This document shows, piece after piece, positions 1-64,000 of a stretch of DNA of 64,000 bases. The notes under the pieces are model-generated. The model was not told where the DNA came from. It made no database searches and saw only the letters and a program-made list of their open reading frames with translations. This DNA comes from Haliotis rubra (taxonomy: Eukaryota). The stretch is from positions 558,001 through 622,000 of the forward strand of contig NW_025766636.1 of assembly GCF_003918875.1 (NCBI RefSeq), given 5' to 3'. The translations under genes and the position numbers were made by a program. The stretch's first letter is position 1. Each line of letters begins with the position of its first letter.

Positions 1-471
1 CTCAGCAAAACTGAAATGAAATTGTCGTGAAACTCATCTATCATCAAGCTATAAAAATATCTAACAAAAGCAAGATCAACGTTACCTCCAAATCAGTTTT
101 GAAGGTAATAATTATTAAGAAATTAGTTATGAGTAGTACCACTTCCTTAATCCTCACAAAGATAGGATTACGCCATTTCTCCGATCTCACTTCTATAATT
201 AACGCAGTAATTCGTTGTACTGTGGCTAGGACAAAAATCAAAAGTGATGCAGCTCTTAAAACATTTATGACACTGAAGTAACTGTGCCAACATCCATCCA
301 TCCATCCATCTTTAGGACTGGCAACTATAAACAAAATAACATTAATTCAAACGCCTAAACAAAAGATTAACTACATGTTGACACTCAGGATTTGCACTTA
401 CACCTAACCCTATATCTTATAAACTTCAGAGTTAATGTTTCAAACATACAAATGCTCATTGTTCCACTCAC

Positions 472-3400
472 TTCATATTCTCAACTTTCCCATTCTCCTC
501 TTCGTCTGTCACCATGATGAATGTCTTCACTACCTCTTTCTTCTCGTAGAATGGCCACAAGCTAGCAGCAGGAGTTGTCCCCCCTCCTGCCTTGGTCGTC
601 ACCGCCAGCTCCAGCACTTCATCAATGGTCTTGGGCAAGTATGGCTTCCACGATTCTCAGTGTTGAAGAAGACAAGTCTGGCTGAGCAGATGGCGGTGAG
701 CAGACTGGCGATGATAGTGCTGGTTCGGATGGCGACCTGCATGGAGCCAGATGCATCGCCAATCACAACAATCGGGGACTCCAGAGGAAGTCTAAAGAAA
801 AGTACAGATAATGAATAAGTGATTCAATTATATTCTCGAAGCCTAAGGGTTCTGTTCTGTTCTCAACTAAATTGGACTCCCAGCTCTCTCCGGAGTTGAG
901 AGTTGGACTTATCTCAGGACTTGAGAGTTGGACTTTTATCAGTTGAACTCATCTCAGGAGTTGAGAGTTGGACTTATCTCAGGACTTGAGAGTTGGACTT
1001 TTATCAGGCGTTAAAAGTTGAACTCATCTCAGGAGTTGAGAGTTGGACTTATCTCAGGACTTGAGAGTTGGACTTTTATCAGGCGTTTAAAGTTGAACTC
1101 ATCTCAGGAGTTGACAGTTGGACTTATCTCAGGAGCTGTACATCAGTACTACATATATTACTTACTTGATTGATGTCAGTCTTGTTTCAGCCATGGGGAT
1201 CAGTTTGGGAAGAAAACAGACTTTAGTTGGGTTTGCCTCCCTTGCTGGGGCACTTGTGCTGTAATATGACTGAGTCTGGATGTTCTCACGGATTATCTTC
1301 AGGGTCAATAATCTTTCCAACAGTTTCCCATTGGCCAGGTTCACATTATCGCCTGCTTCAAGTCGTTCCGTTATGATCTTATCTACCTCCATGCACTGAA
1401 GATCCTCATACCACCTGTAGGAAGACAAACAGAGATATCAGTACAGTTTTCACATTGCATTGGTTGGACATTCAGTCAAAACTGAAAATAGACAGTAGAA
1501 TATTTCATTTGATTCCCAAGTATAGCAGATTTCATATATCATATAAATATACATCCGCTTAAAATCTGAAGGACTTTAAGTGTGTGGGTCAAATGGGGAA
1601 TGAATGTTGTTTTACGCTGCTGTAGTCTACACTATTCCATTGATATCAACTTGGTGCGTTAACTGACAGGACTAGACACATGAATGATTGACACCATGAA
1701 CATAGATGTATACAATGACAGATAATCTGTCAACATTTTAACCACCAGAGCCAACATAGAGTGACCCAGAATCCAGAGTGAGTGAGTCAGTTTACAGCAT
1801 GTCATGGAGAGAGATACTGTTTATTGCAGTCTCAACACTTTTATGGAATATTTAAATTATATAATTAAAATATTTAAATATATAAACACATCAAAGTGTC
1901 AGAAGATATATCCAGTTTCTAAAGAGAGATATATGTTCAAACAATATATTTTTCATGAAATTAGAATAAATAAGAAACTAAATGGTTGATATTAATTATT
2001 TCTTGGTTTGGGATAGTTTTAAAATCTTGGTGGATAGGTAGGCGGAAAGAATAAAATAAAAAAATCATGTTATTTTTTCTGAATATATCAATATATTTTC
2101 TGAATATGTTGTTTCCAGTTAAGTTAAACTTGTCTCATCACTTAACCTAATGTTTTGACTCTTTTGTGTGAGCACAAATGATTGCAACAATGCATATTTT
2201 ACCATAAGACTGTGTCCAGTTTTGACTCATATGCAGCTAATCTGGCTTTGGAGTTGTCCGTCAACTTGGCCTTGTGTTCCTTGACATGCGTGTATGGGAC
2301 ATCGTACTCTGTGATGAGGTCATTGACGTTGGCCTCGGTGACGTCCCGACACCTCTCCACCATTGATCCACTAGGGGGATTGTCCCCAAAACAGAACGGC
2401 AAGAACCATGGCAACACTTCAAAATCCTGCAACACAAAACATGCATATGAATTACACACAGATCAATAAGTGATATAAGTAAATGAATGCTGTACTCCAA
2501 CATACAACCAGACCTATCACTGCAGCCTGTCTGGGGATAGACAAACCTGGCAGTCAACTGCACGAATGACAACTCAACACTAGCAGATTTTTTTAAACGT
2601 AGGAAGCACTGTATGACATCATCAGCGCAGGATGGAGCACATTTGAAACTTATAAAAATGTGCAGTTAGAAAGTGACATGAAGAACACAGCAAACTAAGA
2701 TGATTTATGTTTGCTTATAGATAATTGTTTCCTACATGCATATAGGACTGAACACTGTGATTCATATGTAGCTGCAAGACTGAACAATGTGAAAGTGCGT
2801 CTAGCATAATACATGTAAACTCTTTTGTCATGTGTACATTAGATTAAAATGACATATTGTATTATGCCTCACTTCAGACCAGGTGACACCCACTGACAGT
2901 CAATCTTCATGGCCATGACTGACTGACTGAGTTTGGTTTTACGCCGCATTTAGCAATATTCCAGCAACATCACGGTCGGGGGACACCAGAAATGGGCTTC
3001 ACACATTGTACCCATGTGGGGATTCCAACCCGGTCTTCAGCGTGACGAGCCAACGCTTTAACCACTAGGCTACCCACCGCCCCTTCATGGCCATGTCGCT
3101 CTAAGTACAATATATGATCTACACGTGAAGATCCGGGTTAGAGTTGATCTTCAGTAACTCAGAGACGACTTACAGGATCGGGTGGTCAGACTCGCTGACT
3201 TGGTTGACTCATGTCATCGTCATCCCAATTGTGTAGATCGATGCTCATGATGTTGATCGCTGGATTGTCTGGTCCAGACTCGATTATTTACAGACTGCCA
3301 CCATATAGCTGGAATATTGCTGAGTGCAGCGTAAAACTAAACTCACAATATAATCAGCTGTCAGACTTACTGTTTGGGGGTTGAAGTGGCAGATGTCTGC

Positions 3401-5232
3401 CAGTTTCTTCCATGGATCTTTAGGGTAGTGGAGAGCGTAGAACTCGAGCTCCTCCTTGGTGAATGTCTTTACCCACGCCTGGACATGTTTGCACACCGCC
3501 CCACTTGCTGACCCTTGCTGCAAACAAAATCATCACAAGTATTAATACCATGGTATGGCTCAGTATATGCCAATAATGGTTGTCACACCAGAAGGGGTGA
3601 CAACCATTATTAATATATTAATCTGACCAGTTGTTTTAAATCATTTTGTACTACCTCACATCGGTTTCAATCTCACTAAGATCTGAAATTGCAGCTCCAG
3701 GGCGGGGGTAGCACATGTTCATGTTCACGAAGATTACACTGATTTCAAAGAGATTGCACTTGTTTCAAATTTTGAGTCTATTGTGATTTCGTTATCAGCA
3801 AATAATGTAATGGAATTCACTGCTCTTTCATGTTTGTAAGACAAACTGTTAGAATATTATTCTGATTTGCAAATACTTTTCCATCTTATGGAGAGAAGGG
3901 AAGCAACTCTAATTAGTTAATTAGGAAACAGCTATCAGTGCTGTTATTTCATTTGCCACACTGAATTAAGAAGAAAGTATATTTTTGATAATAAAATAGA
4001 ATATATCATGTACATGTTTAATGAAAATTAATATTTTCAATTAGGATCTTTTAATTAGGTCTACTAGCAGTTTAGTGTTGAGACTGTTGCTCGCATTTTC
4101 TATTATTGGTGCAACACATCAAGGGAGACAACCCCTGCATTACTTACTGGTGGTTTTATTGCATTGAGGTTGTCAATGTCTGACTTCAACTTTCCGAACT
4201 TCGTCTTGCTGATCTTTGACCCTGTGAGCTGCAACCTTTTGAGCTTCTTCTCCAGAACACGCACTCTCCTTCCCGAGTCAAGTAAAGTTAATGTCTTCAA
4301 GACCTCAACTAGTCCAAACTGCTCTCTGTTCTGGAGAAAGGCATCAGCAAGCTTGTAGTCATGCCGCGCCCATGCTGCAGTCAAAGCTCGTACACAGGCA
4401 TCTGCAATTTCACAATGAAAGTTTGCGTTATTAGTTTCATTTAGAATTTTTACAGAAATCTGTGCATATGTTTTCATTCAAAACTTCTAGAAAATCTATA
4501 TTCATTGAGACACCTTCATAATGCTTGATATTATATATCTGACTTGTCGAATGCCCTGTACAACTTCAGTATAAATATTTGAAGAAAGGACAAATCTCCT
4601 TACTCTTTCCCTAAAAATATCTCTGCCATTGATCATTTTTCTCATAACATTTCATCTATATATATCTGCAAGTAGCTTTTCTTTATTTACTGATCTTTTA
4701 AAGAGACAACTTGTCAATAAATCTACATTGATATCCTAACAAATTAAAACTTACTTCCGAAATATATATATATTCAATTTGTTACATTAACTTTAACAAA
4801 TTATATATTTAATGGAGAAATATACAGAATAGATCTTTGATGTAGTACATATTGAAAAAAACCATTCATTTTTAAAAACTATATGCACTCACAAAATTAT
4901 GCTGATGCATCAAAAATAAAACTTGACGTCAGCAATTTGTACTCACTTTGAGCCACTGCCACTCCATTCTTCCTGAGAACTGCCATTGTGGCAGCGTACC
5001 TGTCCAGGTTGTCTGTCTGTCCCTGGATGTGTTGGGCCACCGATGCGGTGCCTGTGAAGTAGTCATTAGGATTCGTCTCGATGTCGAACTGTTTTGGAGC
5101 ACTGCCTTGCTCATCTTTAACTTGATTCGAGGCGGACGCATATCTCCCTCGTCCTCCTCTACGACTACGACCACGCCCACCTCGAGCACCCCCACGTCCA
5201 CGTCCACGACCACGGCCTCGTCCTCTCGACAT
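472..5232 (-). CDS. RGG + TROVE-like + vWA domain protein, paralogue A (Ro60-like family); last exon apparently outside the window
   Basis: GT-AG exons 5232-4947, 4401-4148, 3517-3371, 2426-2203, 1414-1166 and 791-472 join in phase and align with paralogue B (lengths 254/147/249 identical). Motifs: MSRGRGRG..., WKKLADICHFNP, GDASGSM, FIMVTDEEE. One 1-nt frameshift near 645. Confidence 0.85.
885..1135. repeat. Intronic minisatellite (~25-bp units, ~76-bp higher-order period)
   Basis: Repeated ggagttgagagttggacttatctca variants. Confidence 0.9.
2918..3083 (-). mobile_element. tRNA-derived SINE, family A
   Basis: A-box TAGCCTAGTGG, B-box-like GGTTGGAATCC, tail GCTGGAATATTGCTAAATGCGGCGTAAAAC; target-site duplication cttcatggccatg at 2905 and 3083. 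Confidence 0.9.
3124..3346 (+). mobile_element. SINE-like repeat, family B
   Basis: Similar copies at 11930-12154 and 37577-37804; 3' tail shared with family A. Confidence 0.85.
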
Positions 5233-5349
5233 TATGAAATGTGACAACTGTAGAAAACTATACGAGGTGTCTTAATCGGTCATATATGTGGTGCCCGCGT
5301 TCTAAGTCTCTCTCGTCAGCGAACTATGGGCTACTACCGCATGCTCGTG

Positions 5350-5356
5350 TTTATAT
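5350..5356 (-). promoter_or_regulatory. Candidate TATA box of paralogue A
   Basis: ATATAAA on the minus strand about 120 nt upstream of the ATG at 5232. Confidence 0.4.
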
Positions 5357-6253
5357 CGCACCAAGTGCGCCTTGCACAACAACATGTCAACAGCTCGCGT
5401 ACCTAGCAACACTCGGAACTCCGCACATAAATATAGTTCGGTGAGATAGGTCTGCATTATTCACTCCAATATATATATTCAATAAATATACGTTTAAATG
5501 TGATTATATCATACAGAATATTAACACATTTAGAAGCTGTCATGTATTCTAATGCAGAGATTACGCTTCAACTGTACGCGTTTCGATGCGTAGGAATATA
5601 CATATGCGGGTTCATTCATGAAATTACGTTTAGCTTTCGTCAGTTCGAATTTTACCATGACGTGTTAAAAGAGTCGACAAGAACCTTCTCGAACATCATT
5701 ACAATGAGAGAAGAAATGTTTTAGATAATATTTGAATTCCCTATGTTACTCGAGTTGAAAAGCTGCAGATAAACATGCAACACTTCAACTATACAGATCG
5801 ATATATAACTGGTCCATCAAAAATCACACAAAACATTTGCGGCAGGTTAAAAACAAACACCGTTATTATTATGAATTGTTTTAAAAACATTGACCACCAT
5901 TTTGTAATGAACGAAGACTGCGATGTTTATTACAATGAAATATTATTTAGCAAGCTTGTCCTATCTAGGTCCTATCTAGGTTGTCCTATCCCCGGGCCCC
6001 TACTCTTTGTATATGATTGCATATGTAGTTGTAATCGCGGTTAACCGCGCTCAGTCTGCAAGCTATAACAGGTGGAACTCGGCCAAACCTATGGAAGAAA
6101 TAACATTGTTTATATCTATATCTTAATGGCATTTTAAAGATGTGATGGCATCAATGGAGAAAGAGGCTAATAATATCAGCTTCTTTTTCATTTTGTCAAT
6201 GCGATGTTTTTAGGTACATATGTCCTTAAATAATAATTTAAGCAAGTGTTGTA

Positions 6254-6341
6254 CCCAGATAGCATTGTGACGTTGGCCCAACGTTGGCAATGTTGGCAAA
6301 ACCATAGCTAACGTTGGGCCAACGTCTGAATGCTAGCTGGG
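6254..6341. mobile_element. Short hairpin MITE flanked by TA
   Basis: TA|CCCAGATAGCATT..GACGTTGGCCCAACGTT ... AACGTTGGGCCAACGTC..AATGCTAGCTGGG|TA inverted repeat. Confidence 0.75.
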
Positions 6342-7060
6342 TATTAGCTTTTCATATCAATACCCATGAAAAACTACAGTTCTTACCGAACATGATGTGT
6401 TTTACCTCTCTATTTGTTTGTTTGGGTTTTTTTTCGTTCGTTCGTTTTCTTTCATTCATTTTTTTAACAGACTACAACCAGACATAATTGTGTCGGTATA
6501 CACATCATAGGTTTTCACAATCTACCTACTTATACAGACAACAACGTGTCGGCGACATGATATTATTTGTATACATTTTCGTTTCTGCTATTTTGTTTCG
6601 TGTCACATTTGTGCACATGAAGTAGTTCAACTGTATCTTTTTTTCTTGTCTTTAATAAGAGAACCAAACCATTTACAATCATATGACATTAAACCTTAAA
6701 CCTCGATGAAAGGCCACAGGAAGTAGTGATGAAACGTCGCAATTACAAACATAGAAACGGTGTAGGATTTTAGTGTGGATGGTTGTTTTTTTTAATAAAT
6801 CTCAATAATTCTGTGGAATACCGCTTGTTTCGGAATATGGTGTAACATTCATGTAGGGTATACTTACTATTTTACTCATTTGTTTAAAATAGAATCACAC
6901 TCCCATACCTGATGAAACGTACGAGAAATATAACAGTGACTGGGATACCGTAAACGGATCTCAAATGTTAGCTGCTTCGACGAACGATGAACGGAAGGCA
7001 ACAAAGACGTAATTAGAACTACATCATATTTGACCCTAGGTCATAGAAGCTCGAGTACGC

Positions 7061-7151
7061 TGATTGGCTACAGGAAATCTGATCGCTGATTGTGCAAGAT
7101 ACAAATTCGTAGGTTCATATATAAATGTTCTGACGCGTTGAAACAGTCAGT
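7061..7151 (+). promoter_or_regulatory. Core promoter of paralogue B (inverted CCAAT, TATA, Inr)
   Basis: ATTGG near 7063, TATATAAA 7118-7125, TCAGT 7147-7151 about 30 nt downstream of the TATA. Confidence 0.55.
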
Positions 7152-7228
7152 ATACTGAAATATGGGAACATAGCTGAATCAACGATTTACCAGCGTGAAA
7201 GACACCTCGTGAATTACCGAACAATAAC

Positions 7229-10200
7229 ATGAGCGGACGTGGACGAGGCCGCGGAAGGGGTAGACGGGGCGGGGGACATAGAGGTAGGTCCCGAGGTGGG
7301 CGGGGCGCCATGCGGGGTGGCATGGGGAGACAGCACGTGGAGGAAGTGACAGATCAAAACAAGGTGGAGGAACATACGGATCTGGATATAGAGAAGGAAC
7401 CGAAAGACTATTTTGTGGGGACAGTGAGTATGGCAGATCACGTGAAAGGACAGGAGCAAAACAGAACACGTTATGCAGCTGCAATGGCGGTGTTGGCTAA
7501 CAGCGGAGTGGCGGTATCTCAGAGTGAGTCATCATCGGATTATATATTGTCTATATATAGCCAAATGAAAGCTATAACGCTTAGCTTTAACACTATATTA
7601 AATATCCGGGAAGTGTTAGAATGCATATCTAACTGTTTTCCCATTTTCTCCTAATACAAGGTTATGTGCATATGTTGGCTTTAATAGTGTACGTGTGTGT
7701 GAACCATAAAACCCAGCCTGTGTAATTTGTTTTTAAAACAATGCACAAAATTCCACATCAGTATACTATCAATATGAGTATAGTTCAAGATTATGGAAAA
7801 CATTACCAAGCACATGTGCATGAATGCATATAAAGTTGTAATCGCGGTTAACCTCGCACGGCTCATAAAACACACTTAACATCGCTTTTGAGAAATCGGC
7901 TTAACTTGAGGGAAAAATTCAGGGGAAAATATATGTGGAATACGATAATATATGTTATGGGTACGTATGCCATTATGGGTTGTACGAAACGAGTTTTGAA
8001 TACCTCGTGCAGGAGCGAAATATATAATGGAATCCTGATCAGACATAATCTTTTCTCTTCTAAAATGTCCAAGCAGAAAGAAATCTCGACTTTTATATAT
8101 GCCATATACATGTATCTCACTAGAAGGAGTGCTTGGGTTTTGGTCTAAGGCCTCCGTGACCAGTATTTCAATTTTGAAGGCTTAGGAGGAAAGTTCGAAG
8201 TGGACCAAGTCTAGACATTAATAATTAGAGCTGTGGTAACAACAGCCTTTATTTGTGTAGGTGCTGACAAAAATATGATAAGTGTGATCTTGGATTTAAA
8301 CCCGCGACAATGGGTCCCTCACAAATCGGAACATCGACTCTCCGCCTATTTCACTCAAGTGACAAAAAGGTGTGGTTACCTTGCTGTCCCGTCGACCTTA
8401 GTTCGATTCCCATAGGGAACAGCGAAACCCATGGTCCCCTGTCAATAATACTCAGTCATGTTTCACTTTGATTATTCCAGACGCGAGGGTGCGGGCGTTG
8501 GCTGCGGCGTGGGCAAGAAGCGACTACGACCTCTCAGACGGCTTTCTCCAGAACAGGGAACAGTTCGGTCTGGTGGAGGTACTAAAGGCCTTGACATTGC
8601 TGGACTCGGGGAGACAGATTCGCGTCCTTGAGAAAAGAATGACAAGGTTACTGCTGTCAGGGACAAAGGTCAGCAAAAAGAAGATGGGGAAGATTAAGGC
8701 TGACCTAGGAAACCTCAAGGCTATCAAACCCCCAGTAAGTGGAAACGTCGCCATCTTTAAATTGTTTGAAGCTTTCAGTAAACTTAATAACAAAATTGAG
8801 ATAATGTTAATTATGTTCGATGCAGTGGGTTAATGTACCAGTATTGGATGGGGAAAAACAAAAAGAACATATCCACCACTCGAATCGGGCCTTCTTTATT
8901 GTATTTACAGTAGTATATTTACAAACTTTCAAGATCACTTGGATGCGAGTGTTTCCAGACTGTACATAATGCTGACTGCAGCTTATAACAGCATCAACAC
9001 TTCCTGTATATTATGTACAAAAATACGAAAAGAATTCCGTAATAATCACAATTTGTTTGTTTAATCAAAGACAGGGGTGTATAAACGGATATAACATGTT
9101 TGATGACGTGTTGCCAGACAGGCTCCGCCAGTGGCGCCACCTGCAAGCACATCACGAGGTGGGTGAGGAACTTCACCACCCAGGAGCTGGAGTTCTACGC
9201 ACTGTACTTCCCCAAACAAGGCTGGAAGAAGCTTGCAGACATATGCCATTTTAATCCCAAAGAGGTAGATAAACGCAGCTATGTTCTATTACCAAATAAG
9301 TTGATATACACAGACATATTTTTAGAACAAAAGCCAAATATACAGAGATAATATTTAATCCCAAAGCGGTGGATATACGTGGCTTTAAGGTCACAACATA
9401 CGTAGCTATTTCAACACTACAAACTGTGTGAAGTTTAATTGTCGTATGTACAAACAGCTAACCTTTTAATATTCTGGAAAGGTTGCCCTTAACTTCCTTT
9501 CAAACTGGTATTATTTTTTCCCGAAAATGTGAGTTAAAGGTTATAAAGTAACGTATTATATTTTTAAATGGTATTTCGTTGACAATTTGCCTAAACGATA
9601 TAACGGTTTAATCAGAGAAGCTTGCACTAAAAGCTACTGATGCAATACACTATGAAACAAGACTCAGTGTCGTGCGACATTGACGGGTTTATAATCTTGT
9701 GCAGGATTTTCCCGCGTTGCCATGGTTTCTGCCTTTCTGCTATGGTGGGCCTGCTCCAGACAACACGATGGTGGAGAGGTGCCAGAACCTGACGCCAAGC
9801 AACGTCGACGACCTTGTGAAGGAGTACGACATCCCGTACAGTGTGATGAAAGCGCACGTCGAAAGCCTTACGCCTGACTCTATGACGAGAGTGGCGGCAT
9901 ACGAGAAGCTGGACACCATTCTCTGGTAGGTGCCATATATAAGCTTCTGGTAAGTGCCATATATAAGCTGTTGGAAATTGGTGTGTGTGTGTGGGTTGGG
10001 GGGGTGTGTTGTTGTTGATATAAACGTTAATATAGGTCATAGGTATGAAATACACAATGCCATATTTAGAAAGTGGTCAAATGTAACATATGTTATATTT
10101 GGGATTACACCCTATGTTACATAGGTCGTAGGTGCCTGGAGAGCGCAGAATCTCGGGACCTCTCGCAGGCAGACCGTATGCTATACGTGATCATAACCAA

Positions 10201-12950
10201 ACACCATTTTCTTGTATATCTTATGCAATATCTTACCTGGGTATATATAGGGAGAATCTGGACATCATTTCACGTGTTCAGGTATCTTACGTTTTACTGG
10301 ACGCTAGGTGTTTGAGCTCAGCGACATCATCCTCTTGTAAGCCTGCAAAACCATCTCCAGTTAATATGTCTGTATGACCTGACCAGGGCGATATCACTAT
10401 CATAACTCTTGTCGATGGTTGTCTTCCAGGTACTACGAGGACCTGCAATGCCTGGAAGTGGACGCCGTGGTGAAGAAGAGGCTTGAGGAGGGCCATAAGG
10501 TGTCGCTGCCCAATGGAAAGCTTCTGGAAAGACTACTGACTCTGAAGATGATCAGAGAGAACATACCCTTTGACCCCAGCTACAGCGGGTGGGACGTGCC
10601 TCGCATTGAAAACCCCACTAAAGCCTGCTTCCACCCGGCGCTGGTGGCCCTGGCAGAGGACAGGCTTAACAGCATCAAGTAAGCATAGTCCAAGAAACTC
10701 ATTACATACTATAGGTACCTTTGCCTCTTCGGTCGGGGACGTATCCAGCCTAGGTCTGGATGTAATTAGTGAGTGAGGTGGACACGGTGGAAGGGTATTT
10801 AGGGTATTTTTTTTTAGCATTATTTTTTATTTATTTATTATTTATTTTTATAATTATTTTTTATTTTTTTATTTTATTTTGTGTGTGTGTGTGTTTGTTG
10901 TTCGGGTTGGGTTAGTGATTTAATATGTGTTTTGGCTGCTGATATCCAAGCGCCCTTACTGCACATTGTAACCCCATGTGGTGAGTCGAGCTCATTTTAT
11001 CCATGAGACTGCCCTGTAATTAATGTCCAGTGAGACATCGTAACAACTAATCAGCACATTTCCGTATATACGTCTCATGGGTCGTAGGTATCATGTCACT
11101 TTAGTATGTATACACATGTTTCCGTATTGACGGAGGATACTTTCCCGGAGTTCCGGTAAAACGGGATTATAATATAACATATATTTCTGTCAACAGATTG
11201 AATCTGGAGTCCCCAGTAGTTGTGATGGGGGACGCCTCGGGCTCCATGGACGTCGCAGTGCGGACCAGCACCATCATCGCCAGTCTCCTCACCGCGGCGA
11301 CGTCTGCCAAGCTCGTCTTCTTCAACGAATGGACCAGGGATGCTCCCTACCTGCCAAAGACCGTAGAGCAGGTGGGTTATACATATTTGTTGTGTTGGTG
11401 ATAAATGCAGGGAAAAATACCCGGAATGGAGCCATACTTTTGACTGACGTTTGTGAATGACAGGATTTGTTTTGTTGATTTTGCATAAGAAGTTCGTAAG
11501 GCTAGGAACGTTTCGAGAATAGCTAGCCAGGAGTATAGTTCCGAAAACTTGAACCTGCAACTGCGAGTGAACGTTCCGCTAACTTTGATTACGGTAGGAT
11601 AATAATATATGGATGAACAACTTCCATACTGACAAAGATATTTTATGGATTTAAGCTTCTTTATTCTTTCTGACACTACGTTTCGGGATCATTACAGGTC
11701 CCTTCATCAGGTGAAGTGACAGTTGACACTATACTACTGTAATAAAGATCGTTCATCCATATATTATCGTTCCTTAGTTCCCAATTCTAAATGCCACTCA
11801 AAGAAGTTAGTTTTGGGTTGATGTTGACGAGGTCACATCTAGCATGGTCAGAGAGCGTACCTTGCAGATATACCTCGTTAGTGCTGTATCTGTTGAACAG
11901 ATACCCGTCGTATCGACTGTTGGTATGGTTGGTTGTTTATTCTATTTAACCCCGCACTCAGCAATATTCGAGCTATATGGCGGCGGTCTGTAAATAATTG
12001 AGTCTGGACCAGATAATCCAGTGATTAGCATGAGCATCGATCTACGCATTTGGGATACGATGACATGTGTCAACCAACCATCCGATCTCGTTAGTAGCCT
12101 CTTACGACAAGCATGGGTTGCTGAAGATCAATTATAACCCGGATCTTCACGGGTGACTGTTGTATGAAGAACACACCTGTTGTATGGTTGTTGTATGGTA
12201 TTCGTCTGTAGTATAGGATCCCTGCTCACGCTTTCGCTCTCAGGAAGTCATCACTTGTTGGACCGGGTTGTAACTGTGTTGTTGTCATGTTGCAGTGCCT
12301 GGAGTTGGCGGTGACCATACGAGCGGAGGGGGGCACGGCGCCTGCTGCCAGTCTCTACCCGTACTATAAGGAGAAGGAGGTGGTGAAGACGTTCATCGTC
12401 GTCACTGATGAGGAAGAGATGGACGAGTACGAGGGATACAGGTACGTCTTGGGCCTCAACCTCAGAGGGAACTGTCTCAAAAGAATCTGTAAATTATTTT
12501 TTTACGTCTACAATGCATATATCTGTAATTGAAAACTGGAAAGGAGGATGCAGTATGAGGGCCCTTTCTGGACAATTTGAAATGATAAAGTTAGGGAATC
12601 TTTGAAATACTGATGTGACTCTTTATAGCTGGGTGGATTCCTGTTGCAGGTTCTGTCCGCTGTTCAAGAAGTACCACACCGAGGTGTACCCGGCCAAGTT
12701 GGTGTTCGTGTCCTTCCTCCAGGGGCAGCACAGAGAAGGACGCATGGTGAAGGAACTGAAGGAAGAAGGCTTCAAGCCACTTCAGTACCGCCTGGAGACC
12801 AACAGGCCTGACCTCACCAAGCTGGACAATCTGTTCGGGATGCTTGCATCCAACTCGACTGAGTTCTTCGAGGATGAGATTAAGGAGATGGAATTTCGTA
12901 TTCAGAAAGACGGACTGAAGTCTGTGTTTAAATCCACTACAGCTGTTTGA
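7229..12950 (+). CDS. RGG + TROVE-like + vWA domain protein, paralogue B (~595 aa, complete)
   Basis: Exons 7229-7523, 8481-8734, 9118-9264, 9705-9925, 10430-10678, 11197-11371, 12296-12441, 12650-12950 total 1788 nt, all GT-AG and in phase; MIDAS-like DASGS...T...VTDEE. Confidence 0.9.
11598..11768 (-). mobile_element. Penelope-like terminal-repeat fragment with a degenerate hammerhead-ribozyme core
   Basis: Minus strand CTGATGA-AGGGA..TCCC-GAAAC..GTC followed by AATAAA; flanked by inverted atatatggatgaac / gttcatccatatat. Confidence 0.55.
11930..12154 (-). mobile_element. SINE-like repeat, family B
   Basis: Reverse-complement match to 3124-3346. Confidence 0.85.
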
Positions 12951-15394
12951 GTGTCAGAGCAATCTTTTCTGAAAGGTCAAAAAGTGGTTTACAGATAGCC
13001 ATTGAGGCTCATTCGATCTAAAATGAGGCTTTGTTTTTTGCTATGGTATCAGCATGGGGTTTCTGCCAGTGAGTTTTTGTTTTGAGACTACGTTAAATGC
13101 CAAAATGGGAATTCCATTGTGACGCATGTACCTCACATGTTACGTAAGGGCTTCCAGCTTTTGGATATGACTCCATGTTTCGCTCTGATCCCACTGATTT
13201 GAGAACAAATGTGTCAGTGTGCCGGTCATCTGATTTTGCAGAAGTGGTACCTCACCATCGTTATACTTTAGCTATGACTGCAAAGCTTTATATTGTGCAG
13301 TGACTGACACTGAACAGTTTGTGAAAAGACACGTGGACTGTAGACCTCAGACAATAGACGTGTGGTTTATGAGGAAGGTTTGGGTCTGGTGTCCACCGTC
13401 CGGTAGTGGTACACGTATCATGTACAGGACTGGACGCGTAGCTGACCGATCAAACGTTGCTACCGTACTGGAGAAGATCCATCGTTCTTTGAGGGAGGGG
13501 TTCACACATTATCATTTTAATTGTTGGTGAGTGTGCGTCTGTGTGCGTCTGTGTGGTGTGCGTTTGATCCGTGGGAGAAATATGTGTTACATGTGTGCGA
13601 GTGTGTGGGCGAGAGAAACGTTTCGTACGTGTATACACGTGTACATGGGTTCATGTTTTCTGGTGCTCGACAGACAGGTCGGAAGGGCCAGTGTTTGGGG
13701 GCAGATCGTGTAGTAACACACGTTTACAGTTAACATCACATAACACTGTTTCAGTTACATGTTTATAAGTTTCAGTTTATAGAATTAACGACGACAACCA
13801 TGTCATCAGTGTTTCCTAGTTAGACAAGTCGGCACCCTGTTTACAGCACAGCAGATTCATGTATGGTCAAGCAGAGTTTGGGTAAATGATACACGTCAAA
13901 AGTGCACTGCAAGCCACACCACTTGATTTTCTTCATGAAGGAACATGGTGTAACCACAGAAATCGGCTTAAACAAAAATAAGTTTACATCATTGCCCTTA
14001 TCCATGAAATAGAAAATGGCTGGCCAATGAGCCACCTGAAACATAAGCTGAGTAGAACCAATCCCTTGTCGACTATCAGTAGGATATGTGGGGCTGATGG
14101 ACCTGATACTGCTCGCCAGGAACAAGTTGGACTTCAATATATATTAGAATCAGATAAATAAGAAACGACTGTATATATTTGACCAGTGCAACCTCTCATC
14201 AAAGCACAACCTGTGATCTGTACATATAAGCTGTCTTCCAGTCCGGCTACAGTGTACTCCAGTTCGACATGTAGGCATGGAGCTGTAGTTTATGTGCTGG
14301 CATGTATCTCCAAGGCTAGGGTTTTACCCCGCTGTCTGCAATATTCCTGCAATGTTAGGGTTGTCATGGTTCCCACATGTAACACCCCCAACACACACAC
14401 ACCACCCCCACCCCACCCCCATACTGGGGAACATAGTATCATTCGACTTTAAAATAGACAACAGAAGAACTTGTTCACTGGACGTACTTTGGTCCAGCGT
14501 ATTTGGTGTCATCTTCCAGTGAAAACACTTGAATGTCTTGAAGTGCTGACTCAAAACCTATTCAGTTTCATTCCCCAAAATCCCAATATGCCCCCTGAAA
14601 AACCTACATTATTAATTTGGGGACATAGCTGTATTAGTGGGTGGTCAATAACAGAGTTATGTCCCTTGATCATTTCAGGAACAGATGATTATGGCTGTAG
14701 CGTAACAAAACGTCTGTGCAATCTCACTACTCTAAACAATCATCATTCCACGCTTGTTCACCTTCATCTAGAAATGTGCAATGCTCCTATGTATGCATTT
14801 ACACACTGCTGTTCTTTGTAAACAATTTTGATACTTTTACATTCTCTGCTTTGTACAGTGCCTGTTGTTGAAAACAAATGCAAGTATTAACAATTGTTGT
14901 ACAATGTTTATATTGTAATAAAGATGAAACAAAGTGTTATTTTTGACTCCTCCATTCCTGCTTGGCAATTATATGTGTAGCTTAACAGTCTTGAAAGTGC
15001 AGTCTCAAAAATACATACACGTATTTCCATTTTAAAACAAACTGTTTCCTTTCTAATGTAATCTCTTGCCTTTCTAATGTAAGACCAACATTGGTTACAT
15101 TCAACTAATGACAAGAGTAGTTCATATAACATGTATTAACTACTACAGTATATGTTCTGAGAAGCAGTTAATTAAATAGACTTACTTCATTTGCTTCAAC
15201 ATAATACCCAATACAATATTTGGTTCACCTTAAATACTTAACTGAACTGATGTACAGAATATAGGGACTTAAATGAATTTCCAGCCAATGGGCACTTGGG
15301 TGAAGAGTCAACAAATCGTGCTAAAAGCCACATAGCGGTATCTACAGTGTAGCCCTGGATCCTTTGCCAACCTAAAATGGAAATATCAGGTTTC

Positions 15395-18300
15395 TTATTG
15401 GGGAGGAATATTTTCTCGATGTTCGTATTTAGATGTGAAGTTATATTTGCCAAATAGAATCGGAGGCGGAGGTGTGTCACACTGTGTAGCTTTTAGAATT
15501 CTTGCTGACATGGTATCATCCCCAGCCTTTGTGTTGGCAGCAGAGGAGACAGTTGACGTTCCTGGCATGGTGCCTAGGTTGGCCAGTCTGGTGGAAAGCA
15601 GTTCCGGCAGGGGAGGCGTGTCTCGGTCTTTTATCTGCTTGCCAAGAAGTACTGGAGCTTCAGGGGGGTTTATGGAGCTGGTCGAGTTGTTGAATCGAAA
15701 TGATTGCGTCAGTTGGGTAATGTCCTGTTGGGATGGAAAACATGTTCAGAAATTACCATTAATCTGACCTATTGTTATTTCTATTATTGTTTTTCTCATT
15801 ATATAAATAGGATTGTACCAGAAAATTCAACATAAGATTGTATTGAGGTTGTGCCTGAAAACCTAATGTAAGTGTGAGTTCAGACCCTGGTTGTACCTGA
15901 AGACTGAGCGTGAGTTCAGACCCTGGTTGTACCTGTAGACTAAGTGTGAGTTCAGACCCTGGTTGTACCTGATCACAAAGTGTGAGTTCAGACCCTGGTT
16001 GTACCCAATCACTTAGTTCAAGTTCAGATCCTGGTTGTACCTAAAGACTAAGTGTGAGTTCAGACCCTGGTTGTACCTAAAGACTAAGTGTGAGTTCAGA
16101 CCCTGGTTGTACCTAAAGACTAAGTGTGAGTTCAGACCCTGGTTGTACCTGAAGACTAAGTGTGAGCTCAGACCCTGGTTGTACCTAAAGACTAAGTGTG
16201 AGTTCAGACCCTGGTTGTACCTAAAGACTAAGTGTGAGTTCAGACCCTGGTTGTACCTTAAGACTAAGTGTGAGTTCAGACCCTGGTTGTACCTAAAGAC
16301 TAAGTGTGAGAGCTCAGACCCTGGTTGTACCTGAAGACTAAGTGTGAGTTCAGACCCTGGTGTGACTAAGTGTGAGTTCAGACCTGGTTGTACCTAAAGA
16401 CTAAGTGTGAGTTCAGACCCTGGTTGTACCTAAAGACTAAGTGTGAGTTCAGACCCTGGTTGTACCTTAAGACTAAGTGTGAGTTCAGACCCTGGTTGTA
16501 CCTAAAGACTAAGTGTGAGTTCAGACCCTGGTTGTACCTGAAGACTAAGTGTGAGTTCAGACCCTGGTTGTACCCAAAGACTAAGTGTGAGTTCAGACCC
16601 TGGTTGTACCTAAAGACTAAGTGTGAGTTCAGACCCTGGTTGTACCTGAAGACTAAGTGTGAGCTCAGACCCTGGTTGTACCCTAAAGACTAAGTGTGAC
16701 TTCAGACCCTGGTTGTACCTAAAAGACTAAGTGTGAGTTCAGACCCTGGTTGTACCTTAAGACTAAGTGTGAGTTCAGACCCTGGTTGTACCTAAAGACT
16801 AAGTGTGAGCTCAGACCCTGGTTGTACCTGAAGACTAAGTGTGAGTTCAGACCCTGGTTGTACCCAAAAGACTAAGTGTGAGTTCAGACCCCTGGTTGTA
16901 CCTAAAGACTAAGTGTGAGTTCAGACCCTGGTTGTACCTAAAGACTAAGTGTGAGTTCAGACCCTGGTTGTACCTTAAGACTAAGTGTGAGTTCAGACCC
17001 TGGTTGTACCTGAAGACTAAGTGTGAGTTCAGACCCTGGTTGTACCCTGAAGACTAAGTGTGAGTTCAGACCCTGGTTGTACCTGAAGACTAAGTGTGAG
17101 TTCAGACCCTGGTTGTACCTGAAGACTAAGTGTGAGTTCAGACCCTGGTTGTACCTGAAGACTAAGTGTGAGCTCAGACCCTGGTTGTACCTGAAGACTA
17201 AGTGTGAGCTCAGACCCTGGTTGTACCTAAAGACTAAGTGTGAGTTCAGACCCTGGTTGTACCCAAAGACTAAGTGTGAGTTCAGACCCTGGTTGTACCT
17301 AAAGACTAAGTGTGAGTTCAGACCCTGGTTGTACCTAAAGACTAAGTGTGAGCTCAGACCCTGGTTGTACCTGAAGACTAAGTGTGAGTTCAGACCCTGG
17401 TTGTACCCAATCACTTAGTTCAAGTTCAGATCCTGGTTGTACCTGAAGACTACGTGTGAGCTCAGACCCTGGTTGTACCTAAAGACTAAGTGTGAGTTCA
17501 GACCCTGGTTGTACCTAAAAACTAAGTGTGAGTTCAGACCCTGGTTGTACCTGAAGACTAAGTGTGAGTTCAGACCCTGGTTGTACCTGATCACAAAGTG
17601 TGAGATCAGACCCTGGTTGTACCTGAAGACTAAGTGTGAGCTCAGACCCTGGTTGTACCTGATCACAAAGTGTGAGTTCAGACCCTGGTTGTACCTGATC
17701 ACAAAGTGTGAGTTCTGACCCTGGTTGTACCTGAAGACTAAGTGTGAGTTCAGACCCTGGTTGTACCCAATCACTAAGTTCAAGTTCAGATCCTGGTTGT
17801 ACCTGAAGCTTAAGTGTGTGTTCAGACCCTGGTTGTACCTGAAGACTAAGTGTGAGCTCAGACCCTGGTTGTACCTAAAGATTAAGTGTGAGTTCAACCC
17901 TGGTTGTACCTGAAGACTGAGCGTGAACTCTGGCATCTCCGGCTCCTTGTCCCAGGAAGAAGCTGGCACCGGGACAGATGGGGCCTTCATGTCAGTGACA
18001 GACTTCTGGATCTGCTTGACCCCCGGGGTCATCAGCACTGGCACCATGGGACTGTCATTGTCTGGCTTGCTGCTGAGGGTGCTGACCTTAGGGGCAGTGA
18101 TGGTTTTACTGATCTGCTTCATCCCTGGCGTCATCAGAAGAGGAGGAATGGGGCTGTCTTTGTCCTGAAGGACCAATCAAGCATGAAATACTCTCCAGCC
18201 AAAACAGTCTGATAAAGGACATGAAGGTTGATGGCACTGAACGAAATCTTTTCAGGGTTCTAGTTCCCTTTAACCAGTGGCAAGGACACAGTAAAAATCC

Positions 18301-21300
18301 AAGGTAGAGTCCCTGTCAGGCACAGTCCAAATAAGGTAGAAATCATAAATTTTATGACAAATATCTTGTGACTAAACTTGAGGGATGAAATGATTTTGAT
18401 ACCATATGTACCAACTGAAAATGTTCCAAACTGTGTAATAGTAAGTTAGTGCATGGTGAATTTAAACCAGTTACACACTGTGAGATGACGATTTCGAGTT
18501 TGGTGATATATGCCCATCCAAGACCAGAGAAAGAAATGCAAGCACTTTCTTCTCATTGGTGTTAAGGGGTCTTTTTGTTTCATTGACATTTTACATGAAC
18601 TTGCCACCTGAGCTTTGTTGTGAGCCAAACTTAAATCACATGATCATGATGCTTCAAATAGGTGTCCAAAATCAACACATCACAAAAATGTGACGTCATT
18701 TACAAAACACAGGGTATTCATCAAAAGAGAATGGGAATTTGATGCACCAGATAATCAAGGAACACTACCTCTGTGAAGGCAGGTTTTTTGACATTCTCTC
18801 TATACAGCTGTTTGTTGATCTGTTTGGCCCCAGGGGTGTTCAGCACGGGCGGAACAGGACTCCCCTTGGTGTCATAGTTGGGTCGCACATCCAGTCGTCT
18901 CCATCCCCCCTTGTCTGCAGGGGTCACGAAGGGGGCAGGGCTATCCTCTGTGAACATGGGCTGTGGTAGGTGATAACCTGCAACGATATTGCATGTGTAA
19001 GGCCAATGGTATCTTTCAGGGGGATAGGGAATCTCTGGCCCTAAATCAAAAAGGGGGGAAGTTTATGGATGTCATACTCTGTATTATGAGGAACACATTT
19101 CGGAGCATATTCTCAATCCTTCATCAGGTAGATGACAGCCTGGAAGCAGACAGCTTATATATGTATATGTGACGACAACCAAAGTGATAAGATACATAAT
19201 ATATGCCACGTCCTTCCCAACATAATACATAAGCTGACATCCATAAATGTCCTCCGCCTTATATCTTTCACTTCCAAATGCCATTCTAAGATCTATTTGG
19301 TTATCAATAACATGTACAGTAAAAAATTAAATGTTTCATTTTATCAATAAAATGTTTAACTGATTGTAGTGTGACCATTGTCATGTATTAACATAACAGG
19401 TGCCAAATTTTTATGCCAGCAACCACCCACTTGTCAGATGCTTGTAGTCTGCCTTTTTTAAAAGGAAGTTATGACAACACCATGATCAGTGCCTATCCTA
19501 CCCATTCTGTTACAGTCCGGTGTCTGCTGGGGAATATATCGGCCACCCATGAGGCTCGGAGTCACCAATAAACCATTGTGTTTGAAGAGAGCTGGAGTTG
19601 GAGAGTCTTCAGACAGACCTTGGTGTGGTGCATACAGTGAACTGAAACATGAAGACTAAATTACAGACCTTACCTGTATATATCTTGCTGTGTTATAACA
19701 TGGTATATCCCACCTGGGATATCTGAGGATCAGCAGTAAACATTTGCAGAGAATGAGTTTGGATTTCCACCTCTTTTGAACATATGTGAATTATATTACA
19801 TGTCAGTAGTCAATGAAAGTCTATTATTTGAACTATGAATCATGTATAGCTTGACCCCTTGTTTTTAAAACATTTCACTCATATCACCACATGTCAGCTA
19901 TGGTAAACAGCCCGAAGTGAACCAAGTTTCAACATCATTACACTTTGGTGATTCTCGTACCAATGAAGATAGACCCTGGATCATACTCTGTATGAAACTG
20001 GCTTGAACAAATGAACATCTGATCCTATCATGCGTAATGGACTGACTCTGAACAGTAAACTGACGTTGTAGCTCACTAGACCTCTCAAGTCCCCAAACAG
20101 CATAAACATAGTACACCTGGGCTGTGAGACATGCTGTGTGGGGGCAATAGCTCACCTGGGCTGTGGGACATGCTGTGTGGAGGCAATAGCTCACCTAGAC
20201 TGTGGTACATGCTGTGTGGGGGCATAGCTCACCTGGGCTGTGGGACATGCTGTTTGGGGGCATAGCTCACCTGGGCTGTGGGACATGATGTTTGGGGGCA
20301 TAGCTCACCTGGGCTGTGGGACATGCTGTTTGGGGGTGTAGCTCACCTGGGCTGTGGGACATGATGTGTTGGGACATAGCTCACCTAGGCTGTGGGAGAT
20401 GCTGTGTGGGGGCAATAGCTCACCTGGGCTGTGGGACATGATGTGTTGGGACATAGCTCACCTAGGCTGTGGGACATGCTGTGTGGGGGCAATAGCTCAC
20501 CTTGGCTGTGGGACATGCCAAGTTGGGGCATAGCTCACCTAGGCTGTGGGACATGCTTTGTGGGGGCAATAGCTCACCTTGGCTGTGGGACATGCTTTGT
20601 GGGGGCAATAGCTCATCTGGGCTGTGGGACATGCTGTGTGGGGGCAATAGCTCACCTGGGCTGTGGGACATGCTGTTTGGGGGCATAGCTCACCTGGGCT
20701 GTGGGACATGCTGTTTGGGGGCATAGCTCACGTAGGCTGTGGGACATGCTGTGTGGGGGCATAGCTTACCTAGGCTGTGGGACATGCTGTGTGGGGGCAA
20801 TAGCTCACCTGGGCTGTGGGACATGCTGTTTGGGGGCGTAGCTTACCTAGGCTGTGGGACATGCTGTGTGGGGGCATAGCTCACCTGGGCTGTGGGACAT
20901 GCTGTTTGGGGGCATAGCTCATCTGGGCTGTGAGACATGCTGTGTGGGGGCATAGCTCACCTGGGTTGTGGGACATGCTGTGTGGGGGCATAGCTCCTGC
21001 CTTTCTGTAGAATATTGAGTGTGAAGTCACTGAGTCCGAAGTCCTCCAGGCGTGGAGTCTTACATTCACTTGGCTTCGTCCGTGTAGGTGGGGTACAGGG
21101 TCTGGTTAAGGAGAGCAACTACCTACATTGTGACTGTAGAAGTGCACTTCCATAAGTAGTACTGTTTATAAGATTTCACTACCAAAAGTTGGACTGACAA
21201 GATTGCACTTCCAGACAGAGGATATGTTTTCACTTTCATGCGTAGAACTGTTGTTTCTTTATTTGCACTTTCAAAAGTAGTACTGACTTCTAGAGTCAGC

Positions 21301-24300
21301 ATAACCTTTCACATCCAGTAGATAGGACTGACTACCTGTTCGCACACAAATAAGTAGCACTGACTGTAAGATAATCGAATCTGACACCTTAGTTTCGATT
21401 TTCAAATAACCATTATCACTATTTTGATTCGATATGTGAATATCTGTTTAAATTGTTTCCACACAGCGAGAACATATTTTTTTCTCCAACTTGAGCAGTT
21501 TCGAGCACTGAAATAAGGCAAAATGTGATTGGTTGAAGCCGGGCTAATTATCCAATGAGAATTGTTGTTAGTAAACATCACCAAGTTGACGATGGATTTC
21601 ACACTAAAAAAGCCGACTCTGGGAGTTAAATGAAATCTGATGTTTTTACTTGCATGAAGAATCGAATTGAAAATGATCGTACTGAGGGTCCAATATTGAA
21701 AATCAAATCGAATCAAGGTCTGGGTGAATCGTTGCAGCCCTAGTGACTACAAACACAAAGTTACTGGAGTTTGTGGTCAACACACTTGATATGATTAACA
21801 CTGACATTATCATTTTGGTGTCTCCTCTACAAGGCTTGACTGTAGGAAGGGAGACAACTCTATTGGGCTCTTACAGAGGCTGGAAAGGTTTCAGCCCTTC
21901 ATACTTGTCATCAAAGGCAGTTGAATGCAGGGTCATGAGTGAATGAGTGAGTGAGTGTTGCTATGTGCCACGGAACCGTGACCTGTAATTCATCCAGTCA
22001 GAAGAACAAGTGATATACCACATCATGTACATACAACCAAACAAGTCACTTGAGAGCAGAGTCCACAAAACCATCTTAGTGTTATGACTATGTGACAGTA
22101 TGCAAGTTATGATCATGCTAGCTCTAAACAGCTTTGCAGCACAGGGTGATGGTTATTTGATTACAGTAAGTTTCCTGTTTCAGCCCAGGATAAGCAAGTA
22201 GGATTTGTTTTGTTCATAATTTGCTATCAGGAGATCAACAATAATTGGCAGTCACTACCATGATAACAAGCCTGCATTCAACATAGTGTGAACCCAGCTG
22301 CTATCTAGTGTGTAGACTTACAGCATCCTCACTTGACTACACCGCACATCGACGTCGGTTGAGGGGTAATAGGGATACTTGAATCCAAACATAGGAACAT
22401 GGTAAAGATTGGACAAAGTCATTTAACACATACAACAATCTGCAAGCTCTCACAAAAAGGATACGCAGTCTCATGCGTGGCTTCATCATTGACAGTTTCA
22501 GGTTCTTCCTTGTTGCTGTCATCACCTTCTCCATCACTGTTGTCATGGACAACGACTGTCGTCACTTCTGGTTTCAAAACCGCGTCTGTTGGTATTGTCT
22601 TCTTAACTGAAAATGTTAGCCAAGAAGTGAAGTCATTGTTTTCATAATAACAAAGATTACATCATAAATGTTTGGAGAAAAATATACAAGACTTTTGGAC
22701 AATCATGAGCAGAAAGAATACAAATAATGTTAAACAAATAATGTTAAACTTGAGCTGTTGTGGCTGTTGTTGTTGGGATATGGGGGCTGTACTGCTTCCA
22801 TCATATCAACGATACTGAGGTGAGGGGGAAGTGGTGTGGGTGAAGTAAGGTGAGGGTGAAGTCAAGTGAGGGTGAAGTAAGGTGTGGGTGAAGTAAGGTG
22901 TGGGTGAAGTAAGGTGAGGGTGAAGTAAGGTGAGGGTGAAGTAAGGTGAGGGCAAAGTAAGGTGTGGCCAAAGTAAGGTGTGGGTGAAGTAAGATGTGGG
23001 CAAAGTAAGGTGAGGGTGAAGTAAGTTGTGGGCAAAGTAAGGTGAGGGTGAAGTAAGGTGAGGGCAAAGTAAGGTGTGGCCAAAGTAAGGTGTGGCCAAA
23101 GTAAGGTGTGGGGAAAGTAAGGTGAGGGTGAAGTAAGATGTGGGCAAAGTAAGGTGGGGGTGAAGTAAGGTGAGGGCAAAGTAAGGTGTGGGTAAAGTAA
23201 GGTGTGGGCAAGGTAAGGTGAGGGTGAAGTAAGGTGTGGGTGAAGTAAGGTGAGGGCACAGTAAGGTGTGGGGAAAGTTAGGTGAGGGTGAAGTAAGATG
23301 TGGGGAAAGTAAGGTGAGGGTGAAGTAAGGTGAGGGCAAAGTAAGGTGAGGGTGAAGTAAAGTGTGGGTGAAGTGAGGTGAGGGCAAGTAAGGTGTGGGC
23401 AAAGTAAGGTGAGGTTGAAGTACGGTGAGGGTGAAGTAAGGTGTGGGCAAAGTAAGGTGAGGGTGAAGTGAGGTGAGGGCAAAGTAAGGTGAGGGTGAAG
23501 TAAGGTGTGGGCAAAGTAAGGTGAGGGTGAAGTAAGGTGAGGGCACAGTAAAGTGTGGCCAAAGTAAGGTGTGGGGAAAGTAAGGTGAGGGTGAAGTAAG
23601 ATGTGGGCAAAGTAAGGTGAGGGTGAAGTAAGGTGTGGGCAAAGTAAGGTGTGGGCAATCTTAGAATATGTCAGATGGTGAGATGTGGAAAAAAGATATG
23701 GAAAACCTAGATTAACTTTGCCCAATTGGACCGCCATAGGCTACATAGTTCTAGTACTCAGAATACACAGGGACTCCATCCATTTCTATACTGACTGTGG
23801 CAGTTAACCACAAACATTCAGATCTCGAAGGTGTAAAAAGTAAAATGACAGCCCATGTATTTGGTTTACAAGTTTATGTCAGGAGACTTATATGTGGCTG
23901 ACAAAGTGCTGAGAGATGAGGTCACCTTGCTTCACATAGCCGTACTGTTCCAGGTAGTCCTCAGTTCCTGTGAGAGTGCGCCTCTGTGATTCAATGAGCC
24001 GAGGAAGGAGGTCCAGCACCTGCTGCAGCCTGTATGTACTGATCTGCTGACTAGCCAGCTTATCCTGGGCCTCTTCCTGATAATCACACACGATTTCACA
24101 GCCATTAACATAAACATTACTTAAATTACATTTGTGACGTCATTCCATTGTCTGTTCGCTCCATTACTTTTCAGGAATGGAGCGATGTGTACCAGTTTCA
24201 AAATAAAACCTTCATTTTGTCATTTTGACATTTAATTTTGATAACAGAAATATTCCCAATACTTCGAATGTAATTTAAGTAGGGTAATATCCTCGTAACT

Positions 24301-26333
24301 CTCCATTCCTTAAAAATAATGTGCCTCGGCCCCTCTGGGGCCTCGGCTCCATTATTTTTAAGGAATGGAGAGTTACTCGGACATTACCCTCTACTGAATG
24401 ACTTTTTTAGTAAAATTAATAAACTGAACTATGAACACTACAGATATGCAAGTAACATGTTTTATTATGAGATAGTGTCACAACAGGTATACTTATAGAG
24501 AATACTACACGAGGTCTCATTACATACGAATTATATGAAACGAGTGTCCTTCCTGTGGTATCTGACCGAGCGAAAGCGAGGTCAGATAACATAGGAAGGT
24601 CACGAAGTCATTATAATTCGTATGTAATGAGACCGAGTGTGGTATTTTATTTATTACCCACTTCTTACATGCATTAAATTGACAAAATAGCGTATTTTTG
24701 TTATTTTTTGGTTTCAAACCGAAACCGGTTTCATAAAGAGGTTGCGGAAGAGTTTTGAACTGTAGTACAATATTTGCATTAGGTCAAACTGTAATGACGT
24801 CACTGCCTTGGTAACCAACGTCACGATGCATGTCAGTTGTCATCGCCTCGTACAGCCTCCTACAGTAAACTACTCCGTAGCACCCCATTTCTTGGTTTGC
24901 AGTTGCTTCATTCGGCTAACATCACTGGTGGAAACATTGTGTTTATGTTTTTCGACAGATATAATGTCTCAGTTCGACTCACAATTAAACAGCAGCACGG
25001 CAACGTTCGCAATGTTTACATTCCCACAATGCATTTAAGTTGTAGAATGAATGAATTCATGTGTTTGTTATGAATGAAAAAATAGTTACGTCAGAATGTG
25101 ACCTAATTGAGAGGTCATCGGTTATCAAATCAAATCGTTAAAATCTCAGGTCAAGTCGTTACGACACAGGTCAACGTGATACGACACTCGTGTGATGTAC
25201 GAGATTAGTATGCAACTACCCATACGTTGACCACGTGGGTAATAAAATGATTTATGAAATTCAATATGGATTTGTTGACACTATTTCCAAAGACTGATCA
25301 CGACGAGAAGATGAACAAAGGTTGGTGATTCGGCTTATGTACCGAACAAGCCATTTTGATACTGAAGGGTAATGTTAGGACATTGGCTTACCTACAGTTA
25401 CATAAGGTAATCACGATAATACTTGTCAAGAAACATGTTACATTCTGACCATATTTCATCATCAACACAGCTGCATTTGTCTATTAGGGACCGTTCATAA
25501 TTTATGGCTAGGGGGGGGGGGTGGAGGGTGGGGTGTGTGATGATGATTTTTATGGAGAAGCATGTACAATGTGAATGACACCCCCTAAAATTTATGTGCA
25601 AAATAAGTGACCCCCCTGCATGTCATGTACAAAATCAATGACCCCGCCTCCCCTTCCCATAATTTCTAAGCATAATATTAAACATTTTTATATGTACAAA
25701 ATTGCTGACCCTCCCTTAGAACATGTGTACAAAATTGCTGAACACCCCAACAAAATGGGTGACAAAATCATCACACACACACACACACAACCATAATTTA
25801 TGAACGGTCCCTTACACCATTAAAATATTCAAGTCCAGTCACAAGCATTTCAATGTTATTTACCTATCAAGTTAAAGACAATCTTTTGCTATGGGATGTT
25901 CTCGTGAAATTCCAGAACAATATATGCTTTTAACATACAATAGAGTTAATTATGTTAATGACAGTTCAGTGTTAGCCATGGCCTCTTTTGAAAAAATTTC
26001 AAGGTGAGACTGCCTTTCTTAGCTCTGTTGAAATTTGCACTCATTTTCTGGGCTGCTTAAAAGATGGATAACGGCAAAAAGAATAATACTAGTGTAGCAG
26101 GGCGTGAAATATCACACGGCTACACTAGGTACAGAGCAACTGCTTCTTGAATTCACCTTCAGAGCATGGACATCCTTCTTCACATCCTGAAGATGCTTGT
26201 ATGCATGTGCGTAGCTACTGTCTCTGTCCGAATGTTTTCCTGGATCAGTCACTTTCTTCTGTATGTCAACCACACCCTGGTCAAGGCGCCTGGCAAGGTT
26301 CCGGAGCTGACAAAACACACTGGTTGCCTCCAT
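15395..26333 (-). CDS. SKA3: Spindle and kinetochore-associated protein 3-like (~511-514 aa)
   Basis: Exons 26333-26157, 24076-23926, 22606-22465, 21101(or 21092)-20961, 19641-19502, 18977-18769, 18164-17910, 15724-15395 join in phase. Motifs resembling SKA3 as I recall it: FCQLRNLARRLD, YLEQYGY, TPRLEDFGL, SPxxPxxxTPGxK, PEFT..DITQL. Confidence 0.75.
15869..17930 (-). repeat. 36-bp minisatellite (~57 copies) made of the SKA3 exon end plus splice donor
   Basis: Minus-strand unit GAACTCACACTTAGTCTTCAG|GTACAACCAGGGTCT; the first copy overlaps the exon end at 17910. Confidence 0.95.
20114..20996 (-). repeat. 38/39-bp minisatellite (~23 copies) made of the SKA3 exon end plus splice donor
   Basis: Minus-strand unit CTATGCCCCCACACAGCATGTCCCACAGCCCAG|GTGAG; the first copy is the exon end at 20961. 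Confidence 0.95.
21093..22464 (-). other. U12-type (minor spliceosome) intron
   Basis: 5' site GTATCCTTT at 22464 and branch motif TCCTTAAC at 21112-21105. Confidence 0.8.
21375..21743 (-). mobile_element. Degenerate hAT-like non-autonomous element
   Basis: Minus-strand end TAGGGCTGCAACGATTC with repeated ATTCGATT subterminal motifs; other end decayed. Confidence 0.4.
22816..23658. repeat. 16-bp strand-asymmetric minisatellite (~50 copies)
   Basis: gtaaggtgagggtgaa / gtaaggtgtgggcaaa variants. Confidence 0.95.
24281..24390. mobile_element. Foldback/MITE-like palindrome
   Basis: agggtaat..gtaactctccattccttaaaaataatg ... cattatttttaaggaatggagagttac..attaccct. Confidence 0.7.
24501..25247. 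mobile_element. Non-autonomous DNA element with a long hairpin
   Basis: ~145-bp hairpin 24501-24646 with a GCGAAAGC loop; inverted tttattacccac (24650) / gtgggtaataaa (25235). Confidence 0.5.
25487..25811. mobile_element. PIF/Harbinger-type MITE
   Basis: Terminal inverted repeats GGGACCGTTCATAA / TTATGAACGGTCCC with TTA on both sides. Confidence 0.8.
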
Positions 26334-27119
26334 TCTTAATTCTGAAACTGAACAAAACACATGTATGCTAAGTATAATGTGTCACAACCAGCTGATTCCA
26401 GTGGATCACTCTGGTCATCAGATACCAGTTACAGTCAGTTGTCCTTTTTGTTTGTCTTTTGCAGGAACTGTATGTCAAATAAGTGACTTATTTTTAAGAA
26501 TCTGTAATGCTATCCCCCATTTTAAATGAAAACTGATAAGTCATGATCTTGTGATAGTCAAAGGTAGTTTTGGTATTTTGCTATACTCAGCAATAATCCA
26601 TTAATATCTTAGCAGGAAAATTATCGAGTTTGATTGATATCGCGAGACGTTTTTCACACACATCTTTGTAGAAAGTCATCACTTACGACCACCACATTTG
26701 TTGCAGTAGATCATTCCAAACCCAGAATCACCACAGGTGCAATGCTCATTGCAACAACATAACTGGAACATTCACAGAATGAGTCCCTAATCAATGTCAT
26801 GTGGTAACAACTCATAGTTGGTACATTCTTTTATCATTTGCGATCGAGGTTTTGTTTACAATAGTGTCGATGACATTTTAATCAATACATGCATGACGCA
26901 CAGTACTGAATATGGGTCTCGTTCTACGGAGAGGTCCTAGCACTATATCGTACCAGAGGCAGAGACCAAGTTACAAGCTAGGAATGCTATGTCAGTATGT
27001 GATGATCTGATATTGTCTTGAAATAGCATGATCACCTGAGAGTAAGTCAGTGATTTCGTGGGAGTACTGCACTTTACCGGGCGCACTTTTTCAGATTAAT
27101 TAGCGCTGCTGGGGTTCCC

Positions 27120-27243
27120 TAAGCCTAACCCAAAGGATCGTATAGCGTGCCTAACCCTAAGGATCGTAAAGGGTGCCTAACCGTAAACCCTAACCCTAAG
27201 GATCGTAAAGGGTGGCATACCCTAACCCTAAGGATCGTAAAGG
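27120..27243. repeat. Short repeats containing CCCTAA telomere-like hexamers
   Basis: cctaaccctaaggatcgtaaaggg, about 4 variant copies. Confidence 0.8.
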
Positions 27244-27555
27244 GAGCAGCGAGTGCATTCTAGACGATTTCGTCACCGTTGAACACTTGAACAGTGTGAC
27301 AGCAGCCAGCGAAAGTTTTGGTGACGAGAACCGTGTCAACCAACTATCTTGACTCTCTTTCTGCACCGGTCCGTTTTGACGAGTATATCCTTCTCATTTA
27401 CACTGTTCACGGGCGAACGAAGGTCGTTTTGTAATTCAAAAGGCTAGTGAGACGAATGTATAGTTCAGTTATAACACAATCCTTTTTTTTGAAATTGGAT
27501 AAACAATAAAAGAGAGATTGTAAACATTTGGCGGCGAGAACATGACAATGTTTAC

Positions 27556-27612
27556 CTTTTCAAAAATGGCGCTGGTTATGACGTCATCGGGAATCTCTTC
27601 CGCCCACGTGAC
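27556..27612 (-). promoter_or_regulatory. Putative SKA3 promoter and non-coding exon 1
   Basis: E-box CACGTG 27605-27610, CRE TGACGTCA 27579-27586, YY1-like CGCCATTTT, CHR-like TTTGAA 27564-27559, then donor AAG|GTAAAC at 27556. Confidence 0.6.
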
Positions 27613-29888
27613 CACTGGGGAAACACCCCCCTCGACTGAGCGACTTGAAGCAATGCTCCTCACCTGGACAACCCGAGCATATCAAAAGTGAGTACATGAT
27701 TTTACGGTGATCTTTTCATCCTTATCGATTATAGCGTCCCTGACAGACATAAGTGTTATTTTCCCTGTTTCACCAATCATTTCATATATTAAAAGGGTAA
27801 CGATGAAAGGGTCAAGTGCCCAGGAAACGCCCCCTTTTATTTTGTACATTTTCACGTTGGTCAAACTTAAATGAGATAATGTTCATACGCTTTGCTTTAT
27901 AAAATGTGTAAATTCTTGTGATTTAACATTGCGTGTAGGAATATTCTGTATTAGTAAATCAATTGCTGATCGATATCTATTTTTACCCGGTCGCATAGGT
28001 GCAAATAAATATTTAACCACTCATTATACATAACGATCGAATATTTCCAACAGACTTGTATATCTAATTGTAGTTAAACGCATTCATGTAATATCAAACC
28101 AGGATTTTCTTTGTATACACAGTATGTAGTATTTTCAGGTTGTATGTTTGTGCATTCTTAAACCAGTACTAACGAACTGTGAGTAACCTTTGTCTCTGTA
28201 TGTAGGCGTTGACACTGAGACACATAAGACATGTCAACGAGGCCCGTCTAGCTGTGAGATAGTTCATACATAATCATCTGTATTGTACCTGTCGTTACTT
28301 TTGTCTTCTGTCACAGTCCGCGATATATGGACGACAGAGATAGATTTACCAATGACATTTGATTGAGGCTTGGAAGTAAAACGCTTATTGATTATGCATT
28401 CGGTACCTGTACATTCCTTGCTGCATGCGATCAATATATATCAGGGGAATTACCAATACATGTATGATCAGAGTCTATTATTCCCCGCCGTGTCGTGACT
28501 TACAGCCGTACTCTATCAAACGCCTATTTATCTCCCCAACACAGGTTTGTGATACTAAAGCCGAGATAACATGTAAGTATTATCCCAATCCGTGTGACAT
28601 ATTGTTTCATTATCGCAGTCAGCATTGTTAAACAATGTTACAGATGACCCAGCGTGCCCATTATCAGCGTGATGTCAACACCGTGACGGAATGAAACTGA
28701 GAGAGATTAAAGGGGGAGGGGCAGCCATGATTCCACTGAATAAAGTCATGATTGTATATAAATATAAACCTGACTGATATTGTTTGCATTATCAGCATTC
28801 GACACAGGTCACTAATTCAGCTACAATAGCCTTGACCTCACAGCTGACGTTCCTCTGAACGAACCAGTAGATGCACGGTAGTATATACTTCCGTTAGAAG
28901 TATGTACAAATCAATACCTCGCACAGTGCAATATAATAGATTTTCTAAATTATTTCCTCATATTATAAAACAGAGGACTAATAGACAAATATTTCTGTTT
29001 ACAATAAACTGATTTCATCTCCATGGCTATATCAAAACAATTCGTGACATCGTCTCCAAGCAATCAGTCATATTCAGACCCAGCATGAGCAAATACGATA
29101 TCCCCTAATAAAAGTTGAGCAGTATATGGATATCTGTGCATGCATGGTGACATGTTTACGCCCATGCAGGAGTATCAGTATCATGCAGTGATGTAACCAG
29201 TACATGTTTCATGCTGGATGTTTGTGTATGTTTAGAAAACCTCGATTGCTCTTTCATTCCTTATCACGAATTTGTAATTTGACTTCCTGGTGAAAGATAT
29301 TTTATTAGACGTAAAGTATTTAAGTCCTGGTTGATATCAGCTGACACCTGGTTGTTACTTATACAGTGTTTCAGGCACGTTCATTTTCTGCTATATTCAC
29401 TTAATGCCATCTAATAATCATTCCTCAGATTTTAAGATCGGTAAAGATATGTAAGCGTGTTTAATATAATATTTAGGATTACTCTGAAATGGAGATTAAA
29501 TATTTGTTATTATGCAGAAAACTCGCATGATTTGAAAAGGGCGAATGGGATCAGGCGATTCTCAATAGCTTGGGTTAATATACATTGTGAAACGTGTTAT
29601 ACCATGTTAACGGTTTAAATGCCGTAGATACCTAGACGGGTGGATGGTTTGGGGGTGGATGGATGGGTACATCAGCCAATGCAAATCGTTCTTATATTTC
29701 GTTCCAGATATAGATGGAAGGGTAGATGGAACAATGATATCTGAAGTCCAGTACAAAGCCACTGACCACCCTTGTACAGTGTCCACCTGGACAGCTAGGG
29801 GTGTCAGCTCAACGCTACCTGTAATCAATCACCTGCTTCACCTGTGAACCTACTTCCCTGACAAATCAGCTGATTACATGACGTCACC

Positions 29889-32800
29889 ATGACCTCAGCG
29901 GGTCACGGAGCTGTGTTCGTGTTAACTGTTCTGATTCAGTCCGCCGTATATATTCATACATCTGACGTCACTCCATCTTGTAATTACACCCTCACGACCA
30001 CCCGGGGGGTGATCCGCTCCCCAAACTACCCCCACCCCTACCCTGGCGGGGTAACATGCCAGTGGCACATTACTGTAGGTAATTATGTAAACGTCAGCGG
30101 CCTAACGATAGCCATTAAACACTACTCCACGCAAGAAACGAACTCAGGAAGGCTGTTTGAGGAGGAACTTCTAATATATGAAGAAAACCCTTCTTTCCCT
30201 AACGCGACTCCTGTTGTTTACACGGAGACCGATGATGTTTACCAGTCACAACAACACGAACTCTGGCTGAGGTTTTCATCTGCTCCAAACATCGGCACAA
30301 AAAGACAAGGGCCGAACGTCCTCGGCTTTGACATACTGTACAGCGCTGTTATCCCCGGAGACAGCTGCCCATCTCGCGACATCCCCGACACTCCCTTAAA
30401 TGCATCCGTTGTTGGCAATAGTACAGTGGGGTCGTTCATCTCCTACAGCTGCAGCCCTGGTTTTAGACTTGACGGGGCTCGTGTGACTGTATGTGTGTTG
30501 GGCGAGTCGGGCCAACCAACGTGGTCCGACCCCGCCCCTTTGTGTTTGGACACGTGTAAACTGCCAACTATACCAAACGGGAACACGCAGTATTTAGATT
30601 TAAAAGTAAATTCAACTTTAACATTTTTCTGTGATTCTCCATACGTCGTTAAAGGAGGAGATACGATCAAATGCATTCTTGATAACAGAGAAGTGCCAGC
30701 CTGGAACAGATCTTCTATACAATGTGTAATTCCTGATTGTTCTAAGCGGATGGTTCTAACACAATTGAGTGGCGCTGTAGTGAACCCGGGTTACGCCACA
30801 AGTGTTATCAACGCCGCCGTGAGCTGCAGTTGGCAGGTCGTTGTTGAGGTCGGTCGGATCATTCACCTTTCATTTCTATACTTCGACCTGCCCGCCGGTA
30901 GCACGCTAGAAGTGACAGACACAGGGCGCGAGAGGAGACTGATTGTACGGTTAGTTGGTGGAGAGGCACCTCGAAATGTCACCAGTCAAACAAATGTAGT
31001 GGAGATAGAGTACCATGGTCCAGCGAGGAACTCCACCGCTCATCAAGGCTTCTACATACAGTATCAGATGGGCTCTCTCCCGATCCTCTTAGATGACGAG
31101 CACAGGCGCTCCAGAACCCCCAATCTACCTCCGGTAAGTAAAACAATAAAACTATACATTAGTTGTAGTGCTTTCAGTTCACGTCATTATACAATATCAC
31201 AGACACGCACGCTCGCACACAGCCACAGAAACACAGACGCACGTGTGTATGTGCGAGTGCGTGCGTGGAGGGGTGGGCGGAAACTGTCTGAATATCAACC
31301 TCTGTTGTCTTGTAAATCCCACTGTGAACACTATGATTACAATGCCTTCTTTTCTATACTTGTATACACGAGGTATTTTGGTATGTTTAGACATGACAGA
31401 TATGTGATGATAGATGATGGAAGTTGGCCATCGATTATAAGTGAAACTATAGGGAGATGTATTTCATTCCTGACATCATTTGCCCCCAAGGTGAATATAC
31501 ACCAATTTCAACTTGGTATTTTCTTGATAGGTAGTCTTACCACAAGGATTGAAATGAAAACCTGATTATATCACGAATAGTCTGAAAAACAGTTATATTG
31601 ACGTACGTTTTAATTATTTCTGTTAGACGGGATTATTTTATTGCATGTTATCGATGTTAACTTTCTGGAGCAATACAGTATTTCACCAGTAACCATATAT
31701 GTTTATACACATGTATATGCATGACAAGATACATTGACCTGAGCATTGTTTAAAGGCGCACATTACTGTGACACATAAATATGGAACCCTCCTCCAGACA
31801 AACATTTTGTCACTTGGATATGCGATCAGCATGATATACGACGTTTGTATCCCCCAGGGTATAATGGTTTATACATCCCCTCTCTTGTAAATACGTTCAG
31901 GCGCTGACAGCTGATGCCTATCAATAAATCACTGAAGCTGTCATGTATTTTAATAGCATTTACACTCACTGATATTAGTGATAACTACATACTACAGGCA
32001 GTGTAGGGTCGTCCTGGATCGTTATATTAATGCAATAGTAGACAGTATTACATATGCTGGCATGTTTAATATTATCCCTGAATTTCTTTACAAAAGTATT
32101 GAAGAACTGGATATAGAGCAGTATAAATCTCCGCCCCATATAATCGTNNNNNNNNNNNNNNNNNNNNNNNNNNNNNNNNNNNNNNNNNNNNNNNNNNNNN
32201 NNNNNNNNNNNNNNNNNNNNNNNNNNNNNNNNNNNNNNNNNNNNNNNNNNNNNNNNNNNNNNNNNNNNNNNNNNNNNNNNNNNNNNNNNNNNNNNNNNNN
32301 GCACATCGTACGTAAACCTAGTACACATATTTCTAAGAGATTATATCAATGTAGAGGCATTTTGGTGTTGGTATTGCACAACGACCTCTGTTTAGATAAC
32401 ATCATGTAATAGTATACCTTGTTTTCTGTTGATTTTCCTTGTAATATTATCCATGGGGATAAATTATTTTAATTTAAAGGGGTGATGGGGGAAGGGTGGG
32501 GAGTGAATGATGGAGTTTTATGTACATATAATCAATCATTTTTAAAACCTTTAGCGTGATATCGACGTAATATTTCAGTATAGACATGTCATTGTTCTCA
32601 AGGACTGCAAGTACGAAGCCATGTATTATGTCTTTACGTTGAGCATCTGAAGCTTTCATTGTTCGTGACCCTATTATCGGAGTTTTTGTGTCTTTTGGGG
32701 GTTTGACGCGGCGCCAGCAGGTAGAGGGTTGTATTTGACCAAGTGGAAACCGGGGGATGTTAATTCTTATAGACAACACCTGTACACTCACACGGAACAA

Positions 32801-34437
32801 CCTGCCAATACCTCAGTACAACACGCGACATTGAAAGCCAGCCTTTATTAACACCACGTTGAGTCGTGTTCAGCTCCATTAGAATTACTGCCTTCACAAG
32901 AATGACTTTTCTAGAGGTAACAGGAACTTCAATCGGGATATGTTTGGTCATATTCTCGTGTAGTTTCCAGGATGTAAAAGAAAATGCTGAATTTTTATTG
33001 ATAATATTCAAATTCCAGGTTACCCACAATATGTCACAACACATACAGATATAATAGACAAAAGTGACTGATCACGTTCCTTTAAGGCTAGAAAATCCGT
33101 ATTTACTTGAAGATTTTTTAATTTTTATTTGAATAATTTGGCTAGACAGCGAAAACATGGATAAACCTTTCTAGAGATTTATTTTATTTTGTAAACTGCG
33201 AATTCAACACATATTTTGATTAGTGTTATTTTCAGACGTGCCTCAGTTTGAACGTCACTTTCATTGTTAACCTCATATCTGCATGGTCTTCCTGACAAGC
33301 GTTTCATTGAATTAACAATCACACGACTGATCTGATCTGTAGAAACAGATGCTTCATATCACCATACCAAATACCAGCTCTAAGCTCAATAGATCACGGT
33401 TATTTTGCCTGGGTGTATATTATATGCTATTAACTCTCTTATTTGGTAAAGTCGAGTTATATTGTCGATGAACATCTATTAGGAATAACAGAGACCATAT
33501 ACCGGCACATGTGAGAATAACACGTGGAATGTTTGTGTGTTTAATCCTATATTAACACGTCGCTTGCCAGTGTTCGTTATGAGAAGTTAGCAGGGAGATG
33601 TATTGTGTTATAACACAATTAATTAACTCCCTCTACAGTATGAGTACAGCCAGTAGAGCTTATATTACCACTTCACATGTCAGCACACCGCACCGTTATA
33701 CCGCTTCCGCACACACGGGCAGATCTGGCTTTAAAAGGAGGGCTATAATCTTGACATAAATGACAGCCCCAGCTGGTTTGAGTCAACCATTCCATGATAC
33801 ATTTTTTGTCTGTTAACTCAGGTTTTTACGTAGAGACAGTATCTCAGTATCAAACAAACATGAACGCTGGTTGAGACACCTTAGACTAGACAATTGGCTC
33901 TGAAGGTTTGCGTCCCTTCAAGGGGCGTAGATACCATAAAAAAAGCCCGGGCTTACACGTGATTGTTGCTAAAAATGCTGGGCAAGCCCTCAATCTATCT
34001 AAATATAAAGCTTTGCAACCTATCGTGCTTACACGAAAAAATTGACTTGCTACGCGCCTGCCTTCCGCAATATCCGAAAGGACGATCGTGGGTTCGAATC
34101 CTTCATACGCGCTGCTTACGTTTCGAGGTTTGTCAGCAGCATCATGGGGTTTTGTCATAACCTTCAAAACCGTGGGCTTTCCTCGCACCTTCAGCTGACA
34201 CTTTATGGTATAACTAGAAGTACGTACTATTACTGTTGACAGCGCTGCTACACCAAACCGATTCAGTCACGGAAGTCAGTGTTTCCAACATCGAGACCAG
34301 AAACGTGCAATAAATGTTGAGCGCAGTTCCCTTTTCAGTGTTGGAAGAAAGATTTGAAGCTATCGTTAATCTAGCCCTGATCGTAAATCCCATACTTTAA
34401 CCCTGACTTCCGACAGTGGAACTGGGATGTGTCAACC

Positions 34438-34476
<39 letters not shown>

Positions 34477-37400
34477 AACCCGGGTCTTCGGCAGCAACCA
34501 GCAGCAGCAAAGTAGTAGTAGTTTGAAAACGTTACAGGCTGGTTAGTAGTGGCTTTTTGAACGTTGTGATTATGGGTACTTTAACAGTAAATCAAATTTG
34601 CTAGGACTGCCAGTTTGGCAAGTCGTAGTCCCCCTTTAAGAGTACAGCCAACCGAGATTGCTGTAGTGTATTGTATATATTCCTTCTCATTAACGAGGAC
34701 GTAAAGAGGTCACAAGCTTCCTATAAATTCCAACCAAATACTCGTAATTGTGTAAACTTTCCTCGTTCCCGTTGTTTTGACAATTTGTTATTCAGTCACG
34801 TGTTCAGTTGAACTGCTCCTGGTATGCACGCGACCCGTGCTGTACATTAACACACAATAGGGGGAATCCGCATCCTCGTGACCTCAATTACGTATAATGC
34901 ACTGTATTCAAACCACGTGACCTAACTCAGATCACGGACGACGTGCAATAACCCGGCAATTGATTTTACCTTTGAAGTTCAATGTTTATTGAAAATAGAG
35001 AGTCTTAACCATGTTAACAACAAATCCGCAAATATGTCCTCCTATTGTTTCACAAACATAATGTTTGTACATGGATATGAACGTTTGTACGACGTTGGAC
35101 ATTCTTGAGTTTGACCATAACGCTATTGTATCCTTGTTGACAGAGTGACATGTTCAGATGCCTGGAGTGGGTTTAAATAGTTAGGGAATCGATACGAGCC
35201 ATAGCTGATGAGCCAGCCCGTTTTGTTTAATTAGGACGTATTAACTTGTCCTGTCCGATCAGCGTATGCGGACCGTGAGTAACTTGAGCCAGAGATCGTG
35301 AGAAAGACGCAACTCGACGACAGCGTTAGTCATATAGGTGTGTGAAAGGAGTTTAGATAGTTTTATAGGTTGGGCTGTTAATCTGCAGATACGACACCTG
35401 TAAAATTGTTTTATTATGTGAGTGAGATGTGTTTTACGCCGCGTCGTAAGAAATACTGCGCGTAAAGGTGAAAGACAAGCACCAAAGTTGTTTACCAACG
35501 CCCGAGGATGGCAATGTGATTCACAGGCCAGGGTCGATAATCGGATAAACGGGATTGGAACCCACGATCAGTGCATTCTGACATAAGGCTTGTGTAACGA
35601 CCGATTATGAAGTCTTTCGGGATTGATCGCAATAGAATGAAGATGAAATAGATAATCGAGGCTGGTGACATGACTAATGTCACACGTTGTGAGCATATAT
35701 TGAATGAATGAATGACAATGGAATGAATGAATAAATGAGTGAGTGAGTGAGTGAATTCTCATACTATACACACAATACAATGGGTTGTTTGTCTGGCGTG
35801 GTGACTTGGTTGGTTGGTGTGGCATCCTACCCCGACATCGTTCCTCAGGTCAATCACTGGTTTGTCTGGTCCAAAGTCGAATATCTACTAGCCGTGATCC
35901 AGTTAAAGTAGCGGAGTACATCGTTAGTAGAAACGCTAGGTTATCGTAGCTACTGTTGTAATCACGATTTCATCATCATCACAATAATTATCATCATCGT
36001 CGTTGTCGTCGTCGTCGTCGCTGTTGTACTAGTACTTCATAGACGACCATTCAGTTCAGATGAAGCCCGCACGTGTATATATCTAGAGATTACACAGCCG
36101 ATAGATGGCCGTGCAGAGTTGTACTGCGCCGTGAGATGAAAGCTGACCCCCCGTCATGCCACTGACCCATGTCACCTGATAGCTGGAGACATGGGCGTGT
36201 TGCTGCATGTCACCTGATAGCTGGAGACATGGGCGTGTTGCTGCATGTCACCCTGATAGCTGGAGACATGGGCGTGTTGCTGCATGTCACCTGATAGCTG
36301 GAGACATGGGCGTGTTGCTGCATGTCACCTGATAGCTGGAGACATGGGCGTGTTGCTGGAGACATGGGCGTCACCCTGATAGCTGTCACCTGATGAGACA
36401 TGGGCGTGTTGCACCTGATAGCTGGATGTCACCCGATAGCTGGAGACATGGGCGTGTTGCTGCATGTCACCTGATAGCTGGAGACATGGGCGTGTTGCTG
36501 CATGTCACCTGATAGCTGGAGACATGGGCGTGTTGCTGCATGTCACCTGATAGCTGCTGCATGTCACCCGATAGCTGGAGACATGGGCGTGTTGCTGCAT
36601 GTCACCCGATAGCTGGAGACATGGGCGTGTTGCTGCATGTCACCCGATAGCTGGAGACCGATAGCTGGAGACATGGGCGATAGCTGCATGGGCGTGTTGC
36701 TGCATGTCACCTGATAGCTGGAGACATGGGCGTGTTATGCTAGCTGGAGACATGTGCACACTGATAGCTGGAGACATGGGCGTGTTGCTGCATGTCACCT
36801 GATAGCTGGAGACATGGGCGTGTTGCTGCATGTCACCTGATAGCTGGAGACATGGGCGTGTTGCTGCATGTCACCTGATAGCTGGAGACATGGGCGTGTT
36901 GCTGCATCAGCCTGCATGTCACCTGATGATAGCAACAGCAGACTTGTGTGTGCAGTTATCAGATTTCAATGTATAGGGCGGGTACATTATTGAAGTTGTG
37001 TGGATATTGCATGGCTTGGATAGACAGACAGACAGGTTTATTAAAGTCTCACTGTAGTACATATAAAAAGATAACATTTCATATACATATACAGTATAAA
37101 TAAAATATGTTACCACCAGTCGTTCAGCGACTTATGAGAGACATCTTAAACATACTTGGATATTGCATCGAGTTGGTTAGGGCCTGTTTAAAATAACATT
37201 ACTCATGACTTAATTTTCAATATTCACTGGGCAGGGGGGGAGGATATGTTGTTGATCTTATTTATTATATATTTAGTAGGTTACCAATCCTATGCCGCCT
37301 GTACATCTTTGTGAATTTCAGTGAACAAGCTGTGAGCGTCTCTGTTGTGTAGGAAGGACTGGTATTTCAGTTCCATGATTCGTCTTACCCTGGAATGACC

Positions 37401-40400
37401 TTTCTGGTCTATATGATATTTCAGAAAAATAAATAGTAGTTACTGAGCCCTATATTTGGGGGCTTTAATACACAAACACAGAGGTAGGACTAAAGTGTAT
37501 GAGCACTGAATAAACCTGAATCTGCATACATGTGCGCTTCATCTTTTATCATCATAATTCATCTCCTGGGAGGCTGACCCGTGAAGATCCGGGTCAGAAT
37601 TGGTCTTCAGCTTGTCGTAAGAGGCGATTAACGGGTTCGGATTGTCAGGCTCGCTGACTTGGTTGACACATGTCATCGTATCCCAATTGCGTAGATCGAT
37701 GCTCATGTTGTTGTTCACTGGATTGCCTGGTCCAGACTCGATTATCTAGGGACCGCCGCCATAAAACTTGAATAGTGCGACGTTACACAACAAACAAACA
37801 AACAATCCTGGGGAGGTCACCATGAGTCAGCACGTTCCCGCCAGACCGCGACCCTGTTATAAACGCTTATGTAAGCCGTCAGTTTTAATCCAGAAACTTC
37901 AGAACAGTTTTTTCCAAACTCTTCTCGAAATCCATCACAGGTTCTTATCATGCCTCATCTCCTCACCCACGCCACGCCAACCCATCCATTTGTTAAGTTC
38001 AGAAAACCAGAAACCAAAAATGTCTCCAACTTGACATTCCAGATCCCTTTCCAGCTCCATCCACTCACGGAAACTTTCTGTTACAGATCACCACAACGCC
38101 GCCGGTGACGACCCAAAAGCCGGTGACGACGTACGTTGACGACGGCAGTGGGACAGTGAAGATTGCCGTCGGGGTAGGTGTACCCGTGTTCATCTGTCTG
38201 GTTGTCCTGTTGGGCTTGTATCTCTGGTACAGGAAGAAATATCCCGTGAGGATGATTATAGGCCGAGAGTTCGGCAAGTTCTACAATCCCGAATACGCTA
38301 CAAAGACCACGTCCACTCTTACGCTTGTCAGAGACGATGCTGAAGACTTCTTCCAGACTGCTTCGCGGCCTACGTCAAGCGTGAGTTTGGTGATGGACAA
38401 AAAATCCGGTCCTCATTATGAGAATGTGGCCTTTACAAACGACCATGATGGGGTGACGTCCCGCGAACTGGATGACTTGGAGCACCAGCCAGTGGACCAG
38501 GATGCTGAAGACAGGGAGTTGATGAAACGGAAGAGCTATTTGTTCAGTCACATGGATATATTCGACGGGGTTGAGGATAGCAGGAAGGAAGAGGATTCTT
38601 CCAGCGACTCAGATTCTGCGTCCCACAGCGATAAAAGTCAGACGTCCAGAAGGACTCAGGATGTTGTTGTTACCGTTGAACAAGAACAGGAACAGGAACA
38701 TGTTGCGGCTGAAAAGACAGAGTTTAATACTTCTCAGTCAGATGATTCTAGTACAGGTGGTTCACGGTTAAATAACAATTTTCCACTCAGGAAACTGTCT
38801 CTGTCGGCTTTGATGGAAAGATCTAGAGACAGACGAGCATTCACGAACGAGGAGCCGAAATCTAGACGTCTTTCCTATGATGCTAGCATGTCCGTAAGAG
38901 GTAGGTCACTATCGGCGAAAACGCCAGGCGAGGTGACCTTGGAGGCAGAGAAGCTTACTGCTTTACTGAATATGTCGAAAGGTAGCTGTTGGAGTCGCTC
39001 ACTTGCCGACGATGAGGAGGAACACGCGTCTGAGGCAGCTGACAACACACCTGGCCATACACGCGAAAAACTAAACAGATTAAGCGACAATGAGGAAAAT
39101 CAGGTTGAAAACCAGAATCTAGGAGCTATGGATGGTGACAGTGTTGACAATATGGAGGAGAGGAATGTTCTTCAGATGTGAAAATGTGTATGTTTCTCCC
39201 GAATCTACGGTGGTAACTACCGAAGAGGACAGACATGAACGGACAAACACAGATGGAGAGACTGATGACGTAGTAAATACTCAAAATGGTGTGTATGAAC
39301 ATATAATAGTGAAAGAGGGGCGATCTGGCGATGGGGGGTTGCTAGTGGGAGACGCACCGGTGGGAGGTTCAGACACTGAAGAGCGTATCACTGGACGTGA
39401 AGATGAATCGGGTGCAGATTCTCCTGGAAAGGAGGAAACGGATTCAATGACATCTGACACCAAGGATGCACAGCAATATCCAAGTGTTTCTGATTCCGAG
39501 AGGGATTCTGTTGTGAAGGATGAAATAGATTCAGTGACATCTCAGCCGAAGAATGATTCTGAGAAGGAATCTTTCATGAAGGATGATGAAGACTTAGTTG
39601 ATCCAAATGACACAGGTTATTCTGTTGCGCCTCCAGGACAAGTCTCTGGCCTAACTGAAGGAAGCAGCCAAGGGACGTCCGACATAATGTCAGGGAAGGG
39701 CATAGATTCATCAGACGAGGACGATCAGTTAGGGGTGGAGGTTAATGTGAAGACGGCATCGGGGACAGATCCAACTCCCTCGGAGTCTGTATTGTTTCGG
39801 GAGTTTGACGGAGCAGATGTAACAAATGAAGGTGTCTCTCATACTCATCCGGAATATGTAAGCGACAGTTCTGAATCTGATAAACCTTTTCCTTCATCCG
39901 CTGGTGTAGGTCATGCCAACAATGAGAAGGTCCAGCCATGCGCAGAAAGTGTGACGTTAGTGTCAAGTTCATTCCATGCTGGGGAGGAAAGTGATGTTGA
40001 TTATAGACCAGCGTCCAGCAGTTTGAAAGAAGGTGATTCAGAAGATGGCAGTGTTAGCGAGTCCTCGGCTTCTAGTGATGTTTCTGGGCGTTATGATTTT
40101 GGTAACCCCGTTCAGAAGTCAGACGATGAAGATGATGGGGGTGGAGGGGGAGGGAGGAAGTGGGGAGTGATAAGGACATCACTCATCAAACACACAGTCC
40201 TGATCCACCAGATGGTGTTGTAGTCTTCAAGCAACAGGAGGACGACGAGGATCGGTCAAGTGTTGTGTCTGGTTTCGAACCAAAGAAAGAAGCTGGAATA
40301 AATCTGGATACAAGTTCCATATCCTCCCTGGATCCGTCCCTGTTAGATACATCAGTAGAGTTGTCCAGTTCATCAACAGAGAGTCCTGTTCCCCAGAAGC

Positions 40401-40816
40401 GCATCTCACATCCCTCTACCTCATCCGACCAGCCCAAGAAGCTGTCGGCGCCAGTGTTTACTATCGGGGACGACGACGACGACTCCCACAGCGACACTTC
40501 AAGCGACTCCGAGGACGAGGACAAGCCCAGGGCCTCTATCAGCAGCATCATCAACTCCATCAACCCGATGCCGGGCATTGAGGAAGAGTCGGACAGCGAT
40601 GAGGGGCGGTCAAGATCTTACAACATCAGCGGTGTGGGTGATGACGAGGGTGAGTCTGAAGAGGAGGAGGATGGGCTGAAATTCACGGACGATGACCTGC
40701 TAGCTGAGCTGTCTGACGGCTCAAGTAAAGACGAAAGGAGTGATAGTTCACACAATGTCAAGGTCACGTCAGGCACGTTTGTTTTCGGGGACCCTGACGA
40801 TGATATTGATGTGTAG
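29889..40816 (+). CDS. CUB-Sushi-Sushi-CUB single-pass membrane protein (SEZ6/CSMD-like architecture) with a long acidic cytoplasmic tail
   Basis: Exon 29889-31133 (signal peptide, SPNYPHPYP CUB, CSPGFRLDG sushi), donor CCG|GTAAGT; in-frame acceptor at 38087; TM IAVGVGVPVFICLVVLLGLYLWY then RKK; FYNPEY; two frameshifts near 39170 and 40150; ends DIDV-stop. Extra exons in the N gap cannot be excluded. Confidence 0.8.
32148..32300. other. Assembly gap
   Basis: Run of N. Confidence 1.
34439..34476. repeat. (TAG)n microsatellite
   Basis: agtagtagt run. Confidence 0.95.
36168..36926. repeat. 38-bp minisatellite (~20 copies, partly scrambled)
   Basis: catgtcacctgatagctggagacatgggcgtgttgctg. Confidence 0.95.
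37577..37804 (+). mobile_element. SINE-like repeat, family B
   Basis: Matches 3124-3346; imperfect tcctggg(g)agg flanking duplication. Confidence 0.85.
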
Positions 40817-43093
40817 GAGTGTAGTCAGTTATGACACATGCGTGCAGTGTCCTATGATTAGTATTCTTCGTTTGTGGACAAGAGTGCAAGTTCGTTGGAC
40901 GTCTGTGGATATCACTTGCAACATGCCTTAAGGATGAAGGGAACAACATGGTACCAACTGGATGAAAGTGCCTTATTTAACACTGGTATGTTTTAATTTC
41001 ATGGGGGTGAATGAACGTACCATACTTGAGTGTGTTGTAGCTCCCAGTTCTGTATGTGGAACGCAACAGACATGAATGAACGTACCATAACGGAGTGTGT
41101 TATAGCTCTGAATCATCTGTGTAAAACAACACGAATGCATATAGCGGTAAGCACAGTCAGAAATCAACTAGTCACACAAATCAAAGTTCTATATTCCGAT
41201 CCTAGTAAACCTTGGAAGGAGACTGGAGATTTGTATAATTAGTTCTGATAAACATACCTGGCCCAAGGTTTTACAGTCTACAAAGCATCCGTCAATGTTG
41301 TATGTCCCATGAAAATAGTCTGTTTTGGCCCAACAACTGTCTGGCTCGTTTTGGATAAACTGAAAAGGATAAATACGATGTACTAAACAGTAGCACTGGA
41401 TAAAATGTTAATGTTTCAAATGTTCACTGAATAATAAGTACCCACTAAAATTCATGCTTCTCTTTAAATATGATCCCTTAGTTATTTCCATGAGTATATA
41501 ACATAATAACGAACATCTTATTGATCTACCGTATTGCCTCGTGCCAAATGTGTTAATCTAATGTGTGTTTCGTATAATCAGTACTTTTTCACTGACAAAA
41601 TATTAGTAGCTATTTTCACATGTGATATATTGCTTTAAAGGCGTTTCAGGTTGAGATGGAATCCTGTTATCGATAGTGTCATGTAAAAGATACGACACAC
41701 AGTTGGATATTTACAAACGTGATCAATATGTAGAACTGACACGCCCAGTGCTGTATGTACAGTATACCAGTCTAGTCTAGCTGTATGTGATTTATATGGA
41801 AGCTGTGTATGAAGTATTACCTATGTTATGAATAATTACAGAATAACCAACTAGCCACGATGAATTGCCATGAATCTGATCTGGGGAATATTAGCAAATA
41901 TTGACTTGAAAATTTGAAGTGATAGGTTATATTACGTCATTGTTGAAAACAAGACTATGTGGTGTCACTTTTGTTGATAACATCCAATAATATTGTTTTC
42001 AATGTGAAAGCACAACCCACAATGTTCATGCAGTTTGGCCATAGTTACTCTTTGAATTTCACGCTACAATGAACCTAACTAAATGAAAGCTAACTGATTG
42101 ATTAAATCTTTACTGAACAGAAAGCTGACTGTGAAGTTGCTTTGTAAAGTTGACGTTTCCTGCTTTTCTTCATTTTCTTTCTACGATGACAAAGGCAGAT
42201 ATATAGAATAATGTCAACTCGAGGGACAGATAATCCGTCATTTCCCTGTAGCTCGTTGGTTATTCTCCCATGAATCTTTGTGTGTAGAGTTACACATGTT
42301 AGGGGAGGTCTGTCTCAATATAGAGTTGAATCAGGTATATTATATTTTTATAAGGCGACGACAAAGTAGTGAGGAAGTGTCCTAAAGGTAGTCATTGAGT
42401 CATTCCAAGCGCTGTTAAATGTCAAAACGAGGCTTACAATCAGGGTTATATGGCGTGGCGGGTTACCAAGTTTTGGTCTGGGATGACAGATTCAATCAAG
42501 AATTGAAGTATGGAGGTCATGTGTTGTTTTGAGCCTTTGGTATCGTTCAATTGCTTCCTTTAGTTCCCAATCTGCCAAAATACATCCAGATATCTGTCAA
42601 AGCATCGGAAATTGGACAAAGAAATGTCGGAATTGAATATACCCAGCTCAGGAGTGGCCGAGTGGTGAATGTGCCCCTGTACCCCTGTACATTGCTTATT
42701 GAAGCCCTAATGCCGCTGGTGAGGGGCCCAGAGAGTCCAAAGTTTATCCATGTGTTGTCAGCATCTTGTTGGTTTCATCAAGTGGTAAACTTCTACTTTC
42801 ACATGCTGACAACTTAAATAATGTTCAAAGTTATACCAAACTCTCTCGTATATTATAAGTGTTCAAAGCGACCTTGAAGTATACTCATTCACTACTGTAT
42901 ACGCTAAAAGCGGCGTAAAACCCAACCCACTCACTTAATTAACATCTATTACTAATGGAGCATTGAACCTAAGCCGTTACCCACCTCACCAACTCCTGAA
43001 CTCCTGGAGTAGCTTCTCAAGTTTCATGAGCTGTGTAGGTGGGGAAAAAATCATAATTCATATCGTGTGTGTCACATGATCCTTTCCTGTCGA

Positions 43094-43230
43094 GGGGCGG
43101 TGGGGTAGCCTCGTGGTTGAAACGTTTGCTCGTCACGTCGAAGACCTGGGTTCGATTCCCTACATGGGTACAATGAGTGAAGCCCATTTCTAGTGTACCC
43201 CGCCGGCGTAAAACCATACTCACTCACCCC
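43094..43230 (+). mobile_element. tRNA-derived SINE, family A (internally deleted)
   Basis: GGGGCGGTGGGGTAGCC..GGTTCGATTCC..GGCGTAAAAC; flanking tttcct(g/a)tcgag duplication. Confidence 0.85.
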
Positions 43231-46200
43231 ACTTTCCTATCGAGCCTTCATTGATTGCGACAAGACTGCAATGAAACATTTTACGTACGCATCACACACT
43301 TTGTCGTTTCCTGTAACTAGATGTGTTTGTGTGTTGGTTGGTTAACGGCCCCTTCCAACAATATCACGGCAGACTAAATTGGCTGCCAGCTAAACCACCG
43401 AGCCGCTGATAGCTGCCTTCAACAAAAGTAAACATGGTGATCATTCTTACGGAGAATCTCCACCTACACAAATGAGTCAAGAACAAGGTCTTTATTATCT
43501 GCCAAAATCCCTGATCACAATGTATTATTGGTCGCAACAACTGTCTACACAAATATATGATGAGAATTATTTTCCTTATTTGTTCATGTAGAGATAAATG
43601 TAAATTGGCCACATGCTTGTACATCTGATCCTAACACTATTCAGTCATATTTTACCACTTGTCCAATATGTTACTTCAAAAGATGTTATTTTTTACCCTC
43701 AGGATTATATATTATACAAATCGTGCATAATCGTACCCAACTGTGCCTTCACAATCATATAGCTTTCGAGATATCCCACGTGTAAAACATTATTTGCATG
43801 TTTGTTAGCGGCGTGTGTGTATACACATGTTTACTGTGCAGATATATGTGATATACCGTTCGTCATACACGTATACATAAGCAATAGTTTTAATATCAAC
43901 ATATACACGTTGGTTGAATATTATTGAAATTTTGTTTATCCTTACTTAACAGAAAAGACGAAAGGTTACGAATAGGAAATCAGGGGCCTACTTGTTCAAC
44001 CGTCTATCTTTGTATAGGCCGCGTGTCACTTACTGACTTGTATATATAATTAGGTATGTGTGTTTATTATGTTTTCTGTATATATGTTTCAGTTGTTTTG
44101 AAATAGAAACAGCTGAGAATATCTCTTCATAATATTTTCAAATAATTGTTATTTTACGAGTGCATTATAATAGTGCTTAATCATACATGTCATTAATTCG
44201 TATATTACGTAAATTCACTTTTTGTCACACAGAGGAAGATTGGTAAAGCGTTCGCTGTTCAAATCAACCACCCGGGTTCGATTCCCAGTACGACTGTATT
44301 GGATGAACTGTCACTGTCACGTGACTACCACACTCACTCACATAGCCGCATCCGTTTCTTTAGAACATTTGTCACACATAATTAACATTATCACCGTCAA
44401 TTACCGTCCGTCTGGCAGAATTTACCGTTTACCTGTGTGGCGTTTATCACAGAAGATTAACCATATCATCCAAAGGACATTTTGCTAGACTACTGTCTAA
44501 AATCCACGTATTTCAAAGTTAAGAACGATCATCTTTTTACAAGTACCTGCCTCGATTGGCTGAAAATTTGGTTCTTCGGCTAAAATATTCTCTCACTGAT
44601 ACCTGTTATGTTGATATTTATGCATTGTATTCATTATTTATTTCTATTAGAGATATAACACGCTGAATTATTGAGGAGCTGTTGTTCTAGAGACACAGTA
44701 TTAGAACGGTATGAGAACACTTTGCACCATGTGTATATCATTGTAAGTACATTTGTACTTAGGTCATCTCCAGCGACAATCACCCAGCACACGAGACTAT
44801 TGTGAAACCTAATATCCAGTATTTTATTCTGCATGACTTTCCCAAGAATTATTCGTAGTAGCAATGTTTATAGCCGCTTAGTCGGTTGTAATGAAAATGT
44901 ATTTCCCGTTCCTTTGTCAAATTTAAATACTCACATATTCATGAACAAGTGCCAAATGTATTGACAGCAATGTCTCAAGATTCAGAGTCCCAATAAACTC
45001 ATACCATGAACTTCTTGTGTTTTTGTGTCCTACTGTTCTCTGTTATATAATCACGTTATATCATAGTGCTCTACAGAAATGATATAACTGAGTGCGCTAG
45101 AAGCACTTCCACGAAACTCTTTCCAGATATGTTACGTTACATTCCGTACATTATTGAAGATACATGCTGATGAAAGTGTCGTAAAATCAGTGCGACACAC
45201 AAAGAAATGGCATTAATATCTTCGTGTGCGTATCTGCACCAAAAAACTCGCATGTCAGCCTTAGCCCCTGTTAATAAATAAGTGTTTCATAAATATTACA
45301 TAATGCTAGTACACATTACGCAAAATATCGTGTTCGAATGATATCAAGGAGGGCGTGATAAATTACAATTCTGGTCATTCTCCCATGAACTCGGAAAATG
45401 CTAAATTCTGGCTGGACAATCAGAAGTTTCAATCCACAGTAATGATGAAACATTTGATTCGATTAGATTTACGTTTCCTAAGCAACAATACAGTACATTC
45501 AGCACGCCTCACACACGAATTTAATAATCTCCATATTTTACGAGGTGTTTGAGCTGATATTTTCAAGAGGAAAACTATGCTGTAAAAGAAAACAGTCCAC
45601 AGGTACAACGTCAGCAATGATGACCCGTGACATCACAATGCATTACGTCAACACAATGTCTGTTTATTGAAAGGGATGTCTATTACACCAAAACAATGCA
45701 TAACTCGTTAAAACCATGTGTTCTTCACGTGGATTCGTATAAACCCTATAATTAACCGTTTGGATAATAAAGGGATATCACACACCAAGTCCCCGACAAC
45801 CTGCAAACTATGTGCGACATTGCACATGACGGAGTCATTCGTTAAAAATTGTAATAATTCGTATTCAGATAAATGTTTTATTGAGTCATATATTAACTCA
45901 AAAAGAAACATGATTTAAACTTTAAGCAGTACAAATTATTTGTTTAAAAGCGTAATATGATTTATACGCTATATAATTTTATTAATAAAGACAGATACCC
46001 CATAGATCTACTTCTGAATATTATGCGAGAGAGGGAGTTTGAAACACTGAGCACATTGGAATCCAGATAAGATCAAGCAAAACGCCTTTGTCTAACGATA
46101 TGCATAGTTTTTATAACTATCACGCGCATTTAAATTCATGGATATTCATCAGAACCCGATGCCATACGATAGTTTCTCACCATATGATATCTTATGATGA

Positions 46201-47649
46201 AGCCATCTGGGGTGAGCCTCTTCGAGTGCCCTTATTCCAGAACGAGGCTTAGAATCTGTCATGGCTGACCGGGTTGTAAACAAAGTACAGTGAGAAGTGA
46301 TTGAGAACTGCAAGGGCGGGCATCCATAGACTGACCACGGATATTGTTAATCAAGAGGCTGGCGGCTCCAATGAGGAAAGACGGGGATAGTCAGCCTCCA
46401 GGCAAGTACTGTCACTGGCCAGTTTGTTCAAGAAATGTAATTCTGTTATCTGTAGATCGTCATGCCAGCACTGATCGCCCTCATAGAGCAGCTAGTGTGC
46501 TCGTGGCTGCCAGTGTTACATGACAACTTTAATAAGTAGAGACACGCGATTCGACCTACTCATATATTCACCAAGATGCATCAATACGGCCCTTTTTAAA
46601 ATTAAAAACTAGTTGTATACCGATAATAAAACAATCCGTTTGATTTGAAGAAAATATTGTCAGAAATGATTGAGAAATACTTTCAGTATTTATAGGTGAT
46701 TAAGTGAGATATGGATCTCCTTTCATTGGAGATCATATACAAAGTCACTGGAAGTATCTCACCATCAAATGTTCATCTCGTTATTTAGGAATTTGATTTG
46801 ATACAAGTATTGAGCCAATGATCAGTTACGATTGATCAAAAGCCTCAGTTAAAGCATCTATTGATGGCGAGGCATTGATTACAAGATCAATAATGTGTGT
46901 ACAGTTTATTCCCAAAATATTCAATCATTCCTCTTTATGTTAATATAACACATGCATCATCAATATAAATGAATTAAGTCATAAGAATACCTGTCATTAC
47001 CAGTCAATATCTGACACACTTTAGGGTGAAAACAGGCTTGGTACACATTCAGGGTTTTACGTTGTAATGTACTTAGTGTGGGGGTGTTCCTTACGCTAAG
47101 ACGCAACGACGGAGTTGGAAACAACCTTCATGTTTAAAATTGCTAACTCATACATTTATTACGTCATCATCCTTGTGCAGATGACGTGTAGATGACATAA
47201 TCAGAAATGGGGTAATCCCGATATGATGTACGTAGTGTTGGGTGTTACGACTTACTTATAGCAATACACTACATACGTGACTCGCAAATGTGCGTCCAGT
47301 ACGCACAAATGTAGAGAATGGACACTGAAAACAAATTCACTGCATCCACAGGGATGCACAATATTATTCATTGTACCCACAACACATCTGTGACTTTGCT
47401 GAGTGTTTGGTTGTTTCTTTCAGAGCAGTTACATGCATCATTTCATCCATCAGTCCACATGGTCAATGGTTCATTCCAGCTCTAAACAAATTATCAAAAT
47501 GTACAGTTCTCTACACTCTTACTTCAGAGGACCCTCTTATTGCCTGTAAGGGCCCTTAGAACAAATAATTGGGGTTCCCCCATGTTTGTGATGCCAGGTT
47601 AAGTCCTGCACCTTAAAATAGTTAAAATAGATAAAGAAGGACAAACTGT

Positions 47650-48177
47650 TATTTATTTATTTATTATTGGATATTTATATATCACGCATATCCATGCACT
47701 AGTGCATGCTCAAGGCGCTGGTATTTTTCCCCCTCTATCATTGGATGTCAATCTCAACGGCATATCTTATTATCAATCTCAACTCCCTAGGGATCATACA
47801 ACTCTTGCTGCCACAAGGTGCACTGAGTGATTGCGTCTTTCCCATCCTAACGAGGTACCCATTCACAGATCGGTGGATCGGGACACATAGTCACAGTACT
47901 TTGTCCAAGTTTACTGCATGTTACTGTACCCACAACTAGGTGTTTGCACGTATTCATGTGGCCACCATCTGGTCATCTACCAACGGATTCGTGGGTTCTT
48001 TGAAGTGTACAGGGTTGTGTACTGTACACTAGCAGTTGTGACAACACTGAAACACTGAGTCTGCACACAAAGTTGACTCCTAGGTTTTACACCCGGTCAC
48101 AGGTGGGCTCAATCCCGGCACCTCATGCCCTCTGGATCACTAGCCTGGCTCCTTAGCCAGCTCGCCCACCATGCCCC
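47650..48177 (-). mobile_element. tRNA-headed SINE with CR1/L2-like tail
   Basis: Minus head GGGGCATGGTGGGCGAGCTGGCTAAGG; tail GCGCCTTGAGCATG..(AATA)n. Confidence 0.6.
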
Positions 48178-48838
48178 ATTATCTCATGAAGCAGACCTTT
48201 CAATATGGGCCCATAACAAAGACAAACCATCCATAACTGAACCAATACCATATCCACTGACGTCATAAAACAGTATCCATTAATAGCATCAGCACTTTTT
48301 AAAACAGCAACGAAAAGAATTTTGCCTGAAGAGATTTTTCTGTGAATTTGTATGCATTTATGTGCAAATTAAGAAACACAATTTACCTGCCTACCTGAAT
48401 CTGAAGTGCCAGGTGAGGTAGGGATGGCGTCATTTACACCGTATCATTTTGAAGAATATCTTTTTATCTAGTACAATTTTACAGCATTGTCATGGCCAGT
48501 GTCACAAGGCATTATGAGAATGTTTAACTTAAAATTGTACCTTAATGTATATTGTTATAACCAATTATTTCTGATTGGCCCCACCCTGATGTTGCTGGAA
48601 TATTGCTAAAAGTGGCGTAAAATCATACTCACTCACGCACTATAGCCAATTACCAGAGCATAGCTTCCTAATTAATTATGCTAGCTGGATGCTACAATGT
48701 AGACATGGTGAAAGGTATAGGTTGATGATCAACTAGAAATACATTTTTAAATTATCTAATACATTACAACTGAAGAAATTATTCCATTTCTGATCTCCAT
48801 TTGTAAATTTAGTAATCCAGAGTAACTTTAATAATCGA

Positions 48839-50640
48839 TAAACTCCCCCTGTTGCAACTTTTGTTGATGATGCTTACATGTGTAAAAAGTTACATTGTCC
48901 ATACCAGTTATTTATTAAGAAAGCTGTGATATTTTATGGATGACAACGTCTTTATTACATTATTATTCAACGTTTTGGTATAGATCCTTATACTGTTGTA
49001 AATGATAAATAATTTACAACAAAAATGCTTCTCATATATCTGGAGAGGAATACCGGATAAAGTAAAACGAAACTTAATTGTACAAGATAATAAACACAGA
49101 GGTCTCAAAGTACCCTTAATACCCCTGTATTAGAAACAATATTATCTCCATTTTGAAGTACAGTCAGTAACAAATTAAGATGGTTTCAATTATCGTATAG
49201 TCCACAGAATACTTACAACAAATTGAAGCGCTTTTATCCGTTAACTGCAAACTTCACCACTATGTACATTTTGCACAAATGAAACTATAAAACATGTCTT
49301 ATTTTACTGTGTTCATGTAAAAAGTATGTGGCATCGCTTGTTGGAATGGATTGAATGTGAAACAGACATCTGTCTAAAACCAAATCTAACAGTTAGTAAC
49401 ACATATTTTATTTGGTTACAAATAGAAGAGAAATGATGTGCTAAATTTAATTTTCATTGTTACCAAAAATTACCTGTGTACCTGCAAATGCCGAAAACAA
49501 AGGCCGCATATACATGGCCTAAAAGCAGCCTTAAAAGATGCATACAATGTTAGTAAATGGTTGTTCTTCGCCCGGATACAGATGTGACAAATTCCTCTCA
49601 TTCTGGTCCTCATGCCATAGCCTTTTCACATTATCTATTTTCACATAATTCACTTAGTTATATATCATATTTTCTATATTTGAATGAAAATGCATACAAT
49701 GTATAAGCACAATAACTTGTGTACAGTATATGTGTATGTGAAAGTATGGGAAATATATGTTGAAATATGTATGGTACTCACAAAAAAGAAATAAAGTGAT
49801 AAAAAAACCACTTTAATAATCAATAAACTCCCCCTATTGCAACTTTTGTTGATGATGCTTACATGTGTAAAAAGTTACATTGTCCATACCAGTTATTTAT
49901 TAAGAAAGCTGTGATATTTTATGGATGACAACTTCTTTATTACGTTACGATTCAACGTTTTGGTATAGATCCTTATACCGTTGTCAAGCAAGTAGCACAC
50001 TTGCTCAGTCATACCGTTCTTGTCATTCATCAACTTCTATAATGCCAGTCACACAGATCAGTTATTTCTTATTCTGGAAATTATTTGATCTTCACAATTT
50101 CATTTAGAACACAACTGTCCAGGAACTCAGAATGTGTTTAGAAAGACTGCATATAAAACCAAGAATGTCAGTGTTTTGTTCAGCTGACTCTAGATATCAA
50201 CCATTATTGCCATGGCAGTGTTTTGATCAGCTGACTCTAGATATCATCCATTATTGCCATGGCAGTGTTCACACAAATTACTGAAAGAAACAGCAACAAA
50301 GCATGGTGACATTCCTATCAAACAAATCTGTCATTGCTGTAATTATCTATGCAGTGCTACTATATATTGCAGTGCAATCAGTCTCGAGGGATCTCTCCTG
50401 GCAGTGTTCTCTGTAGCCTGACCATAAACATGTCAGTCAGACACCTCCAGGTGATCCTAGCCACCATTAGCATAGATAATGAATGTGTAACTGCCCCAGG
50501 TGTCCTAGCGACTCACTACACACGTGTCAGTGTGGACGAACATATCGACAGTCAACTTTCATTCAACAGTCTTGCCTGACAATGGTATAAGGATCTATAC
50601 GGAAATGTCACCATAACTGTATATAAAGAAGTCCATAAAT
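48839..50640. mobile_element. Penelope-like terminal-repeat fragments (two direct copies, one inverted)
   Basis: ~160-bp direct repeat 48839-48998 / 49824-49984; inverted partial copy 50571-50639; same layout as 11630-11710. Confidence 0.55.
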
Positions 50641-51633
50641 GGGGTCAACTTTGTAATCGGTCAACTTCTAAGGAATGCCTATCAAACCGCTCAACTTAAT
50701 ATTACGTAGCTTCTGTGTTGATGTCAGGGAGACAGGCTTTATTAGTGTATACTCGTCTACAAATATTTCAGAAGAATTTGTTGCTCTGATTTGAAATTAT
50801 ATTATTCGGTCGTATTAAAATTGTGTGTGTGGTGTATGCAAAGCGTGTGTCACAGTGGAGCAAGGCTAGGGTGACAGCTAGTTATTGTTAGTGCTTACAA
50901 GTGTAGTGAGGGGGCATTGTGGTGAACACAAGGTTATGAGTGATCAGTGAAGCTCTTATATTTCATGGATTACGCTGCTCGTTGAGATTTCTTCACAGTC
51001 TTATGATTCTGAATTGACCAAACGGTTCAAGCTAGTGTCTTATCTTTGGCCAGCTGACATGTGCAGCAGAATTTGTGTTGTAGTCTTTTTTAGGTCTTAA
51101 GTATATTCTCAATTTGTATCTTGATTATTTTGTTGAACAGAGACAGAGAACAGGTTTATTGTTGGACTTATGGTATTTTGTCAGTGGTTTGATGAGTACC
51201 AGTTTCTTTTCAATTAACCTTACAGTGGAGAGGTCAGAAGGTCACCTGAATTACATCCTCGTGGTGTAACTAGTCTTGTCTGTGTGTGTTCACGGATTGA
51301 GCTCTGCCTTGACACTTAATGTTAATATTTTAATAGTGATTTAAGTGGGCTGTTTGCTTGGATTTACCATTGTTGCCCTTGGATACAGGTATATTGAGCT
51401 ATTAAAAATTGAAAAGGGGAATTACAATTACTACAAGCAGAGACTTGATCTGAATTGACTGATCTGTCGTGTTGAGCTTGCCGAGTGAACAACTACCGCG
51501 GTGTAGATGATGCTGCGATGTTCATGTAGGGGAGGAGCAGCTTAGTGACGTTTGGTTTAGTTCTTGTTAGTGCAGTCAGAAGCAGTCTGAAGGAAGCACT
51601 CATGTAGTCAGAAGCAGTCTAAAGGAAGCACTC

Positions 51634-54600
51634 ATGCAGTCAGGTAATGGCCACACCCGCAGATCAGATGGAAGGCAGATTGTAGTTGATTAGGATTCTG
51701 CTAAAGATTTGTTACCATGGTTACTGGAATCATATATCTGTGACCATTTTGCAGTGTGTAACCATGGTAACTCATGCCAGGTCAGAATGAACTGAGTTAC
51801 TATTTTCTGTTGACATTGTACATAAATGTTTTAGCACTCTACATACTGTCATTGTGCTTGTACCAGAAACACTGTGATAGACATGGAGTGGTTATCATCA
51901 AGTGTGTGACATGCATGTTCATTGTGCTTGTACCAGAAACACTGTGATAGACATGGAGTGGTTATCATCAAGTGTGTGACATGCATGTTCATTATGCTTG
52001 TACCAGAAACACTGTGATAGACATGGAGTGGTTATCATCAAGTGTGTGACATGCATGTTCATTGTGCTTGTACCAGAAACACTGTGATAGACATGGAGTG
52101 GTTATTATCAAGTGTGACATGCATGTTCATTGTGCTTGTACCAGAAACACTGTGATAGACATGGAGTGGTTATCATCAAGTGTGACATGCATGTTCATTG
52201 TGCTTGTACCAGAAACACTGTGATAGACATGGAGTGGTTATCATCAAGTGTGTGACATGCATGTTCATTGTGCTTGTACCAGAAACACTGTGATAGACAT
52301 GGAGTGGTTATCATCAAGTGTGTGACATGCATGTTCATTGTGCTTGTACCAGAAACACTGTGATAGACATGGAGTGGTTATCATCAAGTGTGTGACATGC
52401 ATGTTCATTGTGCTTGTGCCAGAAACACTGGAAGTTCTTTTTTTATAAATATGGATGAAATACTACCAAACATGACATTTATGTCTGGACACAAACATCA
52501 GGCTAACACGCATGAGGCACAAGATTATTTTGTGTTTTTTCTGTGATCCACGTGTTTTGGGCATGATAATATATGAATGTTTTTCATTAAATATCTGTTC
52601 CATTTTCAATCATTGTTGTATTACCATGATTACTGTATTTCATCTTAGACCTGGAACTCACAGTGCAGTAAGTTTACAAACTCACAGAAAAATCTGTTTA
52701 TTTATTGGACTGAGTGACAAGAATTGTGAAGTTGACATGTCAACATGTCAAAAGGACATAAACACAGCAATAATAATAATAATAATAATAATGTCACTTA
52801 TAAAGCGCAAATGTCCACAAACTTATGAATTCTCAATGCGCTGAAAAGAATGGAGTAAAAAAACACAGCAATAATAATAATAATAATAATGTCACTTATA
52901 AAGCTTAGGTGGGTGTCCACACACTTATGAATTCTCAATGTGCTGAAAAGAATGGAGTCAAAGGAGTCAGTTATAAAGTTATGGTCACTGTGAAACAGGT
53001 GGGTTTTATCTTTTGACTTGAAGGTTGAGAGAGATTCACAGAGTTTGATTTCTAGAGGTACAGAGTTCCAGAGAGTTGGTGCAACATAGGAGAAAAACCT
53101 TTTCCCATATGAAACTAGGTGGAATTTGGGAACTTGTAGTAGGGACCGGAGTGATCTTGGTGGGATGTATTCTGTGATGCAGAGAAGTTTGAAGTTGATT
53201 CTCTGTTGAATAGGTAGCAAATGCAAGGATTTGAGAACAGGAGAGATGTGATCAGATTTAGTCTTCAGAGAAATAATTCTTGCAGCTGTATTCTGTACTT
53301 TTTGTAATCTGGAGATATTGTGTTTGCTGAGGCCGATCAACAGTCCATTGCTGTAGTCTTGTCTAGATAACACTTGAGAATCCACTCTGAAGAACAGGGG
53401 GCCATGGGGTAGCCTAGTGGTTAAAGCGTTCGCTTGTCACGCCAAAGGCCCGGGTTTGATTCCTCACATGGGTACAATGTGTGAAGCCCATTTCTGGTGT
53501 CCACTGCTGTGATATTGCTGAAATATTGCTAAAAGCAGCGTAAAACCCAACTCACTCACTGAAGAACAGTGGTAAATTTGAGCCCATGAATTGAGATATG
53601 GTTTCATTGCTGCTTTTATTGCCACTGTGCATGCAATTCACCAACTCTAAACAGGACATTTTCCTATGCAACCATTTTTTTGTGAGAATTAAATATGTGA
53701 GTTGTAGGTGACTAACATTCATTGTTAATTATAGGAGGACATTGGAAATGATTGTAAACCTACCTGTTGTCAGACAGTAACTTGTTTGTGACCTTACCAA
53801 TCACAGGTGTGATCATCTATGTGGAATCTCATTTGGGTTTTCCAGTTTTAAACTTGTCCTCTCTGCAGTCTGAGTATTTGTGTTTAGGTGTACCAAAGGT
53901 GACCTTTATTTTAACAAGAAATTGGTTGTGAATATTTAATACCATGTAGATAGAATGTCTTTAATCCAGTTCCTCGTGGCATATTTATCTGCCTGTCATA
54001 TGAGCTTGTAGCAAATGAAAATATCGATCAAGGCTGACATTTTCCCCTCCCATGAACACTTGTTATATATGTTAGATTTTGCAGGACACCGTTTTTTTCA
54101 ACCAGCCATATTGATAATGATTTGCATATGTCTGACATTAGGTTCATGTGGAATACTGTCGGAACAGTCTGTGGTATTATACCGGTATGTAACGGTATTT
54201 CAATGGTAATTTCTGCCAGACATTATGATTATCAACACTCAAAATCTACAGGTCCCAGTAACATCTTGCCGATCAATATCCGGTGTGTATTAGGCATCCG
54301 TCACACTGTAATCCTTCCTCTAACTGTAAGTAGTCCTTTCACGTATGACATTAAGTCACTAATTATTGTAAGACAGTATAGGTAATGGAACCGAAAATAT
54401 TATCTATGAGACATCTTTTGTGTATTGGATCGTAGCTGTTCTATTCTACTCCTTGATGATCAAATCTACATTTATAACCCAATCATTGAGTAAATATTTA
54501 CCCCCGAGTGGAGAAAACGCCAACTGAGAACCACTGATTGCTATATCCTGTGTATCCTCTTTTTGAAGGAACAGAACAGAACAAGCTGGATTTTATTATC

Positions 54601-57600
54601 ATAAATCATACAACATGATATAGTGAACATACAGGATATTTTCATTCAATACCGTGTGCCAATTGGTCGATGCCTTAAAACAGGAATAATATGATTTTCT
54701 TCATCCTCGGTAATCTCCAGGGTATACTTTCTGATAAATCTCCACTAGTACCCTGGATGCATCTACGGCTCAGCCCAATAATTTTGTTACCTCCCTTTGC
54801 TGGCTCCGCCTTCTCACAGTAGCCAATGAGATAACCTGTTACAACTGAGCTGGCCAGTTTCAATAAATATAGTGGCTGCAGCTGCGAAGGTTTGCTCGCT
54901 GTGCAACTCAAATTTAGGGAAAAAATCATACAGACAGATTGACAGGTCTGAAACCTTAAAAAATATATGCAAGAACTCCTTCTACCTCTTTCAGAGGTAG
55001 TGGTGATTTATCGGAACGTATACCCTGGAGATTATCTAGGATGCATTTTTTTTGTAGACTGGACAGTGTCTGTATCAAAGGGGTATTGTCAGTTTTCATT
55101 AGTAAAATATATTTATCAATATGAGAGTTATTACAAAAATTACTAGCAAGTGCACTCTTTTGTACATCATCAAGAGCTGAACATGATAAGATAACACAAT
55201 TCGATATTTAGAACATGGTGTTTACAAATTGTACTTAATATTTTATTTTCTATGTCTATGTTAGACCATCTGCCAGTTTCAACATGATAGTATGTTTTGC
55301 AGTTTTGTTAACCAAATATGTTGTTTCAATGGGAGGCTGATCAAATATGGTTCTGTATTGACAGTATGCTTATCATGCTTAAAATAAGAGTATTATTTAC
55401 CTTTTGATGAGTTTTGTAGGGAATCATTCCATGATTGCTTAAATTGATCTATTAATATACTTTTTACATAGTTTTTCAGACATTTTGAAATATACTTTTC
55501 ACCATCGCTAAAAGATTAAATTAGCCTTTACATTACATATTATCATGTACATAGACTTGGCTAGTGCCTGTAAGATAAAGGTATCAAGTATATATGCATG
55601 GAGATATACATCTTGTCTGGAGGAGTCTTGGAAAGTAATTAATTGTGGAAAACTCATTTTCTTACCAGCATGTTATCTCAAGTATCACTATGCATGCAAT
55701 TTAGGAAGGGGCACCTGATCAGACTAGCTGAGTCAGCATATCACTGATGGTAGATGTGTGAACAATGCACAGGGCATGGTTCTACATAAACTTAGGAGAC
55801 CACAATACACAGGGCATGGTTCTACATAAACTTAGGAGACCACAATACACAGGGCATGGTTCTACATAAACTTAGGAGACCACAATACACAGGGCATGGT
55901 TCTACATAAACTTAGGAGACCACAATACACAGGGCATGGTTCTACATAAACTTAGGAGACCACAATACACAGGCATGGTTCTACATAATGCACAGGGCAT
56001 GGTTCTACATAAACTTAGGAGACCACAAACATTTGTACCTGATGTAGTTTGTATTATTTGTAAATATATAGATTGTACATATGGTTATATTCGCTGTTAA
56101 CAATATTTCAGCAGTTTTACAGAGATTAACAAACAAACATACAAAGAAGGGGGACAAAGTTATGAGAGCGATGAAACCTGAGTTTGCTTTGTTAATCCTT
56201 GTAAATATGTAACCATAGCAACATAAATATGTCCTACCTAGTTGTTGATTAATTCATTTAAGCCATGAAAAGGCCCTTATTGGCAGTCATTTACCCTGAA
56301 AAGGCCTTAAATTTAAAAAAACTTCTCAAGTTATGATTTTACAGAAAATTGATGCATAAAAATTTAGTGCTGGTATTGGCATACAACATGCGATACAATG
56401 CATCAGTATACTAAATTTTAGTGACGACGATATATTGTCAAAGTATTGTGCATGAAAGCTGCAATACCATGCGAATCCCGATATAAGGATGGCGATACGA
56501 TACGTATCACGATATTAATTCTAACACCAACTATAAAACACCTTAAGATCAAAACAAAAACAGTGTTTAAATGAAATTGACTTTAGTCACATTAGGCACA
56601 TTTTTTTAAAGAACAAATACAAAATATATAAAACATAATACTGTTATAAACAGAAAACAGATAAAAAACAGCTGGATGCTGTCACTGCAGTCACATAATA
56701 GAATGAAGTTTGTGCTGATTGTAAAAACAGTATATCTTGACAGATATCGCGATTCGGCAATATTCAAAGTTGTACATCGATGTATCGTGGTGGCCCATTT
56801 GAAGTATGCTATCGGGATATACGACAAAATAGCTTACAATGATGATGTGTGTTTATTAATTTCAATTGCAAAGTTAAACTTTCCCATCACAGTGATATAG
56901 CTAAGATGTAGCATATGTTATATTTGGGATTACACTTTCTCAGTAAAGTACAAATTCTAGTACTTTTGTTGGGTTTAGTCCCATCCGGGATTCGAACCCA
57001 CACTCTGAAAGTGAGGCACCTAATCGCCAGCACACAAAGTCAGCTGCCTAACCCGCTCAGCCACCGAAGTTTCCACTTTCTAAATGGCATTGTGTCTTGA
57101 TGTAGCTAAGAGATATTTCCCTTTGATGGTCAGTCCCACATTCAACCAACTATAGTCCGTTTGATTTCATTTGAGACCGATGAATTGCTCACTATCACAA
57201 AATGTAATAATTGCAACAAAACCAAATTTTGCACAGTCACATGAAATCAACAGACCAACTCTGATGATTTGTATCATAATTTTGGACACCCGAATAAAAA
57301 AGTTGTTTTACAAACGATCCTTATTTTGTAGTCACTTTTCGCTATTTCTAACAAGGGGGGACCACTTGCTGGTAGAACAGCCAGGTGTGCGAGTTGTACA
57401 TGTGAAATTGACATTTCACTGCACACGCTTGTTGATTACCTGGCTGTTCTACCAGCAAGTGGTCCCTGCTTGAGAAAGTTTCTGGATCTATTTCTTGGCA
57501 GTGTCACACCAAAAGACATTAGAAGACGGTTGTTGTTATTATCATGACAGAGGTTCATTATTAAGGGGATTAAACAAGGAGGGGTAGACCTCAACAGATG

Positions 57601-60511
57601 CCCATTGCTGCATGGTATATCATAGGACTAGCATTATGAACCTGCTAGAAGTTCTGTCTGGTACTAGGAGTCACTTTAAAACATGCACACACTCACACAC
57701 ATACATTATTTCTTGCATATCTTTGTAAGAGTAAGAAAGTCAAACCTGTCCTATAACTCCAAGCAACATGTACTGTTATTGCAAACTAGCCATGCACTTA
57801 CAATAGACCTGTCGTGTCTCATCTGCCCTATTGTCTGTGTAGACCTTGTGACATCATCATCTCTGCCACCAGGTGGAGCCAAGAAGTTCCTGTACACGGG
57901 TCCCAAATCTAAGGAACATGCAGAAGAGGACCAGATGAACTTCTCTCCCCGGAAATCCTCCGGCTCCTCACGTAAGAGAGTAGATTGTTGTCAAAGTGTG
58001 TTGAAACAAGTATGAAAATCTACATCCTGAAACCTGCATCACAGTATAACATATCCTCATGCTTCTTTGGAGCTTGTGGCTTGCCCTGTCATCTTAGACA
58101 CCAGTTGGCAACACCAGAAACCTATCATTGGGGTTTAGAATCTCTGTTTACTTGATGGAATTTCTAGGCATGTCAACACCATACCCACGCTTAGGTTCTT
58201 CACCAAAGTGGTAAAGATCTGAGACTGCTTCACTTCTTAACATGATTAAGCAGACATGCTGTGATAAGTGGAATACTGTCTCAAGTGGCGAGAGAGTCAC
58301 TGAAAACTAGGTCTACTAGGTCAGGTAGAAAGATAATCACGGTACACTTCACTGACTTGACACAATATATTATTGTAATATGGGATTACATTCCAAGCTA
58401 CATATATCATGTGGTTGGAAGCTGTAAATCCCAAACTGGTCTGAAACAAGAGCTTGTTTGTTTCAAACAGAAAAGAAGGGATTTGGCACAAGTGCATCAC
58501 TTTTTGTCGCGTTCTCCCTAAGAGAATGTTGTCAACACATCTGATATCCATTGCAATACGGTCACTGCAGTACAGTTTTAATTGACGATACTTGTCACCA
58601 ATGAAGAGCGTGAACAGGGTTATCATATAATCACTAACCTAACACAATATATGGGAATTACATTTCAAGCTACATCAAGCTGTAGATCGCAAACTGATCT
58701 GAAAAAAGATTTGTGTTAAACATATTTTATTGTCCCAAAAGACAAAGGGATTGAGCACAAGTGCATCAATTAGTGTCTCCTTCTCCCTAACAGCATGTTG
58801 TCAATACACAGTACAGTCACAGCAAGACAGTTTTAACTCGTGATGATACTCGTAGAACATGAACAGCGTCTTCAGATACTTGCAGGATGAAGGCTCTGTA
58901 GCTCACCTACTTGGTATTTGTAACATTGTCCTCTGAAACACCATGACAAAAGGTACTGCTCTTGTTCTCAGCTTTGGCTTTAGACCTGGATGAGGTGTGG
59001 AGTATCAAGAGGAATGTCGGCATCGGCGCGGCCCAGCAGGACAAGCTGAACCTGAACGCCAACAAGAGCTTCTACTCCCGACATGGGGGCATGAAAGGTG
59101 AACAACAGTAGCTGACCTGTTGGGTCTGACTTGATTTTTGTTGGTTTAAATCTTTTTTTTAAGTCCTTTTCACTATTTTGTGTAGGGATTTGTAAGTAGT
59201 ATTTGTCTTTTATCGCAGCACTTGGATCTCTGATCTTCCTCCCAAATGAAGCTGAGTTCCCATGATGATGAAATGTTGTTAAACTGATATTAATGTTATA
59301 AGACACCCCAAAAGTGCATCTTATGTACGTATCTTCTGTTCCAGACCCAACTGCATCGTCATCCATCGCTGGTGCTGTGCCAGGTGAGGACAAACATGTG
59401 GAGCAGACATGGCTGACTTTGTAAAGCATACTCTCTCCCAAGTTATGTTTAGGATTGTCTTTATACTGTCCTTTGTCTGTACATGGAGTCCACAGACCGC
59501 CTCCGTGGTGTTAGTGGTTAGAGCGTCCGCCCGGAGTGCGGAAGGTCGCGGGTTCGATCCCCGACCGCCTCAAACCAAAAGACGTTAAAATATGGTACTT
59601 GTTGGTCCCTGCCTGGCTCTCGGCATTAATGGGTACAACAAGGACTGGTCGGCTCGGAGTCAGCATAATGTGTCTGAGTGGGGTATTCATGCTTCACTGC
59701 GGCATGGTATCTCAGTGGGCTAGCACTATAAAACCAGCTTAAGTCTGGGCTAGTACAAGCAGCCACACATACACATACACCCGCATGCACGTCGTCATAT
59801 GAGCAAAATATTCTCAAGCACTACGTTAAACCCAATTCCACCACCACCACCACATGGAGTCCACAGATGCCCAACTAGCCACACACTATGTTGAATTGGT
59901 TCAACAATAGCTTGCTTTGCATGGTAACAGATATACACTGTTATTACACCCCAGTATTACTGCTATTTCCCTCTCTAGTTGTTGTTTATCAGTGTCTGCG
60001 GAAGATATAATTATTACAGGATATGTGTGACAACTCCCTGTTAATGTGGACATAGGTTGGCCCACTTGTATCATCCATATTGTCCTGTTCAGGGAATAAT
60101 GAGTTCTGATTTGGATGCTTTTGATGAGTGCTGCTTCCACCATTCAGAATCATGCAATGATCAATTTGTGAGCGGGGCGGTGGGGTAGCCTAGTGGTTAA
60201 AGCGTTCGCTCGTCACGCCGTAAGACCCGGGTTCGATTCCTCACATGGGTACAAAGTGTGAAGCCCATTTCTGGTGTCCCCTCGCCGTGATATTGCTGGA
60301 ATATTGCTAAAAGCAGCGTAAAACCAAAACTCACTCACTCACTCAATTTGTGAGCTTTTTCTATCAGAGTGTGAAGATACAAGGCACACTACAGTCTGGT
60401 CTATAATTGTATTATGAAACTCCATTTATCATTAGCATGGCCAGCATGTCTTCTACAGAGGATAACCAGATCCAATTTAGACATAATGAAATGTTGGCTT
60501 TCCAAATACAG
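51634..60511 (+). CDS. Unidentified multi-exon gene, 5' part
   Basis: AG/GT-bounded exons 57873-57971, 58984-59097, 59345-59383 (all phase 1-1) and 60459-60511 form one open frame: GGAKKFLYTGPKSK...LDEVWSIKRNVGIGAAQQDKLNLNANKSFYSRHGGMKDPTASSSIAGAVPEDNQIQF...; first coding exon ATGCAGTCAG|gtaatg (51634-51643) is tentative. Confidence 0.55.
51850..52430. repeat. 70-bp tandem repeat (~8 copies)
   Basis: cattgtgcttgtaccagaaacactgtgatagacatggagtggttatcatcaagtgtgtgacatgcatgtt. Confidence 0.95.
52760..53375 (-). mobile_element. 5'-truncated L2/CR1-clade LINE fragment with duplicated 3' tail
   Basis: DYSNGLLIGL..RLQKVQNTAARII..HISPVLKSLHLLPIQQRINFK (ORF2 C-terminus); (ATT)n tail present twice (52760-52860, 52861-52960). 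Confidence 0.85.
53397..53560 (+). mobile_element. tRNA-derived SINE, family A
   Basis: Matches other copies; flanking duplication ctgaagaacag. Confidence 0.9.
54701..55044. mobile_element. MITE-like element with ~50-bp inverted ends
   Basis: catcct..taatctccagggtatac..gataaatc.ccacta / tagtgg.gatttatc..gtataccctggagatta..aggatg. Confidence 0.65.
55768..56027. repeat. 40-bp tandem repeat (~6 copies)
   Basis: acagggcatggttctacataaacttaggagaccacaatac. Confidence 0.95.
56940..57066 (-). mobile_element. tRNA-like head (SINE or pseudo-tRNA)
   Basis: Minus GTGGCTGAGCGGGTTAGGC...GGTTCGAATCCC with an over-long, irregular interior. Confidence 0.5.
57352..57472. repeat. Strong inverted repeat (hairpin)
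   Basis: gggaccacttgctggtagaacagccaggt / acctggctgttctaccagcaagtggtccc, perfect 29-bp arms. Confidence 0.9.
58378..58870. repeat. Diverged ~270-bp tandem duplication
   Basis: atatggga(a)ttacatt.caagctacat...gcacaagtgcatca...ttctccctaa...atgttgtcaa present twice. Confidence 0.75.
59495..59851 (+). mobile_element. Full-length tRNA-derived SINE (Meta-domain-like core)
   Basis: A/B boxes, core GACTGGTCGGCTCGGAGTCAGCATAATGTGTC..GCTAGCACTATAAAA, (CCA)n tail, 16-bp duplication acatggagtccacaga. Confidence 0.85.
60174..60344 (+). mobile_element. tRNA-derived SINE, family A
   Basis: Intact A/B boxes, (ACTC)n tail, duplication tcaatttgtgagc. Confidence 0.92.
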
Positions 60512-61222
60512 GTATGTTACACTCCAGTGTTTCGCATTCCGTGAATTCCTGCCGTTTCAGTATGTTTTGGCCATGGGTTATATAACCCTACAGGAAGTGC
60601 CCCATCTCCCCAGCATCCTGTGTCATGTACTGTCTAGACACAAGCGCAATTACAATAACGTCACTGACATCCTTCCATCAATGAACTACTGCCTTACTCT
60701 ATGTACACATTAGGCATCAATTATGGATTCCATCCCATTTGCTGAACTCTCTGGAGAATAATGTACTCGAGACCACTGATCCTTGAGACCACAACATCTG
60801 TTCTGCTCATTACTCTCCACACTCACACTTCGAACATGCATCATGCATCTACTTCACACTTATGCAAGATAGGCAGTTGGAATGAGTTATTGATGAAGGT
60901 GACACACTGCTTCTGTTCCTTTACAGTTGTGTTTTGAACTCTCATTGACTCCACTACTGACTGGCATGGCACAGGTGTAATGTCTTCAAGAATTTGATAG
61001 AATAACTTCATCAAATGTTCTAATATTTTAATATAAGTAATGCCTATAAACTACATACTTTAATACAAGGTTCTTGTATGAAACAAGTTGAGAGACTTAC
61101 CTCTTGTCAGGCGGGTGTAGCAGCCCACAATAACCCCCACCAGATTATACCCCCAGGTGAACTATAGGCTAGCCCAGGTTTTACCCTGGAGTATATTCTG
61201 AAGCAGGCCAAAGTATACCCCT

Positions 61223-61995
61223 CCAGCCCAGACTATACCTGATTGACTGTGGCACTGATCTCGGTGTCATGTAAAGGTATTTAAAGGTGCCAATTTATAC
61301 TCCTCCAGCCCAGACAATACCTGAGTGACTGTGGCACTGATCTCGGTGTCATGTAAAGGTATTTAAAGGTGCCAATTTGATACTGATCTCTCATGTAGCC
61401 CAGCCCAGACAATACCTGAGTGACTGTGGCACTGATCTCGGTGTCATGTAAAGGTATTTAAAGGTGCCAATTTATACTCCTCCAGCCCAGACAATACCTG
61501 AGTGACTGTGGCACTGATCTCGGTGTCATGTAAAGGTATTTAAAGGTGCCAATTTATACCCCTCCAGCCCAGACAATACCTGAGTGACTGTGGCACTGAT
61601 CTCGGTGTCATGTAAAGGTATTTAAAGGTGCCAATTTATGCTCCTCCAGCCCAGACAATACCTGAGTGACTGTGGCACTGATCTCGGTGTCATGTAAAGG
61701 TATTTAAAGGTGCCAATTTATACCCTCCAGCCCAGACAATACCTGAGTGACTGTGGCACTGATCTCGGTGTCATGTAAAGGTATTTAAAGGTGCCAATTT
61801 ATGCCCCTCCAGCCCAGACAATACCTGAGTGACTGTGGCACTGATCTCGGTGTCATGTAAAGATATTTAAAGGTGCCAATTTATACTCCTCCAGCCCAGA
61901 CAATACCCTTAAAAAATTATGTTGACACTTCACTAAAAGGTAGTGAGTGACTCTGGGCAATGGTCTCAGTGTCATGTTAAGGTATTTAAAGGTGC
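61223..61995. repeat. 82-bp subterminal tandem repeat (~9 copies)
   Basis: ccagcccagacaatacctgagtgactgtggcactgatctcggtgtcatgtaaaggtatttaaaggtgccaatttatactcct. Confidence 0.95.
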
Positions 61996-62033
61996 ATTTC
62001 ATTTTATTTACTATATCACATTCAAACTTCAAC

Positions 62034-63300
62034 ATGGATGACAACCTCTATACCCTGATCTTGAACTTCTACACCAGCTGTGATAAGAAGTATCCCCAGC
62101 ACACCTATGATCTGGATCCTGACAGGCGTCTGAATGCTAAGTCTCATTTTTGGCAAACTGCAAAGCCATTTCGGGTAGAAAACTGAACTGTCTTTCATGG
62201 TGAAAAGGAAGTGCTGACCAAAAGCCGCCTACCCAGCATCCTTGAAAGCCATGACAACCCAGCTACACGTGTACACTTCGGCAGAGATAAAACCTTTGAC
62301 AAAATATCCTCGCGTTATTATTAGAAAGGCATGAAGAACGACGTGCAAGAGTATGTCAAGACGTGTCCGAAGTGCTTTGTCATCAATCCGAAAGTCAACA
62401 CAGAAGCACCACCACTCCACTCCATTCCTGTGCCTGCCAAATTCTGGTGCCTCATTGGAATCGACATCATCAGCCCTCTACAAGAGACAAGAAACGGCAA
62501 CAAGTACATCCTTGCGGTCACCGACCACTTTTCAAAATGGTCACAGGCAGCTGCTATCCCAGATAAAAGCCAGTTGCTCTGTTTCTTTTCCATATCATCT
62601 GTCGACTGGGTTGCATAGACACATTGATCAGTGATCAAGGACTTGAATACGTCAACAAAGTGATTGACTCACTCATGGACCATTTCCAGACAGATCATCG
62701 CATAACCTTGGCGTACCATCCTCAAACGGCCAGCGGGAACGTGACAGCAGGACGTCATAGGCGGCTGTGAGTAAACTCATCAATGACCAAGTTGATGATT
62801 GGGACCAATACATTCCTGATGTCTTGTTCGCATACCATACATCAGTCCATGCTTCGACGAAATGCACAACATTCGAGGTGCTGTACGGTCGCCCAGCCAA
62901 GCTACCGATTGACCTGAAACCGACCGAGGGGAACGACTACAGCACCTTCACCTAACACGGCATGCTCAGAAGTCCTGGAAACTATCCTTGATCTATGCAA
63001 AGGCATCTGTTCCACTATTTCCAATAATATCACTGATGCACAGGATCACCAGAAAGAAAACTACGATTGACAACACACCAGCAACAAGGAGACAGATGTT
63101 GGATCAACAGTGTATATCAAGAATAGTCGACGAGTCCAGAGGATGGGAGCCACACTGGATTGGACCATACTCCATCTTCGAGACCTTGACCAATGGTCGT
63201 GTGAAGCTACAGAACATGAAAACCTCAAAATGTACTCCAGTGACCTACCCACTAACAAAACCGCCGAAAGCCCCAGTGATTCTGTTGACAATCCGAAGCA
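62034..63300 (+). pseudogene. DDE integrase/transposase pseudogene
   Basis: HHCC finger (HDNP..HFGRDKT..CPKC), IGID, TDHFSKW, SDQG, NGQRER, WIGPY; several stops and frameshifts. Confidence 0.9.
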
Positions 63301-63549
63301 ATGAAAAAGACTCAGAGATAATCCGGAGTCAGGCGACAATACGGACCTTACTACCAAACGAATCATGTCAACCCCTTTGTTCAACCCTATCCCCAAAACA
63401 CTCGAAGGAATTTGGCTGCTGCATTAGGCCTGAACTCTTCAAAGGACATTTATTACGGACGATCAACGGACTTGACAGCACCCCGACGGACATACAGAAC
63501 CAAAGGCGACTGCTACTTCTGCTGCAGGGGCTAATCCCAATTTAAGCCC

Positions 63550-63796
63550 GGGTATAGTCTGGGACAGGGGTATAGTCTGGGACAGGGGTATAGTCTGGGA
63601 CAGGGGGATAGTCTGGGACAGGGGGTATACTCTGGGACAGGGGTACAGTCTGGGACAGGGGTATAGTCTGGGACAGGGGTACAGTCTGGGACAGGGGTAA
63701 AGTCTGGGACAGGGATACAGTCTGGGACAGGGGTACAGTCTGGGATGGGTATACTCTGGGACAGGGGTACAGTCTGGGACAGGGGTATACTCTGGC
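63550..63796. repeat. 18-bp subterminal tandem repeat (~13 copies)
   Basis: ggtatagtctgggacagg. Confidence 0.95.
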
Positions 63797-64000
63797 CTGT
63801 TATGCCAGGTTAAGGGTGAAGTATGATGCGTGTTACATGTGTATCACAATGGTACGAGTTGGTGCATACTATAACACAACACTTTGATGTGATGTATGTC
63901 TTGCCTGCCTCTTCAACCATTTGGTCAGCAACATTTTGCATTATTATTGCTGGCTATCAATACAGATGATAGAGATGGATGATCGTTAACTAAATATTGA

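What the first reader, a model, noticed from the sequence alone, without database searches (positions are those of the whole stretch)
472..12950. Head-to-head pair of Ro60/TROVE-like vWA genes
Seen: two divergently transcribed paralogues 2 kb apart with matching exon sizes; introns show no obvious similarity, so the duplication is old and coding sequence has been conserved. Knowledge: Ro60/TROVE proteins have a helical ring with a G..R.....W......L....KY....W...D...L.H.KP segment followed by a vWA domain with DxSxS...T...TD. Here GSASGAVCKHVQAWVKTFTKEELEFYALHYPKDPWKKLADICHFNP, GDASGSM, GGT and IVVTDEE occur in that order in a protein of similar size. Inference: a divergent, probably uncharacterised TROVE-vWA family distinct from Ro60 and TEP1, perhaps a ring-shaped RNA-binding or RNA quality-control/defence module of two co-regulated proteins.
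Basis: partly seen in the sequence, partly recalled or inferred. Interest (0 to 1): 0.78.

Follow-up and report, generated by a model that had tools for sequence, protein, structure and literature searches.

The report
Abalone pair of Ro60-like genes
Two back-to-back abalone genes encode proteins whose predicted shape matches the RNA-binding autoantigen Ro60, but they belong to a separate, unnamed and unstudied family found in many invertebrates, protists and giant viruses.

Summary
The window is blacklip abalone (Haliotis rubra). It carries two divergently transcribed paralogues about 2 kb apart, with matching exon sizes and phases and about 63% protein identity.

Gene B (7229-12950, + strand, 8 GT-AG exons) encodes 595 aa, identical to the RefSeq "uncharacterized" protein P0188. 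Gene A (5310-472, - strand) loses its last exon at the window edge and lacks intron 6. As assembled it has a 1-nt frameshift. Contigs from four other runs carry one more base there, two of them spliced RNA contigs, and dN/dS is 0.11. I therefore read gene A as a live gene.

No Pfam family reaches threshold. An AlphaFold model (pLDDT 91) matches Ro60/Rsr first. For the whole protein Z is 15-16.7. For the helical domain alone, the only three chains of 48,161 with Z>=8 are Ro60-type. The vWA domain keeps a full MIDAS site, and the N-terminus is RG-rich.

The family follows the species tree across spiralians and non-vertebrate deuterostomes. It also occurs in protists, where amoebozoan members carry a C-terminal RING or U-box, and in giant viruses.

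RNA binding and co-regulation remain inferences.

The parts
4947..5310 (-). Gene A exon 1 (5'UTR plus CDS from ATG at 5247; RG-rich N-terminus)
   Evidence: Spliced RNA contigs X7/X8 lie on 4947-5310; ORF and RGRGRG run; GT donor
4148..4401 (-). Gene A exon 2 (254 nt; basic helical hairpin region)
   Evidence: RNA contig block; AG/GT; 73% aa identity to B exon 2
3371..3517 (-).
2203..2426 (-). Gene A exon 4 (224 nt)
1166..1414 (-). Gene A exon 5 (249 nt)
472..791 (-). Gene A fused exon 6/7 (MIDAS DxSxS at 740-760, GGT, IMVTDEE). There is no intron here. The last coding exon lies outside the window.
   Evidence: One contiguous block in RNA contigs X7/X8; sequence; donor GTGAGT after 472
641..647 (-). 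1-nt deletion in the assembly that shifts gene A's frame and gives a premature stop at 601-599
   Evidence: Reading. DNA contig X1 has one base inserted after 646, which restores ...REAPYLPKT.... Contigs X3, X7 and X8 also hold one more letter than the window across this exon. Position of the stop.
5311..7228 (.). Intergenic spacer between the two 5' ends. 5248-5935 and 6826-7228 are conserved with H. rufescens; the middle is not.
   Evidence: blastn of the window against L002
7229..7523 (+). Gene B exon 1 (ATG at 7229; RG-rich N-terminus)
8481..8734 (+). Gene B exon 2 (254 nt)
9118..9264 (+). Gene B exon 3 (147 nt)
9705..9925 (+). Gene B exon 4 (221 nt)
10430..10678 (+). Gene B exon 5 (249 nt)
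11197..11371 (+). Gene B exon 6 (175 nt; MIDAS GDASGSM at 11228-11248)
12296..12441 (+). Gene B exon 7 (146 nt; GGT threonine, IVVTDEE at 12395-12415)
12650..12950 (+). Gene B exon 8 (end of the vWA domain, C-terminal helices, stop at 12948-12950)
   Evidence: The spliced product is 595/595 identical to P0188.

Best explanation
SHOWN:
- The locus holds two old, selectively maintained paralogues of an unnamed eukaryotic protein family.
- The members have three parts: a disordered RG-rich N-terminus, a roughly 345-residue alpha-solenoid with the TROVE fold of Ro60/Rsr, and a vWA domain with a complete MIDAS metal site (D-x-S-x-S, T, D).
- The family is not Ro60, TEP1 or DUF2828 by any sequence test.
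- It is inherited vertically in spiralians and non-vertebrate deuterostomes.
- It also occurs in Amoebozoa, Discoba, Ancoracysta, giant viruses and at least one megaphage.

INFERRED:
- Like Ro60, the protein probably binds RNA. Candidate binding surfaces are the solenoid/vWA ring, the RG-rich tail (net +10) and a strongly basic helical hairpin at residues 138-185 (net +10).
- The MIDAS face probably recruits a protein partner.
- In Amoebozoa the same core carries a C-terminal RING or U-box, often with an N-terminal UBA-like motif. The pathway output is therefore probably ubiquitination of a bound partner or RNP, that is, an RNA or RNP surveillance role.
- The two abalone copies would act as diverged isoforms. 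Whether they pair or are co-regulated is unknown.
For: Gene structure, expression and selection:
- Gene models and paralogy.
- The gene B product is 595/595 identical to H. rubra P0188.
- Gene A is transcribed and spliced, shown by RNA contigs X7/X8.
- dN/dS between H. rubra and H. rufescens is 0.105 for B and 0.114 for A, with dS about 0.50.
- The same head-to-head pair is present in H. rufescens.

Fold:
- AF2 model of the whole protein: pLDDT 91.4, pTM 0.87. Helical domain alone: pLDDT 95.6.
- Ro60-type structures top every structural search.
- In the viral structure library, after one true family member (Indivirus, E 1e-31, TM 0.72), the next hits are phage 'TROVE domain-containing' and 'Ro-like RNA binding' proteins at E 1e-8 to 1e-7. 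DUF2828/DUF7788 proteins follow at 1e-4 to 1e-3.

Conserved features:
- MIDAS residues G400, D401, S403, S405, T461 and D485 are at least 90% conserved in 78 representatives.
- 37 of 78 representatives have RG-rich N-termini, and both basic segments carry net +10.

Fusions and distribution:
- RING or U-box fusions in Thecamoeba, Stereomyxa, Balamuthia and others.
- Distribution and naming.
- The family tree follows the species tree.
Against: - No sequence-level link to Ro60/TROVE was obtained. Pfam gives nothing above threshold, and family profiles do not hit Ro60 chains in the PDB.
- The global superposition on Ro60 is loose. TM is 0.31-0.41 and rmsd 5-8 A, so ring closure and cavity geometry are not established. 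I could not inspect coordinates.
- In the whole-protein VIA search the vWA domain alone already gives Z about 13.
- No RNA partner is known, and no Rfam ncRNA lies in the window.
- RG-rich tails and basic hairpins are not specific to RNA binding.
- The E3 link comes from distant protist relatives, not from the abalone proteins, which have no RING.
Confidence: 0.6

Rival explanations
1. Protein-only adaptor. The solenoid and MIDAS-vWA act as a protein-protein scaffold or substrate receptor for ubiquitin ligases, without any RNA ligand. The Ro60 resemblance then reflects shared ancestry of fold only.
For: vWA/MIDAS domains are classic protein-binding modules. vWA-only hits reach Z 13. RING/U-box and UBA-like fusions occur in protists. 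There is no detectable sequence conservation with Ro60's RNA-binding motifs.
Against: The TROVE fold is so far known only from RNP proteins (established knowledge: Ro60, Rsr, TEP1, telomerase p80). An RG-rich N-terminus is found in about half of the representatives, alongside a net +10 basic hairpin. The nearest structural neighbours are all RNA-binding Ro proteins.
Confidence: 0.28
2. These are simply the abalone Ro60 (TROVE2) orthologues, duplicated.
For: Same domain order and similar length. Ro60 structures are the best structural matches.
Against: Identity in the structural alignments is 10-15%. No Pfam TROVE hit appears even at E<=10 on the isolated domain. vWA_Ro60 is only sub-threshold, in 13 of 78 members. 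No PDB Ro60 chain is hit by the family profile. The family has its own conserved signature and its own giant-virus and protist members.
Confidence: 0.02
3. Gene A is a decaying pseudogene (frameshift, truncated), so the locus is one live gene plus a relic.
For: The window sequence as assembled has a 1-nt deletion and a premature stop at 601-599. No H. rubra protein for copy A appeared among the listed homologues.
Against: DNA contig X1 has the missing base, and the frame is then open. X3, X7 and X8 each hold one more letter across the exon. X7/X8 are correctly spliced transcripts. dN/dS is 0.114 against H. rufescens, the same as for copy B. Intact orthologues exist in H. asinina, H. cracherodii and H. 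rufescens.
Confidence: 0.08
4. The proteins belong to the DUF2828/DUF7788 (UCP015417 vWA) family known from plants, protists and giant viruses.
For: DUF2828/DUF7788 viral proteins appear among the Foldseek hits in BFVD (E 1.9e-4 to 6e-3). They share the helical-plus-vWA layout and a giant-virus distribution.
Against: No Pfam DUF2828 or DUF7788 hit was seen in any of the scans. The structural matches are weaker than those to Ro/TROVE proteins.
Confidence: 0.04

Closest known systems
Ro60 / TROVE2 (eukaryotic Ro 60-kDa autoantigen; PDB 1YVP, 1YVR, 2I91, 9NEN, 9NFA)
   Same: Same domain order and size: a TROVE alpha-solenoid followed by a vWA domain with a MIDAS site. Best structural match for the whole protein (Z 15-16.7 over 411-431 residues) and for the helical domain alone (Z 9.3).
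   Different: 10-15% identity in the structural alignments. No Pfam TROVE hit. Loose global superposition (TM 0.31-0.41). An extra RG-rich N-terminal tail and a basic helical hairpin. Different phyletic pattern: no vertebrate, arthropod or nematode member among the listed hits. No known RNA partner.
Bacterial Rsr (Deinococcus, PDB 2NVO) and phage Ro-like proteins (Thermus phage phiLo 9L5Y/9KOP; Gordonia phage 'Ro-like RNA binding protein')
   Same: Closest fits for the helical domain: Z 11.2 with rmsd 4.4 over 277 residues, and Z 10.2 with rmsd 3.6 over 252 residues. Both groups occur in viruses.
   Different: No sequence-level similarity. The abalone family's own viral members sit in giant viruses and one megaphage and share its specific motifs.
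TEP1 (TROVE1) / Tetrahymena telomerase p80
   Same: TROVE module followed by a vWA-like region (established knowledge, Bateman & Kickhoefer 2003, cited in PMC3069013).
   Different: TEP1 is far longer, with NACHT and WD40 parts. None is present in these 590-aa proteins.
DUF2828/DUF7788 proteins (plants, protists, giant viruses)
   Same: Helical N-terminal domain plus vWA, with a distribution in giant viruses. Weak Foldseek matches.
   Different: No Pfam match, and weaker structural similarity than to Ro/TROVE.
RGLG-type vWA-RING E3 ligases
   Same: In Amoebozoa the family ends in a C3HC4_3 RING or a U-box placed after a MIDAS vWA domain, as in RGLG1/2. The RGLG vWA appears among the weak hits.
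   Different: RGLG has a copine-type vWA and no TROVE solenoid. The abalone proteins have no RING.

Membership tests
Ro60/TROVE2 family | Significant match to the Pfam TROVE domain model (PF05731) | tested here: not met
   No TROVE hit for exon pieces, full-length relatives, 78 representatives or the isolated helical domain, even at E<=10.
Ro60/TROVE2 family | HEAT-like alpha-solenoid (TROVE fold) followed by a vWA domain in one chain | tested here: met
   AF2 model pLDDT 91.4. Ro60/Rsr rank first by Foldseek and VIA. For the helical domain alone the only Z>=8 hits are the three Ro-type representatives.
Ro60/TROVE2 family | Closed ring with a central cavity that admits single-stranded RNA ends | not testable with these tools
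   Model coordinates cannot be inspected. The global TM of only 0.31-0.41 leaves ring geometry open.
Ro60/TROVE2 family | Binding of Y RNAs or misfolded non-coding RNAs | not testable with these tools
   This needs CLIP/RIP or in-vitro binding. No Rfam ncRNA lies in the window.
Ro60/TROVE2 family | Orthology-level sequence similarity to Ro60 | tested here: not met
   10-15% identity in structural alignments. Family HMMs do not hit Ro60 chains in the PDB at E<=10.
vWA (von Willebrand A) domain superfamily | Rossmann-like vWA fold with MIDAS motif DxSxS...T...D | tested here: met
   Residues 388-566 align to many vWA structures at Z 13-13.7 and rmsd 3-4 A. D401, S403, S405, T461 and D485 are at least 90% conserved. 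Pfam VWA_CoxE and vWA_Ro60 matches are sub-threshold only.
TEP1 / telomerase p80 (TROVE1) | TROVE module combined with NACHT NTPase and WD40 repeats | tested here: not met
   595-aa protein. No NACHT or WD40 hit in any Pfam scan.
DUF2828/DUF7788 | Match to Pfam DUF2828 (PF11443) or DUF7788 | tested here: not met
   Absent from all Pfam scans. Only weak structural matches in BFVD.
Bidirectional-promoter gene pair | Divergent transcription start sites less than about 1 kb apart and co-expression | tested here: inconclusive
   The known end of the A transcript is at 5310-5369 and the B ATG is at 7229. The B 5'UTR is unknown. Two separately conserved flanks are separated by an unconserved 0.9 kb. 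No expression comparison was possible.

The most novel reading that the evidence does not exclude
This is a third ancient eukaryotic Ro-like RNP family, overlooked because vertebrates and the standard invertebrate models lack it. It couples recognition of aberrant or foreign RNA by a TROVE-vWA ring to ubiquitination. The E3 domain is fused in cis in Amoebozoa and recruited in trans through the MIDAS site in animals. Giant viruses and megaphages have captured the module, possibly as a counter-measure. In abalone the two diverged paralogues may work as a pair.
Probability: 0.2. Interest if true: 0.8.

Novelty: new variant of a known kind. Interest (0 to 1): 0.6.

Why it matters
Ro60 is a much-studied autoantigen and RNA quality-control factor. 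Only two TROVE proteins, Ro60 and TEP1, are recognised in animals.

This family is a distinct, strongly conserved Ro-shaped protein. Members share at least 31% identity from protists to amphioxus, and dN/dS is about 0.1. It has no Pfam model and, in the library searched, no literature. Its absence from vertebrates, insects and nematodes among the listed hits would explain why it has been missed.

Three features give concrete, testable handles on what TROVE-vWA rings do beyond Y-RNA binding:
- the RG-rich tail;
- the recurrent RING or U-box fusions in Amoebozoa;
- the copies in giant viruses and a megaphage.

The abalone head-to-head pair itself is an ordinary old duplication.

Tried and rejected
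- Exon-by-exon Pfam scans of both genes gave nothing but a weak VWA_CoxE hit on the MIDAS exon.
- The word search with exon 2 returned only unnamed exon-sized fragments. I therefore used the single large HMM search, with an exon-2 profile, to reach full-length relatives.
- The family profile (A3) against PDB sequences hit only RING domains, which come from the fused protist members, and no Ro60.
- A profile of the motif-rich region (P0188 183-345, A5) also gave no Ro60 hit.
- I could not run a profile-profile comparison with a Ro60/TROVE alignment, because no tool returned a Ro60 sequence.
- Foldseek on the helical domain alone gave no E<=0.001 hit. Ro60 chains appeared only at E 0.13-0.23, although with probability 0.75-0.99. 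The VIA wide search gave the clear result.
- The scan of bacterial and archaeal genomes with A3 failed for lack of a conserved-enough pattern, so nothing can be said about prokaryotes.
- tblastn of P0188 against phage records found nothing.
- Divergent viral relatives (L009, L010) do not bridge to Ro60 by sequence.
- AU tests could not resolve whether the duplication predates the Haliotis/Gigantopelta split.
- Literature searches found no paper on this family.
- The Rfam scan found no Y RNA or other ncRNA near the genes.
- The scan's earlier notes hold nothing on Ro60/TROVE in this genome.


Full report
WHAT IS THERE

The first 13 kb of the window hold two paralogous, divergently oriented, multi-exon genes. 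tblastx of the reverse complement of 1-6200 against 6201-14000 gives seven collinear coding blocks at 54-73% amino-acid identity. The only similarity in introns is a shared interspersed repeat.

Gene B (+ strand) has eight exons, all with GT-AG introns: 7229-7523, 8481-8734, 9118-9264, 9705-9925, 10430-10678, 11197-11371, 12296-12441 and 12650-12950. They sum to 1788 nt, giving 595 codons and no internal stop. In a local script the translation is 595/595 identical to P0188, the RefSeq protein 'uncharacterized protein LOC124279819 [Haliotis rubra]'. The window is therefore blacklip abalone.

I only counted its length, stops and identity locally. All later searches and folds used the database protein P0188 or exon references.

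Gene A (- strand) is defined by spliced contigs from two runs that look like RNA. They lie on 5310-4947, 4401-4148, 3517-3370, 2425-2201, 1412-1166 and 791-472, with the introns removed. I shifted some boundaries by one or two bases to the GT-AG sites.

Exon sizes A/B are 301/295, 254/254, 147/147, 224/221, 249/249 and 321/175+146, with identical phases.

First, gene A's last coding exon lies beyond the start of the window. The RNA contig continues for 2176 nt that do not lie on 1-471.

Second, gene A has no intron between exons 6 and 7. That intron is present in Haliotis B, Lottia, the scallop Ylistrum and amphioxus, and absent in Haliotis A and Gigantopelta. It was therefore lost in A, not gained in B.

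Third, the assembly has a 1-nt deletion near 641-647 ('cc' where B has 'ccc'). It shifts gene A's frame and would stop translation at 601-599.
- A DNA contig from run X1 has one base inserted after 646, which restores ...REAPYLPKT....
- The contigs of X3, X7 and X8 each hold one more letter than the window across this exon.
- Gene A evolves under the same purifying selection as gene B. dN/dS against H. rufescens is 0.114 for A and 0.105 for B, with dS about 0.50 for both.

I read the frameshift as an assembly error or a rare allele, not as a dead gene.

AGE AND SYNTENY

H. rufescens has the same head-to-head pair with a 2-kb spacer, and the whole region is collinear with the window. About 690 bp upstream of A (5248-5935) and 400 bp upstream of B (6826-7228) are conserved, while the middle 0.9 kb is not. 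This looks like two promoters rather than one shared core.

In a tree of 50 family members, copy A (H. asinina, H. cracherodii, H. rufescens) and copy B (H. rubra, H. rufescens) form two fully supported clades. They sit in a trichotomy with the single Gigantopelta gene. AU tests cannot resolve that trichotomy. The intron loss shared by A and Gigantopelta hints that the duplication predates their split.

The duplication is therefore at least as old as the abalone genus. The rest of the tree follows the species tree: deuterostomes, rotifers, annelid/nemertean, bivalves and gastropods. This indicates vertical inheritance.

WHAT FAMILY IS IT

Sequence tools give almost nothing.
- Exon pieces, full-length relatives and 78 representatives have no Pfam family above threshold.
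- The only recurrent weak hits are VWA_CoxE (25/78) and vWA_Ro60 (13/78, best E 5.8e-4).
- The isolated helical domain has no hit at all, even at E<=10.
- Family profiles do not hit any Ro60 chain in the PDB.
- All named members are 'uncharacterized', 'hypothetical' or 'unnamed'. UniRef auto-names three of them 'TROVE domain-containing protein' and one 'VWFA domain-containing protein'.

Structure is decisive. With a 78-sequence alignment, AlphaFold2 models gene B's protein at mean pLDDT 91.4 and pTM 0.87. Only residues 1-42 are disordered.
- The 13 best Foldseek matches in the PDB are all Ro60, Rsr, phage Ro60 or 'Trove domain' entries, aligned over the whole length (E 6e-10 to 4.5e-6). Ordinary vWA domains follow at E about 1e-3.
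- VIA-align gives Z 14.6-16.7 over 411-431 residues for the Ro proteins, against Z about 13 over about 170 residues for vWA-only hits.
- Because the vWA domain alone carries much of that score, I folded the helical part alone (residues 45-392, pLDDT 95.6) and compared it with 48,161 representative chains without a Foldseek pre-filter.
- Only three chains reach Z>=8, and they are the three Ro-type representatives: Deinococcus Rsr (Z 11.2, rmsd 4.4 A, 277 residues), Thermus phage Ro60 (10.2, 3.6 A, 252 residues) and Xenopus Ro60 (9.3, 5.7 A, 285 residues). The next hit is Z 6.9 over a 47-residue hairpin.

The helical domain therefore has the TROVE fold, and the protein has the Ro60 architecture. 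Global TM-scores are low (0.31-0.41). I could not inspect coordinates, so closure of the ring is not shown.

FAMILY FEATURES

The MIDAS residues G400, D401, S403, S405, T461 and D485 are at least 90% conserved. Six residues of the solenoid are invariant: D140, R143, W219, H227, F240 and W306.

The N-terminal 45 residues carry nine RG dipeptides and a net charge of +10. A helical hairpin at 138-185 also has net +10. The vWA domain is acidic. 37 of 78 representatives have RG-rich N-termini.

DISTRIBUTION

Listed members come from molluscs, annelids, a nemertean, bdelloid rotifers, echinoderms, hemichordates and amphioxus. Protist members come from Thecamoeba, Stereomyxa, Balamuthia, Percolomonas and Ancoracysta. 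No vertebrate, arthropod or nematode appears among the rows shown. The lists are truncated, so this is not proof of absence.

In Amoebozoa and related environmental sequences the same core ends in a C3HC4_3 RING or a U-box. It often starts with a UBA-like DMA/CUE motif.

IMG/VR holds five full-length relatives (31-32% identity) on four contigs of 190-505 kb, one of 25 kb and a giant-virus MAG. The neighbours on one of them are viral-type: a YqaJ recombinase and a Ulp1 protease. In BFVD the best match is an uncharacterised Indivirus protein (E 1e-31, TM 0.72). After it come phage 'TROVE domain-containing' and 'Ro-like RNA binding' proteins (E 1e-8 to 1e-7), then DUF2828/DUF7788 proteins (1e-4 to 1e-3). 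A more divergent branch sits in a 595-kb megaphage.

HOW IT LIKELY WORKS

Shown: an old, constrained, transcribed pair encoding Ro60-shaped proteins with an intact metal site.

Inferred: by analogy with Ro60/Rsr, and given the RG-rich tail and the basic hairpin, the protein binds RNA. The MIDAS face docks a protein partner. The recurrent fusion to two different E2-recruiting domains at the same position in Amoebozoa points to ubiquitination as the downstream step. I give the combined reading about 0.6. Within it, the fold and family assignment stands at about 0.9 and RNA binding at about 0.5.

The main rival is a purely protein-binding scaffold (about 0.28). The plain Ro60 orthologue, DUF2828 membership and 'gene A is a pseudogene' are each contradicted by tests made here.

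NOVELTY

The fold is known. The family is not described in Pfam or in the papers I could search. It counts as a new variant of a known kind.

The abalone pair as such is an ordinary old duplication. Co-regulation of the two genes, and any 'defence' role, are untested.

Noticed in passing
window 641-647 (- strand, gene A exon 6/7): The assembly has a 1-nt deletion that breaks gene A's frame. Contigs from four other public runs carry one more base across this exon, located after 646 in X1. It is probably a homopolymer assembly error or a rare allele.
   Followed up: yes
window 2916-3349 (gene A intron 3) and 11915-12165 (gene B intron 6): An interspersed repeat of very high copy number, with summed contig depth in the tens of millions in DNA runs. 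Loose ends contain a tRNA-like 'GGGGAATCGAACCCG' motif, so it is probably a tRNA-derived SINE. Many copies also occur in the H. rufescens locus L002.
   Followed up: partly
window 472-791 versus 11197-12441; L016, L017, L018, L019: The intron between the MIDAS exon and the TDE exon is ancestral (Lottia, scallop, amphioxus, Haliotis B) and is missing from both Haliotis A and the single Gigantopelta gene. This rare shared change hints that the duplication predates the split of those lineages. Sequence trees cannot resolve the question.
   Followed up: partly
window 1-434: This stretch has no similarity to the collinear H. rufescens region, where gene A's last exon lies about 300 bp after exon 6/7. 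In H. rubra the last exon lies off the window, so the last intron has probably been enlarged by an insertion.
   Followed up: no
L004-L008 (IMG/VR), L009-L015, LR756511.1 285735-287246: Full-length relatives of the family (31-32% identity) occur on giant-virus-like contigs. A more divergent branch (23-27% to P0188; 42% between L010 and the megaphage) occurs on 340-595 kb phage-like contigs. None has a Pfam domain above threshold.
   Followed up: partly
P0110, P0112, P0122, P0124, P0148, P0158, P0285, P0286 (protist relatives): The TROVE-vWA core is fused to a C-terminal RING (C3HC4_3) or U-box, and often to an N-terminal UBA-like DMA/CUE motif, in Amoebozoa (Thecamoeba, Stereomyxa, Balamuthia) and in environmental sequences.
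   Followed up: partly
window 53403-53471 (+): A borderline tRNA match in Rfam (29.8 bits against a gathering score of 29). It is the only Rfam hit in the 64-kb window.
   Followed up: no
window 32148-32300: A run of 153 N (assembly gap or masked stretch).
   Followed up: no

What the first reader, a model, noticed from the sequence alone, without database searches (positions are those of the whole stretch)
21093..22464. U12-type intron probably ending in non-canonical GT-AC
Seen: donor GC|GTATCCTTT and branch TCCTTAAC, both matching minor-spliceosome consensus. The nearest AG (21103-21102) is only about 4 nt after the branch A, shorter than the usual ~10-20 nt. An AC (21094-21093) lies about 13 nt after the branch A and keeps the same frame (9 nt further). 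Inference: a rare hybrid GT-AC minor intron, possibly an AT-AC to GT-AG conversion intermediate, immediately upstream of the exon carrying the decoy-donor array.
Basis: partly seen in the sequence, partly recalled or inferred. Interest (0 to 1): 0.72.

Follow-up and report, generated by a model that had tools for sequence, protein, structure and literature searches.

The report
Abalone SKA3 minor intron, odd end

Summary
An AG lies 4 nt after the branch A and an AC 13 nt after it.

The window is Haliotis rubra contig QXJH01000257.1. The gene is LOC124279820 (XP_046571652.1), an SKA3-like protein of eight coding exons. Only an acceptor at TG (21097-21096; exon 4 starts at 21095) reproduces that RefSeq protein (…HETA-T-PPTR…). 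The AG and AC models do not. The junction placement is unambiguous on the U12 donor.

H. rufescens RefSeq uses the homologous site as GT-CG. H. asinina and H. cracherodii models use the AG. No model uses AC.

In a published count of conserved animal minor introns, GT-CG has 46 cases, GT-TG 29 and GT-AC 1.

Most likely this is a rare but known GT-YG minor intron, with the 3' site set by distance from the branch site and a decoy AG too close to use. GT-AC and the "AT-AC to GT-AG intermediate" idea are not supported.

The scan had noted other U12 introns in this genome, but not this one.

The parts
22465..22606 (-). Exon 3 of the SKA3-like gene (142 nt), ending ...GAG ACT GC; the intron that follows is phase 2
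   Evidence: exon boundaries that reproduce XP_046571652.1
22456..22464 (-). U12-type 5' splice site GTATCCTTT (9/9 match to RTATCCTTT), preceded by GC, i.e. no -1 G
   Evidence: identical in H. rufescens, H. asinina and H. cracherodii
21096..22464 (-). Intron 3 as in the public RefSeq model: 1369 nt, GT...TG, U12-type
   Evidence: the only acceptor that reproduces the RefSeq protein. On the U12 donor the placement is unique at nucleotide level (G22464 differs from T21095; C22465 differs from G21096)
21105..21112 (-). U12 branch-point sequence TCCTTAAC (8/8 match to TCCTTRAY); candidate branch A's at 21107 and 21106
   Evidence: invariant in four Haliotis species
21102..21103 (-). Decoy AG, 4-5 nt after the branch A. 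It is used in the H. asinina and H. cracherodii RefSeq models but not in the H. rubra or H. rufescens models
21096..21097 (-). Annotated 3' terminal dinucleotide TG, 10-11 nt after the branch A. The terminal G is invariant in four species; the penultimate base is T or C
21093..21094 (-).
20961..21095 (-). Exon 4 (135 nt) encoding T-PPTRTKPSECKTPRLEDFGLSDFTLNILQKG.... Its 3' end overlaps the start of a 38-nt tandem array
   Evidence: between-species differences fall mostly on third codon positions in the annotated frame

Best explanation
Intron 3 (window 22464-21096, minus strand) of the Haliotis rubra SKA3-like gene LOC124279820 is a U12-type intron removed by the minor spliceosome. By the established mechanism, the U11/U12 di-snRNP pairs with the donor GTATCCTTT and with the branch site TCCTTAAC. 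The 3' site is then chosen mainly by its distance from the branch adenosine. The AG only 4-5 nt downstream is too close. The site used is the G 10-11 nt downstream, giving a rare non-canonical GT-TG intron (GT-CG in H. rufescens) and the protein junction ...HETA|TPPTR.... Shown here: the motifs, their spacing, their conservation, and that the public RefSeq model on this same DNA needs the TG site. Inferred: that this model reflects real mRNA, and that the minor spliceosome does the splicing.
For: Motifs and coordinates. The window is identical to H. rubra GCA_003918875.1 QXJH01000257.1. An exon chain with six GT-AG introns plus intron 3 ending in TG reproduces XP_046571652.1 exactly; the AG and AC variants do not. 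The H. rufescens model XP_048239863.1 puts the acceptor at the homologous position after CG, although the same in-frame AG lies 6 nt upstream. As I understand gene finders, they do not choose such sites without transcript alignments (own knowledge). The terminal G at +10 is invariant in four species while the base before it varies between T and C. The 6 nt between the AG and the YG vary at 3 of 6 positions, two of them at first codon positions of the AG frame. From the YG site on, differences fall mostly on third codon positions (3/1/12 for rubra versus rufescens). Literature: the optimum branch-to-3' site distance is 11-13 nt and either A can branch. GT-TG, GT-CG and GT-GG are recurrent rare minor-intron termini. 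The donor pairs with U1 at only +1 to +3 and lacks AG at -2/-1, the context reported for U12-like introns that the major spliceosome can also splice.
Against: Two of four Haliotis RefSeq models (H. asinina, H. cracherodii; the higher accession numbers, so probably the later annotations) use the AG instead. The annotation evidence is therefore split 2:2 between YG and AG, and the split could reflect pipeline version rather than biology. At protein level alone a one-base-shifted TA-GT placement is equivalent; it is rejected only because it ignores the donor motif. A distance of 10-11 nt is at the short edge of the quoted optimum, whereas AC at 13-14 nt sits inside or just past it.
Confidence: 0.66

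Rival explanations
1. GT-AG reading. The intron ends at the AG 21103-21102 (exon 4 from 21101, protein ...ETAPCTPPTR...). It would be removed either by the major spliceosome or by a minor spliceosome that uses a branch other than the consensus TCCTTAAC.
For: The RefSeq models of H. asinina (…ETASCTPPTR…) and H. cracherodii (…ETSPRTPPMR…) use the homologous AG. CAG is invariant in four species. A moderately pyrimidine-rich stretch (TTGCTCTCCTT) precedes it.
Against: The AG is 4-5 nt from the only consensus branch A's, far below the 11-13 nt optimum. Between the two consensus A's and A21120, 18 nt before the AG, the sequence has no other A, and the context of A21120 is not branch-like. The donor TGC|GTATCC matches the U1 consensus only at +1 to +3. 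The H. rubra and H. rufescens models reject this AG although it is canonical and in frame. The two extra codons change non-synonymously between species: PC, PR, SC, PR. A canonical AG is the expected fallback of a gene finder when a non-consensus junction is filtered out (own knowledge).
Confidence: 0.14
2. First reader's reading. The intron is a GT-AC hybrid minor intron ending at AC 21094-21093 (exon 4 from 21092, protein ...ETAPPTR...), possibly an AT-AC to GT-AG conversion intermediate.
For: AC lies 13-14 nt after the branch A, inside or just past the 11-13 nt optimum. It is in frame and preceded by T, giving YAC. The AC is invariant in four species, though that is equally expected if it is the start of a Thr codon.
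Against: No public model in any of four abalones uses it. An AC junction cannot be re-placed to give the extra Thr of the RefSeq protein. GT-AC is 1 of about 73,700 conserved animal minor introns and is described as disfavoured. Among GT introns with a non-G last base, only GT-AT is listed as supporting productive splicing in the mutational work as summarised. All four species start the intron with G, so nothing points to AT-AC ancestry. The bivalve intron at the same place is GT-AG.
Confidence: 0.07
3. Mixed use. Two or three of the in-frame sites (AG +4, YG +10, AC +13) are used at appreciable levels, giving proteins that differ by one to three residues in a disordered linker. The ratios would differ between species or tissues.
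For: All three sites are in frame and conserved in four species. RefSeq models disagree between species. U12 3' site choice is described as error-prone, and alternative 3' sites have been observed. Non-canonical sites are often involved in alternative splicing.
Against: Each of the four species has a single named protein without isoform labels in the collections searched. There are no reads to show any second junction.
Confidence: 0.13

Closest known systems
[quoted passage not shown] 2006 (PMC1557818), Larue & Roy 2023 (PMC10639083) and de Wolf et al. 2021 (PMC8280824)
   Same: Perfect U12 donor and branch site, first base G, last base G, non-A penultimate base, and a short branch-to-3' site distance. 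The penultimate base drifts between species (T or C) while the terminal G stays.
   Different: This intron has a conserved in-frame AG 6 nt upstream, inside the minimum-distance zone, which half of the public abalone models take as the acceptor. Transcript support was not seen here.
Canonical GT-AG U12-type introns
   Same: Same donor, same branch site, same presumed machinery (U11/U12, U4atac/U6atac, U5).
   Different: The only AG near the branch site is 4-5 nt away instead of about 10-15 nt. The position at the proper distance carries YG.
AT-AG minor introns, the documented intermediates of AT-AC/GT-AG subtype switching (Sheth et al. 2006)
   Same: One terminal base departs from a canonical pair.
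   Different: Those introns mix an A start with a G end. Here the start is G in all four species and the end as annotated is G, so this is not a hybrid of the two subtypes.
U2-type GT-TG introns (e.g. GNAS, TSPYL2; Parada et al. 2014, PMC4176328)
   Same: Same terminal dinucleotides.
   Different: Those introns have U2-type donors and polypyrimidine tracts. This one has U12 signals and a donor that fits U1 very poorly.

Membership tests
U12-type (minor-spliceosome) intron | 5' splice site matching RTATCCTTT from +1 | tested here: met
   GTATCCTTT at 22464-22456, 9/9; identical in four Haliotis species
U12-type (minor-spliceosome) intron | Branch-point sequence matching TCCTTRAY close to the 3' end | tested here: met
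   TCCTTAAC at 21112-21105, 8/8; invariant in four species
U12-type (minor-spliceosome) intron | Branch A to 3' splice site distance of roughly 10-15 nt (optimum 11-13, PMC3584512) | tested here: met
   TG end: 10 nt from A21106, 11 nt from A21107. AC end: 13-14 nt. The AG end at 4-5 nt fails this test
U12-type (minor-spliceosome) intron | No distinct polypyrimidine tract between branch site and 3' site | tested here: met
   The spacer is CAGACCCTG. The pyrimidines just upstream belong to the branch-site motif and its flank
U12-type (minor-spliceosome) intron | Excision depends on U11/U12/U4atac/U6atac snRNPs | not testable with these tools
   Needs knock-down or lariat mapping. Molluscs are reported as relatively rich in minor introns, and the scan noted other U12 introns in this genome
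GT-NG non-canonical G-type minor intron | Intron begins GT and ends in G preceded by a base other than A, in the mature-mRNA junction | tested here: inconclusive
   Met by the RefSeq models of H. rubra (TG) and H. rufescens (CG). Not met by the H. asinina and H. cracherodii models, which use AG. No reads were available
   The AC model gives ...ETAPPTR..., which differs from the public protein on this DNA. No ortholog model uses it. Tested against annotation only, not against reads
SKA3 (spindle and kinetochore-associated protein 3) | N-terminal coiled-coil region homologous to the SKA3 part of the SKA core complex | tested here: met
   A profile of four mollusc proteins has human SKA3 (4aj5) as its best PDB match, E = 0.0018, covering residues 6-101 of the 101-residue chain. 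NCBI names the H. asinina and H. cracherodii orthologs SKA3-like. No Pfam family matched, so the support is weak

The most novel reading that the evidence does not exclude
The minor spliceosome of abalone may really use the AC at +13, alone or beside the YG at +10. That would make this one of the very few natural GT-AC hybrid minor introns, and a gene in which three conserved in-frame 3' sites within 9 nt compete by distance alone.
Probability: 0.07. Interest if true: 0.55.

Novelty: new member of a known kind. Interest (0 to 1): 0.3.

Why it matters
This is a clean natural example of the distance rule for minor-spliceosome 3' site choice. A conserved, in-frame, canonical AG is apparently skipped because it lies 4 nt from the branch A. 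A YG at 10 nt is used instead, with only the terminal G held constant over abalone evolution. The case also exposes an annotation conflict: two abalone RefSeq sets take the YG and two take the AG, changing the protein by two residues. That conflict is a useful test case for how pipelines handle non-consensus minor introns. Biologically the effect is small, one to three residues in a poorly conserved linker of SKA3. The class of intron (GT-NG) is already catalogued.

Tried and rejected
No junction counts exist in this report.

2. Transcript-derived protein fragments. Exon 3 searched alone by reference found no candidates. P0001:100-260 found none below E = 0.01. Full-length P0001 found only four annotated mollusc proteins, and a cluster look-up added H. 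cracherodii. No Logan or TSA-type fragment spans the junction.

3. Pfam on the six exon translations and on the full proteins gave nothing significant.

4. Rfam on 20900-22700 gave only a sub-threshold chance match, so no known RNA gene is detected in the intron.

5. The primary experimental papers on U12 3' site choice (PMC86782, PMC1370826, PMC60238) are not held. Their results are cited only through reviews and later papers.

6. 'SKA3' together with 'minor intron' finds no paper.

7. Motif counts in the window alone do not exceed chance. I rejected them as evidence by themselves.

8. Conservation cannot separate TG from AC. The three bases T/A-A-C behave the same under both models.

9. I did not search with a spliced model of my own. 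Exons were searched one by one by reference, and full-length queries were public proteins by id. The only joined step was a local comparison of concatenated exons with the public protein, and it was sent to no search tool.

10. I did not look at human SKA3 gene structure.
Full report
**What is in the sequence**

On the minus strand, exon 3 ends ...CAT GAG ACT GC at 22465. It is followed by GTATCCTTT (22464-22456), a 9/9 match to the U12 donor consensus RTATCCTTT.

Near the other end of the intron, TCCTTAAC occupies 21112-21105. This is the U12 branch-site consensus, with its two A's at 21107 and 21106.

Downstream the sequence reads CAG ACCCTG TAC CCC ACC. It offers three candidate intron ends:
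- An AG ends at 21102, 4 nt after A21106.
- A TG ends at 21096, 10 nt after.
- An AC ends at 21093, 13 nt after.

All three keep the reading frame and give no stop codon.

Each motif occurs once in the window. The counts alone are not above chance: 0.6 and 2.2 matches are expected, and RTATCCTT gives 3 matches against 4.85 expected. The significance comes from the placement of the motifs at annotated exon borders and from their conservation.

**Which gene and genome**

- Exon 4, searched alone by reference, found one full-length protein at 100% identity: XP_046571652.1, 'uncharacterized protein LOC124279820 [Haliotis rubra]', 512 aa.
- The genomic locus of that protein (GCA_003918875.1, QXJH01000257.1) is base-for-base the reverse complement of window 28333-13395. 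The public model is therefore annotated on this very DNA.
- Orthologs were found in H. asinina ('spindle and kinetochore-associated protein 3-like'), H. rufescens, H. cracherodii ('SKA complex subunit 3-like') and the mussel Potamilus streckersoni.
- A profile of four of these proteins (all but H. cracherodii) has human SKA3 (PDB 4aj5) as its best match. E is 0.0018 and the match covers almost the whole 101-residue chain.
- Pfam has no family for the protein. The SKA3 assignment is reasonable but rests on weak similarity and on NCBI's naming.

**The gene model**

I mapped the public protein back onto the locus. This gives eight coding exons, in window coordinates on the minus strand:

| Exon | Window coordinates |
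|---|---|
| 1 | 26333-26157 |
| 2 | 24076-23926 |
| 3 | 22606-22465 |
| 4 | 21095-20961 |
| 5 | 19641-19502 |
| 6 | 18977-18769 |
| 7 | 18164-17910 |
| 8 | 15724-15395 |

Six introns are GT-AG. Intron 3 is the exception.

The protein reads ...NDEATHETA-T-PPTRTKPSEC.... This requires GC|T ACC CCA, so exon 4 starts at T21095 and the intron ends in TG (21097-21096).

Concatenating the exons reproduces the public protein exactly with the TG acceptor. It does not with the AG acceptor (ETAPCTPPTR, 514 aa) or the AC acceptor (ETAPPTR, 511 aa).

At nucleotide level the junction cannot be slid, because G22464 differs from T21095 and C22465 differs from G21096. At protein level a one-base shift (TA-GT) is equivalent, but it would ignore the donor motif.

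That concatenation was a local comparison only.

**Comparison between species**

All four abalones keep GTATCCTTTTTG at the donor and TCCTTAAC-CAG-A at the 3' end. The sequences that follow the branch site are:

| Species | Sequence after TCCTTAAC | RefSeq acceptor | Protein at junction |
|---|---|---|---|
| H. rubra | CAGACCCTG\|TACCCC | TG | ETA-T-PPTR |
| H. rufescens | CAGACCCCG\|AACGCC | CG | ETT-T-PPTR |
| H. cracherodii | CAGACCCCG TACGCC | AG | ETSPRTPPMR |
| H. asinina | CAGATCTTG TACCCC | AG | ETASCTPPTR |

- The G at +10 is invariant, while the base before it is T or C.
- The H. rufescens RefSeq model places its acceptor after that CG, at the position homologous to the H. rubra TG.
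- The H. asinina and H. cracherodii models take the AG instead.
- No model takes the AC.

The two YG models have the lower accession numbers (XP_046..., XP_048...) and the two AG models the higher ones (XP_067..., XP_071...). The split may reflect annotation-pipeline version rather than biology, but I could not test this.

My reading runs as follows and rests on my own knowledge of gene finders. A gene finder has no reason to prefer TG or CG over an in-frame canonical AG 6 nt away unless transcript alignments force it. Falling back to the AG is what one expects when a non-consensus junction is filtered out.

**Substitution pattern**

In the first 100 nt of exon 4, counted in the annotated frame from the YG site, differences fall mostly on third codon positions. 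The counts at positions 1/2/3 are 3/1/12 for H. rubra versus H. rufescens and 1/1/5 for H. rubra versus H. asinina.

The 6 nt between the AG and the YG (ACCCTG, ACCCCG, ATCTTG) vary at three positions. Two of these are first codon positions in the AG frame and would change the residues (PC, PR, SC). This fits an intronic status for those 6 nt, but the sample is tiny.

The three bases between the YG and the AC sites behave the same under both models, so they cannot decide between TG and AC.

**Mechanism and literature**

- The review PMC3584512 states that U12 introns are defined by donor and branch site, and that either A of the branch motif can be used.
- It gives the optimum branch-to-3' site distance as 11-13 nt.
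- It also says 3' site choice is error-prone, and that the mixed pairs AT-AG and GT-AC 'appear to be disfavored'.
- Sheth et al. 2006 list natural non-canonical minor introns as AT-AG, AT-AA, AT-AT, GT-AT, GT-GG, GT-TG and GC-AG, with no GT-AC.
- The same paper summarises the mutational work as showing productive splicing for AT-AN and GT-AT.
- Table S1 of Larue & Roy 2023 counts, among conserved animal minor introns: GT-AG 54,669; AT-AC 16,044; GT-GG 159; GT-CG 46; GT-TG 29; GT-AC 1.
- de Wolf et al. 2021 list GT-TG among human G-type minor introns.
- The donor here (TGC|GTATCC) matches the U1 consensus only at +1 to +3.
- It also lacks the AG at -2/-1 seen in U12-like introns that the major spliceosome can splice as well.
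- Between the two consensus A's and A21120, 18 nt before the AG, the sequence has no other A. So the AG has no plausible alternative branch at a workable distance.

Together these points make GT-YG at +10 the best-supported end. AG at +4 is mechanistically unlikely. GT-AC is the least supported, although its spacing is good.

**Evolutionary reading**

Nothing supports an AT-AC ancestry. All four abalones begin the intron with G and keep the terminal G at +10.

In the mussel Potamilus, a phase-2 intron lies in the same linker, 18 residues before the conserved TPKLEDFG motif (12 residues in abalone). It is GT-AG with donor GTACCATTG, which is not U12-like, and a pyrimidine-rich 3' end ...GACTTTAACTCCTTTTAG. 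CTTTAAC lies 10 nt before that AG and differs from CCTTAAC by one base. This could be a remnant of a U12-to-U2 conversion or simply chance.

**Limits**

- All three word searches and the single large protein search were used, and none returned a transcript-derived fragment across the junction.
- The choice among the three 3' sites therefore rests on public annotation (split 2:2:0), comparative sequence, and published frequencies and rules.
- I put about 0.95 on 'U12-type intron'.
- I put about two in three on 'YG at +10 is the main 3' site in H. rubra'.

**Verdict**

Its specific claim of a GT-AC conversion intermediate is most likely wrong.

The feature is a new member of a known, rare class (GT-NG minor introns). 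Its interest is modest. It is mainly a natural illustration of the distance rule and an annotation conflict worth resolving with junction reads.

Noticed in passing
window 20107-20996: A 38-nt tandem array of about 23 copies (90% matches) begins inside the 3' end of exon 4 and repeats the exon-4 donor junction (CCCAG|GTGAGC) through the first 850 nt of intron 4. The RefSeq model uses the first copy (20961|20960). The scan has already noted this separately.
   Followed up: partly
window 22818-23500 and beyond: A 16-nt tandem array (AGGTGAGGGTGAAGTA on the plus strand, at least 43 copies, 82% matches) fills much of intron 2 of the same gene. It creates long spurious minus-strand ORFs of 150-290 aa.
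   Followed up: no
L003:4174-5082 (H. asinina), L005:4157-7614 (H. cracherodii), compared with L001 and L002: RefSeq models of four abalone species disagree on the acceptor of the same U12 intron. The two lower-numbered accessions use YG at +10 and the two higher-numbered ones use AG at +4. This changes the protein by two residues and may be an effect of annotation-pipeline version.
   Followed up: partly
L004:8703-18363 (Potamilus streckersoni): The bivalve intron at the same place and phase is GT-AG with a non-U12 donor (GTACCATTG). It keeps CTTTAAC 10 nt before the AG, which may be a remnant of a U12-to-U2 conversion or chance.
   Followed up: partly
window 29889-31565 (+): An uninterrupted 558-aa ORF on the plus strand begins with a signal-like segment and has cysteine patterns that look like CUB/sushi-type extracellular domains. 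It was not searched.
   Followed up: no
window about 32090-32310: A run of N (assembly gap or masked stretch) shows up as X runs in ORFs on both strands.
   Followed up: no
P0002 (1591 aa): A long repetitive protein in the representative library matches exon 4 in nine stretches at 38% identity. This is probably a translated tandem array related to the 38-nt repeat. It was not examined.
   Followed up: no
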